From Nitrospiraceae bacterium (GTDB lineage Bacteria > Nitrospirota > Nitrospiria > Nitrospirales > Nitrospiraceae): 64,000 nucleotides of DNA. The number at the start of each line of letters is the position of its first letter. Positions within the stretch are counted from its first letter, which is position 1. The position numbers and the translations under genes were made by a program. The stretch is taken from assembly GCA_050246315.1 (NCBI GenBank), contig JBFWWG010000004.1, positions 192,001 to 256,000 of the forward strand, given 5' to 3'. Under the pieces are notes generated by a model. It made no database searches. It saw nothing but the letters and a program-made list of their open reading frames with translations, and was not told the origin of the DNA. This document shows, piece after piece, positions 1-64,000 of this stretch.

Positions 1-1831
1 GCGAGGCCTGCGCCTCGGCCAATTGGAGCAGCATCTCATTGTACTGGGCGTCTTGCGTCGGCTGAGCGTCGTGCAGCTTGAGCCAGCGTCGACAAACCTT
101 CACGACGCTGCGCGCATCACCCAATCGATTCCAGACATCGGCCAAGTAGTGCAAGGCTTCCATTCGATAAGGCCCCAACGGATTCTCCAGTTGGTACCGT
201 TCAAAAACTCGTCGGGCGGCCTCCGGATCATCCTGATCGAGATAGGCGCGCCCAAGACCAATGAGGGCCTCTTGTCGCCAACGCGAACCAAGCTGTCGAT
301 GGAGCACTTGTTGGTAGAGTTCCACCGCTCCTGCGCTGAAACCCAGACGCCGATGAGCATCCGCGCCGCGAATTACAAACTCCTCTTCCATGGCCAGGTG
401 CTCAACACAGACATCCGAACGATGGAACGCTAGCACCACCCGCCAGTCGTCCGCCGATCGCAAGGCCGCTTCCAGAGCCGGCTTGGCTAAATCCGCAAGC
501 CGCCGGCGCGCGACGGCCGGCCAGGGATCGCCGGATACGACGCCGTCACGCCGACAGGCGGACAGGAAATGGTGAATGGCTTCCTGTTCCTTGCCTGCCT
601 CCTGGAACTGCTCCCCCAGTCGAACCAGCGCTTCGCTCGCGAGCGCATCAAACGCCTGTTCCTGGGAAACGGCCCGCAAGACTCGAACCCGTTGTTCGAA
701 CGCCACGGGTAGCGGCGGTTGAACGTCGAAACTCATCTGCACCTCTAATGCGATTCGACGCTCGCCCGCCTGCTTGGCCAGATCCTGGCCGACCTCGGTC
801 AGGCGCAGCCGTGCCCGACCCGCCTCCAGACTGTTCGGGAATCGGACGATCACCGTCCGATACAGCGTTTGGCTCGCTGCGATCTGACCGTCCTCGTCCA
901 GGCTCTCTCCCCACGCCAACAGAGCGCGCGACGCCCGTTCATCGCGAGGATACAAATTGACAAATATGGACCAGAGTTGCCGTGCAGCTTTTCCCCGACC
1001 GTATTTATTTTCGATCTCGGCAAGTTCCAGCAGGCAGGATGGACAAGCACGGAAGGCCATCGGCCACCGCCGCATGACGGACTCAGCCAGCGCCGCCGCC
1101 TCCTCCCAACGGCCCTCGCCGTAGTGTGCCGCTGCCTCGCCGAGCGTCGCCCACTGCACGAGTGTTTCCTGCTCGGTACCGGTGCGAACCTGGTGAAACG
1201 CATGACGAGCTTGTTTCCATTCCTGCGCCGCCAACCATGTCATCCCCAATCCCAAGAAGGCCCGCGCCGCATCCCTGGCATTCGTCGATTCCGCCACCGC
1301 GCGCTGGTAGGCCGCTTGCGATTCGGCTGTCCATCCCAGGTCTCGGTAAAGATCGCCGATCCGCCAACGAGCCCGCTGAGCATTGGCCGATCCCGGAAAG
1401 TCGCGTATTAATTCGACGTAGTCTTGAACGACATCCAAGCGCCGCTGGGTCGTCTGCTCCCGATGAGCGGAAATCTCCGCAAGAAACGCACGCACCATCG
1501 GGACGACTACTGAGCCAGGAAACTGCTCCGCCGTTCGCCGGAAGTGCTGCTCCGCTGCATCCCATTCAGCATGGTCATAGAACACCATCGCATGGGCCAA
1601 CTGTAGCTCGGCAGCCTCCGTCAGTTGGGGTTCCGTGCGCGGTCCAGGATCAGGAAGGTCGGACCAGGCCAACGTCGCGCCCTGCCCAACAGTCGAACGT
1701 GACACGGAAGAAACCGGTTGAGCCAGACCGTCCGGCTCTGCCGCCGAGACTGAGCGTAGTATGGTCTGAGAGAACGGCACGGCCGTGATCAGGAGGACCG
1801 AGAGGGAGACGATGGTCGGTGGCATCCGCAT
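1..1831 (-). CDS. Secreted tetratricopeptide-repeat protein, 3' end beyond left edge of window
   Basis: Read by hand because it is absent from the ORF track (no stop in window). Begins MRMPPTIVSLSVLLITAVPFSQ (signal-like), followed by TPR-like helices such as YDHAEWDAAEQHFRRTAEQFPGS and LIRDFPGSANAQRARWRIGDLY. The + ORFs 23..433 and 869..1411 are its antisense shadows. Confidence 0.75.
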   Translation of the reverse strand, partial: MRMPPTIVSLSVLLITAVPFSQTILRSVSAAEPDGLAQPVSSVSRSTVGQGATLAWSDLPDPGPRTEPQLTEAAELQLAHAMVFYDHAEWDAAEQHFRRTAEQFPGSVVVPMVRAFLAEISAHREQTTQRRLDVVQDYVELIRDFPGSANAQRARWRIGDLYRDLGWTAESQAAYQRAVAESTNARDAARAFLGLGMTWLAAQEWKQARHAFHQVRTGTEQETLVQWATLGEAAAHYGEGRWEEAAALAESVMRRWPMAFRACPSCLLELAEIENKYGRGKAARQLWSIFVNLYPRDERASRALLAWGESLDEDGQIAASQTLYRTVIVRFPNSLEAGRARLRLTEVGQDLAKQAGERRIALEVQMSFDVQPPLPVAFEQRVRVLRAVSQEQAFDALASEALVRLGEQFQEAGKEQEAIHHFLSACRRDGVVSGDPWPAVARRRLADLAKPALEAALRSADDWRVVLAFHRSDVCVEHLAMEEEFVIRGADAHRRLGFSAGAVELYQQVLHRQLGSRWRQEALIGLGRAYLDQDDPEAARRVFERYQLENPLGPYRMEALHYLADVWNRLGDARSVVKVCRRWLKLHDAQPTQDAQYNEMLLQLAEAQAS

Positions 1832-1941
1832 CAGCAAGACCACCCCAGCAACTTCTGTGCCCCATCACAATCGACGCGATGGCGTAGGAAATCTCGCTGT
1901 CCCGTCAGAATGCAGACACGTGAATGAGCAGGCCGGTCAAA

Positions 1942-3393
<1,452 letters not shown>

Positions 3394-3656
3394 AAGACTC
3401 CCTTGTCAGCCGGTAGGGTATTGCAGCTTTGCACACTCCACCCCTGGGCGCGCGGGGCGCCTGTCAGAGAGCCGCGGCTCACAAGGGGTGCGTCGTCGCT
3501 GAAGCGAAAGCGTGAATCAACGGACAAGAACAAGCATAGACGAGGGAGGATGGTTGAGTAGAACCGTTTGATCGGTGCTTGAGTGGAAATATGACTCTAT
3601 TAAGATGGAATTATTTCCGCACTTTATAGATCTATTATTACCCATTTAGTAGGGCC

Positions 3657-5615
3657 TTATGGGCCGATTCCGGCGGCCTGAACAGACAGATTTGGCGGCA
3701 TCCCCTTCGGTTGATCCAACACTTTTCGAACCCGGTTCGCCAGGGCATGCGGGGTAAAAGGTTTTTGCAAAAATTCGACGCGCGCGGCGACCACTCCGTG
3801 TTTAAGAATCTCGTCATCGGTGTAGCCGGACATGAACATGACCCTAAGTTCGGGGGACTGGCCGAGCAAATGTTCCGCCAGTTCACGGCCTCCCATCTGC
3901 GGCATCACGATGTCCGTGACGAGCAGGTCGATGGTGTCCCGATACTGACTGACGAGCAAGAGTGCCTCCATTCCATCGTTGGCCTCCAGGACCCGATACC
4001 CTCGCGATCGAAGCGTATCACGCACCAAGGCACGGACGGCGGGTTCGTCTTCCACCACAAGAATGCTCTCGGTCCCCCGTTGTTTGGCCACATCCTGATC
4101 TTCGGAATGCTCCAACGTCACCGCCCCCTCGATCCGCGGGAAGTACATGGTGAAGGTCGTCCCCCGCCCCCGTTCACTGGTCACGGTAACCAACCCGCCG
4201 CTTTGCTTGACAACCCCGTACACCGTAGAGAGCCCCAGCCCTGTTCCCTTGCCCTTCGGCTTGGTCGTAAAGAACGGCTCGAAGATGTGTGAGAGGACAG
4301 CAGGATCGATTCCGGTCCCGGTATCCGCCACAACGACCTGTACGTACCGGCCGGGAGCAGCATCGAGTTGCCGCTCGCCGAGTTCCTGCGGTCCCAAATC
4401 GATGTTGCCCGGCTCAATTATGATCCGGCCGCCTTCCGGCATGGCATCGCGCGCATTCACGGCCAGATTCAAGATCACCTGTTCAAGTTGGCCTGGATCG
4501 ACCCGAATCGTCCCGAGGTCGAGACAGGGCCGAACAAGCAGTTCGATGTTGTCCCCGGCCAGCGTGCGCAACATCTGTATCATGCCCTGCAGAACCGTGT
4601 TCACATCGATGACCTTCGGTTGCAGAACCTGGCGTCGGCTGAACGCGAGCAGTTGGGACGTCAGACCCGCCGCGCGTTCGCCGGCTTTCAGGATCTGATC
4701 GACACTCTGGCGTTGATCCTCCGTCAAGGTGTCGTCTTCGGCCAAGAGACATCCGTGACCGTTGATGACCGTCAACATGTTGTTGAAATCATGCGCGATG
4801 CCGCCAGCCAGCTTGCCGACCGCCTCCATCTTCTGAGATTGCCGGACCTGCTCTTCCAGTTGCTGCTGCTTGCTGAGATTGTGAAGGAGCACTTGCACAA
4901 CCTCGTTGCCCGCGCCATCCGCGGGGGCGGCCCGCAACTCCACATCCACTCCTTTGCCGTCCAGGCGCAGGCACTTGACGATCGTTCCGGCGACCGCCCC
5001 GGTTCGTTCCAAGCTGCCACGGATATGTTCGAGCTTGCTCCGGTCGTAGTCGGGATGAACAAAATCCCAGAGGGATCGTCCGGTAAGCTTCTCGGCGCTC
5101 GCCGCGCCGAATAGATTGGCGGCCTCGCGATTGGCGGAGACGACACGTCCTTTCTTCACCAGCACGATGGCCTCGGGAAACAGCTCAAGCAGACGCCGGT
5201 ACCATTCGTATCCCTGGCGGCAGACTTCAACCTGGTCCCGACACGGATGGTAATCGGCGATCAGGCCTCCCATCAGCGGCAGCGCTGTGGAATGACGGAC
5301 AGGGAAGGTCATGACGGCCGGAGCCAGCTCGGTGCCGTCGGGAAGGCATTGGGCTTCGATCATTCCTTCCTGACAATCGCCCTCGGCCATCCGTGCGGCC
5401 AGTGCCCGCATGTGCTCCCACCAGGCCTGGAGCTGAGGAGTCGGTTCCGTTGTTCCATCACTATTGACCGCGCCAGCGACCCGTCCGTATTTCAGCAGGA
5501 AGCCATGGTTGGCGTAAATCAGATTCCCGTCTCCGGACAGGACGAATAGCTTGGCCGGGTGCCGATCCAGTAGCACCGTGGCCAATTCCCGATGGTTGAA
5601 TCCAAGCAAGGACAT
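3657..5615 (-). CDS. PAS-domain hybrid sensor histidine kinase with C-terminal receiver
   Basis: PAS region, H-box LAGGIAHDFNN, N-box NLAVNARDAM, DTGTGI, FEPFFTTK, GTGLGL and a C-terminal REC domain. Confidence 0.92.
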   Translation of the reverse strand: MSLLGFNHRELATVLLDRHPAKLFVLSGDGNLIYANHGFLLKYGRVAGAVNSDGTTEPTPQLQAWWEHMRALAARMAEGDCQEGMIEAQCLPDGTELAPAVMTFPVRHSTALPLMGGLIADYHPCRDQVEVCRQGYEWYRRLLELFPEAIVLVKKGRVVSANREAANLFGAASAEKLTGRSLWDFVHPDYDRSKLEHIRGSLERTGAVAGTIVKCLRLDGKGVDVELRAAPADGAGNEVVQVLLHNLSKQQQLEEQVRQSQKMEAVGKLAGGIAHDFNNMLTVINGHGCLLAEDDTLTEDQRQSVDQILKAGERAAGLTSQLLAFSRRQVLQPKVIDVNTVLQGMIQMLRTLAGDNIELLVRPCLDLGTIRVDPGQLEQVILNLAVNARDAMPEGGRIIIEPGNIDLGPQELGERQLDAAPGRYVQVVVADTGTGIDPAVLSHIFEPFFTTKPKGKGTGLGLSTVYGVVKQSGGLVTVTSERGRGTTFTMYFPRIEGAVTLEHSEDQDVAKQRGTESILVVEDEPAVRALVRDTLRSRGYRVLEANDGMEALLLVSQYRDTIDLLVTDIVMPQMGGRELAEHLLGQSPELRVMFMSGYTDDEILKHGVVAARVEFLQKPFTPHALANRVRKVLDQPKGMPPNLSVQAAGIGP

Positions 5616-5790
5616 CGTCCGTGCAGCCCGGGTCAGAATCGGCTCAGAGCAAGACGCCGTGAGGTTTCACTCGGCGGAGGTCCAGGCGGTGCAAGCGCAG
5701 CCTGTGTCGGTTCGCGAATCCAAAGCACAATCGTTACGAGTGTGCCGCAGGAGAGAGGAGACCGTGAGCCGGCCCGCCTGCGGACTCTGT

Positions 5791-6171
5791 TCATACCGTT
5801 CGAGCTGACTTGCCCTGAGCCAAGGCGCGAGCCAGCGCATCCCCAAGCCGATGGAGTGAGAATTCTTTCGGTAAGAAATCGACGACGCCCAATTCCCGGG
5901 CCTCATCCTGAGCAGTTTCCGTTCCACCGCCGGTGAGGATGATCACTGGGGCCGCTGGATTTACCTGCCGGATCTGCTTGAGCATGGAAATTCCGTCCAT
6001 ATCCGGAAGATTGAGGTCTAGGATGGTCACCTGTGGTGATTCTTGAACGAACGACTCGATACCACGCTGCGCGGCCGTGGCTACCAGCACTTGATGCCCT
6101 TTGCGTTTCAACACCGTCTTCAAAAGCTCGAGAACAAACGGTTCATCGTCAACGACAAGGACTTTGGCCAT
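5791..6171 (-). CDS. Single-domain response regulator
   Basis: MAKVLVVDDEP, ILDLNLPDMDG, IILTG. Start placed at ATG 6171, behind a G-rich RBS. Confidence 0.88.
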   Translation of the reverse strand: MAKVLVVDDEPFVLELLKTVLKRKGHQVLVATAAQRGIESFVQESPQVTILDLNLPDMDGISMLKQIRQVNPAAPVIILTGGGTETAQDEARELGVVDFLPKEFSLHRLGDALARALAQGKSARTV

Positions 6172-6439
6172 ACTGATACCCCCTGAGGCTACATCGGCAT
6201 TCATTTCACGGATCTTTAGCGCACTGTTTCCGAGGGCTCCGATCGGGCGGATCGACCGTTACCTCAGCTCAAACCTACCGAATCGGAAAGGCTATGACAC
6301 CTGGAGGGTCGTGACGAATGGCGAGGTTCCGCACGGCAGATTGAAGGCAGGGCGACTGAGTTGGCCGATTCCGGCGCCGGGACGACCGAGATCGTTCCGT
6401 CATTGCTGACATTCTCCTGTCACGAGAACGCGGGATCTA

Positions 6440-6676
6440 ACAGGATGCTGAAAAAGGTCGCCAGCTTGGTTGGAGCACCCATGGCTGTACTTTCAGGATG
6501 CAATGGGTCTGACGCGAAGCGGCACGACCCTGAAGAGTGTTCTCCAGCGGCATCAATAGAAAGAGGCTTTACCCGATAAACGGTTTTTCCCCCATCCGAC
6601 GCAGGGTGTTGAGATCGTCCGTGATCCCTCGCTGTGCCGACATGCACGGGTACTCGAAGGGTTTTCAACAGCCTCC
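6440..6676. mobile_element. MITE-like element, family B
   Basis: Left end ACAGGATGCTGAAAAAGG; right end TTTTCAACAGCCTCC (rc GGAGGCTGTTGAAAA); a degenerate internal second right end near 6584-6600; no credible coding capacity. Confidence 0.65.
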
Positions 6677-6752
6677 TCAGAACGGAAATCGTCAAGGCAT
6701 TCGAAGGACATACGTGGATGAAAATCGAGAGCAGAGGGGAAGGACTTGAGAC

Positions 6753-6787
6753 AAAACGGGCGGCATGGGAATCTCCATGCCGCCCGT
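6753..6787 (-). terminator. Rho-independent terminator of the cytochrome c gene
   Basis: Perfect 13-bp stem ACGGGCGGCATGG/CCATGCCGCCCGT followed by a T-run on the minus strand, about 30 nt after the stop. Confidence 0.8.
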
Positions 6788-6817
6788 CTGAGTGACCGAT
6801 CTATGTACCCTAAGAGA

Positions 6818-7261
6818 TTACTCTTTACAGAAGCTCCGCTCGTAGTTGATGATCGTCCAGGCCTCTTCCTCGGTGATCGCGGCCGGAACCAGGGATACCA
6901 TGCCGGTCCCTGCGCTGCCGTTCTTGATGACCCAGAACAATTCGCCGTCTTTCCGCTTCTTGTGGAACTTGCAGTTCGTGAAGTCGCGCGGGCTGGGGTT
7001 CAGAATCGCACCGGCCGGTCCGTCGCCCTTGCCCCCTTTCCCATGACAATTCACGCAGGTACCCTTCCCCTCAAACAGCGCCTTGCCTTTGGCAATGTTC
7101 TCCGGGGTGGCCTCTACGGGATTCTTCATTTGCTTGGCCTCGGCCATTTGATCCGCCGGAACGCGAGGCTTCAAGGGATCCTTTTCTTCCGCCACGGACG
7201 CTGTGGCGGACACGAACATACCAACCGCGACTAACACCAGAACCCTAGCAAGGTACCCCAT
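6818..7261 (-). CDS. Periplasmic monoheme cytochrome c
   Basis: Signal peptide, heme motif CVNCH, distal Met candidate (GTGMV), RBS AGGAGG. Confidence 0.92.
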   Translation of the reverse strand: MGYLARVLVLVAVGMFVSATASVAEEKDPLKPRVPADQMAEAKQMKNPVEATPENIAKGKALFEGKGTCVNCHGKGGKGDGPAGAILNPSPRDFTNCKFHKKRKDGELFWVIKNGSAGTGMVSLVPAAITEEEAWTIINYERSFCKE

Positions 7262-7393
7262 CACACTCCTCCTTTGTGGTAAACACTTGACGACACACTC
7301 CCTCCGCCCGTGCCGTTGAGCAGCTTTCCCTTATCCCGACAGGCCGCAACAAGGATCACGACAAAAAAGGACGTCGGGTATGAAAGGCGACGA

Positions 7394-7423
7394 ACTATAG
7401 CAACGCCTTCTCAACATTGTCAA
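7394..7423 (-). promoter_or_regulatory. Sigma-70 promoter upstream of cytochrome c
   Basis: TTGACA-18 nt-TATAGT with a TG extended -10. Confidence 0.6.
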
Positions 7424-7773
7424 CCCGCACAATGCGAAGATCGCCGCATTTGATGCGGTAGAGACCACTGCCTGCCATCGTGATCAGTTTCGCTTCCTGA
7501 TCCGACTTGATCGATCGCCTCAAGGATGGAGAGACATCAAGAGCCGTGCCGCGCACAAGAGATTCTCAGGTTGTCGGGTTCCAACGACTTGCACCTGGAT
7601 CCGGTCCAAGAAGGGATTCCGGAACGCGCCGTGTGGTGATATTGTGCCTCACCGCGGGACCGGACGCCTCATTCGTGAGTCAGCAACGGGGGGCGAAACG
7701 CAGACGGACTGGTCTCGTGAAGTTGGCAGGGCAGAGGGAGAGGCGAAGCGGAGAAGAGGACGACAGCCGGGCC

Positions 7774-8706
7774 TTAGCTTTCTCGTTTCAATACCACATC
7801 TCGGACGACCCGACCTGTCTGCCCGAAAGGCTTCTGCGGCTTGCCGTTCAGCGAGGCCTTGACGCCGCCGGCGTTGCCGAGCGTGAGGGCAAATTGATCC
7901 TGCGCTTTCCACCGTGCCCGTTCACCGGGACGGAGCAAGGCCTCGACGGGGCTACCGCCGTCGATTTGGACCACAACCCAACTAAGTTCGACGGCCTCCA
8001 AATCGAGCACGAGCGGTTCCGTGGCGCCCGGTCCCTCCACCGACAGTCCGGCCAAGGGTCCTTCTGATCGGGCCGTCACTTCCCCTGGAACCGACTCCGA
8101 TGCCATCGCAAGCGGCGGGACCGATGAATGGGAGGGTGCCGGCGCGGCAACCGGCGGCGTCTCGCTGACATCCGGCGGCGGACCGGACGCTCCCTTGGCG
8201 GACGGCTGTGCCTCCTCGACGGATCCTGGTGGGGCGGACTTTGTCTCCCTATTTGCAGACAACGGCCGGGCGCTGCCGCTCGTCCCGACGGTGAACTCCG
8301 CAGCGGTCCGTTTGATCAGTTGCCCGGATTGCTGTCGGGTCAGCAACACCACCAACGAGGCCACGGCAACCGCAATGGCGACACCGACCGCCTTGCGGCT
8401 CGCGCGGCGCCGTCGGTCCTCTTCCTCCTGCTTTAGCTTCAGCCGCTCGCGTTCGTTTTGCCGATCATAATAGGACCCCGCCGACTGAACGAACCGTTGC
8501 AGCGCATCCTCCTCGTCCAATCCCAACGAACGAGCGTATGATCGGACAAATCCTCGCGCGAACACCTGATCCGGAAGTCTGGCATAATTTCCCTCTTCGA
8601 TCGCACGCACGAAGTCGGCACGGATCCTCGTCTTGGAGGCCACTTCATCGACCGTCAAACCCTTGGTCTCCCGCACCTGTCGAAAGAAATCACCGATAGA
8701 ATCCAT
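7774..8706 (-). CDS. rodZ: RodZ-like protein (HTH, TM helix, DUF4115)
   Basis: N-terminal HTH with FARGFVRSYARSLGLD, one TM segment, a Pro-rich linker and C-terminal LGNAGGV. Confidence 0.85.
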   Translation of the reverse strand: MDSIGDFFRQVRETKGLTVDEVASKTRIRADFVRAIEEGNYARLPDQVFARGFVRSYARSLGLDEEDALQRFVQSAGSYYDRQNERERLKLKQEEEDRRRRASRKAVGVAIAVAVASLVVLLTRQQSGQLIKRTAAEFTVGTSGSARPLSANRETKSAPPGSVEEAQPSAKGASGPPPDVSETPPVAAPAPSHSSVPPLAMASESVPGEVTARSEGPLAGLSVEGPGATEPLVLDLEAVELSWVVVQIDGGSPVEALLRPGERARWKAQDQFALTLGNAGGVKASLNGKPQKPFGQTGRVVRDVVLKRES

Positions 8707-9021
8707 GCCGCCCCTTACCCTTGACAGACTGTTGGAACACTATGGTTAGACCCGCAAAATACGGGCCCGAGGGAGATTCGGTGTTGAGTCAAGAGTCGCT
8801 GTATGATGTCCAAAAAGATGAGGTGTCTCGCTCGCCCAACGCCCGTGCGCCGAGACGCACCCATCCACGGAAGCAGCCGCAGCAAGCACAGGCCCGAAGA
8901 GTATTCGTGGTCGCTGTTGCTCTTCCTCATGCCACAGGGCCTCATCATCGAGGGTCTGTGCGCCGCGATTACTCGCAAGGCGGATATCCGGCTGAGGAGC
9001 TGTTGCAACATGCTGCTCATA

Positions 9022-9705
9022 CTACTTCATTCGTTGGAGAAGTTGTTCCGCCGCCTGACCATACTCTCCGCCTTTATCCAGACTCGACACGCGCGTCAGC
9101 GCGTCCTTTGCTTTCTGTGCGTGCCCCATCTTGTAATAGGCCTGCCCAAGCTCGAGGTTGACCCTGGCAGGAGGAATGCTAGGTGGATTAACTTGCAGCG
9201 CATCCTCGAACGCGGCTGCCGCCGCCCTCATATCTCCTTCATGTGCCAACGCCCGTCCCAAATGAAACCGGGCCAGATCCGGCGTCGCATAGAGGGGGTT
9301 GGCCAGCGCCTGCCTGTAACTTCTGATGGCCTCGTCCCAGCGCCCCTGACTCGCCTGCACCTGCCCCAGATAGGTCAGAGCCTCTGAATGTTCCGGATCG
9401 ATCAGCAGCACCTGGCGAAACTCCGCCTCCGCCTCGGCAAACCGTCCCTGCTGGACATAGATGTGCCCCAGACCGTAATGGGCATCCTTGTTCTTGGGAT
9501 CGAGTTGGATGGCCTTCTGAAACGACACGAACGCCCGCTGGCGGTCAGTCGTCAGGTTCGCCAAGCCCTCCTGGTAATAGCCGGCTGATTTCTTGATCTG
9601 CTCCTCGGACGCGGCACAGCCGGTGAACAGCGACGAGACAATCAGACCCTGAAATACAGACCGCACAACCCACGATTTCATCATACAGGAAAGGCCGCCG
9701 CTCAT
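9022..9705 (-). CDS. PilW/PilF-like TPR lipoprotein
   Basis: Lipobox FTGC, TPR repeats, ALANPLYATP motif, adjacent to rodZ. The true start may be a few codons downstream. Confidence 0.8.
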   Translation of the reverse strand: MSGGLSCMMKSWVVRSVFQGLIVSSLFTGCAASEEQIKKSAGYYQEGLANLTTDRQRAFVSFQKAIQLDPKNKDAHYGLGHIYVQQGRFAEAEAEFRQVLLIDPEHSEALTYLGQVQASQGRWDEAIRSYRQALANPLYATPDLARFHLGRALAHEGDMRAAAAAFEDALQVNPPSIPPARVNLELGQAYYKMGHAQKAKDALTRVSSLDKGGEYGQAAEQLLQRMK

Positions 9706-10619
9706 GTGGGGAGGTCCTCGAAATGGGTGAGCCGCTTGAATTCTTTGAAGCGTGCTTCAATCTCTTTGTAATCCAGGACTCGCAAACGGTCAAGGCTAAA
9801 GGCCTCTACTGTAAACGAGGCCATGACGCTCCCGAAGATCGTGGCCTGGCGAAACGCTTGGGGCGACCGATTTCCGGTGGCGGCCAGGTACCCGAGAAAT
9901 CCCCCAGCGAAGGTGTCGCCCGCTCCTGTCGGGTCGAGCACCTGCTCCAGCGGATAAGCCGGCGCGCCGAAGTACCCGCGTCCATCGAACATCAGTACGC
10001 CGTATTCGCCCCGTTTGATCACAAGATGTTTCGGTCCTCGACTCAGGATCTTCTTCGCGACCTGGACCAGATTCGGATGCTCACCCAACGCCCGTGCCTC
10101 CCCGTCGTTGACGATCAAGACATCGATCTGCTCCAAGACCTTCCACAGGGCTTCACGTTTCCCGTTGATCCAGAAATTCATGGTGTCGCACGCCACCAGG
10201 GCCGGTCGCGTCACCTGCGACAGCACCTCGAGCTGCAGTTCGGGATCGATATTCCCGAGAAACAGCACCTCCGGCGTCCGATACTGGGTCGGAATCTTGG
10301 GTCGAAAGCTTTCAAACACGTTCAGCTTGGTATCGAGCGTCTGCGCCTCGTTGAGTTGATGACTGTATTGGCCCCGCCAGCGAAACGTCTGGCCGGGCCG
10401 ACGCTCCAGCCCGGCCAGATCGATCTGCCGGCTTTTCAGAAACGCCAGATGTTTCTCCGGAAAATCCTCCCCGACGACGGCGATCAAATCCACACTCGTG
10501 AAGTAGCTGGCCGACGTAGAAAAGTACGTGGCCGATCCGCCCAACACATCGCTCGCTTCACCGAAGGGCGTGGCCACGGTATCCAGCGCGACCGATCCCA
10601 CCACCAGCAGTTTCCCCAT
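9702..10619 (-). CDS. PfkB-family carbohydrate/nucleoside kinase
   Basis: N-terminal VVGSVALD, GGSATY and PfkB signature DPTGAGDTFAGG. Confidence 0.92.
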   Translation of the reverse strand: MGKLLVVGSVALDTVATPFGEASDVLGGSATYFSTSASYFTSVDLIAVVGEDFPEKHLAFLKSRQIDLAGLERRPGQTFRWRGQYSHQLNEAQTLDTKLNVFESFRPKIPTQYRTPEVLFLGNIDPELQLEVLSQVTRPALVACDTMNFWINGKREALWKVLEQIDVLIVNDGEARALGEHPNLVQVAKKILSRGPKHLVIKRGEYGVLMFDGRGYFGAPAYPLEQVLDPTGAGDTFAGGFLGYLAATGNRSPQAFRQATIFGSVMASFTVEAFSLDRLRVLDYKEIEARFKEFKRLTHFEDLPT

Positions 10620-10622
10620 GCC

Positions 10623-11528
10623 TCAGCTCCGTCCTTTCTTCGCTTCGAGATAGCGGCCGATCAGCAGATGCAGCCGCTTGCGTGCCGCGGCCGGAATCGC
10701 CTCCGGCGCGGTAATGACGGCGCCCTTCAGCGCCTGTTGGCACCCGCAGCTCACCTGTCCCTCCATTTTCCCGATCAGGTCCCGCAGCAACCGTTTCGCG
10801 AGCATGACATTTTGTCGGAGCACGGCAAGAATGGCCTCGACCTGTACTGCCTCCTCCGTCTCGTGCCAGCAATCGTAGTCCGTCACCAGAGCGATCGTGG
10901 CATAGCACAGTTCCGCTTCCCTGGCCAACTTGGCCTCCGGCATGTTGGTCATGCCGATGACGCTGACATTCCAACTGCGATACAAATGCGATTCCGCCTT
11001 GGTTGAGAACTGCGGGCCCTCGATACACAGATACGACCCGCCGCGGTGCACCACGGCTCCCGTCGAACGAGCAGCCTGTTCCACAATCTGTCCCAGCCGG
11101 CCGCAAACCGGCTCCGCCAACCCCACGTGGGCCACGACGCCCGCATCGAAAAACGTGGACACCCGTCGCTTGGTCCAATCCACAAACTGATCGGGCAGCA
11201 CGACGTGACCCGGCCGGATTTGCTCGCGCATGCTTCCGACGGCGCTGACGGAGAGAACTTGGGAAATGCCAATCGCCTTCAGCGCGTAGATATTCGCGCG
11301 GTAATTGATGGTGCTGGGACTGAATCGATGACCTTGCCCATGCCTGGCCAGAAATGCAACCCGGTGGCGGTCAAGCTGCCCGATGACCAGAGGCCCCGAC
11401 GGATCGCCGAACGGTGTCTTGAGCCGAATCTCCCGGACCCGTGTGAGCCCCTCCATCTCATAGAGCCCGCTGCCACCGATGATCCCAATGTCGGCGCGAG
11501 CCCGGCCTGTTCCGCTGCGCCGTCTCAT
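10623..11528 (-). CDS. mtnP: S-methyl-5'-thioadenosine phosphorylase
   Basis: GIIGGSG, FLARHG, NYRANI, EGPQFST, GMT, VTDYDCW. ATG at 11528 overlaps the miaA stop (ATGA). Confidence 0.93.
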   Translation of the reverse strand: MRRRSGTGRARADIGIIGGSGLYEMEGLTRVREIRLKTPFGDPSGPLVIGQLDRHRVAFLARHGQGHRFSPSTINYRANIYALKAIGISQVLSVSAVGSMREQIRPGHVVLPDQFVDWTKRRVSTFFDAGVVAHVGLAEPVCGRLGQIVEQAARSTGAVVHRGGSYLCIEGPQFSTKAESHLYRSWNVSVIGMTNMPEAKLAREAELCYATIALVTDYDCWHETEEAVQVEAILAVLRQNVMLAKRLLRDLIGKMEGQVSCGCQQALKGAVITAPEAIPAAARKRLHLLIGRYLEAKKGRS

Positions 11529-12592
11529 TGCATTTCCGCTCCGACATACGTGAGACCCGTTTCCGATCGAGCCGTCCCGCCGTTCGCGGCGAGTTGAGCA
11601 AGAAAGTCCTGGGTCAGGACAAATACCCGAGCGGCCACCTGTTCCATCGTTTCCTGCGATGCAATTGTCACCCAGTGAATGCCCGGCTCCGAGCGAAACC
11701 ATGTGAGCTGGCGCTTTGCGAACCGGCGGGTGTCCCGCTTCACCAGGCGCACCGCCTCCTCATAACCGTAGTCGCCCAAGAGGTACCCGACCATCTGTTT
11801 GTACCCGACGCTCCTCATGGCGCTCAGGTGGGGACCATATCCTCGGTCGAGTAAACGCCGAGTCTCTTCACAGAGTCCCCTGGCCAACATGGCGTCGACC
11901 CGCTCCTCGATCCGATGGTACAATTCGCTTCTCTCCCGAACCAGTCCGACTATCAATGCGGCATAGGGCGATTCGGCAAACCGGTGGGCGCCGTGGATGT
12001 CCGAAAGTGCCCGACCTGTCCGCTCGTACACTTCCAGCGCTCTGATGATTTTCACGTGGTCGTTCGGATGCAGCCGCCGGGCGGACGGAGGGTCCACGAC
12101 CGCCAACTTCCGGTACAAGAACTCGGTTCCCCGCGACAGCCCCTCCGCCTCCAACCTGGCCCGCATCGTCCAATCAGCCGGAGGTCCATCGCAGAGTCCG
12201 CGTAACAGCCCTCTGATGTACAGCCCCGCCCCCCCCACAACCAAAGGTACCTTGCCTGCCTGATGCAATCGCGAGATCTCGCCAGTCGCATATTGCCGGT
12301 AGAAACCGACGTTGAATGGTTGGTCCGGATTAACAAGATCGATGAGCCGGTGAGGGACGGTCAACCGGTCCTCTGGGCTCGGCTTGTCGGTGCCGATGTC
12401 CATGCCTCGGTAGACCTGGCGGGAATCCGCCGCCAATACGGCCGTCCCCAAGGCCTGAGCCAAACACAGACCCACCGCGGACTTCCCGACGGCGGTCGGT
12501 CCCACCAATGCCACAACTGGCTTGAGCTGAGGAGATTGGGCTGCAGACCGCACGATATCCTCTTTCTCCAAGGACTGTACTCGAGTGCGCAT
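11525..12592 (-). CDS. miaA: tRNA dimethylallyltransferase
   Basis: GPTAVGKS, DSRQVYRGMDIGTDKP, AKRQLTWFR; directly downstream of mutL. Confidence 0.96.
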   Translation of the reverse strand: MRTRVQSLEKEDIVRSAAQSPQLKPVVALVGPTAVGKSAVGLCLAQALGTAVLAADSRQVYRGMDIGTDKPSPEDRLTVPHRLIDLVNPDQPFNVGFYRQYATGEISRLHQAGKVPLVVGGAGLYIRGLLRGLCDGPPADWTMRARLEAEGLSRGTEFLYRKLAVVDPPSARRLHPNDHVKIIRALEVYERTGRALSDIHGAHRFAESPYAALIVGLVRERSELYHRIEERVDAMLARGLCEETRRLLDRGYGPHLSAMRSVGYKQMVGYLLGDYGYEEAVRLVKRDTRRFAKRQLTWFRSEPGIHWVTIASQETMEQVAARVFVLTQDFLAQLAANGGTARSETGLTYVGAEMQ

Positions 12593-12595
12593 GCG

Positions 12596-14422
12596 TCAGC
12601 TTCGGCCGAAAAGACGATTCAGATCATCGAACGGCAGCCGGAGCGCCACACGCCTGCCATGGGGACAGGTCATGACCATCCCCTCCTGCGCCCAGTCTCG
12701 GATCAGTTGGGCGATCTCGGGCAGCGCCATCGACCGTCCGGCGCGGACCGCTGTATGGCATGCCAGGGTCGCCACCATCGCCTGCATCCGCGCGTCGAAG
12801 GAGGACGTCGTCCCCCATTCCTCCAAGTCCTCCAGAATGCCCTGCACCACCCCGGCGACATCACCCATACGCAGGATCGCCGGTACCGCCCGGACCGCAA
12901 ACGATCGATCTCCGAACGGTTCGACATGGAATCCGCAGGATTCCAAAGGCTCCAGATACTGATGCAACAACCTGGCTTGCTGAGCCGTCGTCTCTACCGA
13001 CAACGGTGCGACCAAGGTTTGCGCCTGCACCGTGCGGTCCTGCCAGGCCCTCCACAAGCGCTGGAAGAGGACCCGTTCATGGGCGGTATGTTGATCGATA
13101 ACCTGGAGTTCAGTCCCGAGTTGAGCGACCAGGAAGGTCTGTCTGACCTGGCCGAAGGCCACGACATCCTGGCTTGGTCGAATGGCTGACTCGGTGCCTA
13201 CCACAGAGGAAACAAATGCTCCGGACGGCTCGGCCTCCATGGCGATGTTCCGCCCGGCTCTATCGCTCGTTTCAGCCGCAACCGACGCGGGAAATAATCC
13301 AAGAGTCTGTGCGGCAAATCCGGCCGTACTCTGGGCGACATAGCTCTGATCGGGAACCGGAATCGCGATGTCTGCTCCCGCATCAGCCGCTCGCGCGCCA
13401 TCGCCCTGATCTCCCAGCGCGGTCTTCACGGCCTGGCGTACCGTCTGGTGAATCACTTCCTGCTCGGCGAAACGGACTTCACGTTTGGTCGGATGGACGT
13501 TGACGTCGATACGGGCCGGGTCGACATCCACAAACAAGATGAACTGCACATGGCGTCCCTTCGCCAACTGCGCCCCGTAGGCATCGGCAATCGCGTGCAG
13601 GATGGTGGGATTCTTCACCGGCCGCCGGTTGACGAAAAGTTCCTGCGGACTTCGAGTCCCGCGAAGATGCAGGGCATCGACCGTGACCCCTTCAATGCGG
13701 ATTCCGGCACGTTCCCCTCGAACGACCAGTGTCTGATTCAGGAACTGGCCGCGATAGATCTGCACCATGCGGTCCCGCCTGGTCGGCACGGCTGCACAGT
13801 GCAACACCTCTTGCCCGTTGTGCGTCAGCCGAAAATGCACCTGCGGCCAGGCCAGACTGGCTTGTTGGACCACCTGCGTGATGTGCGAGACCTCAGTCGC
13901 CGTTGATCTGAGAAATTTCCTTCGCGCGGGGGTGTTGAAGAAAAGGTCGGTCACGTCCATCTGAGTGCCGGGGGCAGCGGCGGCATCCTCCACCGACGTT
14001 ACCGTGCCGCCGACCACTTCGACCTTGCTGCCGACGGCGTCGTCCCGGCGGATGGTCACGAGTCTGACCTTCGACACGGCGGCAATGCTGGGTACGGCTT
14101 CGCCTCGAAAACCCATCGTTCGGATGGACGCGAGATCTTGATCGGACCGCAGCTTGCTGGTGGCATGCCGCCGAAAGGCCAGCAGTGCATCCTCCCGCGT
14201 CATCCCCTCTCCATTGTCGGTCACACGAATTCGGCTCAGCCCGCCGTCGGCCACCTCAATGGTGATCATCGTGCTGCCCGCATCGAGACTATTGTCGATG
14301 AGTTCCTTGACGACGGCGGCCGGACGCTCGACGACCTCCCCCGCGGCGATGCGACCGACGACCTCGGCGGACAGAATCCGGATTTTCGCCTGAGGGCTGC
14401 TCGTGATCATATCCTGTGGCAC
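12596..14422 (-). CDS. mutL: DNA mismatch repair endonuclease MutL
   Basis: IAAGEVVERPA, HATSK, GFRGEA, DVNVHPTK, and C-terminal DQH..HER, ACH and CPHGR. Confidence 0.97.
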   Translation of the reverse strand: MPQDMITSSPQAKIRILSAEVVGRIAAGEVVERPAAVVKELIDNSLDAGSTMITIEVADGGLSRIRVTDNGEGMTREDALLAFRRHATSKLRSDQDLASIRTMGFRGEAVPSIAAVSKVRLVTIRRDDAVGSKVEVVGGTVTSVEDAAAAPGTQMDVTDLFFNTPARRKFLRSTATEVSHITQVVQQASLAWPQVHFRLTHNGQEVLHCAAVPTRRDRMVQIYRGQFLNQTLVVRGERAGIRIEGVTVDALHLRGTRSPQELFVNRRPVKNPTILHAIADAYGAQLAKGRHVQFILFVDVDPARIDVNVHPTKREVRFAEQEVIHQTVRQAVKTALGDQGDGARAADAGADIAIPVPDQSYVAQSTAGFAAQTLGLFPASVAAETSDRAGRNIAMEAEPSGAFVSSVVGTESAIRPSQDVVAFGQVRQTFLVAQLGTELQVIDQHTAHERVLFQRLWRAWQDRTVQAQTLVAPLSVETTAQQARLLHQYLEPLESCGFHVEPFGDRSFAVRAVPAILRMGDVAGVVQGILEDLEEWGTTSSFDARMQAMVATLACHTAVRAGRSMALPEIAQLIRDWAQEGMVMTCPHGRRVALRLPFDDLNRLFGRS

Positions 14423-14476
14423 ATGGCCGTCTGGACAGGCGCGAGACGGCGGCGAGCGCGTTGCCGGGCAGGCGGA

Positions 14477-15277
14477 TTATCGCAGCTCGGCAAGCCGATT
14501 CTTGGCAAGCTTGGCTTCTTCGGAAACCGCAAAATCCTCGATGACGCGTTTCAAATACTTCTTGGCCTTCCCGGTATCGCCGGTTTCCGACGCGGACAGC
14601 CCGATCTTGTACAGCGCGGCTGGCACCTTCTCGCTGCCCGGATATTCGGTGACAACCTGCTCATAGGCCTGCATCGCCCGCACGTAATCCTTCAAGTTGT
14701 AGTAGGACTCCCCGAGCCAGTAGTATCCGTTGGGCACCAAGGACGCGGTCGGAAAATCCTTGACGAATTTTTGAAAGCCGATCACCGCCATATCGTAGCG
14801 CCCGTTGAGATAGTCATTATAGGCAAGATTGAACGCGGAGGTCGGTGAGAGACCCGGCACACCGGGCAACAGGGCGCCGCTCTCGGGAGCCGGGGACGGT
14901 TTCGCCGGCTTGCTGCTCCTGCTCATCTCCGTCGCGGGAGACGGCTCGACCTTCGAGGAAATGGATGGTGTCCCGGAGCCGGGCGATTCTTCGAACCTCG
15001 CCATCCGACCCTCCAGTTTGCCGAGGCGCGCAGCCAAGTCGTCCAGGCGTTGTCGCAGTGGATCGGCATCCTTCTCCTTGACGGCCTCCAGCGTTTGGAC
15101 TCGCCGTGTGAGACCCTCCAGACGTTTTTGCTCCTGGTCCTGCGTTTTCACCGCCGCCCGGAGTTCTTCCCGGACATCCACAAAATCCGAGTGCTTGGCG
15201 CAACCCGAGACGAGCACACCAATGGAGAGGATGATCAGCAGACCAGTCGCTCGGCATGATAATCCGGAAAGGCACAT
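14477..15277 (-). CDS. cpoB: Tol-Pal system protein CpoB/YbgF (lipoprotein)
   Basis: Lipobox VSGC, short coiled coil, TPR domain with YYWLGESYY and YPGSEKVPAALYKIG. Start moved to ATG 15277, after AGGAG. Confidence 0.85.
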   Translation of the reverse strand: MCLSGLSCRATGLLIILSIGVLVSGCAKHSDFVDVREELRAAVKTQDQEQKRLEGLTRRVQTLEAVKEKDADPLRQRLDDLAARLGKLEGRMARFEESPGSGTPSISSKVEPSPATEMSRSSKPAKPSPAPESGALLPGVPGLSPTSAFNLAYNDYLNGRYDMAVIGFQKFVKDFPTASLVPNGYYWLGESYYNLKDYVRAMQAYEQVVTEYPGSEKVPAALYKIGLSASETGDTGKAKKYLKRVIEDFAVSEEAKLAKNRLAELR

Positions 15278-15284
15278 CTCGATG

Positions 15285-17099
15285 TCAATGCTCCTTTTTG
15301 AGTTGGGCGAGCTTTTCGGTGGCCTTGCCCGCTTCCTGGCTGTTGGGATAGCGCGACAGCAAGTGCTGGAACGCAGCCGTCGCCTTGGCGCGGTCCCGCA
15401 AGGCCAACTGCGCATAGCCCTTTTTCAAGATCGCGGAGGGAACCTTTTCGCTGTGGGGATAATCGCGTTCCACCCGTTCATAGGAGTCGATCGCCCGTCG
15501 GTAATCCTTCTGGCCGTAGTAGGATTCGCCAAGCCAGAAGCGGGCATTCGGCGACAAATCGGAATTCGGATAGTCCGACAGAAACGCCGTGAATCCTTCC
15601 TGTGCACCGGGGAGATCTCCCTCGCGCATGCGTCCCAGCAACTGTTCATATCGCTCCCTCGCAGGATCTCGCCCGGTCGGTCCGGAAAACATGGCTGGCT
15701 GCGGAGGCCGCTCGCTGGGCGGCGCCACCCGCGGGGCCGTAGTTTTCGCCTGAATCGAAACCTGATCGTTGCTATTCGACGAGGTCGCAGGATGGTTTAT
15801 CGGCGCCGGAGCAGAAATCGGGTGTGCTGTCCGATCCGCGAGTTGCTGCTCCACCCGCTTATTGAATTCCTGAACGGCCGTGAGGTATTTGGTGAGATCT
15901 TCCAGCCGCCGATCCTGCTCCTCCAACCGGGTGACGACCTTGGCGTATTCCGGCCCCTGCTGCTCCACCCGTTTGGTGAATTCCTGAACACCGGTCACGT
16001 ACCTGCCAAGCTCCTCCAGGCGCCGGTCCTGCTCCTCCAACCGGTTCGCGAACTTGTCCCCGGCAGATTCAAGGGCCTTTGCCACGGTGTTCACGCTCTT
16101 GTTCACCTCTTCAAGATGGTCGCTGGTGCTCTTGTTGACCTCATTGACGTGATGGCTCATCGACTTCATATCGGCATCGAGTTTGACCGACAGTCCATCG
16201 ACCCGCTTGGCTAGCACCGACGACTGCTGACTCACCGATCCGGAGAGATCGGTCGCGGCCTTGTCTTGACTGACGATCTTGTCGCCCAATCCGGTGAGAG
16301 CCAACTTGAAATCGCCCAGAGCCTGCTTGAGGTCCGCCACGTTCTTATCCTGCACCTCCAATTTCTGGTTCAGTCCGGCCGACTTGGCCTCGGCATGCTT
16401 GATGTCCCGCTGCTGCTCGTCGAGACGCTCGCTAATTTTTTCCAATCGCTCGCTGACCTTCTTGAACATATTCTCCGACGTCGCAACCCGGGCGGAGACT
16501 TCGTCTACACGGATCGACAATTTGGCCACCTGTGCGGTGGAATCGCCGGATAGTTTGCTCAGATCCTTGGTAACCGCTTCCTTGAAATCGCTTCGGAACC
16601 GTTCTTGATCGCTCCGCAACCGATCCTGCTCCGTCTTGATCTCGGTTCTAAACCGGTCTTGCTCCATCTTGAGTTCTTGCCGCGAGGTCGTCACCAGATT
16701 GGACTGTTCAGTTAGCTCCTTTCGCAGCTTGTTCGCAGCCTGGGACAGTTCGCTGCGGATGTCGTCCTGCGAGCGCCGCAGTTTGTCCTCTTCATGCGCC
16801 CGCTTCTCGACGTCGCCCCGGAGCGCCGCCAATTCCCGTTCGCGAATCTGGCTGATATCTTCGTTCAACCTCGCTCGGGTTTCCCGCACAATGCGGTCCA
16901 TCTCGGTTTTCATCTCGGCCTTGGATTCACTGATGAGCTTCTGCATTTCGGTCTTGCTGTCACGAATACTCTTCTGCAGCTCGAGTTTATTATTCTTGAC
17001 ATCGGCCTGCTGGGCGAGGCACCCGGCGAGGACAAGGCAGCTCAACCCGCCGGCCGCCGGCAGGCTCCATTTCCAGACCGCGTGCGCAATCAGACTCAT
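15285..17099 (-). CDS. CpoB/YbgF-like lipoprotein with a very long coiled coil
   Basis: Lipobox LAGC, over 400 aa of heptad-rich sequence, C-terminal TPR with ARFWLGESYY and SEKVPSAILKKG. Confidence 0.82.
   Translation of the reverse strand: MSLIAHAVWKWSLPAAGGLSCLVLAGCLAQQADVKNNKLELQKSIRDSKTEMQKLISESKAEMKTEMDRIVRETRARLNEDISQIRERELAALRGDVEKRAHEEDKLRRSQDDIRSELSQAANKLRKELTEQSNLVTTSRQELKMEQDRFRTEIKTEQDRLRSDQERFRSDFKEAVTKDLSKLSGDSTAQVAKLSIRVDEVSARVATSENMFKKVSERLEKISERLDEQQRDIKHAEAKSAGLNQKLEVQDKNVADLKQALGDFKLALTGLGDKIVSQDKAATDLSGSVSQQSSVLAKRVDGLSVKLDADMKSMSHHVNEVNKSTSDHLEEVNKSVNTVAKALESAGDKFANRLEEQDRRLEELGRYVTGVQEFTKRVEQQGPEYAKVVTRLEEQDRRLEDLTKYLTAVQEFNKRVEQQLADRTAHPISAPAPINHPATSSNSNDQVSIQAKTTAPRVAPPSERPPQPAMFSGPTGRDPARERYEQLLGRMREGDLPGAQEGFTAFLSDYPNSDLSPNARFWLGESYYGQKDYRRAIDSYERVERDYPHSEKVPSAILKKGYAQLALRDRAKATAAFQHLLSRYPNSQEAGKATEKLAQLKKEH
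15846..16044. repeat. Intragenic duplication, period 114 nt (38 aa)
   Basis: 15846-15930 and 15960-16044 encode RLEEQDRRLEDLTKYLTAVQEFNKRVEQ and RLEEQDRRLEELGRYVTGVQEFTKRVEQ. Confidence 0.85.
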
Positions 17100-17182
17100 G
17101 CGTCACCCCCTACACCTTCCGTACCGCTTGCGATGGGCTCGCTCCGGATCATCCAGGTGCGTTCCGACCCTGTCGGCAGGTG

Positions 17183-18019
17183 CTACTTCTTCCTCACGAC
17201 CAGATGACCGCGCCGATTCTGTTGGTGGCAACTCTCGGCATGCTCATGGCAGAAGGGCCGCTCCTTGCCATAGGAGACGACCGACAATTGATTGGCCGCC
17301 ACACCGAGCTCCACCAGGTAGTTTCTGACGGCCTTGGCCCGCTTTTCTCCCAACACCAGGTTATAAGCCGAGGTGCCGCGTTCATCGCAGTGGCCCTCGA
17401 TCTTGACCAAGCTGTCGGGGTTCGTCCTAATCCAGTCCGCATCGACCGCCAGAACCCGCCGGCCCTCCTCATTGATCTGCCAGCTATCGTAGGCGAAAAA
17501 CACGTCCTGCAAGCCCGCGGCCGCAGAGGCCAATTGCTCTTGCCGCAATTCTTCGGTTTGGCGCGCCGCACTCTCGGAGGGCTGAACCTTCGCCAACAAC
17601 GGCCCGCCCCCGAGTCGCTCCTCACCCGGAGCGCTCCCCGATTTCATGGAATCCAGTCCGCTCAAATGGCTCGTGTCTCCGGCTGGATAGCCAGGAGCGC
17701 CCCCCATTTCCCCACCGGACTGCGACAGGCTGGGAATGTTGGAATTATAATCCGGTTCGATCGTTCGTCCTGTTCCGCCCGATGAGTCCGGCACCCCACT
17801 GGCCGAGTCCGGCATCCCGCTGGGTCCGATCGGCTGTTCCGAGACACTGCCGGTTCCGAATCCTCCCACCCCGCCGGGCCCGCCTCCCCCACGCTTGGCC
17901 GCCTCCGACGACTTGGAGCCCGAACTGGCCTGCACGGATTTCTTGGAGCACCCCGGCGTTGCCAGCAACAGCAACCCGACGGCTCCGATAAGACTGATGG
18001 TGACACACGATATCTTCAT
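17183..18019 (-). CDS. pal: Peptidoglycan-associated lipoprotein with a long Gly/Ser/Pro linker
   Basis: Lipobox TPGC; OmpA-like domain with VFFAYD, IEGHCDERG, YNLVLGEKRA, SYGKERP and NRR. Confidence 0.93.
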   Translation of the reverse strand: MKISCVTISLIGAVGLLLLATPGCSKKSVQASSGSKSSEAAKRGGGGPGGVGGFGTGSVSEQPIGPSGMPDSASGVPDSSGGTGRTIEPDYNSNIPSLSQSGGEMGGAPGYPAGDTSHLSGLDSMKSGSAPGEERLGGGPLLAKVQPSESAARQTEELRQEQLASAAAGLQDVFFAYDSWQINEEGRRVLAVDADWIRTNPDSLVKIEGHCDERGTSAYNLVLGEKRAKAVRNYLVELGVAANQLSVVSYGKERPFCHEHAESCHQQNRRGHLVVRKK

Positions 18020-18090
18020 GGGTGAACTCCTCAGGTGAAAGTAAGTCGATCGTGCAACTCGGTCGGGTTAACGTCGGCGCCCGGCCGGTC

Positions 18091-19413
18091 TCAGGCTGGG
18101 GACCACGTCGGAGAGCTATTGTGATGCCCGTCGAAGGTAATGCGTTCAATGTCTTTTCCGTCAGCATTTACCATATAGATATGGCTTTTTCCATCAACGA
18201 TGGAACTGAAGACGACATGCCGGCCATCCGGCGACCATGACGGCGAATCGTCGAGTCCGGAACCGGTCGTGATCTGCTCACGTCGCTGGCCGTCCGGGCT
18301 GATCAGACAGATCTTATACTCACGCCGCGCCGTCCGGCAGACGTAGGCGATCCAATTCCCCTTCGGCGACCATGCCGGCGCCGCATTGTAGTCGCCTTCG
18401 AACGTCAATCGCCGGACATTGGAGCCGTCGGCACTCATAATATAGACTTGCGGCCCCCCGCTTCGATCGGAGACAAAGGCCAGCTCACGGCCGGTCGGAG
18501 ACCAGGTGGGGGACAGATCGCCGGCTTGGTTCGTGGTCAACCGCTCAAACGCCTTCGTCCTGGTGTCCTGCTTGTAAATTTCTGAGTTGCCGTCCTCACT
18601 GGAGGCAAAGGCCAAATAATTCCCATCCGGCGACAGGGCCGGGGTGATATTGAGCCCCTTTTTGGAAATCAACGTCCATCGCTTGCCTGTCGCGAGTTCA
18701 ATCATGTCAATGTCCTGCGTGTTGCGGCTTCGATAGGCGGTGAAAATGAGAAACCGGCGGTCGGCCGACCATCGGGGCATCAGGTTCAGGTAGCCATCGG
18801 CCGTCACCTGTCTCGGATCATGGCCGTCGTAATCCATGACGAAGAGTTCTCGCGCGCCCTTCTGTTCCGAGACATAGGCGATCTTTGTCCTGGCGATCCC
18901 CTGCTCGCCCGTGTACCGAAACACCAGTTCGTCGGCAAATCGATGGGCGATGAGACGGGTCACACCGGTCGCGCCGACGTACCGTTTTCCGCTGATCACC
19001 TCGTCCGTTCCCCCGTCGTAGACATACGCGTCGATATGAGCATCGGTGTCCTTGCTTCCGTCCTTGGCCGCCGCTTTGCCCCAGACGAGTACCGAAATGC
19101 CGTTGTCGGTGGCCTGCTTGAATACCGCCTTCTCATCGCCCTTGAGCTCCCGCACCTTAATGCCTCGGCTCGGCAAGTCCACCACGTCGAAGATCAACGA
19201 GCGGCGAAGATCGGCCTTCAATACTTCCTCGATACGGCTGCCCAGCCATTCAGACCCGTTGCTGGCTCGAAATCCCACCACGCCGAGCGGAATCTTCTGA
19301 AAATCAGGACGCGTCGCCTCCAGAAAGACATCCGTCGCCCGTGACTCGAAAATGGAAGCCACCCCGATCACCGCGATCATCGCCACACCGGTTAAAAGAG
19401 CACGCATGAGCAT
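18091..19413 (-). CDS. tolB: Tol-Pal beta-propeller protein TolB
   Basis: AHRFADE, TKIAYV and repeated P.WSP.G PD40 motifs; position in the tol operon. Confidence 0.93.
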   Translation of the reverse strand: MLMRALLTGVAMIAVIGVASIFESRATDVFLEATRPDFQKIPLGVVGFRASNGSEWLGSRIEEVLKADLRRSLIFDVVDLPSRGIKVRELKGDEKAVFKQATDNGISVLVWGKAAAKDGSKDTDAHIDAYVYDGGTDEVISGKRYVGATGVTRLIAHRFADELVFRYTGEQGIARTKIAYVSEQKGARELFVMDYDGHDPRQVTADGYLNLMPRWSADRRFLIFTAYRSRNTQDIDMIELATGKRWTLISKKGLNITPALSPDGNYLAFASSEDGNSEIYKQDTRTKAFERLTTNQAGDLSPTWSPTGRELAFVSDRSGGPQVYIMSADGSNVRRLTFEGDYNAAPAWSPKGNWIAYVCRTARREYKICLISPDGQRREQITTGSGLDDSPSWSPDGRHVVFSSIVDGKSHIYMVNADGKDIERITFDGHHNSSPTWSPA

Positions 19414-20727
19414 TTACCCCGTAAAGTCTCCGACCACGAAACTGAAATGCGCGTCGAAATAGGCACTGGACAGATCCTTGGGAAAAGGCGGCAGCGGGTC
19501 CGCGTTCAGCACGGCCCGTTTTCCAGCCAGATCATAGTACTCGCTTCCTGAGGATAGTTCGACCGTTACTCCGCTGACGGCGCCGCTGCGGTTCAGCCGA
19601 AACCGAATGACCACGGTCAAGCCCTTGCCGATCATCTCAACCGGCGGAGCTGTCCAATGTTGGCTGATCAACTGTTGCACCCTCGCGAGATAGGCGTTCG
19701 ACCCTGGCCCAGCACCGGGCACGTTGATCGTCATTTCCGGGCGGATGCTCGCAAGCTTGGATGCCATCGCAGGAGGGACCGGGGCAGGCTCGATCTCTTC
19801 ATGCTTCACGACTTCACGCGGGCGAGCATCAACCGTCTTGACCGTCGCGGTACTGAAGGTCGGACTCTCCTGCGGCTTGGGCAGCGGCTGTTCCTTGGTT
19901 TTCTTGAGTTCTCGCTCCAATTCCTGCTGGAACTCGTCGGACAAAGATGCCCGCTGCTCTCGCGGCCGCGGGCGCTCCTCGACAGCCGGAGGGGGAACGG
20001 CAGGCAATTCCCTGGTCTCCGGCACCTTCAGCTTGCTGAGAAGCGATCTGACCTCCGTCCTCGTTCGGTCAGGCACCCGTTGCGGTGTGGCATCCGGGAT
20101 GGGCTGTGGTGCCGGTGCCACCGGCCGATCGGGGCTGAGTTCCCCGAACTTTGGGACCTCTCGTGGGAGGTCAACGTCCTTCAAGGCGCCGCGAAATGGA
20201 TTCTCCGCTCCCCGCTTCGGCCCGGAGACCGGCGGAGCAGGCGGAGGTACGATCGGCTCATACCTTGTCTGCGGAGGAGCCGGCGACACGGTCGGCAATT
20301 TCGGCGCCACGACAACCGGCGCCGGGGCCTTTTGGGTCGGAGCCGGAGCCTTCTGGACCGGCGCCGGGGTCTTTTGAATTGCCGGCGGGGGTGGAGGCAA
20401 CGTCCGCGAAGGTTGCGGCTCTGGCTTGCTTGGCGGCGGGGGCACGGCCCGCGACTGAGGCTGCACCGGAGTCGGCTGACTCTTCTGAACGGCAGGCTTA
20501 GGAGCCGGCGGCAAGGTGATCAACGACACTTGCACGGCAGCGGAAAGGGGACGTTCACCCGTCTTAAACGACATGAAGGCAAATACGAGCAGGAGGGCAA
20601 GATGGAGCGATAGCGAGAGGGCCAGCGGCCCGGTGACAGGCTCGGATTTCCCTCTGGCTCCGGTGAGAGGCAGGACCAACGGCAAGGACTGTGACGACGA
20701 TTGAGACCGTGCGGCCATCTGACCCAT
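19414..20727 (-). CDS. tolA: TolA/TonB-family energy transducer
   Basis: TM helix with SLSLH, long Pro-rich spacer, TonB_C domain (SSGSEYYDLAGKRAV, PLPPFP); lies between tolR and tolB. Start uncertain (20727 or 20718). Confidence 0.8.
   Translation of the reverse strand: MGQMAARSQSSSQSLPLVLPLTGARGKSEPVTGPLALSLSLHLALLLVFAFMSFKTGERPLSAAVQVSLITLPPAPKPAVQKSQPTPVQPQSRAVPPPPSKPEPQPSRTLPPPPPAIQKTPAPVQKAPAPTQKAPAPVVVAPKLPTVSPAPPQTRYEPIVPPPAPPVSGPKRGAENPFRGALKDVDLPREVPKFGELSPDRPVAPAPQPIPDATPQRVPDRTRTEVRSLLSKLKVPETRELPAVPPPAVEERPRPREQRASLSDEFQQELERELKKTKEQPLPKPQESPTFSTATVKTVDARPREVVKHEEIEPAPVPPAMASKLASIRPEMTINVPGAGPGSNAYLARVQQLISQHWTAPPVEMIGKGLTVVIRFRLNRSGAVSGVTVELSSGSEYYDLAGKRAVLNADPLPPFPKDLSSAYFDAHFSFVVGDFTG
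20315..20377. repeat. 21-nt tandem repeat, three units, in the tolA linker
   Basis: Encodes QKTPAPV-QKAPAPT-QKAPAPV. Confidence 0.7.
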
Positions 20728-20767
20728 TGTTTCCAACCGCCCCCGACCGCTTGAGCCGAATGACGTG

Positions 20768-21217
20768 TTAGCGCTTTTGCTCTCCGACCTTAGTCGGCTC
20801 CTCGGCCACCCGCTCACTGGTTGTTGGTTCCGTCACCATGCCCATTTTTTCGATGCCGGCCTTCTTCACCCCGTCCATCACCTGGACGACCGTGCCGTAC
20901 GGCACATCCCGATCCGCCCGCAGAAATACCGACACATCGGCGTTCTGCTCCTTCGCTGATCGGAGTCGCCGCTCAAGTTGCGCGACGCTGATCGGGTCCT
21001 TATCCAGGTACAGCTTCTGATCCTTCTCGATCGTCAGCACCATTCGCACTTCCGGCTTGATGGTATTGCTGGCCGACGACGGCAGTTTAATATCGATCCC
21101 TCGGTACAGCATGGGCGCGGTGATCATAAAGATGACCAACAGCACCAAGACGACGTCCACGAGCGGGATAACGTTGATCTCGGCCATGAATCGCCGCTGT
21201 CGCGATTCCATCATCAT
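20768..21217 (-). CDS. tolR: TolR/ExbD
   Basis: EINVIPLVDVVLVLLVIFMITAP, LRADRDVPYG. Confidence 0.92.
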   Translation of the reverse strand: MMMESRQRRFMAEINVIPLVDVVLVLLVIFMITAPMLYRGIDIKLPSSASNTIKPEVRMVLTIEKDQKLYLDKDPISVAQLERRLRSAKEQNADVSVFLRADRDVPYGTVVQVMDGVKKAGIEKMGMVTEPTTSERVAEEPTKVGEQKR

Positions 21218-21927
21218 GAAGCCGTTCCCCTGGCGCCAGCGCGCCGAAGCAACGAATTCAACATCTCCACGCTGAAGGTCTCCAGACGGAACGCCATCCG
21301 TCGAATGCGCGAGAGAAAGTAATTATAGGCAACGACCGCAGGGATGGCTGTAAACAATCCCATCGCCGTCGCCACCAACGCTTCGGCGACCCCGGGGGCC
21401 ACGGCCCCGATGCTGGCCGTTCCCTGCTGCCCGATTTCCCGAAATGAATCGATGATCCCCAGCACCGTCCCAAGCAACCCGATGAAGGGAGTAATGTTGC
21501 CTGTGGTCGCGAGAAAGGGCAGATAGGACTCCATTCTGGCCAATTGGCCCTGCACGATATATGCCATCGAACGCTCGAGATAATGCCGGTCCACTGGAAT
21601 CCCTTCCGCTGACCCTGGATGGTCTTTGTGCGGATTCCCGCTGCCTTCAGGCGCCTCCGGTAGGCGATCCAGGACGTTGAGCAGCACGGCCGCCGACGGA
21701 CTGTCCCCGGCCCTTCGGGCCTGCCGTCGCATTTCCTCCACGTCGTTCAGTTTTGCAACACTCGACAGGAACCGTTGATCCTCGGCATCGCTCCGACGAT
21801 AGACTCGAAGCTTATAGAGAATGATGGCCCAGGATAGAACGGAAAACCCGAACAAGAAGAGCAGGATGATTTTGGATACTAGGCCGAGCGAACTAACGAG
21901 TCCGAGGGGACCGGCTTGCAAATTCAT
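21214..21927 (-). CDS. tolQ: TolQ (MotA/TolQ/ExbB family)
   Basis: TPFIGLLGTVLGI, VAPGVAEALVATAMGL, AIPAV. Confidence 0.93.
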   Translation of the reverse strand: MNLQAGPLGLVSSLGLVSKIILLFLFGFSVLSWAIILYKLRVYRRSDAEDQRFLSSVAKLNDVEEMRRQARRAGDSPSAAVLLNVLDRLPEAPEGSGNPHKDHPGSAEGIPVDRHYLERSMAYIVQGQLARMESYLPFLATTGNITPFIGLLGTVLGIIDSFREIGQQGTASIGAVAPGVAEALVATAMGLFTAIPAVVAYNYFLSRIRRMAFRLETFSVEMLNSLLRRAGARGTAS

Positions 21928-22010
21928 TCCCTTTTAGTATCCCTCTTGTACAGCTCGCGGGAAAATATGCACCGGTTGCGTACATGATGTCACCCACCTG
22001 GAGATAAAAA

Positions 22011-22089
22011 TGGCGGGGCCGACGGGATTTGAACCCGCGACCTCCAGATTGACAATCTGGCGTCCTAAACCAGGCTGAACGACGGCCCC
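22011..22089 (-). tRNA. tRNA-Asp (GTC)
   Basis: GGGGCCG/CGGCCCC acceptor stem, anticodon arm CCAGA-TTGTCAA-TCTGG, GGTTCAAATCC T-arm, encoded CCA. Confidence 0.97.
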
Positions 22090-22211
22090 GCAATGGATGG
22101 AGAGAGCTTGGCGACTGCGCAGTGCGAACTGTGGGTGCAGGTCGATGCTCAACGCAGCCTGAGATCAGCTCGTCAATAGGTTGAATACGTTGTCTGGTAG
22201 TCTTCTATTCC

Positions 22212-22287
22212 TGGTAGGCGGAACAGGGATCGAACCTGCGACCTCTGCCTTGTAAGGGCAGCGCTCTCCCGGCTGAGCTATCCGCCT
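22212..22287 (-). tRNA. tRNA-Val (TAC)
   Basis: AGGCGGA acceptor stem, anticodon arm CTGCC-CTTACAA-GGCAG, GGTTCGATCC T-arm, encoded CCA. Confidence 0.97.
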
Positions 22288-22315
22288 AAAGTTTTGTAAT
22301 CCCCGATAGTTGCGC

Positions 22316-22344
22316 ATGCTATCAAGTCGCCTCCGCGATGTCAA
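22316..22344 (-). promoter_or_regulatory. Sigma-70 promoter of the tRNA-Val/tRNA-Asp unit
   Basis: TTGACA-17 nt-TAGCAT followed by a GCGC discriminator, about 30 nt upstream of tRNA-Val. Confidence 0.75.
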
Positions 22345-22427
22345 CCGATCTACGGCAAGATCTGGGCGTCGTGGCAGAGTGCGTCAGGACGAATCACGAT
22401 TCGGTATCCGGCGGTACTGACGATCGA

Positions 22428-23450
22428 TCAGGCGTCTGTCACAGGTGGGCTGCGTCGCGACGCACCCGCGCGACGCGGGAAGTACCGGTCATGCACCTGC
22501 TTGAGCCGCTCCCGCTCGACATGCGTATAGATCTGGGTCGTGGCCAGGCTCGCATGCCCCAACATGGCCTGAACCGACCGCAGGTCCGCGCCGCGATCCA
22601 ACAGATGGGTGGCGAAGGAATGACGCAACACATGGGGCGAAAGGTGGGACGTGATGCCGGCTTGTCGGGCCCGGCTTCGGAGCACTTTCCAGAATCCCTG
22701 TCTGGTCAAGGGTCCTCCGCGGCGCGTCACGAACAACATCGTCGAGGTGCATCGTTTCAACAACACGCCCCGCACCTGCGAAAGGTACTGCATGACCTTT
22801 CGGCGCGCCACGTCGCCGATGGGCACAATTCGCTGCTTGTTCCCTTTCCCCGATACCAGTAGGTACCCCACCGGGAGATTCAGACTCGAAAGAGGCAGCG
22901 CCACCAGTTCCGACACTCGGAGTCCGGATGCATACAGGAGTTCGATCATCGCATCGTCCCGCACCGCTTCCGGACCGTTGGAAACCCGACCGTCGAGCAG
23001 GGCTGCCACTTCTTGCTTGGTCAAGGTACGTGGAAGTTTGACACCCGCCTTGGGAGCGCTCAGAAATTCGGTGGGATCATCCCGGCAGAGTCCTTCCCGT
23101 TGGAGAAACCGATAAAAGCCGCGGAGCGTCGCCAGATATCGGGCGCGGGAAGAGGACGCGCCGCCCCCTCGGGCAACGTCGACAAAAAATTCGGCCAAGA
23201 CAGCGGGCGTGACGTTGGAGGGATCCGACAAGCCTCGCCTGCGAAGATGGGAAAGGAATTTTGCCAGATCCAATCGGTAGGATTCGGTGGTGTTGGCTGC
23301 CAGCCCGCCCTCGACCCGCAGATACCGCACGAAATGATCAATCCATTGATCAGTCCGGATCCTTCGCTCCGCGCCGTCCTGACGTGCGGCAGGAGTATCG
23401 ATAGGTTGTCTTCTCCGCGCTGCCCGCATCGCTCGCGTGGGATTCTGCAT
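22428..23450 (-). CDS. xerD: Site-specific tyrosine recombinase XerD
   Basis: YASGLRVSEL, GKGNKQRIVP, LTRQGFWK, SPHVLRHSFATHLL, LRSVQAMLGH, TTQIYTHV. Start uncertain. Confidence 0.92.
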   Translation of the reverse strand: MQNPTRAMRAARRRQPIDTPAARQDGAERRIRTDQWIDHFVRYLRVEGGLAANTTESYRLDLAKFLSHLRRRGLSDPSNVTPAVLAEFFVDVARGGGASSSRARYLATLRGFYRFLQREGLCRDDPTEFLSAPKAGVKLPRTLTKQEVAALLDGRVSNGPEAVRDDAMIELLYASGLRVSELVALPLSSLNLPVGYLLVSGKGNKQRIVPIGDVARRKVMQYLSQVRGVLLKRCTSTMLFVTRRGGPLTRQGFWKVLRSRARQAGITSHLSPHVLRHSFATHLLDRGADLRSVQAMLGHASLATTQIYTHVERERLKQVHDRYFPRRAGASRRSPPVTDA

Positions 23451-23547
23451 CGACGGCCGGTTCCTGTTCGCAACTATAGCGAAGCGTGAGATTCAACTCA
23501 AACACCCACTCCGTTTTCGCGCATGATTTCCCGTATCGTACGATTCC

Positions 23548-23577
23548 TTGACAAGATTTCTCATGCTTACCTATAGT
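23548..23577 (+). promoter_or_regulatory. Sigma-70 promoter for the LpoA-like/site-2 protease/trpS unit
   Basis: TTGACA-18 nt-TATAGT; argues against the TTG start at 23548 used in the ORF track. Confidence 0.6.
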
Positions 23578-23616
23578 CACCTTCGTCGCGGCGAGTCTCG
23601 CGATGCTCACGTTCCC

Positions 23617-25608
23617 ATGCCTTCCATCTGGCTCCGATTATTCTCGACCGTACGAACGACGGTGCCCCGTCGGCTTGTTCCGGCTACCGGACTGATCCTT
23701 GGTGCCGTCCTCTGTCTGCTGGCGCCATTCTCAGGCACCGCCGCCACTTCGCCACCCGGAACGACCGACGGAGGCCGGACGCAAGCAAGTCGCGCCTCCG
23801 CGACGTTGGACAAAGCTAAACGGCTGATCGAATCCCAGCGCCCCGATGAAGCACTGGCGCTGCTCAAACCCTTCGTCAATCTCTCGCCGCGTCCGGCCCA
23901 AGCCGACCAAGCCTATCTGTTGATGGCCGCCGCCTATCGCGGAGCGAATCAGCATGCCGAAGCCGTCGCGGCACTCAACTTCTTTCTCAGCGAATTTCCG
24001 ACGTCGCCGCTACTCGATCGCGCCAAAATGCTCCTGGCCTCGGAGCACGCCGTGATGGGACATCCGGACCAAGCCTTGCCCCTTCTCGCGGAGATTCGCA
24101 GTCTGACCACCGATGTGGCCACCAAACGGGAAGCGTTGCTCCTGACCGGCGACATTCTCGCTCAAAAACGCGACGTCCCTCGCGCGATCCAGGCCTGGCT
24201 GGAGGAGATGGAGCTGGCCCAGCCAGAGCAACGCGGTGCCACGGCAGCCCGCATCCAGACGCTGATCCGTGACAAGCTGGACCGACCGGCGCTCGTACGA
24301 ATTCGCGATACCTATCCTTCGTCCTTCCCCGGCGATGTCGCCCTGATCCGGTTGATCGAATGGCACACGGCGCGCGGTGAAGACCATTTGGCCGAACGGC
24401 AACTCCGGCTGTTTCTCCAGCGATTTCCCTCGCACGAATACGCAGCGAAGGCCGCCGATCTGCTGAACGGCCTGGCCGCGAAACTGAAATCGAGCCAAGC
24501 CGTCCTGGTAGCGCTACTACCGTTAACCGGAAAGCTGACACCGTTCGGAACGGAAGCGCTGAACGGCATCCAACTCGCTTTGGAAAAGGCAAAGGAAGCG
24601 TACGGTCCAACGTCCACTGGCGCCTCGATCGGACTGATCGTGAAGGATTCTGCCGCACCCCGCGGAGGGTTGGCCCAGGATCTTACCGACACCCTGGAAG
24701 AGTATCGACCCATTGCCGTGATCGGTCCCCTCCTGTCGAAGCATCTGCCCACGGTCGCCGAGGTGGTCGCGCGTACGGACACGCCGGCGATCACTCCGTC
24801 GGCCACTGTGGCCGATGTCCGCCGGTACGGATCGTGGCTCTTCAGCACGGCCCTCTCCTATGCCCATCAAACCAAACGTCTCGCGTCCTACGCGACGGAA
24901 CAGTTGGGATACCGGCGGGTCAGTGTGCTGCATCCCGACACATTCTACGGCCGGGAATTGGCCCAGTTGTTCAGTCAAGAGGTGATTCAACACGGCGGCG
25001 AAATTATCGCGTCCGAGAGTTATAAAGAAGGCGATACGGACTTCGGGCAGGCGATCAAGCGGCTCAAGACCCAGGACCTGAAGAAATATGGGATGACCAC
25101 ACCGGTCGTCAGCTCCAAAGGCCAAAAACGCGATCTGTATGCGCCGGGATTTGATGCGATTTTCGTCCCGGGACGGGCGATGGACATTACCCTGCTCTCC
25201 CCTCAATTGACCTTTCACGACGTCAAGGTTCCGCTGCTCGGCACAAGCAGTTGGAACATGACGCCCGCTCCGACCACGAATGAGCCGGCCCTTGAGGGGT
25301 CGGTGTTTGTGGATGGGTTTTTCAGCGAGAGCCCCGACCCGGCCGTGCAGGAATTCGTCGATCGGTACCGCCAGCGATTTCAATCCAGTCCGACGGCCTT
25401 TGCCGCACAAGCGTTCGACGCCGCCACAATCATCCTCGACGCCCTGCGGAAGGGTGTCCTCTCGGGTCAGGCCATGAGAGAATACCTTCAAACACACCCC
25501 GACCTGCCGACGCTCGGCGGTCCCGCTCATTTCGACGGATCCGGTTCGTTGGTCCGACGGGTCTTCGTCATCGGCATCAAGGGCGGCCACCTGGTGCAAA
25601 TCGAGTAA
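23617..25608 (+). CDS. LpoA/LppC-like penicillin-binding-protein activator (TPR plus periplasmic-binding fold)
   Basis: Signal region, TPR repeats, then ALLPLTG, VIGPLLS, FDAIFVPG and AAQAFDAA. Confidence 0.75.
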   Translation: MPSIWLRLFSTVRTTVPRRLVPATGLILGAVLCLLAPFSGTAATSPPGTTDGGRTQASRASATLDKAKRLIESQRPDEALALLKPFVNLSPRPAQADQAYLLMAAAYRGANQHAEAVAALNFFLSEFPTSPLLDRAKMLLASEHAVMGHPDQALPLLAEIRSLTTDVATKREALLLTGDILAQKRDVPRAIQAWLEEMELAQPEQRGATAARIQTLIRDKLDRPALVRIRDTYPSSFPGDVALIRLIEWHTARGEDHLAERQLRLFLQRFPSHEYAAKAADLLNGLAAKLKSSQAVLVALLPLTGKLTPFGTEALNGIQLALEKAKEAYGPTSTGASIGLIVKDSAAPRGGLAQDLTDTLEEYRPIAVIGPLLSKHLPTVAEVVARTDTPAITPSATVADVRRYGSWLFSTALSYAHQTKRLASYATEQLGYRRVSVLHPDTFYGRELAQLFSQEVIQHGGEIIASESYKEGDTDFGQAIKRLKTQDLKKYGMTTPVVSSKGQKRDLYAPGFDAIFVPGRAMDITLLSPQLTFHDVKVPLLGTSSWNMTPAPTTNEPALEGSVFVDGFFSESPDPAVQEFVDRYRQRFQSSPTAFAAQAFDAATIILDALRKGVLSGQAMREYLQTHPDLPTLGGPAHFDGSGSLVRRVFVIGIKGGHLVQIE

Positions 25609-25612
25609 CCCC

Positions 25613-26353
25613 ATGACGTCGTTGTCTCAGGTGCTTTACAAGATTTCCTACATGGGCCTGCCGCTGCTGTTCGCCATGGTCCTGCACGAATTCGCCCATG
25701 GTTGGGTGGCCAGTCGGCTCGGCGACCCGACGGCTCGTCTGCAAGGCCGGCTCACACTGAACCCGCTCGCGCATATCGATCCGTTCGGAACGGTGCTGGT
25801 GCCGTTGCTCTGCCTGCTCATGCCCGGAGGCTTCTTCATCGGCTGGGCGAAGCCGATTCCCATCGACCCACGGAACCTGTCGCATCCGCGTCGCGACATG
25901 GCCTGGGTCGCCGCCGCCGGTCCCGGAATGAACCTCGCACTGGCCATCCTCAGCGCCGCCGCGTTCAGCACTTTCCTGATGCTGGATCCGACGCTCGGTG
26001 AGTTCCTCTCGCGCTCGTCAAGCCCCAGGAGGCAGGATCTCGCGGGCCTGGTGTTGCTCCCGCTCGCGGTGATGGCACTCTATTCCGTCCTGATCAATGT
26101 GCTGCTGATGCTCTTCAACCTGATCCCGATCCCGCCGCTCGACGGAGGCCGGATCCTGACGAGCCTGTTGCCGCAACGGCCGGCACTGGCACTGGCGCAA
26201 CTGGAACCCTACGGCATGATCTTGATTTTTGCGCTGGTGCTGCTGGACCCGCAGATCCACCTCATCGGTACCATCACCGGTCCGCTTACGGATTTCACGG
26301 CCAATACGATTGTTCAACAGGTCCAGACCCTAACTCGAGGTGTCACACCATGA
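25613..26353 (+). CDS. Site-2 protease (peptidase M50)
   Basis: HEFAH, GRLTLNPLAHIDP, AAAGP, FNLIPIPPLDGG. Confidence 0.93.
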   Translation: MTSLSQVLYKISYMGLPLLFAMVLHEFAHGWVASRLGDPTARLQGRLTLNPLAHIDPFGTVLVPLLCLLMPGGFFIGWAKPIPIDPRNLSHPRRDMAWVAAAGPGMNLALAILSAAAFSTFLMLDPTLGEFLSRSSSPRRQDLAGLVLLPLAVMALYSVLINVLLMLFNLIPIPPLDGGRILTSLLPQRPALALAQLEPYGMILIFALVLLDPQIHLIGTITGPLTDFTANTIVQQVQTLTRGVTP

Positions 26354-27342
26354 CGGAGACTCCGCGCAAACGCGTTCTCAGCGGCATGCAACCCAGTGGC
26401 CTGCTCCACCTGGGAAACTGGCTCGGCGCGCTGGAGAACTGGAAGGCGCTGCAAGCGGACTACGACTGTTTCTTTTTCGTCGCGGACTGGCATGCGCTCT
26501 CGACTAATTATGAAAACACCGGCCGGCTGCGCGAGTTTTCGCGGGAGTTGGTCATCGATTGGCTGGCGGCGGGCATCGACCCCGCCCGCGCCACCGTCTT
26601 TGTGCAATCGCGGGTGCCGGACCACGCCGTCTTGCACCTGCTCTTGTCGATGATCATTCCGATCTCCTGGCTGGAACGGAATCCGACATACAAGGAAAAG
26701 CAGGAAGAGATCAAGGAACGCGATCTGGCCACCTACGGCTTCCTTGGATACCCAGTGCTGCAGGCTGCCGATATCCTTATCTACAAACCCGACTTCGTGC
26801 CGGTGGGCAAGGACCAGTTGCCCCACCTCGAATTGACGCGCGAACTGGCGCGTCGCTTCAACAGTCTGTATCGTCCCGTGTTCCCTGAGCCGATGGAACA
26901 CCTGACCAAGTTTCCCAAGGTCGTCGGCACCGACGGACGGAAGATGAGCAAGAGTTACGGCAACACGATCAACTTGTCCGACTCGGAGCCAGTCGTCCGG
27001 CAAAAACTCAAAACCATGATCACCGACCCCGCGCGCGTCCGTCGTACCGACCCTGGCAATCCGGATGTCTGTCCGGTCTACGACTTCCACAAGATTTTTT
27101 CTCCGTTACCCATCATCGAGCAGGTCAATCGCGAATGCCGTACGGCCGCCATCGGCTGCATCGACTGCAAAAAATTGGCGGCCGATGCCATCGTCGGTCG
27201 CATGCAGCCGATGTGGCACGCCCGTGCCGACTTGGTGAAGAAACCTGGACAGGTGGAAGAGATTGTGGCAGAAGGAAGTCAACGCGCTGCACGCGTGGCC
27301 CATCGGACGCTGTTGGAAGTCCAAGAGGCCATGAAGATCTAG
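26350..27342 (+). CDS. trpS: Tryptophanyl-tRNA synthetase
   Basis: SGMQPSG, HLGN, YPVLQAADIL, VPVGKDQ, KMSKS. Confidence 0.97.
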   Translation: MTETPRKRVLSGMQPSGLLHLGNWLGALENWKALQADYDCFFFVADWHALSTNYENTGRLREFSRELVIDWLAAGIDPARATVFVQSRVPDHAVLHLLLSMIIPISWLERNPTYKEKQEEIKERDLATYGFLGYPVLQAADILIYKPDFVPVGKDQLPHLELTRELARRFNSLYRPVFPEPMEHLTKFPKVVGTDGRKMSKSYGNTINLSDSEPVVRQKLKTMITDPARVRRTDPGNPDVCPVYDFHKIFSPLPIIEQVNRECRTAAIGCIDCKKLAADAIVGRMQPMWHARADLVKKPGQVEEIVAEGSQRAARVAHRTLLEVQEAMKI

Positions 27343-27367
27343 TCCGCAACGCGGCACTTCCTTTGAC

Positions 27368-27802
27368 ATGCCGACGGTTCGCCCTCAGACCCGCTCTGCC
27401 CTCCGCTTCAGTCTGCCGGCTCTCGGCCTCTCTGCGCTGCTTTCAGGCTGCGCCTCGCTGGCCCATGGCGACCATCAATCCGTGACGCTGTACACCGATC
27501 CACCGGAAGCGGACGTGGTGATCGATGAGCGGATTCACCTGACCGCGCCAGGGAAGGTGTCGCTCAACCGGAAAGAGGATCACACGGCAAGGATCGAAAA
27601 GGCCGGCTACGAGCCGATGACGGTTCGGATCGAACGGGGCATGTCGAACTGGGTCTACCTCGACGGCATTTGCTTGATCTTCATCTACTGGTGCATCACA
27701 AGCGACCGGCAGGACGGCGGGTTCTGGACTTTCGATGACGAGGTCCATGTTCCGCTCGCCAACCGGCTCGCGGTTTCAGATCCCCCCCCTCCCCAGCAGT
27801 AA
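27368..27802 (+). CDS. PEGA-like lipoprotein
   Basis: Lipobox LSGC, TDPPEADVVID, IEKAGY. Confidence 0.7.
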   Translation: MPTVRPQTRSALRFSLPALGLSALLSGCASLAHGDHQSVTLYTDPPEADVVIDERIHLTAPGKVSLNRKEDHTARIEKAGYEPMTVRIERGMSNWVYLDGICLIFIYWCITSDRQDGGFWTFDDEVHVPLANRLAVSDPPPPQQ

Positions 27803-27930
27803 GCCCACCCCGCTCGTGCCCCCCTACACGTCCTGTCTCCAACCGCTCCGTCCGCCGCTCCTCCCCTCCGGCCGGAGGTCGCCGCCCATGTCGTTCAGAC
27901 GGCTGTGATCGGAAAGGAACTGGCCGGGAT

Positions 27931-28902
27931 CTATTGAAGGGGCACAAGCGGCTCGGGGAAACAGTGCAGCGGAAAGGCCGGTTCGCGGCCGATCCGTCGC
28001 AGGGTGCTGGCGATCCGCTGCGGCCGCCCCCAATCACTCCAGAGCACATCCTGCATCTCAACCGCCGCGAGATAGTCCGGGATTTGTTCCAGAAAATCCT
28101 TGGAAAAATCATACGACGGAAGGGTATCCGACAAGACCGAAGGCATCGCCGGCTCCGACGAGCCTCCGGCAGACACGCTCAGCCCTTCCAGCGTCTGGAC
28201 CAGTTCAGGCAGGATCTGCCGGCCCAGATCCCACAAAGTCTCCACTTGCGCGGCGATCACCAAGGTGCTCCAAAGCGCGCCCTCCGCCAATACCCGGTCG
28301 GCCTCCAGCGCAGTGGGCTGCTCGACGAAGGCGCGCACGAGTTTGACGGGTGACTCGGTGCGCAGGATCACCTGCGCACCGGTCTTGATCCATCCATAGT
28401 CCAGTTCGAGCGACTCCGGCGGCACGCCCAACAACACCAGCCGATGCGACAGCTCCTTGGCGATCCAGACGGCTTCCTCAAGGGCCAGCAGGAACCGGCT
28501 TTCAGGATAGACAAAATGGTCCGATGGAAGGATGACCACGGTACCGTTCGGATCGCGGCTCCGCACACTGGCCAGGGCCATAAAGATTCCGACGGCGGTG
28601 CCTCTTTTCGTCGGCTGGACCATCAGATGATCGATGGTTCGATCTCCGAGCTGATCGAGCGCTTCCTGGTGGTGTTCCCGATTCACCACCGCGATCACTC
28701 GCTCCTGCCGACTGACCCATATGGCCCGGTCGATGCTGTGTTGCCACAAGGACCTGGTGCCGAGAAACGTGCAGAAGGGCTTCGGCTTCTGATGTCCCAA
28801 CCATTTCGTAATCAGCGGGCGCACGGAATGGCTGTCACCGCCCCCCAGCACAATGGACCAAGGTCTCTCGGATCTCGCATCGTCCGTATGATGGTCGGGC
28901 AT
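27931..28902 (-). CDS. Mannose-1-phosphate guanylyltransferase-like nucleotidyltransferase with degenerate motifs
   Basis: QKPKPF, QP..RGT, ILPSDHF, YGWI, DFSKDFL, WSDWG. RBS GGAGG precedes ATG 28902. Confidence 0.78.
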   Translation of the reverse strand: MPDHHTDDARSERPWSIVLGGGDSHSVRPLITKWLGHQKPKPFCTFLGTRSLWQHSIDRAIWVSRQERVIAVVNREHHQEALDQLGDRTIDHLMVQPTKRGTAVGIFMALASVRSRDPNGTVVILPSDHFVYPESRFLLALEEAVWIAKELSHRLVLLGVPPESLELDYGWIKTGAQVILRTESPVKLVRAFVEQPTALEADRVLAEGALWSTLVIAAQVETLWDLGRQILPELVQTLEGLSVSAGGSSEPAMPSVLSDTLPSYDFSKDFLEQIPDYLAAVEMQDVLWSDWGRPQRIASTLRRIGREPAFPLHCFPEPLVPLQ

Positions 28903-29078
28903 ACGATCACCTCCAGATCTGGTGAGCATGGGCGCGCCCCTGTCCCGGGTTCAGACGGAGAGCCAGTCGAAGGGGGCTGGGATCACCGACAGATTCCAGC
29001 CGGATCCCGCAGCACCTTCCCCTCGACCATCATTTCGGAGGAAAACTCCTATCGAAGCGCGTGAGGCGACTGCCCGAA

Positions 29079-29315
29079 TCAAGCCGCCGACGTGTATCGA
29101 GACAGGCGCTCCACCGGGTAGAGGGACACCAAGTACTGAGACAAACTCGGCCTCAGGAGGACCAGCTTTGATTCACGGATCATCCGATCGACAGTGCCGA
29201 AGATTTCGTTCCAACTGTAGGTCGGCAATCCGGCGATCAGATCTTCGAGTGAACGGGGATCTTGTCCCTCCAACAAGCCGACAAGCTCCTGCTCCAACTC
29301 TTCCAGACGAGTCAT
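29079..29315 (-). CDS. Small hypothetical protein (possible winged-helix-like)
   Basis: 78-aa ORF with a G-rich RBS and protein-like composition (LEDLIAGLPTYSWNEIFGTVDRMIRE). Confidence 0.6.
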   Translation of the reverse strand: MTRLEELEQELVGLLEGQDPRSLEDLIAGLPTYSWNEIFGTVDRMIRESKLVLLRPSLSQYLVSLYPVERLSRYTSAA

Positions 29316-29531
29316 ACCCCACCCTCAGTGGACTCCGCGATGAAGCACGTCAGCACTGATCAAGATAAGGACAAAAACCAAGAGGTGACGGTTGTCATAT
29401 ATCGCGGGAAGCTCATCATGTCTATCCTGAAGCCATTGAAATTTTTGTCGAAGACAACCAAGGAACGAATGTCGTGGTTTGTCCGACAACGACGTCGGGT
29501 CGCGTGATCGTGAGGGCGCTCTTGGGGTTCT

Positions 29532-30017
29532 CGCAGGATGTTGAAGAATCCCGCCGGCTTTGTTGAGGCACCCAGTGCAGGCAGTTCATGATGCAAAGGG
29601 TCTCACGCGAAGAGGCTCAACCTTGAAGGGATTTCTTCAGCGGCCTATGAAAATCAGATGAAGGGAAACGCATAGGGTGCTTCTCCGCCGGCGCAGTGAC
29701 GAGAAGCCGATGAAGGGCCGGCGGTTCAAGCGAAGCTTGGTATGGAGGGACTTCGCCCGATGAGCCGCTGGCTCACACATCGTGCGGTAGGTACCGGCCT
29801 CGCCCCTTCGCTGGCTATGGCCCCAACCGTAGAAGGATGTGTCCCGGATGATCGATTGCGAAGCAATCAGAGAGAGGAGGGGTGAGACTCACTCACCGGG
29901 GTTTGGCGGGTGAAGGACGGCTCTTTTGAACATCCTGCGGGCCGTTCCGATCTCATCTGCAATCGTTTGCGGTTCTGTGCTTCTTGGGAGTCCAGAAAGC
30001 TTTTTCGACCGCCTGCT
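29532..30017. mobile_element. MITE-like element, family B, carrying hairpin-module cargo
   Basis: Left CGCAGGATGTTGAAGAA; inner right end TTTTGAACATCCTGCG (ends 29939); outer right end TTTTTCGACCGCCTGCT (ends 30017); module copies at 29631-29792. Confidence 0.7.
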
Positions 30018-30040
30018 CGGCCCGAGGGCGATCGGCGGGA

Positions 30041-30673
30041 CTACTCGGCAACTTGATGCATCAGGGCGTAACGGGTGAGTTCCGCGTTGTTCTTCAATTG
30101 CATCTTGTTCAGGATGCGGGCCCGGTAGGTGCTGACCGTCGTGACGCTCAGATTCAGCGACTCGGCAATTTCCGAGACCGTCCTCCCGGACCCGATCTGG
30201 CGAAGCACCTCAAACTCACGGTCGGACAGCAGCTCATGGGGAGGCCGCCCCTCGCCGGCCTTCATCGTGAGTGCCAACCGCTCGGCCACTTGCGGACTGA
30301 CATATTGCCCGCCGCTTGCGACCTTCTTGATGGCTTGCACCAACTCCTGGGGCGCGCTGGCTTTGTTCAGGTAGCCGTCCGCCCCGGCCTTGTACATGCG
30401 GACGGCATACTGATCTTCCGGATGCATGCTGAGCACGATCACCGGCAGCGCGGGGCGGTCGTGTTTCACCTGCTTCAAAGCCTCGGTCCCCGTGGTCCCG
30501 GGCATGGAAATGTCCATGATCACCACGTCCCATGGCTTTTTCTGCACCAAGTCGGCCAATTCGCGGGCGTCCCCTGCTTCCCCGAATTTCACTGGTCCCA
30601 GCCCCTCCGCAAGCATTTCTTTGACACCCCGTCGAAACAGTGGAAAATCGTCCGCAATTAGAATTTTGTACAT
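30041..30673 (-). CDS. NarL/LuxR-family (UvrY-like) response regulator
   Basis: REC domain (DISMPG, VLSMHPE) and LuxR HTH LSDREFEVL, TVSTYRARILNKM. Confidence 0.93.
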   Translation of the reverse strand: MYKILIADDFPLFRRGVKEMLAEGLGPVKFGEAGDARELADLVQKKPWDVVIMDISMPGTTGTEALKQVKHDRPALPVIVLSMHPEDQYAVRMYKAGADGYLNKASAPQELVQAIKKVASGGQYVSPQVAERLALTMKAGEGRPPHELLSDREFEVLRQIGSGRTVSEIAESLNLSVTTVSTYRARILNKMQLKNNAELTRYALMHQVAE

Positions 30674-30687
30674 GGGTTCCTCGTTTA

Positions 30688-31016
30688 GCCCGCATTATTC
30701 ATGAAGGTTCGTCACGAAACCGCCAAGACGCCACGCGTTGGACCCATTGCATGGGAAGAGCAATGAGTGCCCCCGCGTGGAGACGCAAGGCCCCGAAGCA
30801 CACGTGAAACGGTATGTTGAGGAGACGAGCGGCGAGCCCGCCCGCCATACCGCACTTCGTGTGAACCGGCAACTCATCGGACAAAGTCTCTCTTTATTGT
30901 CGCCGCCGGAGAAATCTCTTCGCCGCCCAGGCTTGTCGCAGCCGTTCGACCCCTTTCTCCGTATTGCAACGGGTCGAACGGCGGTTTCAGTTGAATCGCC
31001 CATTAATATTTCAGGT
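30688..31016. mobile_element. MITE-like element, family A, between kinase and regulator
   Basis: Left TIR GCCCGCATTATTCATGA, degenerate right TIR CCATTAATATTTCAGGT, TA on both flanks, colinear similarity to 59538-59748. Confidence 0.75.
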
Positions 31017-33373
31017 TATTGTAGGGGCAGTCTGTGTCGGTCCGCGGTCCCCTGCCCCGGCTCGCTCGCAATCGTCACCATTCCTCGATACCCACGGGCC
31101 CGTTCCCGCATACCCTGGAGGCCGAACGATTTCGTATCGGAGAGGCGGCCTTTCGGGACCCCCACCCCGTTATCCCACACCTCCAGCAACAGATCGTTGC
31201 CTGCGGTCTCCAATCGTACCGTCGCTTCACTTGCCGCCGCATGACGTGCCACGTTGGTGAGCGCCTCCTGGCAAATGCGAAAGACCGCCGTCGCCTGCCC
31301 TCGCTCCAACTCAAGATCCTCAATCTCCGTCGCGAAAGCACACTCGATGCCGGTGCGCCGCGTGAAATCCCGGCATTGCCAGTCGATCGCCGCCACCAGT
31401 CCAAGATCGTCCAGGACGCCCGGTCGAAGTTCCGCCACGATCCGCTGGACCGCAGTGATAGTCGCATCGATCTGCTGCGTCATGGAGTGCACCTTGTCGG
31501 TCAACTTGGCGCGCTCGCGCGGTGCCAGCTCGCCCATCACCAGCGTACGGATACGAGAGAGATCCAGCTTCAGGCACGTGAGCCCCACCCCCAACTCGTC
31601 GTGCAGTTCCCGCGCGATCCGGGTGCGCTCATCCTCACGCACCGCCTCCAGTTTGTGGGACAGGGTCCGCACGCCTTCCAGAGCCTGCTGCAATTCCTGT
31701 TCGGCCCGCTTACGGCCTGTGATGTCGTGGATGATGCCGGTGAAGAATCGACCGCTGGGAATTGTCCAGGATGAGAGGGACAATTCCAACGGAAACTCCG
31801 TGCCGTCTTGCTTGGTCCCGATGAACTCGAACAGCGTGCCATGCCCGGCATCCGCCGGCGCCGCCCCCACGCCCAATACGATCCGCCAATAGAGCGGATG
31901 GTGGCGCTCGGCCAGAAGTTGCGTCATCGGCTGCCCGAGCAGAGAGGCAGCGGCATAGCCGAACAGCCGTTCCGCCCCCCGGTTGCAAAAGACGATGGCG
32001 CCTCGGGCGTCCATGGTGATAATGGCGTCCTCGCTGGAATCGACGAAGGCCCGCAGTTGCTCTTCGCTCTTGCGCAACGCCAGTTCGGCTTCCCTCCGCT
32101 GGCTGATATCACGAAACGTCACCACCGCTCCAACGATCCTCCCGTCTTCGAGAATGGGGGTGGAGGAATACTCGACCGGAAAGCCCCTTCCATTCTTTCT
32201 CCAGAACATCTCGTCGACGGAGTGCTGGATCAGCCCTTGGCGCAACGAGCGCATGATCGGAAAGTCATCGGCGGTGTAGTCCGTCCCGTCCGCCCGGGTC
32301 TGGCGCACCAGCTTCTGCATGGACCGGCCGAGCAATTCATCCGCGCGCCACCCCAACAGGCTCGCCGCCGCCGGATTCACGAAGGTGAGGTTTCCGTAGA
32401 GGTCCACCCGACAGATCCCGTCCCACGCCGAGTTCAATAGCAGCTCGTAATCACGGCGCAACCGTTCCAAGTCGGCCTCGTCCAGATCTCGCTGGGTGAC
32501 ATCGGCAATCACGGTCCGCTCGTGCACCGCCAATAATTGTTGCAACGTGCCGATCTGGGATTCTAACAACGCGATCGTATTGCGGTTGGATCGCCCGACC
32601 GCGGCAGGTCGCGGCACGGCAGGCCGCACCTCCGGCATCGCTGCGGCCTGCCGGTCGTGAGGCAACAATGCGAGCTTTGCGCTCAAGGCGAGCGTCCGGA
32701 AATGATCGGCCGTGTCGTTTGGAATCGCCACGTTGGCAAACAGGACGACGACAAAGAGGTGGCCGGACGGCAAGATTCCGCCGAACCCCACAACCGACCG
32801 CACACCGTACCGCAGGACAAACGCGTCCTGCACCGGCACGTACGGACTCTTCACGGCATCCGGCACGAAAAACACATTATGAGTCCGTTCCTCACTATCA
32901 ATGACCAGGTTGCACCCGGAGACGAACCTCGACTCTATCTTCACGCCAAACTGCCGGAGCAGTTGGGAGAACATGGGGAACTGGGACACAAACTGTTCGC
33001 TGACCAGCGGAATCGCGCGATATCGGTGAGACCGGTTGCGATCGTTCCACGCTGCTTCCTGTCCCGCAGTGCCCATGAGCGTGAAACATTTCATCGCGGT
33101 TGACCTGGGCCGGCGGCCCAGCGCCTGGGTGGCGAGTTCGCGTTCCGCCTCGCTCAGCGACCGGTATTCCCGTGTCACAAAACACCGGACCAGCACGCAC
33201 TGGGGCTGGCCATTTTGTCGATCGCGGAGATGCCGGTAGAGAAATTGGGCAAGGCCCTGGGCCACCCCGTGCAGGTCGGGCCCGGTTGGGCCGAGCGCCC
33301 GCAACGCCACCCCGCACTCGGTCATGTCGCGGAGAGAAAAGGTCGTGAGATCGTAGGTGCGACGGGCTGTCAT
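31016..33373 (-). CDS. Two-PAS sensor histidine kinase (HisKA_3 type) with an unassigned N-terminal domain
   Basis: Two PAS/PAC domains, ERTRIARELHDELG, ELRPGVLDDLGL, QEALTNVARH, DNGVG, FGLQGMRERA. Confidence 0.9.
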   Translation of the reverse strand: MTARRTYDLTTFSLRDMTECGVALRALGPTGPDLHGVAQGLAQFLYRHLRDRQNGQPQCVLVRCFVTREYRSLSEAERELATQALGRRPRSTAMKCFTLMGTAGQEAAWNDRNRSHRYRAIPLVSEQFVSQFPMFSQLLRQFGVKIESRFVSGCNLVIDSEERTHNVFFVPDAVKSPYVPVQDAFVLRYGVRSVVGFGGILPSGHLFVVVLFANVAIPNDTADHFRTLALSAKLALLPHDRQAAAMPEVRPAVPRPAAVGRSNRNTIALLESQIGTLQQLLAVHERTVIADVTQRDLDEADLERLRRDYELLLNSAWDGICRVDLYGNLTFVNPAAASLLGWRADELLGRSMQKLVRQTRADGTDYTADDFPIMRSLRQGLIQHSVDEMFWRKNGRGFPVEYSSTPILEDGRIVGAVVTFRDISQRREAELALRKSEEQLRAFVDSSEDAIITMDARGAIVFCNRGAERLFGYAAASLLGQPMTQLLAERHHPLYWRIVLGVGAAPADAGHGTLFEFIGTKQDGTEFPLELSLSSWTIPSGRFFTGIIHDITGRKRAEQELQQALEGVRTLSHKLEAVREDERTRIARELHDELGVGLTCLKLDLSRIRTLVMGELAPRERAKLTDKVHSMTQQIDATITAVQRIVAELRPGVLDDLGLVAAIDWQCRDFTRRTGIECAFATEIEDLELERGQATAVFRICQEALTNVARHAAASEATVRLETAGNDLLLEVWDNGVGVPKGRLSDTKSFGLQGMRERARGYRGMVTIASEPGQGTADRHRLPLQ

Positions 33374-33441
33374 GGTAGGATACCCCGCGGCGAGGCCCCG
33401 CCGCGACGCGTACCGAGATTCGACAATGCCGAACGGAAGGC

Positions 33442-33470
33442 AGTCTAAGGAAACCCCCTGAGCCTGTCAA
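33442..33470 (-). promoter_or_regulatory. Sigma-70 promoter of the kinase gene
   Basis: TTGACA-17 nt-TAGACT. Confidence 0.6.
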
Positions 33471-33506
33471 GAAATCAGGTTTCGAAACGGGCCGCTGTGA
33501 TATGCT

Positions 33507-33857
33507 GTGTGCGTGATCCACCCTGGACTCCGATCGCGTGTACCGCCGTGCACGAGCATCGCCGCACCGGCGACCGTGATGCTGGCGTTGGCCATGACGA
33601 TGCCGCGCTCCGTCGATGCAGGCGACCCTCCCTGCGATCGCTATCCTGAAGGCAAACAGGCCTCGTGTCGGGTGATTTGGAAACAGCTCAACGATCAGGC
33701 CGTCGGGGAAATGGCGCGTTTCGGACTCGACCAACAACGCCGGCGGGATGCGGGCCAGATTACCGCCGAACAGCATCTGGCAGAGAACATGGCGTTTATC
33801 AAGCAGGCCACCCAGAACCGGTTGAAGCGGCTCGAAGAGCGGATGGCAAAAGAATGA
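33507..33857 (+). CDS. Hypothetical, probably exported helical protein
   Basis: Signal-like segment, a Cys pair (PCDRY...SCRVIW) and a helical C-terminus. Start uncertain (alternative ATG 33579). Confidence 0.6.
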   Translation: MCVIHPGLRSRVPPCTSIAAPATVMLALAMTMPRSVDAGDPPCDRYPEGKQASCRVIWKQLNDQAVGEMARFGLDQQRRRDAGQITAEQHLAENMAFIKQATQNRLKRLEERMAKE

Positions 33858-33860
33858 CGA

Positions 33861-34388
33861 TCAGAGTTCCTGTTTCTTGAATTCCGGGAGCATCTTCGCA
33901 GCGGATTCCAACAGGTCCCGCCCGACAAGGATCGGCGCCTTGAAATGCACCGCCAGCGCAATCGAATCGGACGACCGGCTGTCAAACACCTTTTCTACTC
34001 CGTTCACCGCCACCGTCAGGGCTCCATAATAGGTGCCGTCTTTGAGCGTGATCACAGTCCGCAGCACGCGGCCGCCGAACGCTGCCAAAATATTGTGCAT
34101 GAGGTCATGCGACATCGGCCGGGGCAGCTTATCGCCGGTAAGCGCACCGTGAATCGAGCCGGCGACGGTCGCGTCGACAAAAATCGGAATAGCTCGCCCC
34201 TCGGCCAGCAGCAAAACGACCGGACCTTGCTCGGAGACCCGCACCCGCACATCGGTGATTTCGACGAGTTGAGCGGACTCGCCCGACTCCTCAGCCTGCA
34301 CGGCCTGACCAGCCGGCATTCCCGTGACGAGCGACGCGACAAGAGCCGACCACATGAGACCTGTGATTGAGACGGTTGGCCTGTTCAT
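33861..34388 (-). CDS. Bifunctional-nuclease (DUF151) family protein with an N-terminal signal-like sequence
   Basis: IPIFV, PRPMSHDLM, GTYYG, DSRSSDSIALA, API. ATG 34388 follows GGAGG. Confidence 0.85.
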   Translation of the reverse strand: MNRPTVSITGLMWSALVASLVTGMPAGQAVQAEESGESAQLVEITDVRVRVSEQGPVVLLLAEGRAIPIFVDATVAGSIHGALTGDKLPRPMSHDLMHNILAAFGGRVLRTVITLKDGTYYGALTVAVNGVEKVFDSRSSDSIALAVHFKAPILVGRDLLESAAKMLPEFKKQEL

Positions 34389-34576
34389 ACGTCCCCTCCA
34401 TACCAACCTTGGTTGAGCCGGCGGTCCATCGGACGACGCCCCTCTTCATTGTCGCCGCCGGAGAAACACATCCGGTAATCCTTCCCGCTTTTTCTCATAC
34501 CAATCTTGGTTGAGCCGGCGGAGAAGCACCTGATGCGTATTTTCATTCCTCTGTCTTCATCGGCCGACGGAGAGAC
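34389..34576 (-). repeat. Tandem hairpin-module leader (two units)
   Basis: 34389-34466 is highly similar to 41321-41398; the upstream unit 34491-34576 matches 29631-29692 and repeats CCGCCGGCTCAACCAAG.TTGGTATG. Confidence 0.85.
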
Positions 34577-34619
34577 TCGTCAAGCGGCTTTGTTTCTTTT
34601 CACGCTGTGCTCGAACCGA

Positions 34620-35261
34620 CTATCCTCTCACGTAGGCATTGGTCCGCTGCTCGGTGCCGATGTCCGTTTCAGGCCCGTGACCGGTCACAACGACCGTGTC
34701 TCCTTCCAGTCTGTAGAGACGTTCGCGGATGGACCGCTCGATCGCCGTGAAGTCACCGCCCCATAGATCCGTACGCCCGATGGAACCGCGGAACAGCGTG
34801 TCTCCAGCCAACAACAGCCGCTCGGTGGGCAGATGAAAACTCATGGAACCGGGCGTATGGCCCGGCGTATGGATCGCAACGCAGGCCAACGCGCCGACCG
34901 CAAATTGCTCATCGTCCTTCAACCAGTAATCCGGCAGCGGAACCGGCACATAGGACACGCCGAACACCTCGCATTGCTCCTCCAACAATTCCCATAACCG
35001 ACGATCATCCGGGTGAAGGCAGAGCGACGCCCCGGTCGCCTGCTGCATGTGTCCAGACGCAAGGAAGTGATCGAAATGCGCGTGCGTATGCAGAATGCGG
35101 GTTACGGTCAAACCCAAGGCCCGCACTTCATGAAGGATCTGGTCCGACGCCCCGCCGGGGTCCACCACGAGCGCCTGCTTCGTGTGCGGATCTCCGATGA
35201 TCGAACAATTGCAGCCCAAAGGCGGCACCGGGAACGTTTTGCGGATGAGCGATGCGGACAC
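34620..35261 (-). CDS. MBL-fold metallo-hydrolase (glyoxalase II-like)
   Basis: THAHFDH, HTPGHTPGS, GDTLFRGSIGRTD, GHG. GTG start overlaps the upstream stop, with an AGGAG RBS. Confidence 0.9.
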   Translation of the reverse strand: MSASLIRKTFPVPPLGCNCSIIGDPHTKQALVVDPGGASDQILHEVRALGLTVTRILHTHAHFDHFLASGHMQQATGASLCLHPDDRRLWELLEEQCEVFGVSYVPVPLPDYWLKDDEQFAVGALACVAIHTPGHTPGSMSFHLPTERLLLAGDTLFRGSIGRTDLWGGDFTAIERSIRERLYRLEGDTVVVTGHGPETDIGTEQRTNAYVRG

Positions 35262-35914
35262 TAGCTCCTCCTTTCCTCGGGATGGGCGACCCACACGATA
35301 TCCGTATCGAAGAGATTCCAGCCCTGCCCCTGCCGTTGTAACCAATAGAGAAAGCCGGCTCCCGTCCCATCGGGCCGTTCATTGGCCACGTAGACCAAGG
35401 CTTGATCCTCTTTGAGGGTCCAGGCAACCCGGGAAAACGCCAGACGATCGAGCCGGGTGTCGTCCGCCTGCACGGAATGCCTCCAGGTCGCGAATTGCGG
35501 CCCGAGGAACACGTCCGATTCCTCCGCACCCTCAGGAGTGACAAATCGCACACGCGCCCCGAATCGAAATTGCGGCTGCAATCGAGCCGGACGTTGGTTC
35601 TTGGCGATGAAATCCGCGATCAGGTCGTGCGGAAGCCGCCCATCGAACGGTTGCTGCTCTTCAAACCACTGCTCGCTCGGCGGATCCGGTTCGTTCGGAT
35701 GGAGCCGTGTGAGGGTGAAGCGCTCGATCACCACGATCTGGATCAGGCTCGTAAGAAACTTAGACTCGACAATCCTATCGTAGACAGGATACTCTTCCTC
35801 CGGTACGGACTCCCCATCCGCTCGCGAGATCCCGGTCGGCGCCGCTAGGGTTCGGTCGCCAAATCCAAGCGTCATCAGGCAGAGACACCCTATGACGACC
35901 GCTGTCCTTCGCAT
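35261..35914 (-). CDS. Hypothetical exported protein
   Basis: Signal peptide MRRTAVVIGCLCL; translationally coupled to the MBL gene. Confidence 0.7.
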   Translation of the reverse strand: MRRTAVVIGCLCLMTLGFGDRTLAAPTGISRADGESVPEEEYPVYDRIVESKFLTSLIQIVVIERFTLTRLHPNEPDPPSEQWFEEQQPFDGRLPHDLIADFIAKNQRPARLQPQFRFGARVRFVTPEGAEESDVFLGPQFATWRHSVQADDTRLDRLAFSRVAWTLKEDQALVYVANERPDGTGAGFLYWLQRQGQGWNLFDTDIVWVAHPEERRS

Positions 35915-35987
35915 AGTGAGAGCATAAGCTGCGATGCCGCAGACCGTCAAACCCCCACGCAGGCAGTCCCGGATTCACCTGCCGACA

Positions 35988-36740
35988 ATGCGAATCGAAA
36001 GGCCGACATCGCGAGCGATTGGCCTTGCACCGATGCTTCTATTGCTCGTTTTCACATCCTGCAAGCCCGACGACTCTCCCTTGAAGGCCGAGAACGAAGC
36101 CTTGCGCAAGCAAGTGACCAAGCAGGAGTCCGTCCTGAACTCGCTGCAAGACGGCACCAAGGTCATGCAGCAACAGATCGATCTACTGAATCAGGAACTG
36201 CGGGACGCGAAGAAAGAAACCCAGCGCGCGCACGACGAAACCGAGCGCGTCCGGGCCGAGACCAAGGAAGCAACCCTCAAGTTCGAGGCACAGGTGGCCC
36301 AGACCAAGAAGCTCTCCGCCGAAGTACAGCGAACCGCGGCGGCCCAAGCCGCCTTTACCGTACGCGCCGAGGAGAAGGGCGCGCAGATCGAAGACCTTCC
36401 TCGTCCCTTCGCCCTGGTCGCCCGCGCCGCCGAGGAGGCCCTGGCGCGCAACGGGTATGCGATCAGGGTGAGCGTCAAAACGGATCAGAAAGCCGTGTAT
36501 GTGACCGAGCGGAAAATCTCTCCGCCCGCGTCCCTCGAAGCATCCGGTTTTCGGAATCAATTTCTCATCGCCCTGCAGATTCCCTCGGCGAGCGTCACTC
36601 GACTCAGCGTGAAGGCGGAATTCGAGAAGCTCGCCCAAGGCGGGAGGATCCTCACCGCCGGGCCGGACGAAACGGCGGAGATCGAGCGACGCCTCATCGC
36701 CGAGATCAGCAAGGCCGTAGCCGCCAAAGACAAGTTGTGA
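35988..36740 (+). CDS. Coiled-coil lipoprotein, function unknown
   Basis: Lipobox FTSC, long heptad region, overlaps the next start (GTGA). Confidence 0.72.
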   Translation: MRIERPTSRAIGLAPMLLLLVFTSCKPDDSPLKAENEALRKQVTKQESVLNSLQDGTKVMQQQIDLLNQELRDAKKETQRAHDETERVRAETKEATLKFEAQVAQTKKLSAEVQRTAAAQAAFTVRAEEKGAQIEDLPRPFALVARAAEEALARNGYAIRVSVKTDQKAVYVTERKISPPASLEASGFRNQFLIALQIPSASVTRLSVKAEFEKLAQGGRILTAGPDETAEIERRLIAEISKAVAAKDKL

Positions 36741-37630
36741 GCGGTCTCCGGATCTTGCTTTCAGCCGCCATCGTGGTCGGGACGACGGTCGGAACCGCAG
36801 ACGCCCGTTCCAACACGCAACCTCCTCCTCCCAAACAGGAACTCGCTCGCCATCTTGCATCGATCGCTGCCGTCGTGCGCCCCTCTCCGTCTGTAACCGT
36901 CGAGGAAGGCTGGTTCCTCATGGGGACCGTCAGGAAGGATGACGAGCCCTACGCGCTGGAAACGCAATTCGACGACACCGAGCTGCCGCAACACCGCGTC
37001 TGGCTGGATCGCTATCAGATCGATCGGGACGAAGTGAGCGTGGGGGAATACCTGGCGTTTCTCCGTCAATCCCGGCAACCGGTGTCGGACGAGCTACAAC
37101 GGCTCCTCTGGCACGTGATCTCAGTCCACTCCATGCCTGACGCCGTGCTCGCCCGCTGGCCGGCCCTGTATGTGACCTGGCAGGAGGCGGCGGACTTTTG
37201 CCGCACGCATGGGAAACGGCTCCCGACGGAGGCCGAATGGGAAAAGGCCGCACGCGGCCGCGAAGGCATCTTGTTTCCTTGGGGCAACCGCCCTCCGTCG
37301 CCGGGCATCGCCGTGTTCGGGCAATACCACGTCCATGAAATCCCGCTGGTGGCCGCAGTGGACAGTGGTGAGGAGGGGCAAAGTCCTTACGGTGTCCGTC
37401 ATATGGCCGGCAACATCGCAGAATGGGTGCAGGACTGGCTGGGGTTCGATTATTACGCCGTCACGCCGGACCGCAATCCACCGGGTCCCACCACAGGCCG
37501 CTACAGGGTCGCACGAGGCGGTTCGTGGAAAAGCAAACCGATGATGCTCCGAACCGCGACACGCGGAGGGTCCGCACCAGATCAGCGTGCCGCCACCCTC
37601 GGCTTCCGCTGCGCCGCGTCCCTTCCGTGA
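36737..37630 (+). CDS. FGE-sulfatase (SUMF1/EgtB/PvdO) domain protein
   Basis: FLMG, RLPTEAEWEKAARG, FPWG, MAGNIAEW, RGGSW, GFRC. Lacks the catalytic Cys pair of true FGE. Confidence 0.9.
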   Translation: MSGLRILLSAAIVVGTTVGTADARSNTQPPPPKQELARHLASIAAVVRPSPSVTVEEGWFLMGTVRKDDEPYALETQFDDTELPQHRVWLDRYQIDRDEVSVGEYLAFLRQSRQPVSDELQRLLWHVISVHSMPDAVLARWPALYVTWQEAADFCRTHGKRLPTEAEWEKAARGREGILFPWGNRPPSPGIAVFGQYHVHEIPLVAAVDSGEEGQSPYGVRHMAGNIAEWVQDWLGFDYYAVTPDRNPPGPTTGRYRVARGGSWKSKPMMLRTATRGGSAPDQRAATLGFRCAASLP

Positions 37631-38730
37631 GCACCCGTCATCCCGCTCTGATCGCCCTCGACCAGCCCTGCCACGACGGCACACTCCAAGCCAAACGGCA
37701 GGTAGCCCGCATAGCCCAGGATCGGCATTTCGAACAGCCGGCAACATTGGACATAGGGAATGGCGTATTCCCAATGGGCGAGACTCTTGACGTTCCAGAG
37801 CTCCCAAAAAAATCCGCAGACCAGCGCGGCAAGGGCCGGCAGGCAGACCGAACGCCAATCGCCGAATCGCAGTCGCGTGAGGATCGTAGCTTCTCCCCTA
37901 ATGAGCGCCAGCGACGTCAAGAGAACAACCGGCGCCATCCAGACGAGCGGAAAGAGATAGTCCGGCCAAAGGCCGATGCCGGCCAGACCGGGCACGGCCG
38001 TCGCCAACCCTGTCCATCCGATCGCCGGATGGTTCACCCAATCCCACCGCCACAGCCGGCGGAACGCTGCATCCAATCCTGGCCAAGTCGAGAGCCACTC
38101 CGTCGTGCTTCGGACTGCCGGTAGCACGGTTGAGAAAGGCACGGTCGCGAACCAGAAATACTCCCAAGCGGTGAATTCCCAGACTGGAGGATAGTGCCAG
38201 TTCTGGACAAAGCCGTTGAGATACTCGAAAAACCACCAAAAGACCGTACTCAGCGGAAACAACAGGAGAAAGTATCGTGGGCGTTTCCGCATCACGCAAC
38301 TGCCGTTTCGCGCCTCAGTCCAGGCGTTGACGATGAGAATGTAGCCCAGCCAAAGCGGCGTGAACGTCTGTGCTTGCCAGGTACCCATCCATTCGAATCG
38401 ATTCCAGGAAACGATCCAGGCCAGACCGGTCCACAGGAGGCCGGCCCATCCCCACCAGGGGAAGGAATGCGGGGATCGCCTCGAACGAGATCGAGCCAGA
38501 GCAACGGACAAACGCCGAAAGAAGGGCCCAACGCAAAGGAGAATCACCCCGGCAAGCAGAGAGAACGCGACCCATGAGAAGGGAGCATGCGCGGCGGGCT
38601 GCGGACGGGGAGGAAATTCGAGGTAGGGGGCAAGCGGCTTGCCGGCCATGTGGACTCCAACCAATGGGAGCCCGAGAAGCAGCACCGCTATGGCGGCGAT
38701 TCGGCCGAGGTTACCCGACACCGCAGGCAC
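37582..38730 (-). CDS. Multi-pass Trp-rich membrane protein, function unknown
   Basis: Many TM segments, with a two-fold internal motif FWWFFEYLN..NWHY / FFWELWN..HWEY. Confidence 0.75.
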   Translation of the reverse strand: MPAVSGNLGRIAAIAVLLLGLPLVGVHMAGKPLAPYLEFPPRPQPAAHAPFSWVAFSLLAGVILLCVGPFFRRLSVALARSRSRRSPHSFPWWGWAGLLWTGLAWIVSWNRFEWMGTWQAQTFTPLWLGYILIVNAWTEARNGSCVMRKRPRYFLLLFPLSTVFWWFFEYLNGFVQNWHYPPVWEFTAWEYFWFATVPFSTVLPAVRSTTEWLSTWPGLDAAFRRLWRWDWVNHPAIGWTGLATAVPGLAGIGLWPDYLFPLVWMAPVVLLTSLALIRGEATILTRLRFGDWRSVCLPALAALVCGFFWELWNVKSLAHWEYAIPYVQCCRLFEMPILGYAGYLPFGLECAVVAGLVEGDQSGMTGAHGRDAAQRKPRVAAR

Positions 38731-39528
38731 TCACGGTACTGGCCGCTCTCGCTTCCAGCGCCCCTTCAAGTTGTAGGCCGCCAGCTCGATCGCCTCATCC
38801 GCCGCCAGACTCCGCAGGAAGTCGTGAGCCTCGCCATCGTCCCGTGGAGCCGCGATGCGCTGCATCCGTCCAGACCGGCGGATAACCGGATAGGCATTGG
38901 ATGTCAGCCCACCCGTCAGTTGCTCCAACGTGGACATCGTTCGACCTTCCGCTCGCGCGAGGATGGTTCCGTTCTGAGCGTCCACCAAGGCCAGCTCGGC
39001 CAAGGCATGTTGGACTGTGCTGGAACCGGGCAGGCGCCCCATCGCCCCACCGCCTTCTTGCGTACCGTCGAGCGGCACAGTCATGGCACTCGTGATCTCC
39101 ACGCTTGAAATCACCGCGAGCAAGAGATGATCGACCTGCTGTGCATGGGCAAGGTCATCCCATGTTGCAGGCCTGTCGCCGGCATGGCGCACGGACGGCG
39201 ACGCGATCGCGACCACCGACAGCGGCAGGATACTGCCGACGTGCCGTCGCGCCTGATCGGTCACGAAGACCAGCGCGTCTTCAGTGAGAGCCGGCGCGGA
39301 TTCCGAGCCGGTCACATCATTGACGACCGCTAATCCGACACGGAGGCCGGCCGGGAATTCATCGACGGTCTCGGCATCCGGCTGCGAGAAGGTTCCGAGA
39401 TAGGCATCCAGATGCGGGGAAGGCGCGGTGACTGCGCAACCGGAGCCAACCGGTCCCAAGAGCAGCAGGACCAGAAAGGAGGCCATTTGCCCAGTCAAGC
39501 CGACATAGGCACGCTCAAGCAGCCCCAT
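38731..39528 (-). CDS. Hypothetical lipoprotein
   Basis: Hydrophobic segment with lipobox GSGC; abuts the next gene. Confidence 0.65.
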   Translation of the reverse strand: MGLLERAYVGLTGQMASFLVLLLLGPVGSGCAVTAPSPHLDAYLGTFSQPDAETVDEFPAGLRVGLAVVNDVTGSESAPALTEDALVFVTDQARRHVGSILPLSVVAIASPSVRHAGDRPATWDDLAHAQQVDHLLLAVISSVEITSAMTVPLDGTQEGGGAMGRLPGSSTVQHALAELALVDAQNGTILARAEGRTMSTLEQLTGGLTSNAYPVIRRSGRMQRIAAPRDDGEAHDFLRSLAADEAIELAAYNLKGRWKRERPVP

Positions 39529-39651
39529 CCCGCTACCCTGATTCTCTAGCGCGCATGATTCCTGCGTGGTTGATCGCGTGGCACCCTATCCAGACCAACG
39601 AGTCGCACCGCGATTCCAACAGAGACGTTCACGAATCATGCGGACAGGCTC

Positions 39652-40089
39652 CTACAGCCGCTCCTCGTCCAACTCGATCGCGTCAACCCACGTGGTGACG
39701 GGCGGCAGAGATTCGAGCGACACCTCGCGCTTCGCGGCCACATCACGGAGCCGCCCTTGAAATCGCTCGCGCGCCGCATCATCGCTCGGTCCCGCGGTCA
39801 GGACCTTTTTGGTCCAGAGCCGGATCTCGGCCTCGGACAGCGTCTTACCGTTGGTTCGAACCCACTCCAATATGGCCTCGTCCGTTCCTCCCGCCAACAC
39901 CTGTTGCTCGAATGCCTGCGCATCAAGATTCAGCAGTTCGATCAAAGACTTGTCGAACCCCGCGGTGAGGTAGTTGTAGTCCCGGATGAATCCGGCATGG
40001 CGCAGGCGAACCTTATCGATCAACCGGGCCAGATGGGCCAGGCCTCCCAGTAAGACTTTAGGACTTCGAGGGTACTGTGAGGTGTTCAT
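39652..40089 (-). CDS. DUF5069-like protein
   Basis: YPRSP..LGGL.HLARLIDKVRL, DYNY, terminal DEER. Confidence 0.75.
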   Translation of the reverse strand: MNTSQYPRSPKVLLGGLAHLARLIDKVRLRHAGFIRDYNYLTAGFDKSLIELLNLDAQAFEQQVLAGGTDEAILEWVRTNGKTLSEAEIRLWTKKVLTAGPSDDAARERFQGRLRDVAAKREVSLESLPPVTTWVDAIELDEERL

Positions 40090-40292
40090 GGACGATGTCG
40101 GAAAGAATCGAGAGGCCGTGAACTCCCCCTCCTGCAGTCGCGCCCGATCAACTTTGCCATAGCCGGACCACTCTTGGCTAGCGGCGAACCTGCCTCGTGT
40201 CGATCAGGAGATACAATTGGCTCGTCAGAGCCGAGGTCGCATGATAGGCTCCATTCGAGATCGTCGGACCCGATTACGCGCGGTCTCAGGAC

Positions 40293-40643
40293 ATGCCTAT
40301 GGCCTTGCCCGCACCCAGAGCACATGAACAGCGACGGCATCCCCGCGTGCGCGTCCAATATCGCAGTCATTTTTCCTCAAAAAACAGGATGGTCGCCGGA
40401 GACGGCGATCTGCAGGATCTCTCGCAGGCGGGGTGCCGCATTAAGAGTCAGATCGTCGCTGTTGCCGGTTCGGAATTGGAGCTGTGCGTCTTCATCGACG
40501 GTGACGAGAACCCGCTTGTGATCGATGTCGCCTCGGTCCGCTGGGTACGCTCCGACGAATTCGGTCTCTCCTTCACGCAGGTTCGTCCGCCCGTCCAGCG
40601 TCGAATCGCAGAGCTCTGTAGAAAATTGGCCCCCCTCGATTAA
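40293..40643 (+). CDS. Stand-alone PilZ-domain protein
   Basis: EQRRHPR and DLSQAG c-di-GMP motifs, VRW, FGLSF. Confidence 0.88.
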   Translation: MPMALPAPRAHEQRRHPRVRVQYRSHFSSKNRMVAGDGDLQDLSQAGCRIKSQIVAVAGSELELCVFIDGDENPLVIDVASVRWVRSDEFGLSFTQVRPPVQRRIAELCRKLAPLD

Positions 40644-41243
40644 TCCACCGGTTCTGCCGTTCCTGTCTAGCGATCGCCTGATCCAACCGCCCAGAGTGAG
40701 TGTCAAAAACGATCGCTTGCATAGGTCTGTAATGCCCAAAATCACCCCTATCTAAAGACCCTATACCGTGACAACCGGCTCTAATTGTCACGCGCAGCGC
40801 CTTATGGTAGAGACACGGCGTGACGGAGATGGCAGTCACGATCGCCTCATCCGTTCATCCATCATGGCCGAACACCGCCCTTTCCAACGAGTGTGGAAAC
40901 CTTCGTTTATCCTGTCATCATAATACGTAGAACCGCGCGCCCGCTTGCGATGTCATTCACAATGTCCTAGGGAGAGATGCGTTCGTGCATTAACTCGGCT
41001 ACCCACGAAAGGGATTCCCTGCACCTCGACCGTTTCCTCTTCATCCACAAGGGGCCGACTGGTTTTCCGACATGCTGCCTCGTTGGCTGTTCGTACGATT
41101 CCCGATGATAAGAGGGGCCCAGTTGTCGCAGCGCATCTGAAGGAGCCGGCAATGGAAGCGCGTAAGAGAAACCCGCCGGCGGCATTTCTCCTGCAGTGGA
41201 GTGACGCCGACTAAGAATCAGTCTGACCAAACGGGTGAAAGGC

Positions 41244-41398
41244 AAGAAGGGCGTCGCCCGATGAACCGCCGGCTCTAGCAAAGCTTGGTATGGCGAGGGG
41301 GAAGGGAATCACGAACGGGGTTTCTCCGGCGGCGTCAATGAAGAAGGGCGTCGCCCGATGAGCCGCCGGCTCTAGCAAAGCTTGGTATGGAGGGGGGC
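41244..41398 (+). repeat. Tandem hairpin-module leader; 50-nt direct repeat, period 97
   Basis: 41244-41293 and 41341-41390 are identical at 49 of 50 positions; the second ends in GGAGG just before ATG 41399. Confidence 0.9.
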
Positions 41399-43117
41399 AT
41401 GGAACGTCGAACGGATCGCAGCCGTACTGTTTGCGCGTTGATGGCCACCGTCGCATGCGGCCTGGTGATGGGCTGTTCGGGTGGCGGCGACGGAGGATCA
41501 AGTGGAGCAAGTGCCGGGGGGGGGATTGCGTCTCCGACGAATTCAATCACCACGACCTCGCTCCCGGTGGGAGATGAAACACAGCCTTACTCTGCCACGC
41601 TGACCGCCTCGGGAACAGGGCCATTGACCTGGACCCTGGGCGGTACGCTGCCGCAGGGGCTCACGTTCAATGCCGCGGCCGGCACGATCGCGGGCACGCC
41701 CACCACGCCTACCTCCGTGCCGCTCTCCGTCAAAGTGACCGCACCGAACTGGAGTGATGCGAAGGACTATATGTTGACCATACGCTCCAAGACACACCGT
41801 GTCTCCGTCGTAACTGAGACGTTGGCCGAGAGCAATGGAGGCAGCGGCGACGGGACCAGGCTCACCAACGGTGTGCTCCTCGAGCGCAGTTTCGATCCAG
41901 CCATGAGCGGAACCGGGCGGTTCATAGTCTTCGATTCAGCTGCCACCAACTTGGTTCCCGGAGTGCTCGCGAACGGTAGGCGGCAGATCTACCTGCACGA
42001 CCGCGAGACCGGCATCACAGAGCTGATCTCGGTCGGTCCGGGGAAGGTCCCGGGCGACGACGATAGTTTCGTGGCCGCGGTCAGCGATGACGGGCAATTG
42101 GTCGCCTTCGACTCATTTGCCACCAACCTGATTGCCGGCGACACAAACGGCGCGCGGGATGTTTTCCTCCGCAATCGTGCCTCCGGCGTCACGGAACGAA
42201 TCTCACAAGGGGTCCAAGGCGCGCAGGGCATCTGTCCGAACTCGGGCGAGGGTTGCAACAGTTTTGACCCGGCGATGAGCGCGGATGGGAAGGTCATCGC
42301 CTTCGGCAGTTACGCGCGGTTGGTCCAGGACGACACCGACGACGGGACCGATATCTACGTCCTGGATCGGCGGGGTGCGCCGGTCTTGCGGCGGATTTCG
42401 GCCGGCCTCGGAGGAGCCCAGGCGAATATTCTCAACGGGAGCCCGGCGGTCAGCGCGGACGGCCAATTCGTCGCCTTTGCATCCAACGCGAGCAACCTCC
42501 TCGCTGGCGACTCGGCCGATATCATGACCGACATTTTCCGGTTCAGCCTGCAGACCGGCTCCTTGCGGAAGGTTTCCGTTCCGTCCGGCGGCGGGGCGCC
42601 GAATGGTGACAGTTTCGGCCCCTCGCTGAGCGGCGACGGGAGGTATGTGGCCTTCTGGTCACGCGCAGGCAACCTCCCGGCTGGACCGACGGATAGCGAC
42701 AGTATTGCCGATGTTTTTGTGGCGGATCTCCAGGGAGTACCCCCCTTAATCGTCAAACTGTCTGTCAATCTCAATTTGGTGTCCGGCAACGGAGACAGCC
42801 GGTACCCCTCAATCAGCCGAGACGGCCGTCTGGTGGCCTACGATTCCCTGGCCACCAATCTCGATCTTCTCACAAGCGATCTGAACGGTGTGCGGGATAT
42901 CCTCGTCATCGACCGCAGTTGTCTCTTTGACGCCACCTTCCCCTGCCTAGTGAAACGGGTGTCCGTCCACGGAAACGGCGGAGAATCAAATGGCGAGAGC
43001 CGTTTTCCGGCTATCAGCGGCGACGGCCGGTTCGTGGTGTACTATTCCGACGGATCGAGTCTCGTCGATGGGGATACGAACGGCGCAAGGGATGCGTTCG
43101 TCAGCCGGCGACCATAG
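41399..43117 (+). CDS. Lipoprotein with an Ig-like domain and TolB-like beta-propeller repeats
   Basis: Lipobox VMGC, Gly/Ser linker, LPQGLTF...GTIAGTPT, repeated S.DGR.VAF.S.A.NL and DTNGARDVF. Confidence 0.85.
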   Translation: MERRTDRSRTVCALMATVACGLVMGCSGGGDGGSSGASAGGGIASPTNSITTTSLPVGDETQPYSATLTASGTGPLTWTLGGTLPQGLTFNAAAGTIAGTPTTPTSVPLSVKVTAPNWSDAKDYMLTIRSKTHRVSVVTETLAESNGGSGDGTRLTNGVLLERSFDPAMSGTGRFIVFDSAATNLVPGVLANGRRQIYLHDRETGITELISVGPGKVPGDDDSFVAAVSDDGQLVAFDSFATNLIAGDTNGARDVFLRNRASGVTERISQGVQGAQGICPNSGEGCNSFDPAMSADGKVIAFGSYARLVQDDTDDGTDIYVLDRRGAPVLRRISAGLGGAQANILNGSPAVSADGQFVAFASNASNLLAGDSADIMTDIFRFSLQTGSLRKVSVPSGGGAPNGDSFGPSLSGDGRYVAFWSRAGNLPAGPTDSDSIADVFVADLQGVPPLIVKLSVNLNLVSGNGDSRYPSISRDGRLVAYDSLATNLDLLTSDLNGVRDILVIDRSCLFDATFPCLVKRVSVHGNGGESNGESRFPAISGDGRFVVYYSDGSSLVDGDTNGARDAFVSRRP

Positions 43118-43267
43118 CCGAAACCCGATCGTTCGGTCGATCCCGTGAGCGAGCGATTCACGAGTCCGTCGAGTTTTCTTCCGCCTTCATCCTTCTATCG
43201 ATCTCCGCAGCGCCCGGCATTCGTCAGCGGACGACCGCCTGCATCGTTATGGAAAGCCGTAACGGCC

Positions 43268-43774
43268 TCAGCCCTCTGCCTGCCGGCGTGAGAGGCCCAG
43301 CGCCATTCGTACTTGTCGGACGATGTCGTCCGGGCTTTGTGTTGCCTCGATCAGAAGCGCATCGACCGGCTCCTCCAGCACTGCATACTGACTGGCCAAC
43401 AATTCGTCCGGGAAGAAGTGTCCGGATCGACCCTTGAGCCGTTGAGCGATCAACGAATAGGGGGCGGCGAGATAGACCAGCCGGACAAGGGCGGGATCGA
43501 CAACCAACCTGGCTCGATAGCTCGCTTTCAGCGCGGAGCAAGCCAGGACGACATCGCGGTTCGAGGCTAGCCAGATCCCGATCTCCTCATGGAGCCGCCG
43601 GAGCCAAGGCTCTCGGTCTTCATCGGTCAGGGCGAGACCTCGGTGCATCTTGTCGAGGTTGGACTGCGGATGGCGATCGTCTCCATCCACAAAACTCCAC
43701 TCCAACGAGTCGGCCAGGAGGCGGCCGATCGTCGTCTTGCCCGATCCCGAGACACCCATGATGATGACAACCAT
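43268..43774 (-). CDS. gntK: Gluconokinase (GntK/IdnK type)
   Basis: MGVSGSGKTT, DGDDRHP, LTDEDREPWL, ACSALK, GHFF, LLASQ..LEEP. Confidence 0.92.
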   Translation of the reverse strand: MVVIIMGVSGSGKTTIGRLLADSLEWSFVDGDDRHPQSNLDKMHRGLALTDEDREPWLRRLHEEIGIWLASNRDVVLACSALKASYRARLVVDPALVRLVYLAAPYSLIAQRLKGRSGHFFPDELLASQYAVLEEPVDALLIEATQSPDDIVRQVRMALGLSRRQAEG

Positions 43775-44024
43775 GCTTTTCGCTCACGAGGCTTTCGACC
43801 GATCCGGGCTCGATGCTCACGGCTGTGCCGAGTCGGAGGCAGTGTACCGGAATGAGGCACGATCAAGAAGCTCGATTGCACAAGCGGCTCGACCGGCTTG
43901 CAGAACGGGACCGGTGTCGTTTATGGTCAAGTCCGGTCCGGCGCCTACCTCCCTCCGCCTTTCTATGGAACCGAGGCGGGTGGGTCGGTGGCCCGTCGTC
44001 TCGCTGCTCGGGTCAGGGGACAAA

Positions 44025-45464
44025 ATGGACAAGCTGTGCCAGCGACCGGTCTCGTTGCTGTTGATTGCCGCCATTGCCAGTCTGCTTCAGGGTTGCGAGG
44101 AGACCCAAAAGGCAGACTCCCCGGCTGAGGGCACGACGGATCGGGTGTCGATTTCAGACGGACGGGTGCTCCAAGCCAACGGCGGCAGTGGAGACAGCAC
44201 CCGCACGACGATCGGCGTGGCGGACCTTACCAGCCCCGGGCCAGGCATCAGCGCGGACGGCCGTTTCGTGGTGTTCGACTCGACAGCCACCAACCTGGTT
44301 CCGGGAGCGAACACCAATGGAAGGCGGCAGGTCTACTTGCACGATCGGCTTACCGGTCAGACGGAACTAATCTCGGTCGGCTCGAACGGAATTTCCGGCA
44401 ATGATGACAGCGCCTCTCCGGTAGTCACCGATGACGGCGACACGATCGTGTTCGAATCCTTCGCCAGCAATCTTGTCTTCAACGACACCAACAACGCCCG
44501 GGACATCTTTCTTCGCCGACGGCAGGCGCGGGTGACCGAGCGGGTCTCACAAACCGCGCAAGGTCTTCAAGGGATCTGTCCTTCCGCCGGAGAAGGCTGC
44601 CGCAGTTACGATCCGGCGATCAACGCCGACGGGTCCATCATCGCGTTCGGATCGAACGCCCGGTTGACGCCGGAGGATCTCGACAACGGTCCGGACATTT
44701 ATGTGCTGGATCGGAGCAGCGGACCGACGTTACGGCGCATCACCGCGCCGCTGGGACCTCCTCAAGCCGGCTCGACCCCCGGCAGTCCGGCGGTCAGCGC
44801 CGACGGACTCTTCATCGCCTTCGCCTCGAACGCGACGAACTTGATCACCGGCGAGCCGTTCGACGGGGTGTACGATGTCTACCGGCACGATCGCCTGGCC
44901 AATACGCTGCGAAAGGTCTCGGTGCCGGCCAGCGGACTTACGGCGGACGGCGACAGCCATGGTCCATCGCTCAGCGGCGACGGGCGGTTTGTCGCCTTCT
45001 GGTCCAGAGCCAGCAACCTCTTGCCCGGCCCGCCGCGGGATACCGGATTCGCTGAGATCTTTGTCGCCGACATGCAGCAGCCGGTCCCGTCCCTCAGCCG
45101 CACCGCCTTGGGCCTGTTCAACCAGCCACCCAACGGCGACAGCCAGTTTCCATCAATCAGTCGGGACGGCCGCTTTGTGGCCTTTCTTTCGCAGGCAGAT
45201 AATTTAGTGCCGGCCGGGGTGGACGGAAACAACTTCCGCGACGTGTATCGGGCAGATCGGAATTGCGTCCTGGCGCCGCCCCAGGCCTGCGAGGTCATTC
45301 GGATCTCGATCGCCATCTCCAACCGTGACGTGGACGGCAACAGCTACGCCCCGGTGATTGCCGCAGACCCGCGCATCATCGCGTTCTATTCGGACGCCAC
45401 CAACCTTGTGCCCAACGACACGAATAACTTCCGCGATGCGTTCGTGCGCCTGCTCCAGCAATGA
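44025..45464 (+). CDS. TolB-like beta-propeller lipoprotein, paralog of 41399-43117
   Basis: Lipobox LQGC after ATG 44025; same repeats and Cys pairs as the paralog. Confidence 0.85.
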   Translation: MDKLCQRPVSLLLIAAIASLLQGCEETQKADSPAEGTTDRVSISDGRVLQANGGSGDSTRTTIGVADLTSPGPGISADGRFVVFDSTATNLVPGANTNGRRQVYLHDRLTGQTELISVGSNGISGNDDSASPVVTDDGDTIVFESFASNLVFNDTNNARDIFLRRRQARVTERVSQTAQGLQGICPSAGEGCRSYDPAINADGSIIAFGSNARLTPEDLDNGPDIYVLDRSSGPTLRRITAPLGPPQAGSTPGSPAVSADGLFIAFASNATNLITGEPFDGVYDVYRHDRLANTLRKVSVPASGLTADGDSHGPSLSGDGRFVAFWSRASNLLPGPPRDTGFAEIFVADMQQPVPSLSRTALGLFNQPPNGDSQFPSISRDGRFVAFLSQADNLVPAGVDGNNFRDVYRADRNCVLAPPQACEVIRISIAISNRDVDGNSYAPVIAADPRIIAFYSDATNLVPNDTNNFRDAFVRLLQQ

Positions 45465-45526
45465 CCGGCGGGACCCGACGCGCTCGCCTCACGACGAGGC
45501 AAGTGGAGAGGGAACGGGCGGGCTGC

Positions 45527-46366
45527 CTATAACCCGATCGTTTCAATCCGCTGGAGTTCGGCAGGGGTGAGCGTGAATCGGTCGGCTTGGAGGTCGTCGT
45601 TCATGTGTTGCGGGTTCGTGGTGCCCGTCAGCGGAAGCATCCCGATCTGCATGGCGAAACGAAAGACGATCTGGGCCATCCCGACGCCGTAGCGCGCCGC
45701 CATCGCACGGATGTCCGGATCGACAAATACCTCCCGATTGGCTGTCAGCAGCGAAAAGCCTTGGTAGATAATCCGGTGAGCACGGCAGATCTCGCGCACA
45801 TCGTGGTCCCAGCCGAGCGCCGCATAACAGCGGTTCTGCACGACCGTCGGCTTATGCGTCGCCCGTTCACAGAGTAACGCCAACTGCTCGGCCGAGACAT
45901 TGCTGATACCGATCATCTTGGTCTGGCCTGATTCGTAGAGCCCTTCAATCGCCTTCCACACCTCCCAATCCGCCTCCCCCAATCCTCGGCGCTGATAGGG
46001 GCCATGCAAGACATACGAGTCCAGGTAATCGGTATGGAGATGGGCCAACGAACTGTCGAAGGATTGCCGCACTTGGGTGGTCAGGTCGGCCTTGGGATCA
46101 TACGGCATGCGATGGTCTTGGCCGTTCGCCGGAGTGAACTTCGTTTGAAGAAACAGCCGTTCGCGCGACGTCCCCTGCTGTGCAAGGGTGTGCAACGCCT
46201 CCCCGACCCTCGCCTCTTCGTAATGGATCAACTGATTCGCCGTGTCGATCGCCGTAAAGCCCGCCGACACGGCATCCAGCACCAGCCTGGTCGTCGCCTC
46301 CTTCTTCCAAGCCGTACCGTACATGAAGGATGGAATCGACACACCATTGTAGGCAGTCAACATCAT
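45527..46366 (-). CDS. Aldo/keto reductase
   Basis: YGTAW, IDTA, LFLQTKF, YLDSYVLHGP, IGISN, VQNR. Confidence 0.9.
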   Translation of the reverse strand: MMLTAYNGVSIPSFMYGTAWKKEATTRLVLDAVSAGFTAIDTANQLIHYEEARVGEALHTLAQQGTSRERLFLQTKFTPANGQDHRMPYDPKADLTTQVRQSFDSSLAHLHTDYLDSYVLHGPYQRRGLGEADWEVWKAIEGLYESGQTKMIGISNVSAEQLALLCERATHKPTVVQNRCYAALGWDHDVREICRAHRIIYQGFSLLTANREVFVDPDIRAMAARYGVGMAQIVFRFAMQIGMLPLTGTTNPQHMNDDLQADRFTLTPAELQRIETIGL

Positions 46367-46491
46367 GATCAAGCCTCCCCACCCTATCGTTACCCGGTTC
46401 GCCTCCGCCCTGTCCAGTCATCCAGGAACGGATCGACCGAACTCTCGCCCGCTCGGATTTGGAGAACGCATGCATGCTATCATGCGGGATC

Positions 46492-46797
46492 ATGTCGCTC
46501 GAGCCCTCATCTCATCTGCCCGGCGGCTTTCAAGTTCGGCATCAAACGCTGGGGATCTATCAGGGCAGCGCGATCGAGCTGGCGTTTTGGCAACCGTCGT
46601 CCGGCATGCCGGAGTATGGCCTCTGCCGGTTTGCGACGCAGGAAAAGGCCCAGGCGTTCATCGACTTCCTCTGTTCCTCCGCCTGCGCAGAACCGCTGGA
46701 TCAGGCCGACCTGGCCATCGAACCCTACGATCTGGCGGAACACGAGCGATTGATCAATGAGCATCCGCTCTCGTCCGCTTGGGAAACACCGATCTGA
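46492..46797 (+). CDS. Hypothetical protein
   Basis: Protein-like ORF (FWQPSSGMPEYG...). Start uncertain (46459-46492). Confidence 0.55.
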   Translation: MSLEPSSHLPGGFQVRHQTLGIYQGSAIELAFWQPSSGMPEYGLCRFATQEKAQAFIDFLCSSACAEPLDQADLAIEPYDLAEHERLINEHPLSSAWETPI

Positions 46798-47152
46798 GAC
46801 CGATTGGGTCATCCGCGCACGAACGACCGACTTCAGCGGATGACGCCAACAGGTTGCGTTGATTCGATTTTGATGACGTGCGGGTGAGCCTCGGAGGCCC
46901 ATTCCGGGTACAGATCGTCGAGATAGCTCAGCACCTCGGCTTCGGACATTGCCGGCGAGGCGGCAAACTCTTGCACCCGCCGTTTCTTACCTTCGTTCCC
47001 CGAGCAGAAACAGTTGTCATCCTCCCTCCGTGCGCACGGGTTGCGCCATTCGCCCGAACAGAGCGATCAGGATTGGGTGGGACATGAGGGACTCAGCACA
47101 TGGACAACGGTCCGGGACGATGCGAGCATCGAGGCGAAAGCCGTCCGTGCGC

Positions 47153-47413
47153 CTACTCCGATTCCTGCTCAAACCCGGCCCTGATGGAGCGGAACCGACG
47201 AATACCGACCGCCAAGAATCCGGCGCCCGCCGCCAGAGACAGCCAGCCTAACCCCTGAAGCACAGGCTGTTCCATCCACCAGACGGCCGGCACGCCGACC
47301 ACGACGAATCCCAGTGCAGTCCTGACATAGGCCAGTAACGTGCGCTCATTCGCCAGCTCGGTTCGTCGCCGTGCCAGTCGGTCGCGAACCTCTGTGTTCA
47401 ATCCATCCGGCAT
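47153..47413 (-). CDS. DUF202 (YidH-like) membrane protein
   Basis: RD.LARRRTELANERTLLAYVRT followed by two TM helices. Confidence 0.88.
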   Translation of the reverse strand: MPDGLNTEVRDRLARRRTELANERTLLAYVRTALGFVVVGVPAVWWMEQPVLQGLGWLSLAAGAGFLAVGIRRFRSIRAGFEQESE

Positions 47414-47739
47414 GATGTTCAGGGAACCTCGCCGGCACGATAGCCGATCAGTCTGTGAAGCTCAACCGATCCACAATGGCCTGACCGGACTGTGAAGTCG
47501 GTTGGCTGCAGGGATGATCCTTTGACAGACCGAAGGGGAACGTGCAAGATGATCTGTCCCTCCCAGCACGAGGCCAGGACATGAATCCTGGGGAAGTGTC
47601 AGCGAATCCCACCAGGCTGAGTCGTTCCGGGACTCCACGATGCCCTCGTGGCCGCCATCGGCCATGAGGGCGTTTCTCCATACGGGCAGGCCCCCCATTG
47701 AGTGTTGAATTTCCATCCCACCATACAAGGAGGCATGTC

Positions 47740-47964
47740 ATGAGGCTGCTTCTCAGTCTACTGATTGCACTCGCAACTTGGTTGCCGAGCAATTCTTTCG
47801 CAGAAGGCGCCGGAGGAGGATATCGCGGCATCGCTCAATTGTATTACTTCCTCATGTGGGCCATCTTGTGTTACGGCACGTATGACACCTTCGGGAAGAA
47901 AGTCATGTATGTGGCGGCCCCGCTCCTGGCGGTCGGACTGTACATGATGCTTCCGGCCCATTAA
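47740..47964 (+). CDS. Small membrane protein (74 aa)
   Basis: Strong RBS AAGGAGG, signal-like N-terminus, two hydrophobic segments, downstream hairpin. Confidence 0.75.
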   Translation: MRLLLSLLIALATWLPSNSFAEGAGGGYRGIAQLYYFLMWAILCYGTYDTFGKKVMYVAAPLLAVGLYMMLPAH

Positions 47965-47980
47965 GTCCGATTCCTCGCAA

Positions 47981-48017
47981 GGCCCTGAGAGGAGGACTCG
48001 TCTTTCTCTCAGGGTCC
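47981..48017. terminator. Hairpin between convergent genes
   Basis: CCCTGAGAG...CTCTCAGGG inverted repeat, without a clear U-tract. Confidence 0.45.
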
Positions 48018-48097
48018 TCCGACAATCCGTCTAGTGGGGTATTGATCCTACCCATTCTCCATGATCAATTCCTCATGTCCCATTTCTTCTGTCCCTC

Positions 48098-49720
48098 CTA
48101 CCCGGCCGCGGCCGCCCGGTCCGCTTCTTCCAGCGACCGGAACTGAAGGGCCGGATGGTCCTTCACACAATAGGCCAGCATATGTTCCGAGACAAATAGC
48201 ACGACCAGGCGTCCCTCCCGGTCGGTGAGCCGGAGCGTATCCATCGGCCAATAGACGCGCGCCACGGCCGCGGGGTCGCCGCTGATCCAACGCGCACACA
48301 CATACGGCAAGCGCTCGACGGAGGCTTTGACCCCGTACTCGCTCTGAAGGCGGGAAACGACCACATCGAATTGAAGATCGCCCACGGCAGCCAGGATCGG
48401 CTCCCGGCGGACCTGATCGGGCGCCAACAGCACCTGCATGACCCCTTCCTCCTCCAGTTGGCGAAGCCCCTTCTGAAACTGCTTGTGCTTCGAGATATCC
48501 GGGCTGTGCAACCGGCCGAAGCACTCGGGCGCAAACTTCGGAATCGGATCGAAATTCAACGGGCCTGCCGAACAGAGCGTGTCGCCGATGGCAAAGAGGC
48601 CCGGATTGACGAGCCCCACCACATCGCCCGGGTACGCCTCGTCGATCGTCTCTCGGTCCCGGCCGAACAGCCGATGCGGCCTGGTCATCCGGATCTTCCG
48701 GCCCAATCGAGCATGATAGACCATCATGTCCTTTTCAAAGCGGCCCGAGCAGACCCGCAGGAACGCCATCCGATCCCGATGCTGTGGGTCCATATTGGCC
48801 TGAATCTTGAACACGAATCCGGAAAATGCCTCGTCGGTCGGTTGCACGGGCCGTTGCGTGCTCACGCGCGGCCCCGGTGGCGGCGCGAGGTGGAGAAACG
48901 CGTCCAGGAAGGGCTCAACGCCGAAATTCGTGAGCGCACTCCCGAAGAAGACCGGGGTGAGTTCTCCCGCAAGAAACCGATCCTGATCGAATGCCGTACC
49001 GGCGCCCGACAGCAACGCGATCTCCTCTTGAAGCGGACCGTAGGCCTCCCCCAAGGTCGTGGCCAGACTTGGATGTGGAAACGACTCCACCCGCATCGGC
49101 GCCTTCCGCTGATTGTGGGCCGTCCGTTGGAAAAACAGCACCCGCGGTTCACGCAGATCGAAGAGTCCTTGAAAGGCAGATCCTTCCCCGATGGGCCAAT
49201 TGAAGGGCACGGCCGTGAGCCCCAAAGTCTGCTCAATCTCGTGAAGCAGATCGAACGGATGCCGGCCCGGCTGATCCATCTTGTTGATGAAGGTCAAGAT
49301 CGGAATCCCGCGCCGCCGGCAGACGGTGAAGAGCTTCTTCGTCTGCGGCTCGATGCCCTTGGCACTGTCGAGCACCATTACCGCGCTGTCCACCGCCATG
49401 AGGGTCCGGTAGGTGTCCTCACTGAAGTCCTGGTGCCCCGGAGTGTCGAGCAGGTTGATCAGCACGCCTTGATATTCAAACTGGAGCATGGTCGATGTGA
49501 TGGAGATCCCGCGCGCCTGCTCCAGTTCCATCCAGTCCGAAGTCGCTCGGCGTTGATGAGATCGCGCATGGACGGCGCCGGCCAGGTGCAGCGCCCCGGC
49601 ATACAGCAGCAATTTCTCCGTCAGCGTGGTCTTTCCCGCGTCGGGGTGCGAGATAATGGCGAAGGTGCGCCGCCGGAGCACCTCCCGCGATAAGTCGTCA
49701 TCCACTGTTTTGGCGATCAT
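48098..49720 (-). CDS. prfC: Peptide chain release factor 3
   Basis: RRRTFAIISHPDAGKTTLTEKLL, DTPGHQDFSEDTYR, NKMD, FKIQANMDP.HRDR. Confidence 0.97.
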   Translation of the reverse strand: MIAKTVDDDLSREVLRRRTFAIISHPDAGKTTLTEKLLLYAGALHLAGAVHARSHQRRATSDWMELEQARGISITSTMLQFEYQGVLINLLDTPGHQDFSEDTYRTLMAVDSAVMVLDSAKGIEPQTKKLFTVCRRRGIPILTFINKMDQPGRHPFDLLHEIEQTLGLTAVPFNWPIGEGSAFQGLFDLREPRVLFFQRTAHNQRKAPMRVESFPHPSLATTLGEAYGPLQEEIALLSGAGTAFDQDRFLAGELTPVFFGSALTNFGVEPFLDAFLHLAPPPGPRVSTQRPVQPTDEAFSGFVFKIQANMDPQHRDRMAFLRVCSGRFEKDMMVYHARLGRKIRMTRPHRLFGRDRETIDEAYPGDVVGLVNPGLFAIGDTLCSAGPLNFDPIPKFAPECFGRLHSPDISKHKQFQKGLRQLEEEGVMQVLLAPDQVRREPILAAVGDLQFDVVVSRLQSEYGVKASVERLPYVCARWISGDPAAVARVYWPMDTLRLTDREGRLVVLFVSEHMLAYCVKDHPALQFRSLEEADRAAAAG

Positions 49721-50015
49721 GGCCGACCGAATCCTTCCGTAGCTGGTTCAATGAGCTCAATCAGGCAGTATACGACAAGAGAATGCCGGCGAAACGCCTG
49801 CTGCCACCGCTTCCGGTCTTTGATCGGATGTGATCAGGCGGGATGGTCCAAACGAGAGAATTGTGACGTGCCTGTCAGCCCGAGTCGCGTGCCCGATCCG
49901 ATATCCCAAGGATACTCGATGGCCGGACCGCCTGCAACGTCACAGAAGATTGTCGCGGTCCGATGAGCCTCCCTCAGCACCGAGACGTGACGGCGCCGTT
50001 CTGCTGCCGAATGAT

Positions 50016-51455
50016 CTATCGTGCCGATTGGGATGGGGCCGGAGCCGCGTCCAGCTCGATGTCCTGCATGAGTCGCTGAAAGTCCTTGTCGTTCCGGATG
50101 AGGCGGGTGGCAGCCAGGAGCAGCCGATCGAGTTGCTGATCCGTCAGGGAAAGGTTGGTGGGGATGTTCATGAGATATTCCATCTCGTGCGGATCTTCCA
50201 ATTCCGTCAGGCTGGCGTTGATGAAGTAGATATCGGCGTCGGGCGTGAAGGCGCTGTTCTCGACATGCTCTCGCCGTCTAAGCTCCACCTTCCATTGTTC
50301 GACGCCCTGTCTCATGAGCTGGAGCGTATCGGTGGAATAGCGGTTGATCGGGATATCGATGAGGGCATGGCTGACACGCGAGAGACCGGGGATGTCGTTC
50401 ACGATGTATTGACTCAAATCCGGAGCTGTCTCGGCGCTGACCAACAGGTAGACCAGCTTCCGAACGTTTTTCACCCCAAGCAGGTTGAAAAACGACTCAA
50501 GATCCCCGGTGAGCGCCGCCGTTTCCAACATGCTGCGCATGCCGATATTATCCGACAGGCCGCCGTCCAGCAAGTGGATGTAGGGGCGATTCTCGGCATC
50601 GAGATACGTCAGCAGCTCCTTCTGCCGCTGGCGCCCCCAGGATGTCTGGTTCATCGTGGTGAACCGAGCCGGAGGATGAAAATCGCATTGTCCGGCGTAA
50701 TTCTTCATCGCAATGGGGCTCAGAATGAGCGGCAACGCGCTCGAGGAGGCCGTGGCGATCGAAAGCGGCAGTTGGCTGAGGTCGGAGCAGATGAGGTCGA
50801 ACTGACGTTGGATGAACTCGAACCGCGAGAGGGTCGCCATATCGGAGGCATGAAGAAAGATGAGCGGCCGTCGATGTCGCTCGACCAGGTCACCGAAGGT
50901 ATGCCCGTCAAACAGCGCTTCATCGAGCAGCTCGGCAAAGATGTGGGCGCGGCCGAAATAGGGAGACCAGAGCCGGAACCAGTTGTGGGGCGACCAGAAG
51001 ACCCGCCATTTGAGTTCGCTCTCCCAGTCCTTCCGCAGAAAGCGGTACTCAAAGTCGTGAAAAATGCGGTCGCCGTAGAGCGCGTAGTAGGCGGCGGTAA
51101 AGCTGCCCCCGGACAGCGCGTTAATGAGGTTTAGTCCGTCGACCAGTCGTTCGTTTCGCCCCTCCCAGGTGATCGGCGTGCGCGCCAGTTCACGCAAGAC
51201 TCCGTAGGAGAGCGCCGCAGCCCGCGCGCCTCCTCCGGAGAAGGAGGCGATGATGAAGAGACCGTCCGAACTGCCGGTTTCAGCAGCCGGAAAGTTGGTG
51301 AATCGATACCCGTACGTAAGATCCCACCGCTCGAGCGGGGCATTCAGGGTCGGACGGACATACTCGCAACCGAGTGTCAGGCTGAACAGCCCGATCAACA
51401 GCCATGCGCCTGTGCGTCGCCCGGCGCCGAACGCGCCACGTGCCGCGTGTCTCAT
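50016..51455 (-). CDS. Patatin-like phospholipase family lipoprotein
   Basis: Lipobox TLGC, SGGGARAA, LSGGSF nucleophile elbow, LLDGG. Confidence 0.87.
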   Translation of the reverse strand: MRHAARGAFGAGRRTGAWLLIGLFSLTLGCEYVRPTLNAPLERWDLTYGYRFTNFPAAETGSSDGLFIIASFSGGGARAAALSYGVLRELARTPITWEGRNERLVDGLNLINALSGGSFTAAYYALYGDRIFHDFEYRFLRKDWESELKWRVFWSPHNWFRLWSPYFGRAHIFAELLDEALFDGHTFGDLVERHRRPLIFLHASDMATLSRFEFIQRQFDLICSDLSQLPLSIATASSSALPLILSPIAMKNYAGQCDFHPPARFTTMNQTSWGRQRQKELLTYLDAENRPYIHLLDGGLSDNIGMRSMLETAALTGDLESFFNLLGVKNVRKLVYLLVSAETAPDLSQYIVNDIPGLSRVSHALIDIPINRYSTDTLQLMRQGVEQWKVELRRREHVENSAFTPDADIYFINASLTELEDPHEMEYLMNIPTNLSLTDQQLDRLLLAATRLIRNDKDFQRLMQDIELDAAPAPSQSAR

Positions 51456-51466
51456 AAGCCGGCGGC

Positions 51467-51495
51467 AGGGTACAAATTCGAGAAGAACCTGTCAA
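51467..51495 (-). promoter_or_regulatory. Possible sigma-70 promoter giving a near-leaderless patatin mRNA
   Basis: TTGACA-17 nt-TACCCT, ending 11 nt before the ATG; no clear RBS. Confidence 0.45.
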
Positions 51496-51559
51496 CCGAG
51501 GGAGCGCCTCTGCGCCGAATGCAGGAGGCACCCGACTGGCGGCCTCTTTCCACATCCTG

Positions 51560-51916
51560 TTACCGGGCTTTCAGCTTGGCTTCCAGGTAGGCTTTCAGTG
51601 CGACCGCATTGTTATGTTTCAGGTCATGCGCGGCACAGAGCAGCGTCACGGTTCCCTCCCGAGCCGCCTCCAGGAGCGATTGCCAGCCATCGGGATTATC
51701 GTCCAGCTCGGCGCGATAGCGATGCTGGAACTCGGTCCAGCGCTTCGGATCGTGCCCAAACCACTTCCGCAGACTCCCACTGGGAGCGACATCTTTTAGC
51801 CAGCCTGCCAGACGAAGCTCTTCTTTCTTGACGGCTCGTGGCCAGAGGCGATCGACCAGGAAACGAGCGCCGTCCCCGCGGGCGGCCGGTTCGTAGACGC
51901 GCTTGATGCGAATCAT
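51560..51916 (-). CDS. DUF488 (YeaO-like) protein
   Basis: IRIKRVY, LVDRLWPR, WLKDVAPS, LRKWFGHD, HNNA. Alternative coupled start at 51949. Confidence 0.9.
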   Translation of the reverse strand: MIRIKRVYEPAARGDGARFLVDRLWPRAVKKEELRLAGWLKDVAPSGSLRKWFGHDPKRWTEFQHRYRAELDDNPDGWQSLLEAAREGTVTLLCAAHDLKHNNAVALKAYLEAKLKAR

Positions 51917-51945
51917 CGCCTTTCCTTTCCCGAGGGTCATCCGGC

Positions 51946-52269
51946 TCATCCTCGCCCCAACTGAGCCTTGGCTGCGTCGCTCATCATGTCCGGCCGCCAA
52001 GGCGGATCCCATACAAGATCGACCTCCACCGAACGGGCTTCGGGCAGCTCCCGCAGGATGGCTGAATGCACCATCTCCATCAAGAGTTCTTCCATCGGGC
52101 AGGCCGGCGTCGTCATGGTCATCCTGACATGGACTTGGCTGTCCCGCACCTCGGTTCCATAGACCAACCCAAGATCGACGATATTGACTCCCAGCTCGGG
52201 GTCCACGACCTGCCGCAACGCGTCGAGCACTTGAGTCTGTAAGCCGGTCGTCTGAGTAGGGTCCGCCAT
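51946..52269 (-). CDS. DUF59/SufT-like metal-sulfur cluster assembly factor
   Basis: VVDPELGVNIVDLGLVY, MTMTTPACP, VWDPPW..MMS. Confidence 0.92.
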   Translation of the reverse strand: MADPTQTTGLQTQVLDALRQVVDPELGVNIVDLGLVYGTEVRDSQVHVRMTMTTPACPMEELLMEMVHSAILRELPEARSVEVDLVWDPPWRPDMMSDAAKAQLGRG

Positions 52270-52320
52270 TCGATTACCTTCCTCTCTCGTTGTTGCCCGA
52301 CCTCCGTCGAACCCCGTCCC

Positions 52321-53421
52321 TCATGATGCTCCCGCTTTGACCGTAGCCGCGTCCTTGACCGGGTTCCGAAGAGCATAGACCGTGTTGGCGAGAAAGAACA
52401 ACAGGGCCAGGACGTTCAGCAAGCCGCCTACCTGACGTCCAGCCCCCCACCCGATCAGGTCGCCCGCGAGCCGAAGGACCAATGTGACCTGGAGCAGGAT
52501 CGCGTGCGCATAAAACATCGGTCGAAAAGCCATCCTGGCGCCGAGCACAGCCGGGAAAATGATCGGCGCATGGCCGAAAATCATCGCGAAGACAAAGCCA
52601 AGGAAAAAGGCATGCAGCATCGCGTCGTACTGCGGCCCGGCAGAGACTCCGCCAAAGACGACCGCCAGTAGCCCGCTGAGCCCGAGCCAGACGTATCCCG
52701 AGAGGAGACAGACCGCGATGAATCGTGTGATCCCTGTTTGCCTCACGGTGCGCCGTGCAATGTCGTGCCTTCCCAACCACAAGGCAAGGCCGACCATACC
52801 GGCTCCAACCAGACGCACTCCGATGTCGAAGGAAAAACCGATCACGATCAACCCCATCAGAACGCTGGCGAGCGTGAGCAGAAAGCTTGCTTGGCTGCCC
52901 GGTGACAGTTGCTGTAATCGAGCCAACTCCTGCCGTTCCCCGGCGATGGTCAACAAGAGAAAGCCCGCCCACCAAAAGACGAAATGGGCAATCGGCCAAC
53001 CCCAAAGCCAGAGGAGGTTCCCCGCGACCCAGCAGGCCGCACCGAGTCCCATCGTTACCGTGTAGAGGGCCGGCCGGAGCCGAATGATCACCGCAAAGAT
53101 CGCGACAAGCCCGAGACTCCCGGCCAGAATCAGGACCGGTGCGCCAGAACCCTGAAACCCGGCGATCAGACCAAGTCCGCCCAATCCACTCAGCAGCGGT
53201 GCGGCATAGGCCCAGCGACGCCCTAACGCCACCGCTCGCTCCAGGCCGATGAGCGTGCCGAGGAAGCCGGAGATCATCAGCGGACCATGAACCGCAGGCA
53301 GAATCGGCTGCAACGGAGGAATGTCCCACCCCAGGCGCAGCAACCCTGCCCAGAGCCCCGTCAAGAGCGCAATCATCCCCAGTGCAAGGAGGGGCAGCCG
53401 TTGAGGATGTCGGATGATCAT
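52321..53421 (-). CDS. His-containing multi-pass membrane protein (distantly NnrS-like)
   Basis: About 12 TM segments; HGPLMISGFLG, LERAVAL, HAFFLGF, IFGHAPII. Start placed at ATG 53421. Confidence 0.75.
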   Translation of the reverse strand: MIIRHPQRLPLLALGMIALLTGLWAGLLRLGWDIPPLQPILPAVHGPLMISGFLGTLIGLERAVALGRRWAYAAPLLSGLGGLGLIAGFQGSGAPVLILAGSLGLVAIFAVIIRLRPALYTVTMGLGAACWVAGNLLWLWGWPIAHFVFWWAGFLLLTIAGERQELARLQQLSPGSQASFLLTLASVLMGLIVIGFSFDIGVRLVGAGMVGLALWLGRHDIARRTVRQTGITRFIAVCLLSGYVWLGLSGLLAVVFGGVSAGPQYDAMLHAFFLGFVFAMIFGHAPIIFPAVLGARMAFRPMFYAHAILLQVTLVLRLAGDLIGWGAGRQVGGLLNVLALLFFLANTVYALRNPVKDAATVKAGAS

Positions 53422-53465
53422 CGTCAGCTCGGTCGTGAATTGTCGCGTCAGCTTGCCAACGCCGG

Positions 53466-55106
53466 TCAGTGCGGAAGCGATTTCAGCCGCTCGGTCAGTC
53501 GGAGGTTCTCTCCATAGTCCACCGGGCAATCGATGACCGACGGCACCTTGCTCGTGAACGCCCTGGCGAGGATCGGCCGAAGCTCCGATCGTTCCGTCAC
53601 CCGATAGCCCGTCGCTCCGAAACTCTCCGCGTAGCGCACAAGGTCGGGATTGCCGAATTCCACGGAAGAGGTCCGGCCATACCGAACTTGCTGCTTCCAC
53701 CGGATGACCCCGTACCCGTCATCCCGCCAGATCAGAATGACCAATGGCAGACCCAGGCGGACCGCCGTCTCCAATTCCTGGGAGTTCATCAGAAAGCCGC
53801 CGTCGCCCATGACCGCGATCACCCGGCGCTCGGGATATAACAGTTTGGCGGCGATCGCACCGGGCAAGGCGATCCCCATCGTCGCAAAGCCGTTGGAGAT
53901 GATGCAGGAATTGGGCATCTCGCAAGAAAACATGCGGGCCATCCACAGCTTATGGGCGCCGACATCGCAGAGCACGAGGTCATCCGAATTCAGCGCGCTC
54001 CGCAAGTCTCGCATCACATGTTGCGGCCGCATGGGCCAGGACGAAGGGCTGTCCGATTCAGCCTCAAACCCATCGATCACGGTCCGACGCGCCGCATGAG
54101 CCCAGGACACATCGAACGGTTCGAGGCCAGCCCCGACCAGATCGAGAGACAGGCGAAGATCCCCCAGGAGACCCACATCGACAATGTAATGTTCATCGAC
54201 CTCCGCCGGCGAGACATCGATATGGACGATGAGCTTGTCCCGGCGCGGATTCCAGAAGCAGGGGGCATATTCCACGAAATCATAGCCCAGCGCGATGACC
54301 ACATCGGCTCGTTCCATCACGAGCGAGGCATAGTCCCGGGCTTGGAGGCCGATCGTGTAGAGCGACAGCGGATCGCTGTCCGGCAGCACACCCTTGGCCA
54401 TGAACGTGTGCAGGACAGGAATCTGCAATCGCCGCGCAAACTGTCTGACCCCTTCGGCAGCGCGACCGCGAATCACGCCGTTGCCGGCGAGAATCACCGG
54501 ACGTCGTGCCCGTTCGATCGTCTGGATCGCCCGAGTCACCTGCGCACGCGACGGCTCGGGGAGGATCGGGGCCTGGACAAACAGCGGCTCCATGGCGTGA
54601 GCATCGGCGATCGTCGCTTCCGCCACATCCTCCGGAATTTCCAGATGCGTCGCGCCGGGCTTTTCCGTCTGTGCGATCTTGAACGCCTTCCGCACCGCTT
54701 CGGGAATGACCTCCGGCTTCGGAAGCGAGGTATTCCATTTGGTGACGGGTTTGAACATCGAGCAGACGTCGATGTACTGATGCGATTCCTTGTGGCGGCG
54801 ATTCAGCGAGGCCTGCCCGCTGATGGCGACCAGCGGGGCCCGGTCCAGGTAGGCGTCTACGACGCCGGTCAGAAGGTTCGTCGCGCCCGGCCCCAAGGTG
54901 GATAGACACACCCCGGGCCGTCCGCTGAGCCTGCCATAGACGTCGGCCATGAACGCGGCTCCCTGTTCGTGCCGCGTCTCGATAAAGCGAATCCGAGAAT
55001 CCAGGAGAACATCCATCAGCTCCAAGGTCTCCTCGCCGGGGAGACCGAAGACCAGTTGGACGCCTTCATTTTCCAGACAACGCACCAGCAGTTCAGCCGC
55101 CTTCAT
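53466..55106 (-). CDS. Acetolactate synthase large-subunit-like TPP enzyme
   Basis: FGLPGEE, RHEQGAAFMA, TLGPGATN, GDGGFLMNSQELET; no small-subunit gene adjacent. Confidence 0.92.
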   Translation of the reverse strand: MKAAELLVRCLENEGVQLVFGLPGEETLELMDVLLDSRIRFIETRHEQGAAFMADVYGRLSGRPGVCLSTLGPGATNLLTGVVDAYLDRAPLVAISGQASLNRRHKESHQYIDVCSMFKPVTKWNTSLPKPEVIPEAVRKAFKIAQTEKPGATHLEIPEDVAEATIADAHAMEPLFVQAPILPEPSRAQVTRAIQTIERARRPVILAGNGVIRGRAAEGVRQFARRLQIPVLHTFMAKGVLPDSDPLSLYTIGLQARDYASLVMERADVVIALGYDFVEYAPCFWNPRRDKLIVHIDVSPAEVDEHYIVDVGLLGDLRLSLDLVGAGLEPFDVSWAHAARRTVIDGFEAESDSPSSWPMRPQHVMRDLRSALNSDDLVLCDVGAHKLWMARMFSCEMPNSCIISNGFATMGIALPGAIAAKLLYPERRVIAVMGDGGFLMNSQELETAVRLGLPLVILIWRDDGYGVIRWKQQVRYGRTSSVEFGNPDLVRYAESFGATGYRVTERSELRPILARAFTSKVPSVIDCPVDYGENLRLTERLKSLPH

Positions 55107-55253
55107 ACGGGCCTCGTTTCAAGAGGATTTTGCGTCCCGAGGAGACAAGTCGGTCCGCGACCCACGGAGCACCTTGATCTTAACAACCTTGGGCCGGCCA
55201 TGGAACGGAACAGGCTGCGCGCCGACAACAGCCGGAGATCGTCGAGGCTGCGC

Positions 55254-55616
55254 TTAACGGTTATAGTTGGCGACGACTCTGGCGATCTGACCTTGCGCAT
55301 CCAGCTCCATGAATTCTCCCGCCTTCGTGCCCTTCTGGTTCACGTAATACAGCACGAGGCTGGAAATCCCCCACAGCACATCCAAAAGTTCGAACCTCAG
55401 ATCGGGATAGACCTCCAAACCCTGTCTGAAGTAGGCCCTCAGCGCGTCCTTTCCTTTCACCGTTCCCGTTGGAGTATTCAGGAGCGTCGCGGCAATGGGC
55501 GAAACCAAGACGATCTGGTCCGCATAATGCGACAAAATCGATTCGAGATCGTGAGCATTCCACGCGCGGAGCCAGTCATCCGCTAGTAGCCGAGCCGTCT
55601 GTTCGGTCAGCATCAT
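55254..55616 (-). CDS. SnoaL/NTF2-like protein
   Basis: WLRAWNAHDLESILSHY, GKDALRAYF, YPDLRFEL. Confidence 0.87.
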   Translation of the reverse strand: MMLTEQTARLLADDWLRAWNAHDLESILSHYADQIVLVSPIAATLLNTPTGTVKGKDALRAYFRQGLEVYPDLRFELLDVLWGISSLVLYYVNQKGTKAGEFMELDAQGQIARVVANYNR

Positions 55617-55722
55617 TCCCCTCTCACAACTCAGCCTGTCTCCGTTTCGCCGCGGGCTCAAAAGAGAACACAAGACCCCAGACCTGAACCGCCAGAGTCC
55701 GGGATCATCAGCTCCTCTTGCC

Positions 55723-56337
55723 CTAGCGCCGCTTCGCCCTCCTGGTACTCTTTCTTGCTTCCGGCTTCTTCTTGGCTCCCGGTCTCTTCTTTTGTTTGTT
55801 GGAGCCTGACGTCGCGGCCGACGAGGCGGACACCGCACGCACGAGATACGACCCGATATGCGGAGCCCGCTGATCCAGGGACAGCAAGGGGTTGACCTCC
55901 GTGTGGGAATTCATGGGCTTGGTGATGTTGAGGGACAGAAACCTGACGAACCACTGCGGGTTCCCGCCATTGATGCCATGGGAGGTGATCTTGGATTGCG
56001 TATTGCTGCTCGGGGCCGCGGCGTATTGCTTGCCGTTCATCAGATCCAACAGGACTTCGATCCCCGTGTGGTTGCGCCCGTCGTTGGGTGACGGCGTGAA
56101 GGCAGGCTCGCTCAGTCCCTTGGTAATACCGGCGTGGGCATAGAGCGTTCCAAGGTCTGCACCGGTGGCGTATCGGAAGCCGTGTGTGGTCGTCAATGCG
56201 CCGAATCCGCCCAGCACTTCGCTGGCCGATCGATTGGTCGTTACGGTCAGGTTGAGCCATTCCAAATTGGTTTCCGTGTCCAACGTGAGCAATTGATCAC
56301 CACTGCCGGGTACGAGATCTTTCTGAATCAATGCCAT
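55723..56337 (-). CDS. Hypothetical protein with a Lys/Arg-rich C-terminal tail
   Basis: RBS GGAGG; LTLDTETNLEWLNLT, GFRYAT; tail KQKKRPGAKKKPEARKSTRRAKRR. Confidence 0.7.
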   Translation of the reverse strand: MALIQKDLVPGSGDQLLTLDTETNLEWLNLTVTTNRSASEVLGGFGALTTTHGFRYATGADLGTLYAHAGITKGLSEPAFTPSPNDGRNHTGIEVLLDLMNGKQYAAAPSSNTQSKITSHGINGGNPQWFVRFLSLNITKPMNSHTEVNPLLSLDQRAPHIGSYLVRAVSASSAATSGSNKQKKRPGAKKKPEARKSTRRAKRR

Positions 56338-56441
56338 AACAATCTCCTCCATTTATAAGATTAGGTTCGTCAACGAGCTGAGCGTGGACGGATCGCTCTC
56401 TCCGATTGCCTCTGTCACTTCTCGCATGCCCTCCGGGCGAC

Positions 56442-57464
56442 CTAGCGAAACGACACGAGCATTTGTTCTAGCGAGCCGGGCACCGAGTGCAGCTCGGTTC
56501 GACCAAAGCCTGTGGCGCAGAACATCCGCTCGTATTCCTTGAACGTGTACGCGTCCCCTTCCGGCGTCGTGGCAAGCATGATCAGGCTGAACTCGGCTAC
56601 GAGGGGCGGCGTGACGCGATCGTCGTTGGGCACGAACTCCAGGGTAAGAACCCGCCCGCTCGGCGCGAGGCATCGATGGATCTTGCGGAGCAACGTTTCA
56701 CATGTGGCGGGAGGAAAGTGATGGAGAAAATTGGTGAGGAGCACCAGGTCGTATCCTGCCCCGAACTCCTGCTGGAAGGCATCTCCGGCGATGGTCCGGT
56801 AGCGATCCTGAACACCGGCGCGGCGCGCGAGATCCTGCGCGACGACTAAGACGTTCGGCCAGTCGAGCGCGACGATCTCGGCGTGAGGGCACCGTTTGGC
56901 GATCTCGACCCCGAACAGCCCGTGTCCCGCTGCAATGTCCAAGACCTTTTTCACGTCCGGCTGAGTGCGACTCACAAAGTGGGCCATCTCCTCTGCCGGC
57001 TTGACCGTCATGGGGATCATGGATTTGGCGAAATCGACCCAAAGCGGATGTTCAGGCGCAACGGTCCCCGCCTCACCGGTCACGGTGCCTCCCTTTCGGA
57101 CCGCCCCTGTGAGGTTCTGGAAGGCCTCAACAAATCTCGGTGCGTGCAGGAAGCCCAGCACGGACCCCATATAGGCCGGAGACCGTCGATCGAGAAACAA
57201 CTCCGAATCGGGCGTCAGCCTGTACCGGTTATCTTCCTTCACGATGAAGCCCTGGATGGTCAGATAGTCCGCGAGGATCCGCACACCTCGTTCCGCCGCC
57301 CCGCAGCGTTGCGCAAGAGCGTCGGTGGAACCCTTCCCCTCCCCAATAGCAGTGAACAGATCCAGTTCGACGGCCGCCTTCAGCGCTTGCGTTCGATGGT
57401 AGGCATTGGCGGTCTGAAAAAACAGTTGAGGCGTGGGGCCACCGGCCTGATCCTGAGTCGGCAT
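56442..57464 (-). CDS. SAM-dependent O-methyltransferase with a dimerisation domain
   Basis: ALKAAVELDLF, VLDIAAGHG, IAGDAF, NFLHHF. Confidence 0.9.
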   Translation of the reverse strand: MPTQDQAGGPTPQLFFQTANAYHRTQALKAAVELDLFTAIGEGKGSTDALAQRCGAAERGVRILADYLTIQGFIVKEDNRYRLTPDSELFLDRRSPAYMGSVLGFLHAPRFVEAFQNLTGAVRKGGTVTGEAGTVAPEHPLWVDFAKSMIPMTVKPAEEMAHFVSRTQPDVKKVLDIAAGHGLFGVEIAKRCPHAEIVALDWPNVLVVAQDLARRAGVQDRYRTIAGDAFQQEFGAGYDLVLLTNFLHHFPPATCETLLRKIHRCLAPSGRVLTLEFVPNDDRVTPPLVAEFSLIMLATTPEGDAYTFKEYERMFCATGFGRTELHSVPGSLEQMLVSFR

Positions 57465-57508
57465 AAGCGGGTCCTCCTCGTGGGGTTCTTTACCAGAGAA
57501 ACAGGCAG

Positions 57509-57537
57509 AAGCTACCGGTCGAGAACAATCGTGTCAA
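57509..57537 (-). promoter_or_regulatory. Sigma-70 promoter of the methyltransferase gene
   Basis: TTGACA-17 nt-TAGCTT. Confidence 0.5.
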
Positions 57538-57587
57538 CCTCCCGTGTTGAGTCGCGTATCGATCGAATGCGCCCGCTCGCTGCGGCG

Positions 57588-58076
57588 TCACCGATGAGGC
57601 GGCGTTGACACTGTCTCGTTCAGGAGCTGTTGCAGTTGATCGAGAAAGCCCCGCTGTCCCTGCTGCAATTTCGTTCGGGCAGTGGCGAGATCGTACCAGG
57701 CCCCACGGTCCACCTCGGGAAACTCTTGCATCGTCCCGGAACGAGGCGGCCATTCCATCGAAACGGTGTTGCTGTTCAGCCCGGTCTCGTCCACGTCCCC
57801 CTCCACAGCCCATACCGACACCACCTTGCCGCTGGGTTGTTTCAATGGTGAGAGCGCGCAAAATGGCCCATTCACTTCGGAGCCGGTTTCCTCGTGGAAT
57901 TCGCGTTTCGCCGCGGCCAAGGCATCGTCGCCCTCGTGATACTCGCCTTTGGGAATCGACCAGGCCCCGTCATCCTTCTTGGACCAGAAGGGCCCGCCTG
58001 GATGAACCAGCAAGACCTGCAGGCCCTCCTGCCTCCGTCGATAGAGCAGAATACCGGCGCTCAATGTCTTCGCCAC
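57588..58076 (-). CDS. NUDIX hydrolase
   Basis: SAGILLY, VHPGGPFW, PKGE...AAKREFHEETG, FPEVDR. Confidence 0.9.
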   Translation of the reverse strand: MAKTLSAGILLYRRRQEGLQVLLVHPGGPFWSKKDDGAWSIPKGEYHEGDDALAAAKREFHEETGSEVNGPFCALSPLKQPSGKVVSVWAVEGDVDETGLNSNTVSMEWPPRSGTMQEFPEVDRGAWYDLATARTKLQQGQRGFLDQLQQLLNETVSTPPHR

Positions 58077-58214
58077 GAATCGCCTCTCGAAGAACCTTAC
58101 AGTCTGAGGAGGAGATGTTCAACACGCACTTCCGACCTTTTATTTTCGCGTCGTCTCCGCCTTCTCGTCCTTCCCTTTTCTTTGCCATTGAACCGGCGCA
58201 TACTCGCGCAGCTT

Positions 58215-58808
58215 ATGACTTATCCACTCCTTCGATTTGCCCACCTGGTCGGCGTCACGCTCATGGGAGCAGGCTTGATCGGCGTGTGGCTGGCGGATTT
58301 GCGCTCCCGCCAAGTGCAAGACCTCGTCCGGTTCGCCGAGGCCGTCCGGAACATCGCAGTCTTTTACGATGGAGTGGTGGTGCCGGGGGCGGTGATGCTC
58401 TTCGTCTCGGGCGCCTGGATGACCGCCGAGGTTTGGGGTGGCTGGGAGTTCACGCAACAGCCCTGGCTGGCCGGCATGATTCTATTGTTCGTGATTGAAT
58501 TCGTGGAGGGCAACACCGTCACACGGCTGTATTTCATGCGGCTTCGGCGTCTGACAAACGAGGCATTGGTGTCGGGAGCCCCGACAGCGGAACTCAGCCG
58601 CGCGCGGCAGGAACACCTCCCGACGTTCACACACTTCCTGGATATTCCTATCTTGATGGTCATCATCTCGCTCGGGGCGATCCGACCCATGACCTGGACG
58701 CAATTCGCTGTCGGCACCATCTGCGGGCTCTTTGTCGCCGCAGCCCTGACCTTTTGGATTCCCCGCCTCTATCCCTGGACGCCGCCGGAACCCAGCAAAC
58801 CGATTTAG
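58215..58808 (+). CDS. DUF2269-like membrane protein
   Basis: LLRFAHLVGV, several TM helices, second His in FTHFLD. Start placed at ATG 58215. Confidence 0.7.
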   Translation: MTYPLLRFAHLVGVTLMGAGLIGVWLADLRSRQVQDLVRFAEAVRNIAVFYDGVVVPGAVMLFVSGAWMTAEVWGGWEFTQQPWLAGMILLFVIEFVEGNTVTRLYFMRLRRLTNEALVSGAPTAELSRARQEHLPTFTHFLDIPILMVIISLGAIRPMTWTQFAVGTICGLFVAAALTFWIPRLYPWTPPEPSKPI

Positions 58809-58886
58809 TCACCTGACTGGCCGAAAGCGGCACGGTGAATCTCGGCAGTTCCTCGAACGGAACAGCGGAGGCGATTGCAACCACTC

Positions 58887-59066
58887 CTACGACCTTGGGA
58901 TCCCCTCCCACACTACCTTACCTCGCAAGCGGCGAATCCCTTCCTAACCCTTGACCTGAATAAGCCGTCGCAACCCCTCCTCGACCACCGCGCGCTTGGT
59001 CGCAAGCCCTGCCGCCTTCATGGCCTGCCGCATCAAGCTGTTATCGATCACGATAGCGGTGCGCAT
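58887..59066 (-). pseudogene. Decayed VapB-family (DUF2191-like) antitoxin
   Basis: RBS GGAGG, then MRTAIVIDNSLMRQAMKAAGLATKRAVVEEGLRRLIQVKG*EGIRRLRGKVVWEG, with an in-frame TAG at 58944-58946. Confidence 0.75.
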
Positions 59067-59332
59067 GGGTCCTCCAAGAATGGCGTGTGTACGATCATAA
59101 TCGTGTCAGATCTTGCGATCACGCATCGACAAGAAGAACGATCTGCGGAGACATGCTCGCGCTCGCCTTCTTCTTGCAGACCACCGGCTGTCCGATCACA
59201 CTCGCACGAGTCCCGTCAAAGGAACCAACCAGCCATCTGCCTGAACTCCATCTCTGCTTGCCCGATCGTGAAGGGCGTGTAATTCTACTGTGACTGATCG
59301 AGACCGCCCATCCCACTCACTGGCAGCGCACG

Positions 59333-59905
59333 TTGGACATCCGCAACAATCGCTCCATTCCCTTGGTTGTATCTGCACTAGCAGGCCTGCTGGTCTGTCT
59401 TGTCATTTCGATCGTCACGGGGCGTAAGGAGGCCTGGGATTCCGAGGTTTATTTCTCCGTCGGCATCCCCATCATGTGCGCGCTGATCTTTGCCATCGGC
59501 TACCGCTTTCCTGAGCGAGCCTGGCGCTGGACCCTGAGCCCACATTATTCATGATGGTTCGTGACGAAACCGCCAAGACGCCAAGCGAGACGGGCACGCG
59601 GAGCCCCGAGGGGGCGAAGCATACTTGAAACAGTATGTTGAGGCCAAGAGGGGCGAGCCTGCCCGCTTGGGAGCCGAGAACTCGCTCCCAAGCTCGTCGC
59701 AGCGGCGTATCGGCGGTTGCAGTAGAAGCGTTCATGAATAATGTGGGTTAGCATGGCCGTCGGCCAGGCCATTGCCATGCTGTCGGCGGGCAATTCCCTC
59801 TCGCTCTGGCCACTGTCGCTTATCGCCATGGCGGTGCTGTCGGTTCCGCAGTTTGTGGTCGGATCGGTGGCGAGCAGACTGGCGATTCGGAAGCCCCGCG
59901 CGTGA
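59333..59905 (+). pseudogene. Membrane-protein gene (about 119 aa) interrupted by a family-A MITE
   Basis: Removing 59538-59750 joins ...RAWRWTLS to MAVGQAIAML...RKPRA* in frame. Confidence 0.82.
59538..59748. mobile_element. MITE-like element, family A (211 nt)
   Basis: 17-nt TIRs GCCCACATTATTCATGA / TCATGAATAATGTGGGT (16 of 17 match); flanks GA/TA; internal 10-bp hairpin GCTTGGGAGC/GCTCCCAAGC. Confidence 0.88.
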
Positions 59906-59931
59906 CCAGACATTTCGGGTATAGTGGGGCC

Positions 59932-60825
59932 ATGGCTTCCGGCTCTCATACGCGCCTGGGGCACTCCGCTCCGCGACGGACACGCCGGGCATGGCCGGTG
60001 TTCTCGACATTCCGGCGCCTCATCTGGTCCGGCTGGCGCTTGTTCCGCTCGATGTTCTCCGCCATCATGGCCACGCCGCCGGTGATGCGAGCCGGTCTTG
60101 GCAGCATGGTCGTGCTGCTTCTGTTGCTGACTGGCAATTGGATCTACCATGCGATCCACAAACCGAGCGAGATCTTCTTTCCCTTGGACGGCACGTTCGC
60201 CAAGAGTCCGCGCGAAACCTGGCGGGAGTACGGTTCTCTCTTCCAAGACCATTCCACCGCGGTCATCACGCCCGAGTTGCTGGCGGCGCTCGCCCAGGTC
60301 GAAGGGTCGGGCAACCCCGTGGCGCGGACCTACTGGCGTTGGCGTCTGACATCGAACCCCTTGGAGCTGTACCAACCGGCGTCGAGTGCGGTCGGCATGT
60401 ACCAAATCACCGACGGCACGTTTGACGAGGCGAAGCGCTACTGCATCCACGAGCACGTGGTGATCGCGGAGGGCCCCTGGCACGATATGAAGTCGTGCTG
60501 GTTCAACAGCCTCTACTTCCGCGTCCTGCCGAGCCACGCCATCGAGATGACCGCGGCCCTGCTCGACCGTCAGGTCGGGAGCACGATCGAACGACAGCGC
60601 CTCACCGCCACCCTCCAACAAAAACAGAACCTGGCTGCGGTGATTCATTTGTGCGGAGCCGGGGCGGGTCAAGCCTATGCGGCACGCGGCTTCCGCCTGC
60701 TCCCCCGGCAGAAATGCGGCGACCACGAGGTCGGCGCCTACCTCGCACGCGTGAATACGATGAAGCGACAGTTCGCCCGGCTGAAGATCGTCGATTCCCC
60801 ATCTCCTGTTCTCAAAGCTCGGTGA
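59932..60825 (+). CDS. Membrane-anchored lytic transglycosylase (SLT-like)
   Basis: TM helix, LLAALAQVEGSGN (catalytic Glu motif), AVGMYQIT, terminal YLARV. Start uncertain. Confidence 0.75.
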   Translation: MASGSHTRLGHSAPRRTRRAWPVFSTFRRLIWSGWRLFRSMFSAIMATPPVMRAGLGSMVVLLLLLTGNWIYHAIHKPSEIFFPLDGTFAKSPRETWREYGSLFQDHSTAVITPELLAALAQVEGSGNPVARTYWRWRLTSNPLELYQPASSAVGMYQITDGTFDEAKRYCIHEHVVIAEGPWHDMKSCWFNSLYFRVLPSHAIEMTAALLDRQVGSTIERQRLTATLQQKQNLAAVIHLCGAGAGQAYAARGFRLLPRQKCGDHEVGAYLARVNTMKRQFARLKIVDSPSPVLKAR

Positions 60826-60895
60826 CAGGGTGTTCCGGCCATTGCCTTGCCCATCGTCTTGCTAATCATCCGGCCTTCGGCTAAGAATCCGTAGG

Positions 60896-61426
60896 ATGAA
60901 GCCCATCAGCCGCGGCGCACAGCCGGTGATTCGCATCAGACCAGGGACTGAAGATGATTTCTCGTCGGTGCTCCAGGTACAACAGGAGGCCTTCGAGGAA
61001 TATGCCGCTGTCTACGAGGTCAGCGCCTGGACCAGGGAAACGATCGAGAGTCTCAGGCAGGACGCGCGGGATAAACATCTGCTGGTGGCCGAGGTGGGCG
61101 GTGCGATCGTGGGGTCGGTACGCTATTGGACCGTGGCCGGAGTCTGTGTGATCCGCTTACTCTCCGTCAGTCCTACCCACCAAAGACAGGGCGTGGGAAA
61201 AGCCCTGATGCAGGAGATCGAGCGGGTCACCTCCGATGCCCATAAGTTCTATGCCTGCACGATGCTCCGCACGGCGCGGAATGTTCATTTTTTTCTCAGC
61301 TTGGGATACAGGCCGGAAACCGTACTCCCCAACCACTACCATCATCTCGATCTCATCTGCTTCGCCAAGTATCGCGAGCCGGCAACGGCGCAGGCGGCAT
61401 CCTTCTCGACGGGAGCGACCTCATAG
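60896..61426 (+). CDS. GNAT-family N-acetyltransferase
   Basis: IVGSVR, LSVSPTHQRQGVGKALM, N..FF..LGY. Confidence 0.88.
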   Translation: MKPISRGAQPVIRIRPGTEDDFSSVLQVQQEAFEEYAAVYEVSAWTRETIESLRQDARDKHLLVAEVGGAIVGSVRYWTVAGVCVIRLLSVSPTHQRQGVGKALMQEIERVTSDAHKFYACTMLRTARNVHFFLSLGYRPETVLPNHYHHLDLICFAKYREPATAQAASFSTGATS

Positions 61427-61510
61427 ATTCCAAGCCACCCCGCCAACTGTCGAATGCAACGCTTCACACCCGAAGAATCGTGACCACAAGAAAACCCAGG
61501 ACTGAGATCC

Positions 61511-62695
61511 ATGACTGATCAGACACGCGAACAGACCATAGCTCAGGGGCCCGCCTTTTTCTCCTACGGTTTCCGCCCGTTTTTTCTCGGCGCGGCGCTG
61601 TTTGCCGGCTTGGCGGTACCCGCGTGGATCGCAATGTTTGCGGGAGCCGGAGGTCCGCCCTTCCTCTATGCTCCTCGGGAGTGGCATGTGCATGAGATGG
61701 TCTTCGGCTTCCTCCCCGCGGTGATCACCGGCTTTCTGCTTACGGCAATCCCCAACTGGACCGATCGGCCGCCGGTCATAGGAACGAAGTTGATGCTGTT
61801 GTTTCTGTTGTGGGTGGCCGGACGGGTGGTCATCGCGGTCCCATGGCTTCCTCCTTTCGTCGCCTCCACGATTGATGCCGCGTTTCTGGTTGTGATGGCG
61901 GGGTACGTCTGGCGGGAATTGACCACGGCCGGAACGTGGAGTCACGCGCCGGTGGGAGTGGTGATCAGCCTCTACGCCTGTGCCAACATCCTGTTTCATG
62001 TCCTGGCCCTGAGCGGCGCAGAATCGGACGTGGCCATGCGCATGGCCCTCTCGCTGCTGACGGTCCTGCTCACCTTCATCGGAGGGCGGATTACGCCGAA
62101 CTTCACGAGGGAATACTTGGTCGATCAGCGGATGGCTCAACGGCCTGCTGTGCCGTCCCCATTCGATGTCCCGTCGCTCACACTGACGGCCATCGCCGCC
62201 ATCGCCTGGACCATTCAACCGGATGCCATGGCCACGGGGTGGATCCTGCTGACCGCCGGGCTCTCCATCTTCGGACGCCTATTGCACTGGTACGGCTGGT
62301 TGACCTGGCGCGAGCCGCTCGTGCTGATGCTCCATGTCGGCTATGGCTGGTTGGCGATCGCGATGGTCGCGTTGGGAGGTGCCGGTCTTGGGATAGGGCT
62401 GCCGGCGACGGAGGCGCTGCACGCGCTGACGACCGGCTCCGTGGGTGCGATGACCTTGGCGGTCATGACTCGTGCGAGCCTTGGCCATACGGGGCGTCCC
62501 CGGCATGCCGGTCCCATGACGGTTGGCATCTACTTGCTGGTCAATCTTGGCGCGCTGCTGCGGGTCTTCGGACCAGCGTCCGGCCTCTCTACCAATCTAG
62601 TCCTTGGCATGGCAGCGGCCTGTTGGAGCGGGGCCTATCTGCTGTTTGCCGTGATCTACGGGCCGTTCCTCTTGCGGCCAAGCCTGGATGAATGA
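61511..62695 (+). CDS. nnrS: NnrS family membrane protein
   Basis: GFRPFFLG, WHVHEMVFGF, GFLLTAIPNWT, IGGRITP.FT, EPL..LH.GY, MTRASLGHTGR. Confidence 0.93.
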   Translation: MTDQTREQTIAQGPAFFSYGFRPFFLGAALFAGLAVPAWIAMFAGAGGPPFLYAPREWHVHEMVFGFLPAVITGFLLTAIPNWTDRPPVIGTKLMLLFLLWVAGRVVIAVPWLPPFVASTIDAAFLVVMAGYVWRELTTAGTWSHAPVGVVISLYACANILFHVLALSGAESDVAMRMALSLLTVLLTFIGGRITPNFTREYLVDQRMAQRPAVPSPFDVPSLTLTAIAAIAWTIQPDAMATGWILLTAGLSIFGRLLHWYGWLTWREPLVLMLHVGYGWLAIAMVALGGAGLGIGLPATEALHALTTGSVGAMTLAVMTRASLGHTGRPRHAGPMTVGIYLLVNLGALLRVFGPASGLSTNLVLGMAAACWSGAYLLFAVIYGPFLLRPSLDE

Positions 62696-62723
62696 CCAGA
62701 CGGAGTCATGTGGATGGGAACTG

Positions 62724-62762
62724 GGGTCTGGGAAATGGGGTCTGCTGGGAAATGGGGTCTGG
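62724..62762 (+). repeat. Short tandem repeat TGGGGTCTG, three units
   Basis: TGGGGTCTG-GGAAA-TGGGGTCTG-CTGGGAAA-TGGGGTCTG. Confidence 0.7.
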
Positions 62763-62780
62763 CATGAGTATTGATTTATT

Positions 62781-62960
62781 CAAGGGCGCTCACATCGGTC
62801 CCCCACCATGGCTCGCATTCCTCGCGAGGAATGCTCCGTCGCGCGCGATTGTGTGATCGCCCGCGGCCACCGACGCGCGACGATGAGGGTCCTAGGCAAT
62901 GCGCGGTTGTCTTTTCGAGCGACGCCAGCACAACGCTGGCATCCTGTTTGAGCCTCTTGC
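62781..62960. mobile_element. Degenerate family-B MITE-like element right after the sdaA stop
   Basis: On the minus strand it begins GCAAGAGGCTCAAACAGGATGCCAGC and ends GATGTGAGCGCCCTTG; internal hairpins; loosely similar to the ends at 6440 and 29532. Confidence 0.45.
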
Positions 62961-64000
62961 TCAACAATTCACGACATTGACCGCCAACCCGCCCTTGGCG
63001 GTCTCTTTGTACTTGGCCTGCATGTCCAGCCCGGTCTGTCTCATGGTTTCGATCACTCGGTCCAGGGACACCCGATGGGTCCCGTCTCCGTGCAGCACGG
63101 CGAGGCGAGCGGCGTTGATCTCCTGGGTCGCCCCCATGGTGTTCCGTTCGATACAGGGCACCTGGACCAACCCGCCGACCGGGTCGCAGGTCAACCCGAG
63201 GTGATGTTCCATCCCGATTTCGGCAGCGTTCTCGATCTGTTCGTTGCTGCCGCCCATAACGGCGGCCAGACCGGCGGCGGCCATCGAACAGGCCACCCCC
63301 ACTTCGCCCTGGCAACCCATTTCGGCAGCAGACAACGACGCATTGCGTTTGTACAACAGGCCGATGGCAGCCGCCGTCAGGAGAAAGGTCCGTCCCCCGC
63401 GATCGTCCGCTCCCGGGAGAAACCGACGATAGTAGGCCAGCACGGCCGGAATGACGCCGGCTGCTCCGTTCGTCGGGGCCGTCACCACCCGACCACCGGC
63501 CGCATTCTCCTCGTTGACCGCCAGCGCGAAGAGACTCACCCAATCGAGCGTTGCCAACGGGTCTGCCGTCACCGGTCGTCCTTGGAGACTACGAAACAGT
63601 ATCCCGGCCCGCCGGCGGACTTGCAATCCGCCCGGCAAGAAGCCTTCGCCGCGACAGCCTCGCTCAATACATTGTTCCATCACGTGCCAAATCCGATCGA
63701 GTCCAGCATCGGTTTCTTCCGGGCTGCGCCAGGCCGTTTCGTTCTTCCGCATGAGGTCGGCGATCGAAAGCCGCTCCCGTCGACCGATCGCCAACAACTC
63801 GGCAGCCGATCCGAACTCATAGGGCACGGGGTTCATTGGTGCACACCCGCCCGTGCGACCGGCAGTCGCTTCGTCCTCGCTGACGACGAACCCTCCGCCG
63901 ATAGAATAAAACGTCTGATTGGCGAGTACCTCGCCCATCTGATCGAAAGTCGTGAACGTCAGCCCGCAGGGATGGAGCGGGAGCGAAGCGTCTTCGTGAA
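62961..64000 (-). CDS. sdaA: L-serine ammonia-lyase (Fe-S), 5' part beyond the right edge
   Basis: [67 protein letters not shown]. Frame stays open to the window edge (LPLHPCGL). Confidence 0.95.

Follow-up and report, generated by a model that had tools for sequence, protein, structure and literature searches.

A modular, structured intergenic repeat of Nitrospiraceae that probably doubles as a Shine-Dalgarno leader

Copies in the window and the family they belong to

The window, the 64,000-nt stretch of Nitrospiraceae DNA that was analysed as a whole, contains the start codons of a gene for a 572-aa He_PIG/PD40 protein and of a gene for a BFN-domain protein, each preceded by a multi-hairpin module whose 3′ end holds the Shine-Dalgarno sequence (SD) of the gene. 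A first-pass annotation, made from the letters alone, had described this module as a roughly 78-nt tandem leader and had read it either as a cis-regulatory RNA in which an anti-SD acts as a translational switch or as a mobile hairpin domesticated as an RBS cassette. The copies in the window, their predicted helices (P1 to P3) and the MITEs (families c3 and c4) that carry some of them are as follows.

41321-41393, + strand: full type-A unit (nhmmer match 41321-41392)
41321-41327, + strand: UUUCUCC of the 41321 unit
41326-41333 pairing with 41362-41369, + strand: P1 of the 41321 unit
41346-41349 pairing with 41353-41356, + strand: P2 of the 41321 unit
41372-41376 pairing with 41380-41384, + strand: P3 of the 41321 unit
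41384-41390, + strand: terminal GGTATGG of the 41321 unit
41389-41393, + strand: GGAGG (SD) of the 41321 unit, 5 nt before ATG 41399
41399, + strand: ATG of the gene after the 41321 unit, the 572-aa He_PIG/PD40 protein (Pfam)
41243-41294, + strand: half unit, model positions 20-71, with P2, the P1 3′ strand, P3 and GGTATGG; the P1 5′ strand is missing
41295-41320, + strand: purine-rich linker with an AATCAC..GG motif, joining the half unit and the 41321 unit
34396-34466, − strand: full type-A unit (nhmmer)
34400-34395, − strand: TGGAGG of the 34396-34466 unit, the SD of the BFN-domain protein gene (GGAGG 34399-34395, ATG 34388)
about 34494-34576, − strand: degenerate upstream unit with an internal deletion (weak nhmmer match, E = 0.0018)
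30843-30914, − strand: full type-A unit inside a c3 MITE, whose right half comes next
30685-30842, − strand: c3-type MITE right half, terminal inverted repeat 30685-30704
29681-29790, + strand: type-B unit (29681-29747) fused to a half type-A unit (29745-29790), inside a c4 MITE
29530-30019, + strand: c4-type MITE carrying the 29681-29790 units, inverted-repeat ends 29530-29543 and 30006-30019
6540-6581, + strand: partial unit, model positions 2-43 (E = 5.7e-4)

All copies listed by the first-pass annotation (41321-41398, 34389-34466 and 30841-30915, with partial ones at 41244-41293, 34491-34576 and 29631-29792) exist by nhmmer, that at 34494-34576 (−) as a weak match only, and the coordinates confirm its spacing of 5-6 nt between GGAGG and ATG at 41399 and 34388. 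In the 34494-34576 copy the 5′ strand of P1 is fused straight to P3. The AATCAC..GG motif of the linker precedes most units of the family. The c3 right half at 30685-30842 (−) stops 12 nt short of the start codon (ATG 30673) of a gene for a LuxR-type response regulator, which has c3 and c4 MITEs on its flanks.

Iterated nhmmer searches, started from the 78-nt unit, gave 148 matches at E ≤ 0.01 in the 4,385,457-bp, 30-contig assembly that includes the window (G000, Nitrospira, 4.39 Mb): 104 full-length matches, 23 “half” units that begin at the inner hairpin and 21 other partials. They form 93 same-strand arrays of 1-6 units with a period of 83-104 nt, and all 56 neighbour pairs no more than 300 nt apart lie on the same strand, in agreement with the tandem layout described at the two genes. 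With its purine-rich 5′ linker the full unit measures ~95 nt; the hairpin module of the first-pass annotation is real, its extent of ~78 nt is too short and its occurrence is genome-wide. Ninety of the 93 arrays are intergenic, according to the ad hoc, crude ORF scorer that underlies all context counts (3905 ORF calls, 84% coding), and the three “inside” arrays look due to over-long ORF calls.

Scanned against Rfam release 15 at the gathering threshold, the whole window yielded two tRNAs only; positions 41150-41450 gave no match at E ≤ 10 and positions 29560-31000 chance-level matches only (E 0.4-2.7), which bears out the earlier statement that the module belongs to no known Rfam family. Within the portions of articles that a full-text search displays, no description of the Nitrospira repeat family was found, and no already described repeat family that includes the module came to light. 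Instead of a locus-specific leader, the module represents a single unit of a dispersed, structured, previously undescribed repeat family.

By BLAST the unit is present in 11 of 31 related genomes (a set that includes the unpublished genome G009, here and in the L7Ae and CsrA tallies below, but on which no individual statement depends): G000, all three other members of the genus and seven genomes from other genera; 13 of the 21 genera sampled gave no BLAST match. A covariance model built from 21 units, with at most 150 candidates scored per genome, gave at E ≤ 0.001 at least 133 matches in G001, of the same genus, and at least 63, 18 and 20 in G007, G004 and G016, which represent three other genera. 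Exact-pattern matches among public species genomes carry Nitrospiraceae or Nitrospira titles. One exact-pattern match lies on a Steroidobacteraceae MAG contig. Pattern scans of viral contigs, plasmids and phages gave 0 matches in each, and a carrier phage or plasmid was ruled out on that basis.

Structure of the unit

From 5′ to 3′ the unit consists of a purine-rich linker with a GGAGG-like motif, UUUCUCC, an 8-bp GC stem (P1), a C(GNA)G mini-hairpin (P3) and the end GGTNTGG, with P1 enclosing a small hairpin (P2) in type-A units and an A-rich loop in type-B units. Type A accounts for 70 and type B for 32 of the 102 distinct full units. P2 is restricted to type A, so that the inner hairpin of the first-pass annotation holds for type-A units and is missing from type B.

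In this genome the 5′ strand of P1 occurs in 37 distinct versions among the 102 units. P1 pairs at 8 of 8 positions in 68 of them and at 7.49 positions on average, compared with 6.45 ± 0.07 when the 3′ strands are shuffled among units. Single columns read GC 55, CG 26 and TA 4 in P1, GC 37, AT 33 and CG 22 in P3, and GC 42 and AT 18 in P2. For 21 type-A units from four genomes, 93.3% of cells are paired, against 82.6 ± 1.2% after shuffling, and the covariation score is 0.311 against 0.125 (in both cases 0 of 500 shuffles reach the observed value); because the rows mix paralogues and orthologues, this control overstates their independence. Slid-partner controls on the same units gave 20-43% paired, and RNAalifold on its own predicts the three helices P1, P2 and P3. 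Shuffle-controlled pairing, covariation and RNAalifold thus agree on the multi-hairpin structure with compensatory changes that had been proposed. Single units compared with dinucleotide shuffles have no extra stability (z −0.64, −1.30, +0.09 and +0.81), so that the support for the structure comes from covariation and not from folding energy.

After P1 comes CUC/UUC when the unit is read in the sense direction and AGAAAC when it is read in antisense; the U tract of an intrinsic terminator is missing. The ends of the unit, UUUCUCC... and ...GGTATGG, are not inverted complements and no target duplication is visible, which argues against the unit being a MITE itself. Two further candidates were rejected: a small ORF with translational coupling, since inspection found no conserved mini-ORF, and a ribozyme suggested by a hammerhead-like CUGANGA box, since no Rfam ribozyme matches at E ≤ 10 and the helix order does not fit.

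If selection acted on the RNA, G-U pairs should be tolerated on the transcribed strand only. P1 is Watson-Crick at ~87-92% in every context, and the counts of G-U versus A-C (15 versus 9 in the SD class, 14 versus 12 in the tRNA class, 8 versus 16 in c3 and 12 versus 20 in c4) reveal no strand bias in any context, which fits maintenance at the DNA level or use in both orientations.

Hairpins kept without strand bias are also what a REP/PATE-like single-stranded DNA element would show, if an HUH (Y1) transposase acting in trans recognised its hairpins and inserted it beside CCA/TGG. The P3 loop, of the GNA form with C-G closure in most units, is GAA in 67 of the 102 units and closed by C-G in 94; a GNA loop closed by C-G is a very stable DNA mini-hairpin. 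In addition, TGG is always at the junction, and the genome has eight PF01797 matches, four of them intact. However, no unit match flanks the Y1 genes even at E ≤ 10, the flanks of the four intact genes are free of module-like repeated sequence, inverted unit pairs number 0 of 56, and neither a conserved GTAG-type tetranucleotide nor a clean insertion polymorphism was seen, which leaves mobilization by Y1 quite improbable. A RAYT or IS200 partner was rejected, as none adjoins a unit.

The unit could alternatively be a platform for a global RNA-binding protein, with CsrA bound to its GGA motifs or an L7Ae-type protein to its GA-rich loop. Each unit has two GGA motifs (CUGGAGG and AUGGAGG), one of which overlaps the SD, and tandem G-A pairs (GAAGA/GAUGA) are possible in the type-A loop. 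All four genomes of the genus encode CsrA, and flgC is among the targets. Yet PF01248, the L7Ae family, occurs in 0 of 31 genomes under conditions in which control genomes responded; CsrA, found in 11 of 31 genomes, has a distribution that mismatches that of the repeat, being found neither in G007 (at least 63 model matches) nor in G004 (at least 18), while five CsrA-bearing genomes have no BLAST match to the repeat. We give such a platform very little credence. On the same grounds a K-turn/L7Ae ribonucleoprotein, considered for the box C/D-like GAAGA/GAUGA loop and a chance sR49 match (E = 2.7), was dropped, as was a CsrA sponge or leader, whose protein does not track the repeat.

Junctions, MITE carriers and turnover between species

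In the 93 arrays the GGTATGG 3′ end nearly always adjoins a boundary. It meets an SD and start codon in 28 arrays, the 3′ end of a tRNA/tmRNA-type gene on the opposite strand in 16, the 5′ end of a tRNA-Ser gene in 1, c3 sequence in 23 and c4 sequence in 19, the remaining 6 being other or partial. Tabulated by orientation and by distance to start codons, the placement of the copies is non-random, with 28 arrays at an SD and start codon.

In the SD class, GGAGG is present in 24 of the 28 cases and ends 4-8 nt before the ATG or GTG of an ORF of at least 67 aa, which upholds the placement of the SD within the 3′ end of the module. The 28 genes are unrelated: they include, judged by N-termini, flgC-, leuA- and L25/Ctc-like genes, as well as LemA-like proteins and lipoproteins and, by Pfam, one BFN-domain and one He_PIG/PD40 protein. 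GGAGG at −22 to −4 is found in 24 of the 28 module genes compared with 260 of 2359 well-scoring control genes; it is preceded by T in 23 of 24 module genes versus 35 of 260 controls and followed by G in 13 of 24 versus 54 of 260 (Fisher p = 7e-4). The string GGTAT(G/A)GAGGGG also forms the junction of type-B and half type-A units within arrays. The SD of the module genes belongs to the repeat element; their ATG lies outside it. Orthologues from genera devoid of the unit already have a GGAGG-type SD at equal distance, so the unit may have merged with an existing SD through the shared GGAGG.

The 16 arrays at tRNA-type 3′ ends comprise 13 of the 46 tRNAs called by ARAGORN, the tmRNA, and two tRNA-like 3′ halves recognized by eye and uncalled by ARAGORN. 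CCA is encoded in 45 of the 46 tRNA calls, and the junction reads exactly CCA|TACC in 11 of the 13 tRNAs, the TGG of the unit being the complement of the encoded CCA. One array adjoins the 5′ end of tRNA-Ser(tga), which starts GGAGGGG, and does likewise in G001. At tRNA-Arg(ccg) an extra, decayed copy, below the nhmmer threshold, is visible by eye. Integrated islands at the tRNAs were considered and rejected: the genes past the 16 tRNA-side arrays are ordinary, with no integrase by first residues.

Unit ends that coincide exactly with RNA boundaries (tRNA 3′ ends, one tRNA 5′ end and SDs), and helices that are Watson-Crick on both strands without bias, so that the RNA would fold in both orientations, could point to an element of RNA processing or stability that works in either orientation. 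A double-strand-specific or 5′-end-dependent RNase would then cut the P1-P2 helix, trimming tRNA 3′ trailers and leaving mRNAs with a stabilising 5′ P3 hairpin and the SD. Correia and ERIC repeats have been reported as RNase targets, a precedent in favour of this role. Against it, a stable hairpin 3 nt past CCA should hinder exonucleolytic tRNA trimming, and the 42 MITE-borne arrays need no such role. Overall, we judge a processing element unlikely.

Both kinds of junction recur outside this genome. Among 34 unique arrays at the 30 best-scoring loci of G001, G004, G007 and G016, 17 meet an SD and start codon, 6 an ARAGORN-called tRNA or tmRNA 3′ end, 3 a tRNA-like 3′ end recognized by eye, 1 a tRNA-Ser 5′ end and 2 c3-type sequence, with 5 partial, masked or other. 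Across genomes the end motif is GGTNTGG, in which N is T at the tRNA-type ends of G004 and at several junctions of G016, and C at two tRNA ends of G007. The recurrence of SD and tRNA junctions in other genera indicates that both are intrinsic to the family. In the literature as far as it was displayed, no repeat family was found for which an exact fusion of one end to SDs as well as tRNA CCA ends has been described.

We tentatively attribute the exact fusions at SDs and CCA ends to the shared TGG and GGAGG. Their occurrence in four genera could instead reflect a dedicated function or enzyme and not microhomology. In a bolder reading, which we hold to be unlikely, the repeat would be a self-propagating, non-autonomous boundary cassette, with a dedicated mechanism of its own, that homes in on TGG/GGAGG at the borders of functional RNAs and installs a structured, consensus-SD leader. 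The mechanism could be an enzyme or an RNA- or 3′-end-templated process, with tRNA/tmRNA CCA ends, a tRNA 5′ end and SD sites as its targets; if such a cassette existed, dozens of genes in several genera of Nitrospiraceae would have had their translation initiation rewired by it.

The largest share of the remaining arrays, 42 of the 93, is nested in two CTAG-flanked MITE families, c3 and c4. Aligned copies show c3 to be the right half of a ~370-430-nt element with 20-nt inverted ends at CTAG, and c4 a second such element, likewise with inverted-repeat ends at CTAG. Of the 23 c3 arrays, 19 have a recognizable end motif on at least one side and 11 on both; of the 19 c4 arrays, 13 have one or both and 6 have the pair. 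Across the whole genome nhmmer detects 130 c3 matches, 89 of them extending to the 5′ end and only 20 with a unit in front; the corresponding figures for c4 are 86, 58 and 19. MITE copies that do not hold a unit have a different hairpin in its place. This nesting, together with the unit-free MITE copies, identifies the 42 arrays as cargo of two MITE families. CTAG and TA targets are linked to the IS630 family; an IS630-type transposase was rejected as the partner of c3 and c4, since the two DDE_3 genes have no MITE end nearby.

Orthologous loci provide a view of the turnover of the units. At the BFN gene, units are present in all four genus members, and the last unit is A, B + half-A, A and B in the four species; outside the genus, a type-B unit is recognizable by eye in G007, where nhmmer is silent, and the other nine loci examined have no unit. 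At leuA and flgC the unit is present in all four members. At the L25 gene, G000, G002 and G003 have a unit, G001 retains a decayed relic, and G004 and G007 are without a unit. At tRNA-Thr(cgt) there are two units in G000, two in G002 and at least four in G001, and none in G003, G004 and G007; at tRNA-Thr(tgt) there is one in G000, a truncated one in G001, and none adjoining the tRNA in G003, G004 and G007. The tRNA-Thr loci of the last three genomes are rearranged. No clean pair of empty and filled sites was recovered, the “empty” L25 site of G001 being the degenerate relic.

Compared with the closest genome, G002, the 90 nt before the ATG have identities of 0.87, 0.71 and 0.86 at three loci, versus 0.92, 0.89 and 0.95 at the 4-fold sites of the genes. 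The exception is leuA, where the 90 nt are more conserved (0.95 versus 0.87 at 4-fold sites), which is compatible with selection at the RNA level. Against more distant species the identity over 90 nt levels off near the family resemblance, 0.62-0.89. Judged from these alignments, the orthologous loci follow the pattern of a repeat with unit exchange and not of a fixed regulatory RNA, with leuA as a possible exception.

Leader function, spread and known relatives

The leuA leader offers the clearest transcriptional context. In G001 it comprises a T-box (L041:1134-1365), the terminator of the T-box, a unit (1422-1493) and the ATG (1501), and the layout of T-box, unit and leuA can be seen in each of the four species that represent the genus. 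The T-box scores 86.1 bits (E = 2.7e-19), which against a gathering score of 93 is no match at the gathering threshold. Located between the T-box terminator and leuA, the unit must be read through and cannot be a sense terminator, and since the T-box lies upstream of the unit, so must the promoter lie upstream of the T-box. From this layout, the unit lies inside a regulated 5′ UTR. A transcription start downstream of the module would have spoken against the idea of a leader; at leuA the T-box position places the start upstream. At the window itself, metatranscriptome contigs from four studies begin inside the 41321 unit (41341 and 41362) and continue into the ORF, and one 3.6-kb metatranscriptome contig spans two genes and the array between them at 34443-34582, where it has 116 letters versus 138. 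Because contigs show neither RNA ends nor strand and may stem from DNA carry-over, they lend weak support to transcription.

A location within a 5′ UTR is one of the features in favour of the translational switch of the first-pass annotation, in which UUUCUCC of the last unit would pair with the GGAGG of the SD in competition with P1, depending on a signal. UUUCUCC and GGAGG are both nearly invariant, and in the MFE structure of the 34389-34466 unit UUUCUCCG pairs with the SD region. Nevertheless, the SD is as accessible in module genes as in controls, with a predicted partition-function unpaired probability of 0.38 in 28 module genes and 0.35 in 234 GGAGG controls (Mann-Whitney p = 0.27), and the usual partner of UUUCUCC in the MFE folds is the purine linker upstream of it. 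UUUCUCC is, moreover, conserved to the same degree in units beside tRNA genes or within MITEs, where there is no SD, the downstream genes are unrelated, and the SD and anti-SD vary too little for a covariation signal. The switch is feasible but not supported, and we regard it as very unlikely. With 28 unrelated genes, 16 antisense tRNA-side arrays and 42 MITE arrays, the repeat is not a gene-specific leader; the unrelated genes, the tRNA and MITE contexts and the swapping of units between close species likewise speak against a dedicated cis-regulatory RNA, one of the proposals of the first-pass annotation.

We consider it fairly probable that the module is a clade-specific, modular, structured intergenic repeat of Nitrospiraceae that spreads as DNA and provides a portable leader with a strong SD. 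Spread may occur by tandem gain, loss and exchange of units, by hitch-hiking within the two CTAG-flanked MITE families, and by capture at G-rich boundaries that have TGG or GGAGG in common with the 3′ end. For the module itself, no terminal inverted repeats, target duplication or transposase were found. Where an array comes to lie before a start codon, its terminal TGGAGG(G) is the SD of the gene and the array would be transcribed as the 5′ UTR; the unit would then act as a generic strong-RBS leader, not a sensing switch, and might benefit expression of the gene. This account is close to the second option offered at the outset, in which a mobile hairpin has been co-opted as an RBS cassette.

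Among known systems the repeat appears most like Neisseria REP2 or pneumococcal BOX, with REP2 as the closest functional precedent. In the accessible text of the 2011 review by Delihas, REP2 (120-150 bp, about 26 copies) is devoid of terminal inverted repeats, has two internal stem-loops and supplies a promoter, an RBS and an ATG directly upstream of ORFs (PMC3184786). Shared with REP2, and with Borrelia IR-A/IR-B, are the intergenic location, the internal stem-loops and the provision of an RBS to many unrelated ORFs within a 5′ UTR, whereas that text does not describe REP2 as tandem, as located behind tRNA genes or as nested in MITEs (PMC3184786). Compared by these descriptions only, the Nitrospira unit differs in that it ends at the SD, has its promoter upstream at leuA and forms arrays of 1-6. 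An RBS-ending repeat at a working distance from the ATG of many ORFs, as in REP2, is found in 28 arrays; more than half of the arrays, in contrast, are in contexts other than an SD.

BOX elements share with the Nitrospira repeat the modular sub-units of varying number, a predicted RNA fold and a location in transcribed intergenic regions, but they belong to another phylum and have no reported fusion to an SD or tRNA end. The order of their sub-units is boxA-boxB(n)-boxC. REP/BIME elements with RAYT are likewise short, GC-rich intergenic hairpins, often between co-directional genes, with stems that are maintained. REPs are, however, ~35 nt long, occur as inverted pairs and flank RAYT, whereas the Nitrospira units have ~95 nt and three helices, form direct repeats and flank no Y1 gene. 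MITEs such as Correia and ERIC are similarly abundant, non-coding, structured and clade-specific, and some alter expression from within 5′ UTRs; the Nitrospira unit, unlike them, has neither terminal inverted repeats nor target duplication and rides inside two true MITE families.

The MIRU repeats of mycobacteria are direct tandem repeats of 46-101 bp in operons, by start codons, and thus share with the Nitrospira repeat the tandem, intergenic arrangement adjoining start codons. In their description, MIRUs hold small ORFs, which overlap the stop and start codons on either side. In the Nitrospira repeat, by comparison, the listed long ORF starts with the ATG of GGTATGG at 8 of the 28 junctions of the SD class; if this means that the ATG shares the reading frame of the gene, the value is close to the one-third expected by chance.

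Nitrospira are key nitrite oxidisers of wastewater treatment and soils, and their gene regulation, difficult to investigate, is almost unexplored. In this genome 24 of the 284 scorable perfect GGAGG RBSs, about 1 in 12, derive from the repeat, and with flgC, leuA and L25 among them the repeat shapes translation signals and 5′ UTRs genome-wide. For the biology of repeats, the fusion to SDs and CCA ends across genera points to an insertion mechanism worth finding, and is the aspect most worth following. For annotation, the repeat explains many “structured leaders” and many breaks in assemblies and transcript contigs, and gives rise to spurious ORF starts, for instance the ATG at 41387, which is part of GGTATGG.

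MITE families and Y1 proteins

Each of the two CTAG-flanked MITE families, c3 and c4, some copies of which carry module arrays, is represented in the window.

29530-30019 (+): c4 MITE copy; about 86 places genome-wide
30685-30842 (-): c3 MITE copy; about 130 places genome-wide

The c3 element, with 130 nhmmer matches across the genome, is approximately 370-430 nt long and has 20-nt inverted ends at CTAG (CTAGCCCRCATTATTCATGA...). Its right end often terminates a few nucleotides upstream of a start codon, and the ATG of the response regulator (30673) is located 12 nt beyond the right end of the window copy. A TGAATAAT stretch within this end resembles a -10 box. The c3 element may serve as a portable promoter. 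The c4 copy spans about 490 nt, with ends CTAGCAGGATGTTG...CAACAGCCTGCTAG; elements of this family lie mostly past the 3' end of convergent genes.

Four intact, RAYT-like Y1 (PF01797) proteins of approximately 300-320 aa each are encoded in the same assembly (G000).

C20:15809-16744: intact Y1 protein
C4:264712-265620: intact Y1 protein
C4:301843-302808: intact Y1 protein
C1:568960-569901: intact Y1 protein

Four further PF01797 matches are shorter or broken. The module is absent from the flanks of the Y1 genes of G000; a different repeat, present in about 25 copies, is observed in the left flank of the copy at C4:301843.

Start codons and the leuA leader

The ATG within GGTATGG (41387) is given as the start of a 576-aa ORF in the mechanical ORF list, whereas Shine-Dalgarno spacing favors 41399 (572 aa) as the true start. 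The ATG of this motif sets an equivalent trap at other module genes.

In the congeneric genome G001, a T-box leader precedes leuA.

L041:1134-1365: T-box leader 5' of leuA

Its score of 86.1 bits is slightly below the Rfam gathering score of 93 (E = 2.7e-19), and the same T-box/leuA arrangement is found in G000 (L035, contig C7). In G004 and G007, which belong to other Nitrospiraceae genera, different repeats occupy the gap between the T-box terminator and leuA.

Units at tRNA ends, contig breaks, and an outlying match

Two arrays in G000 adjoin tRNA-like 3' halves comprising the T-arm, acceptor, and CCA complement.

C11:161735-162065: 4-unit array
C2:515475-515734: 3-unit array

ARAGORN made no tRNA call for either half, one of which sits at a contig end; the two halves may represent tRNA genes that are atypical or broken. 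In G007 (L059, contig C13), the last 12 nt of tRNA-Thr(tgt) recur roughly 190 nt past the 3' end of the gene, where a unit follows them. The duplicate resembles a scar left when an element inserted into the 3' end of the tRNA, an event that would have displaced the old end together with its unit.

Transcript and assembly contigs break or are wrongly joined at units (RNA contigs, window 29681-42600), as in the joint 41344->29722, which makes the module repeat a practical source of fragmentation in Nitrospira assemblies. The 23-nt unit pattern is also matched exactly in JBEKUL010000019.1 (L013), a contig titled as a Steroidobacteraceae MAG and binned as a gammaproteobacterium, which could reflect mis-binning or transfer.
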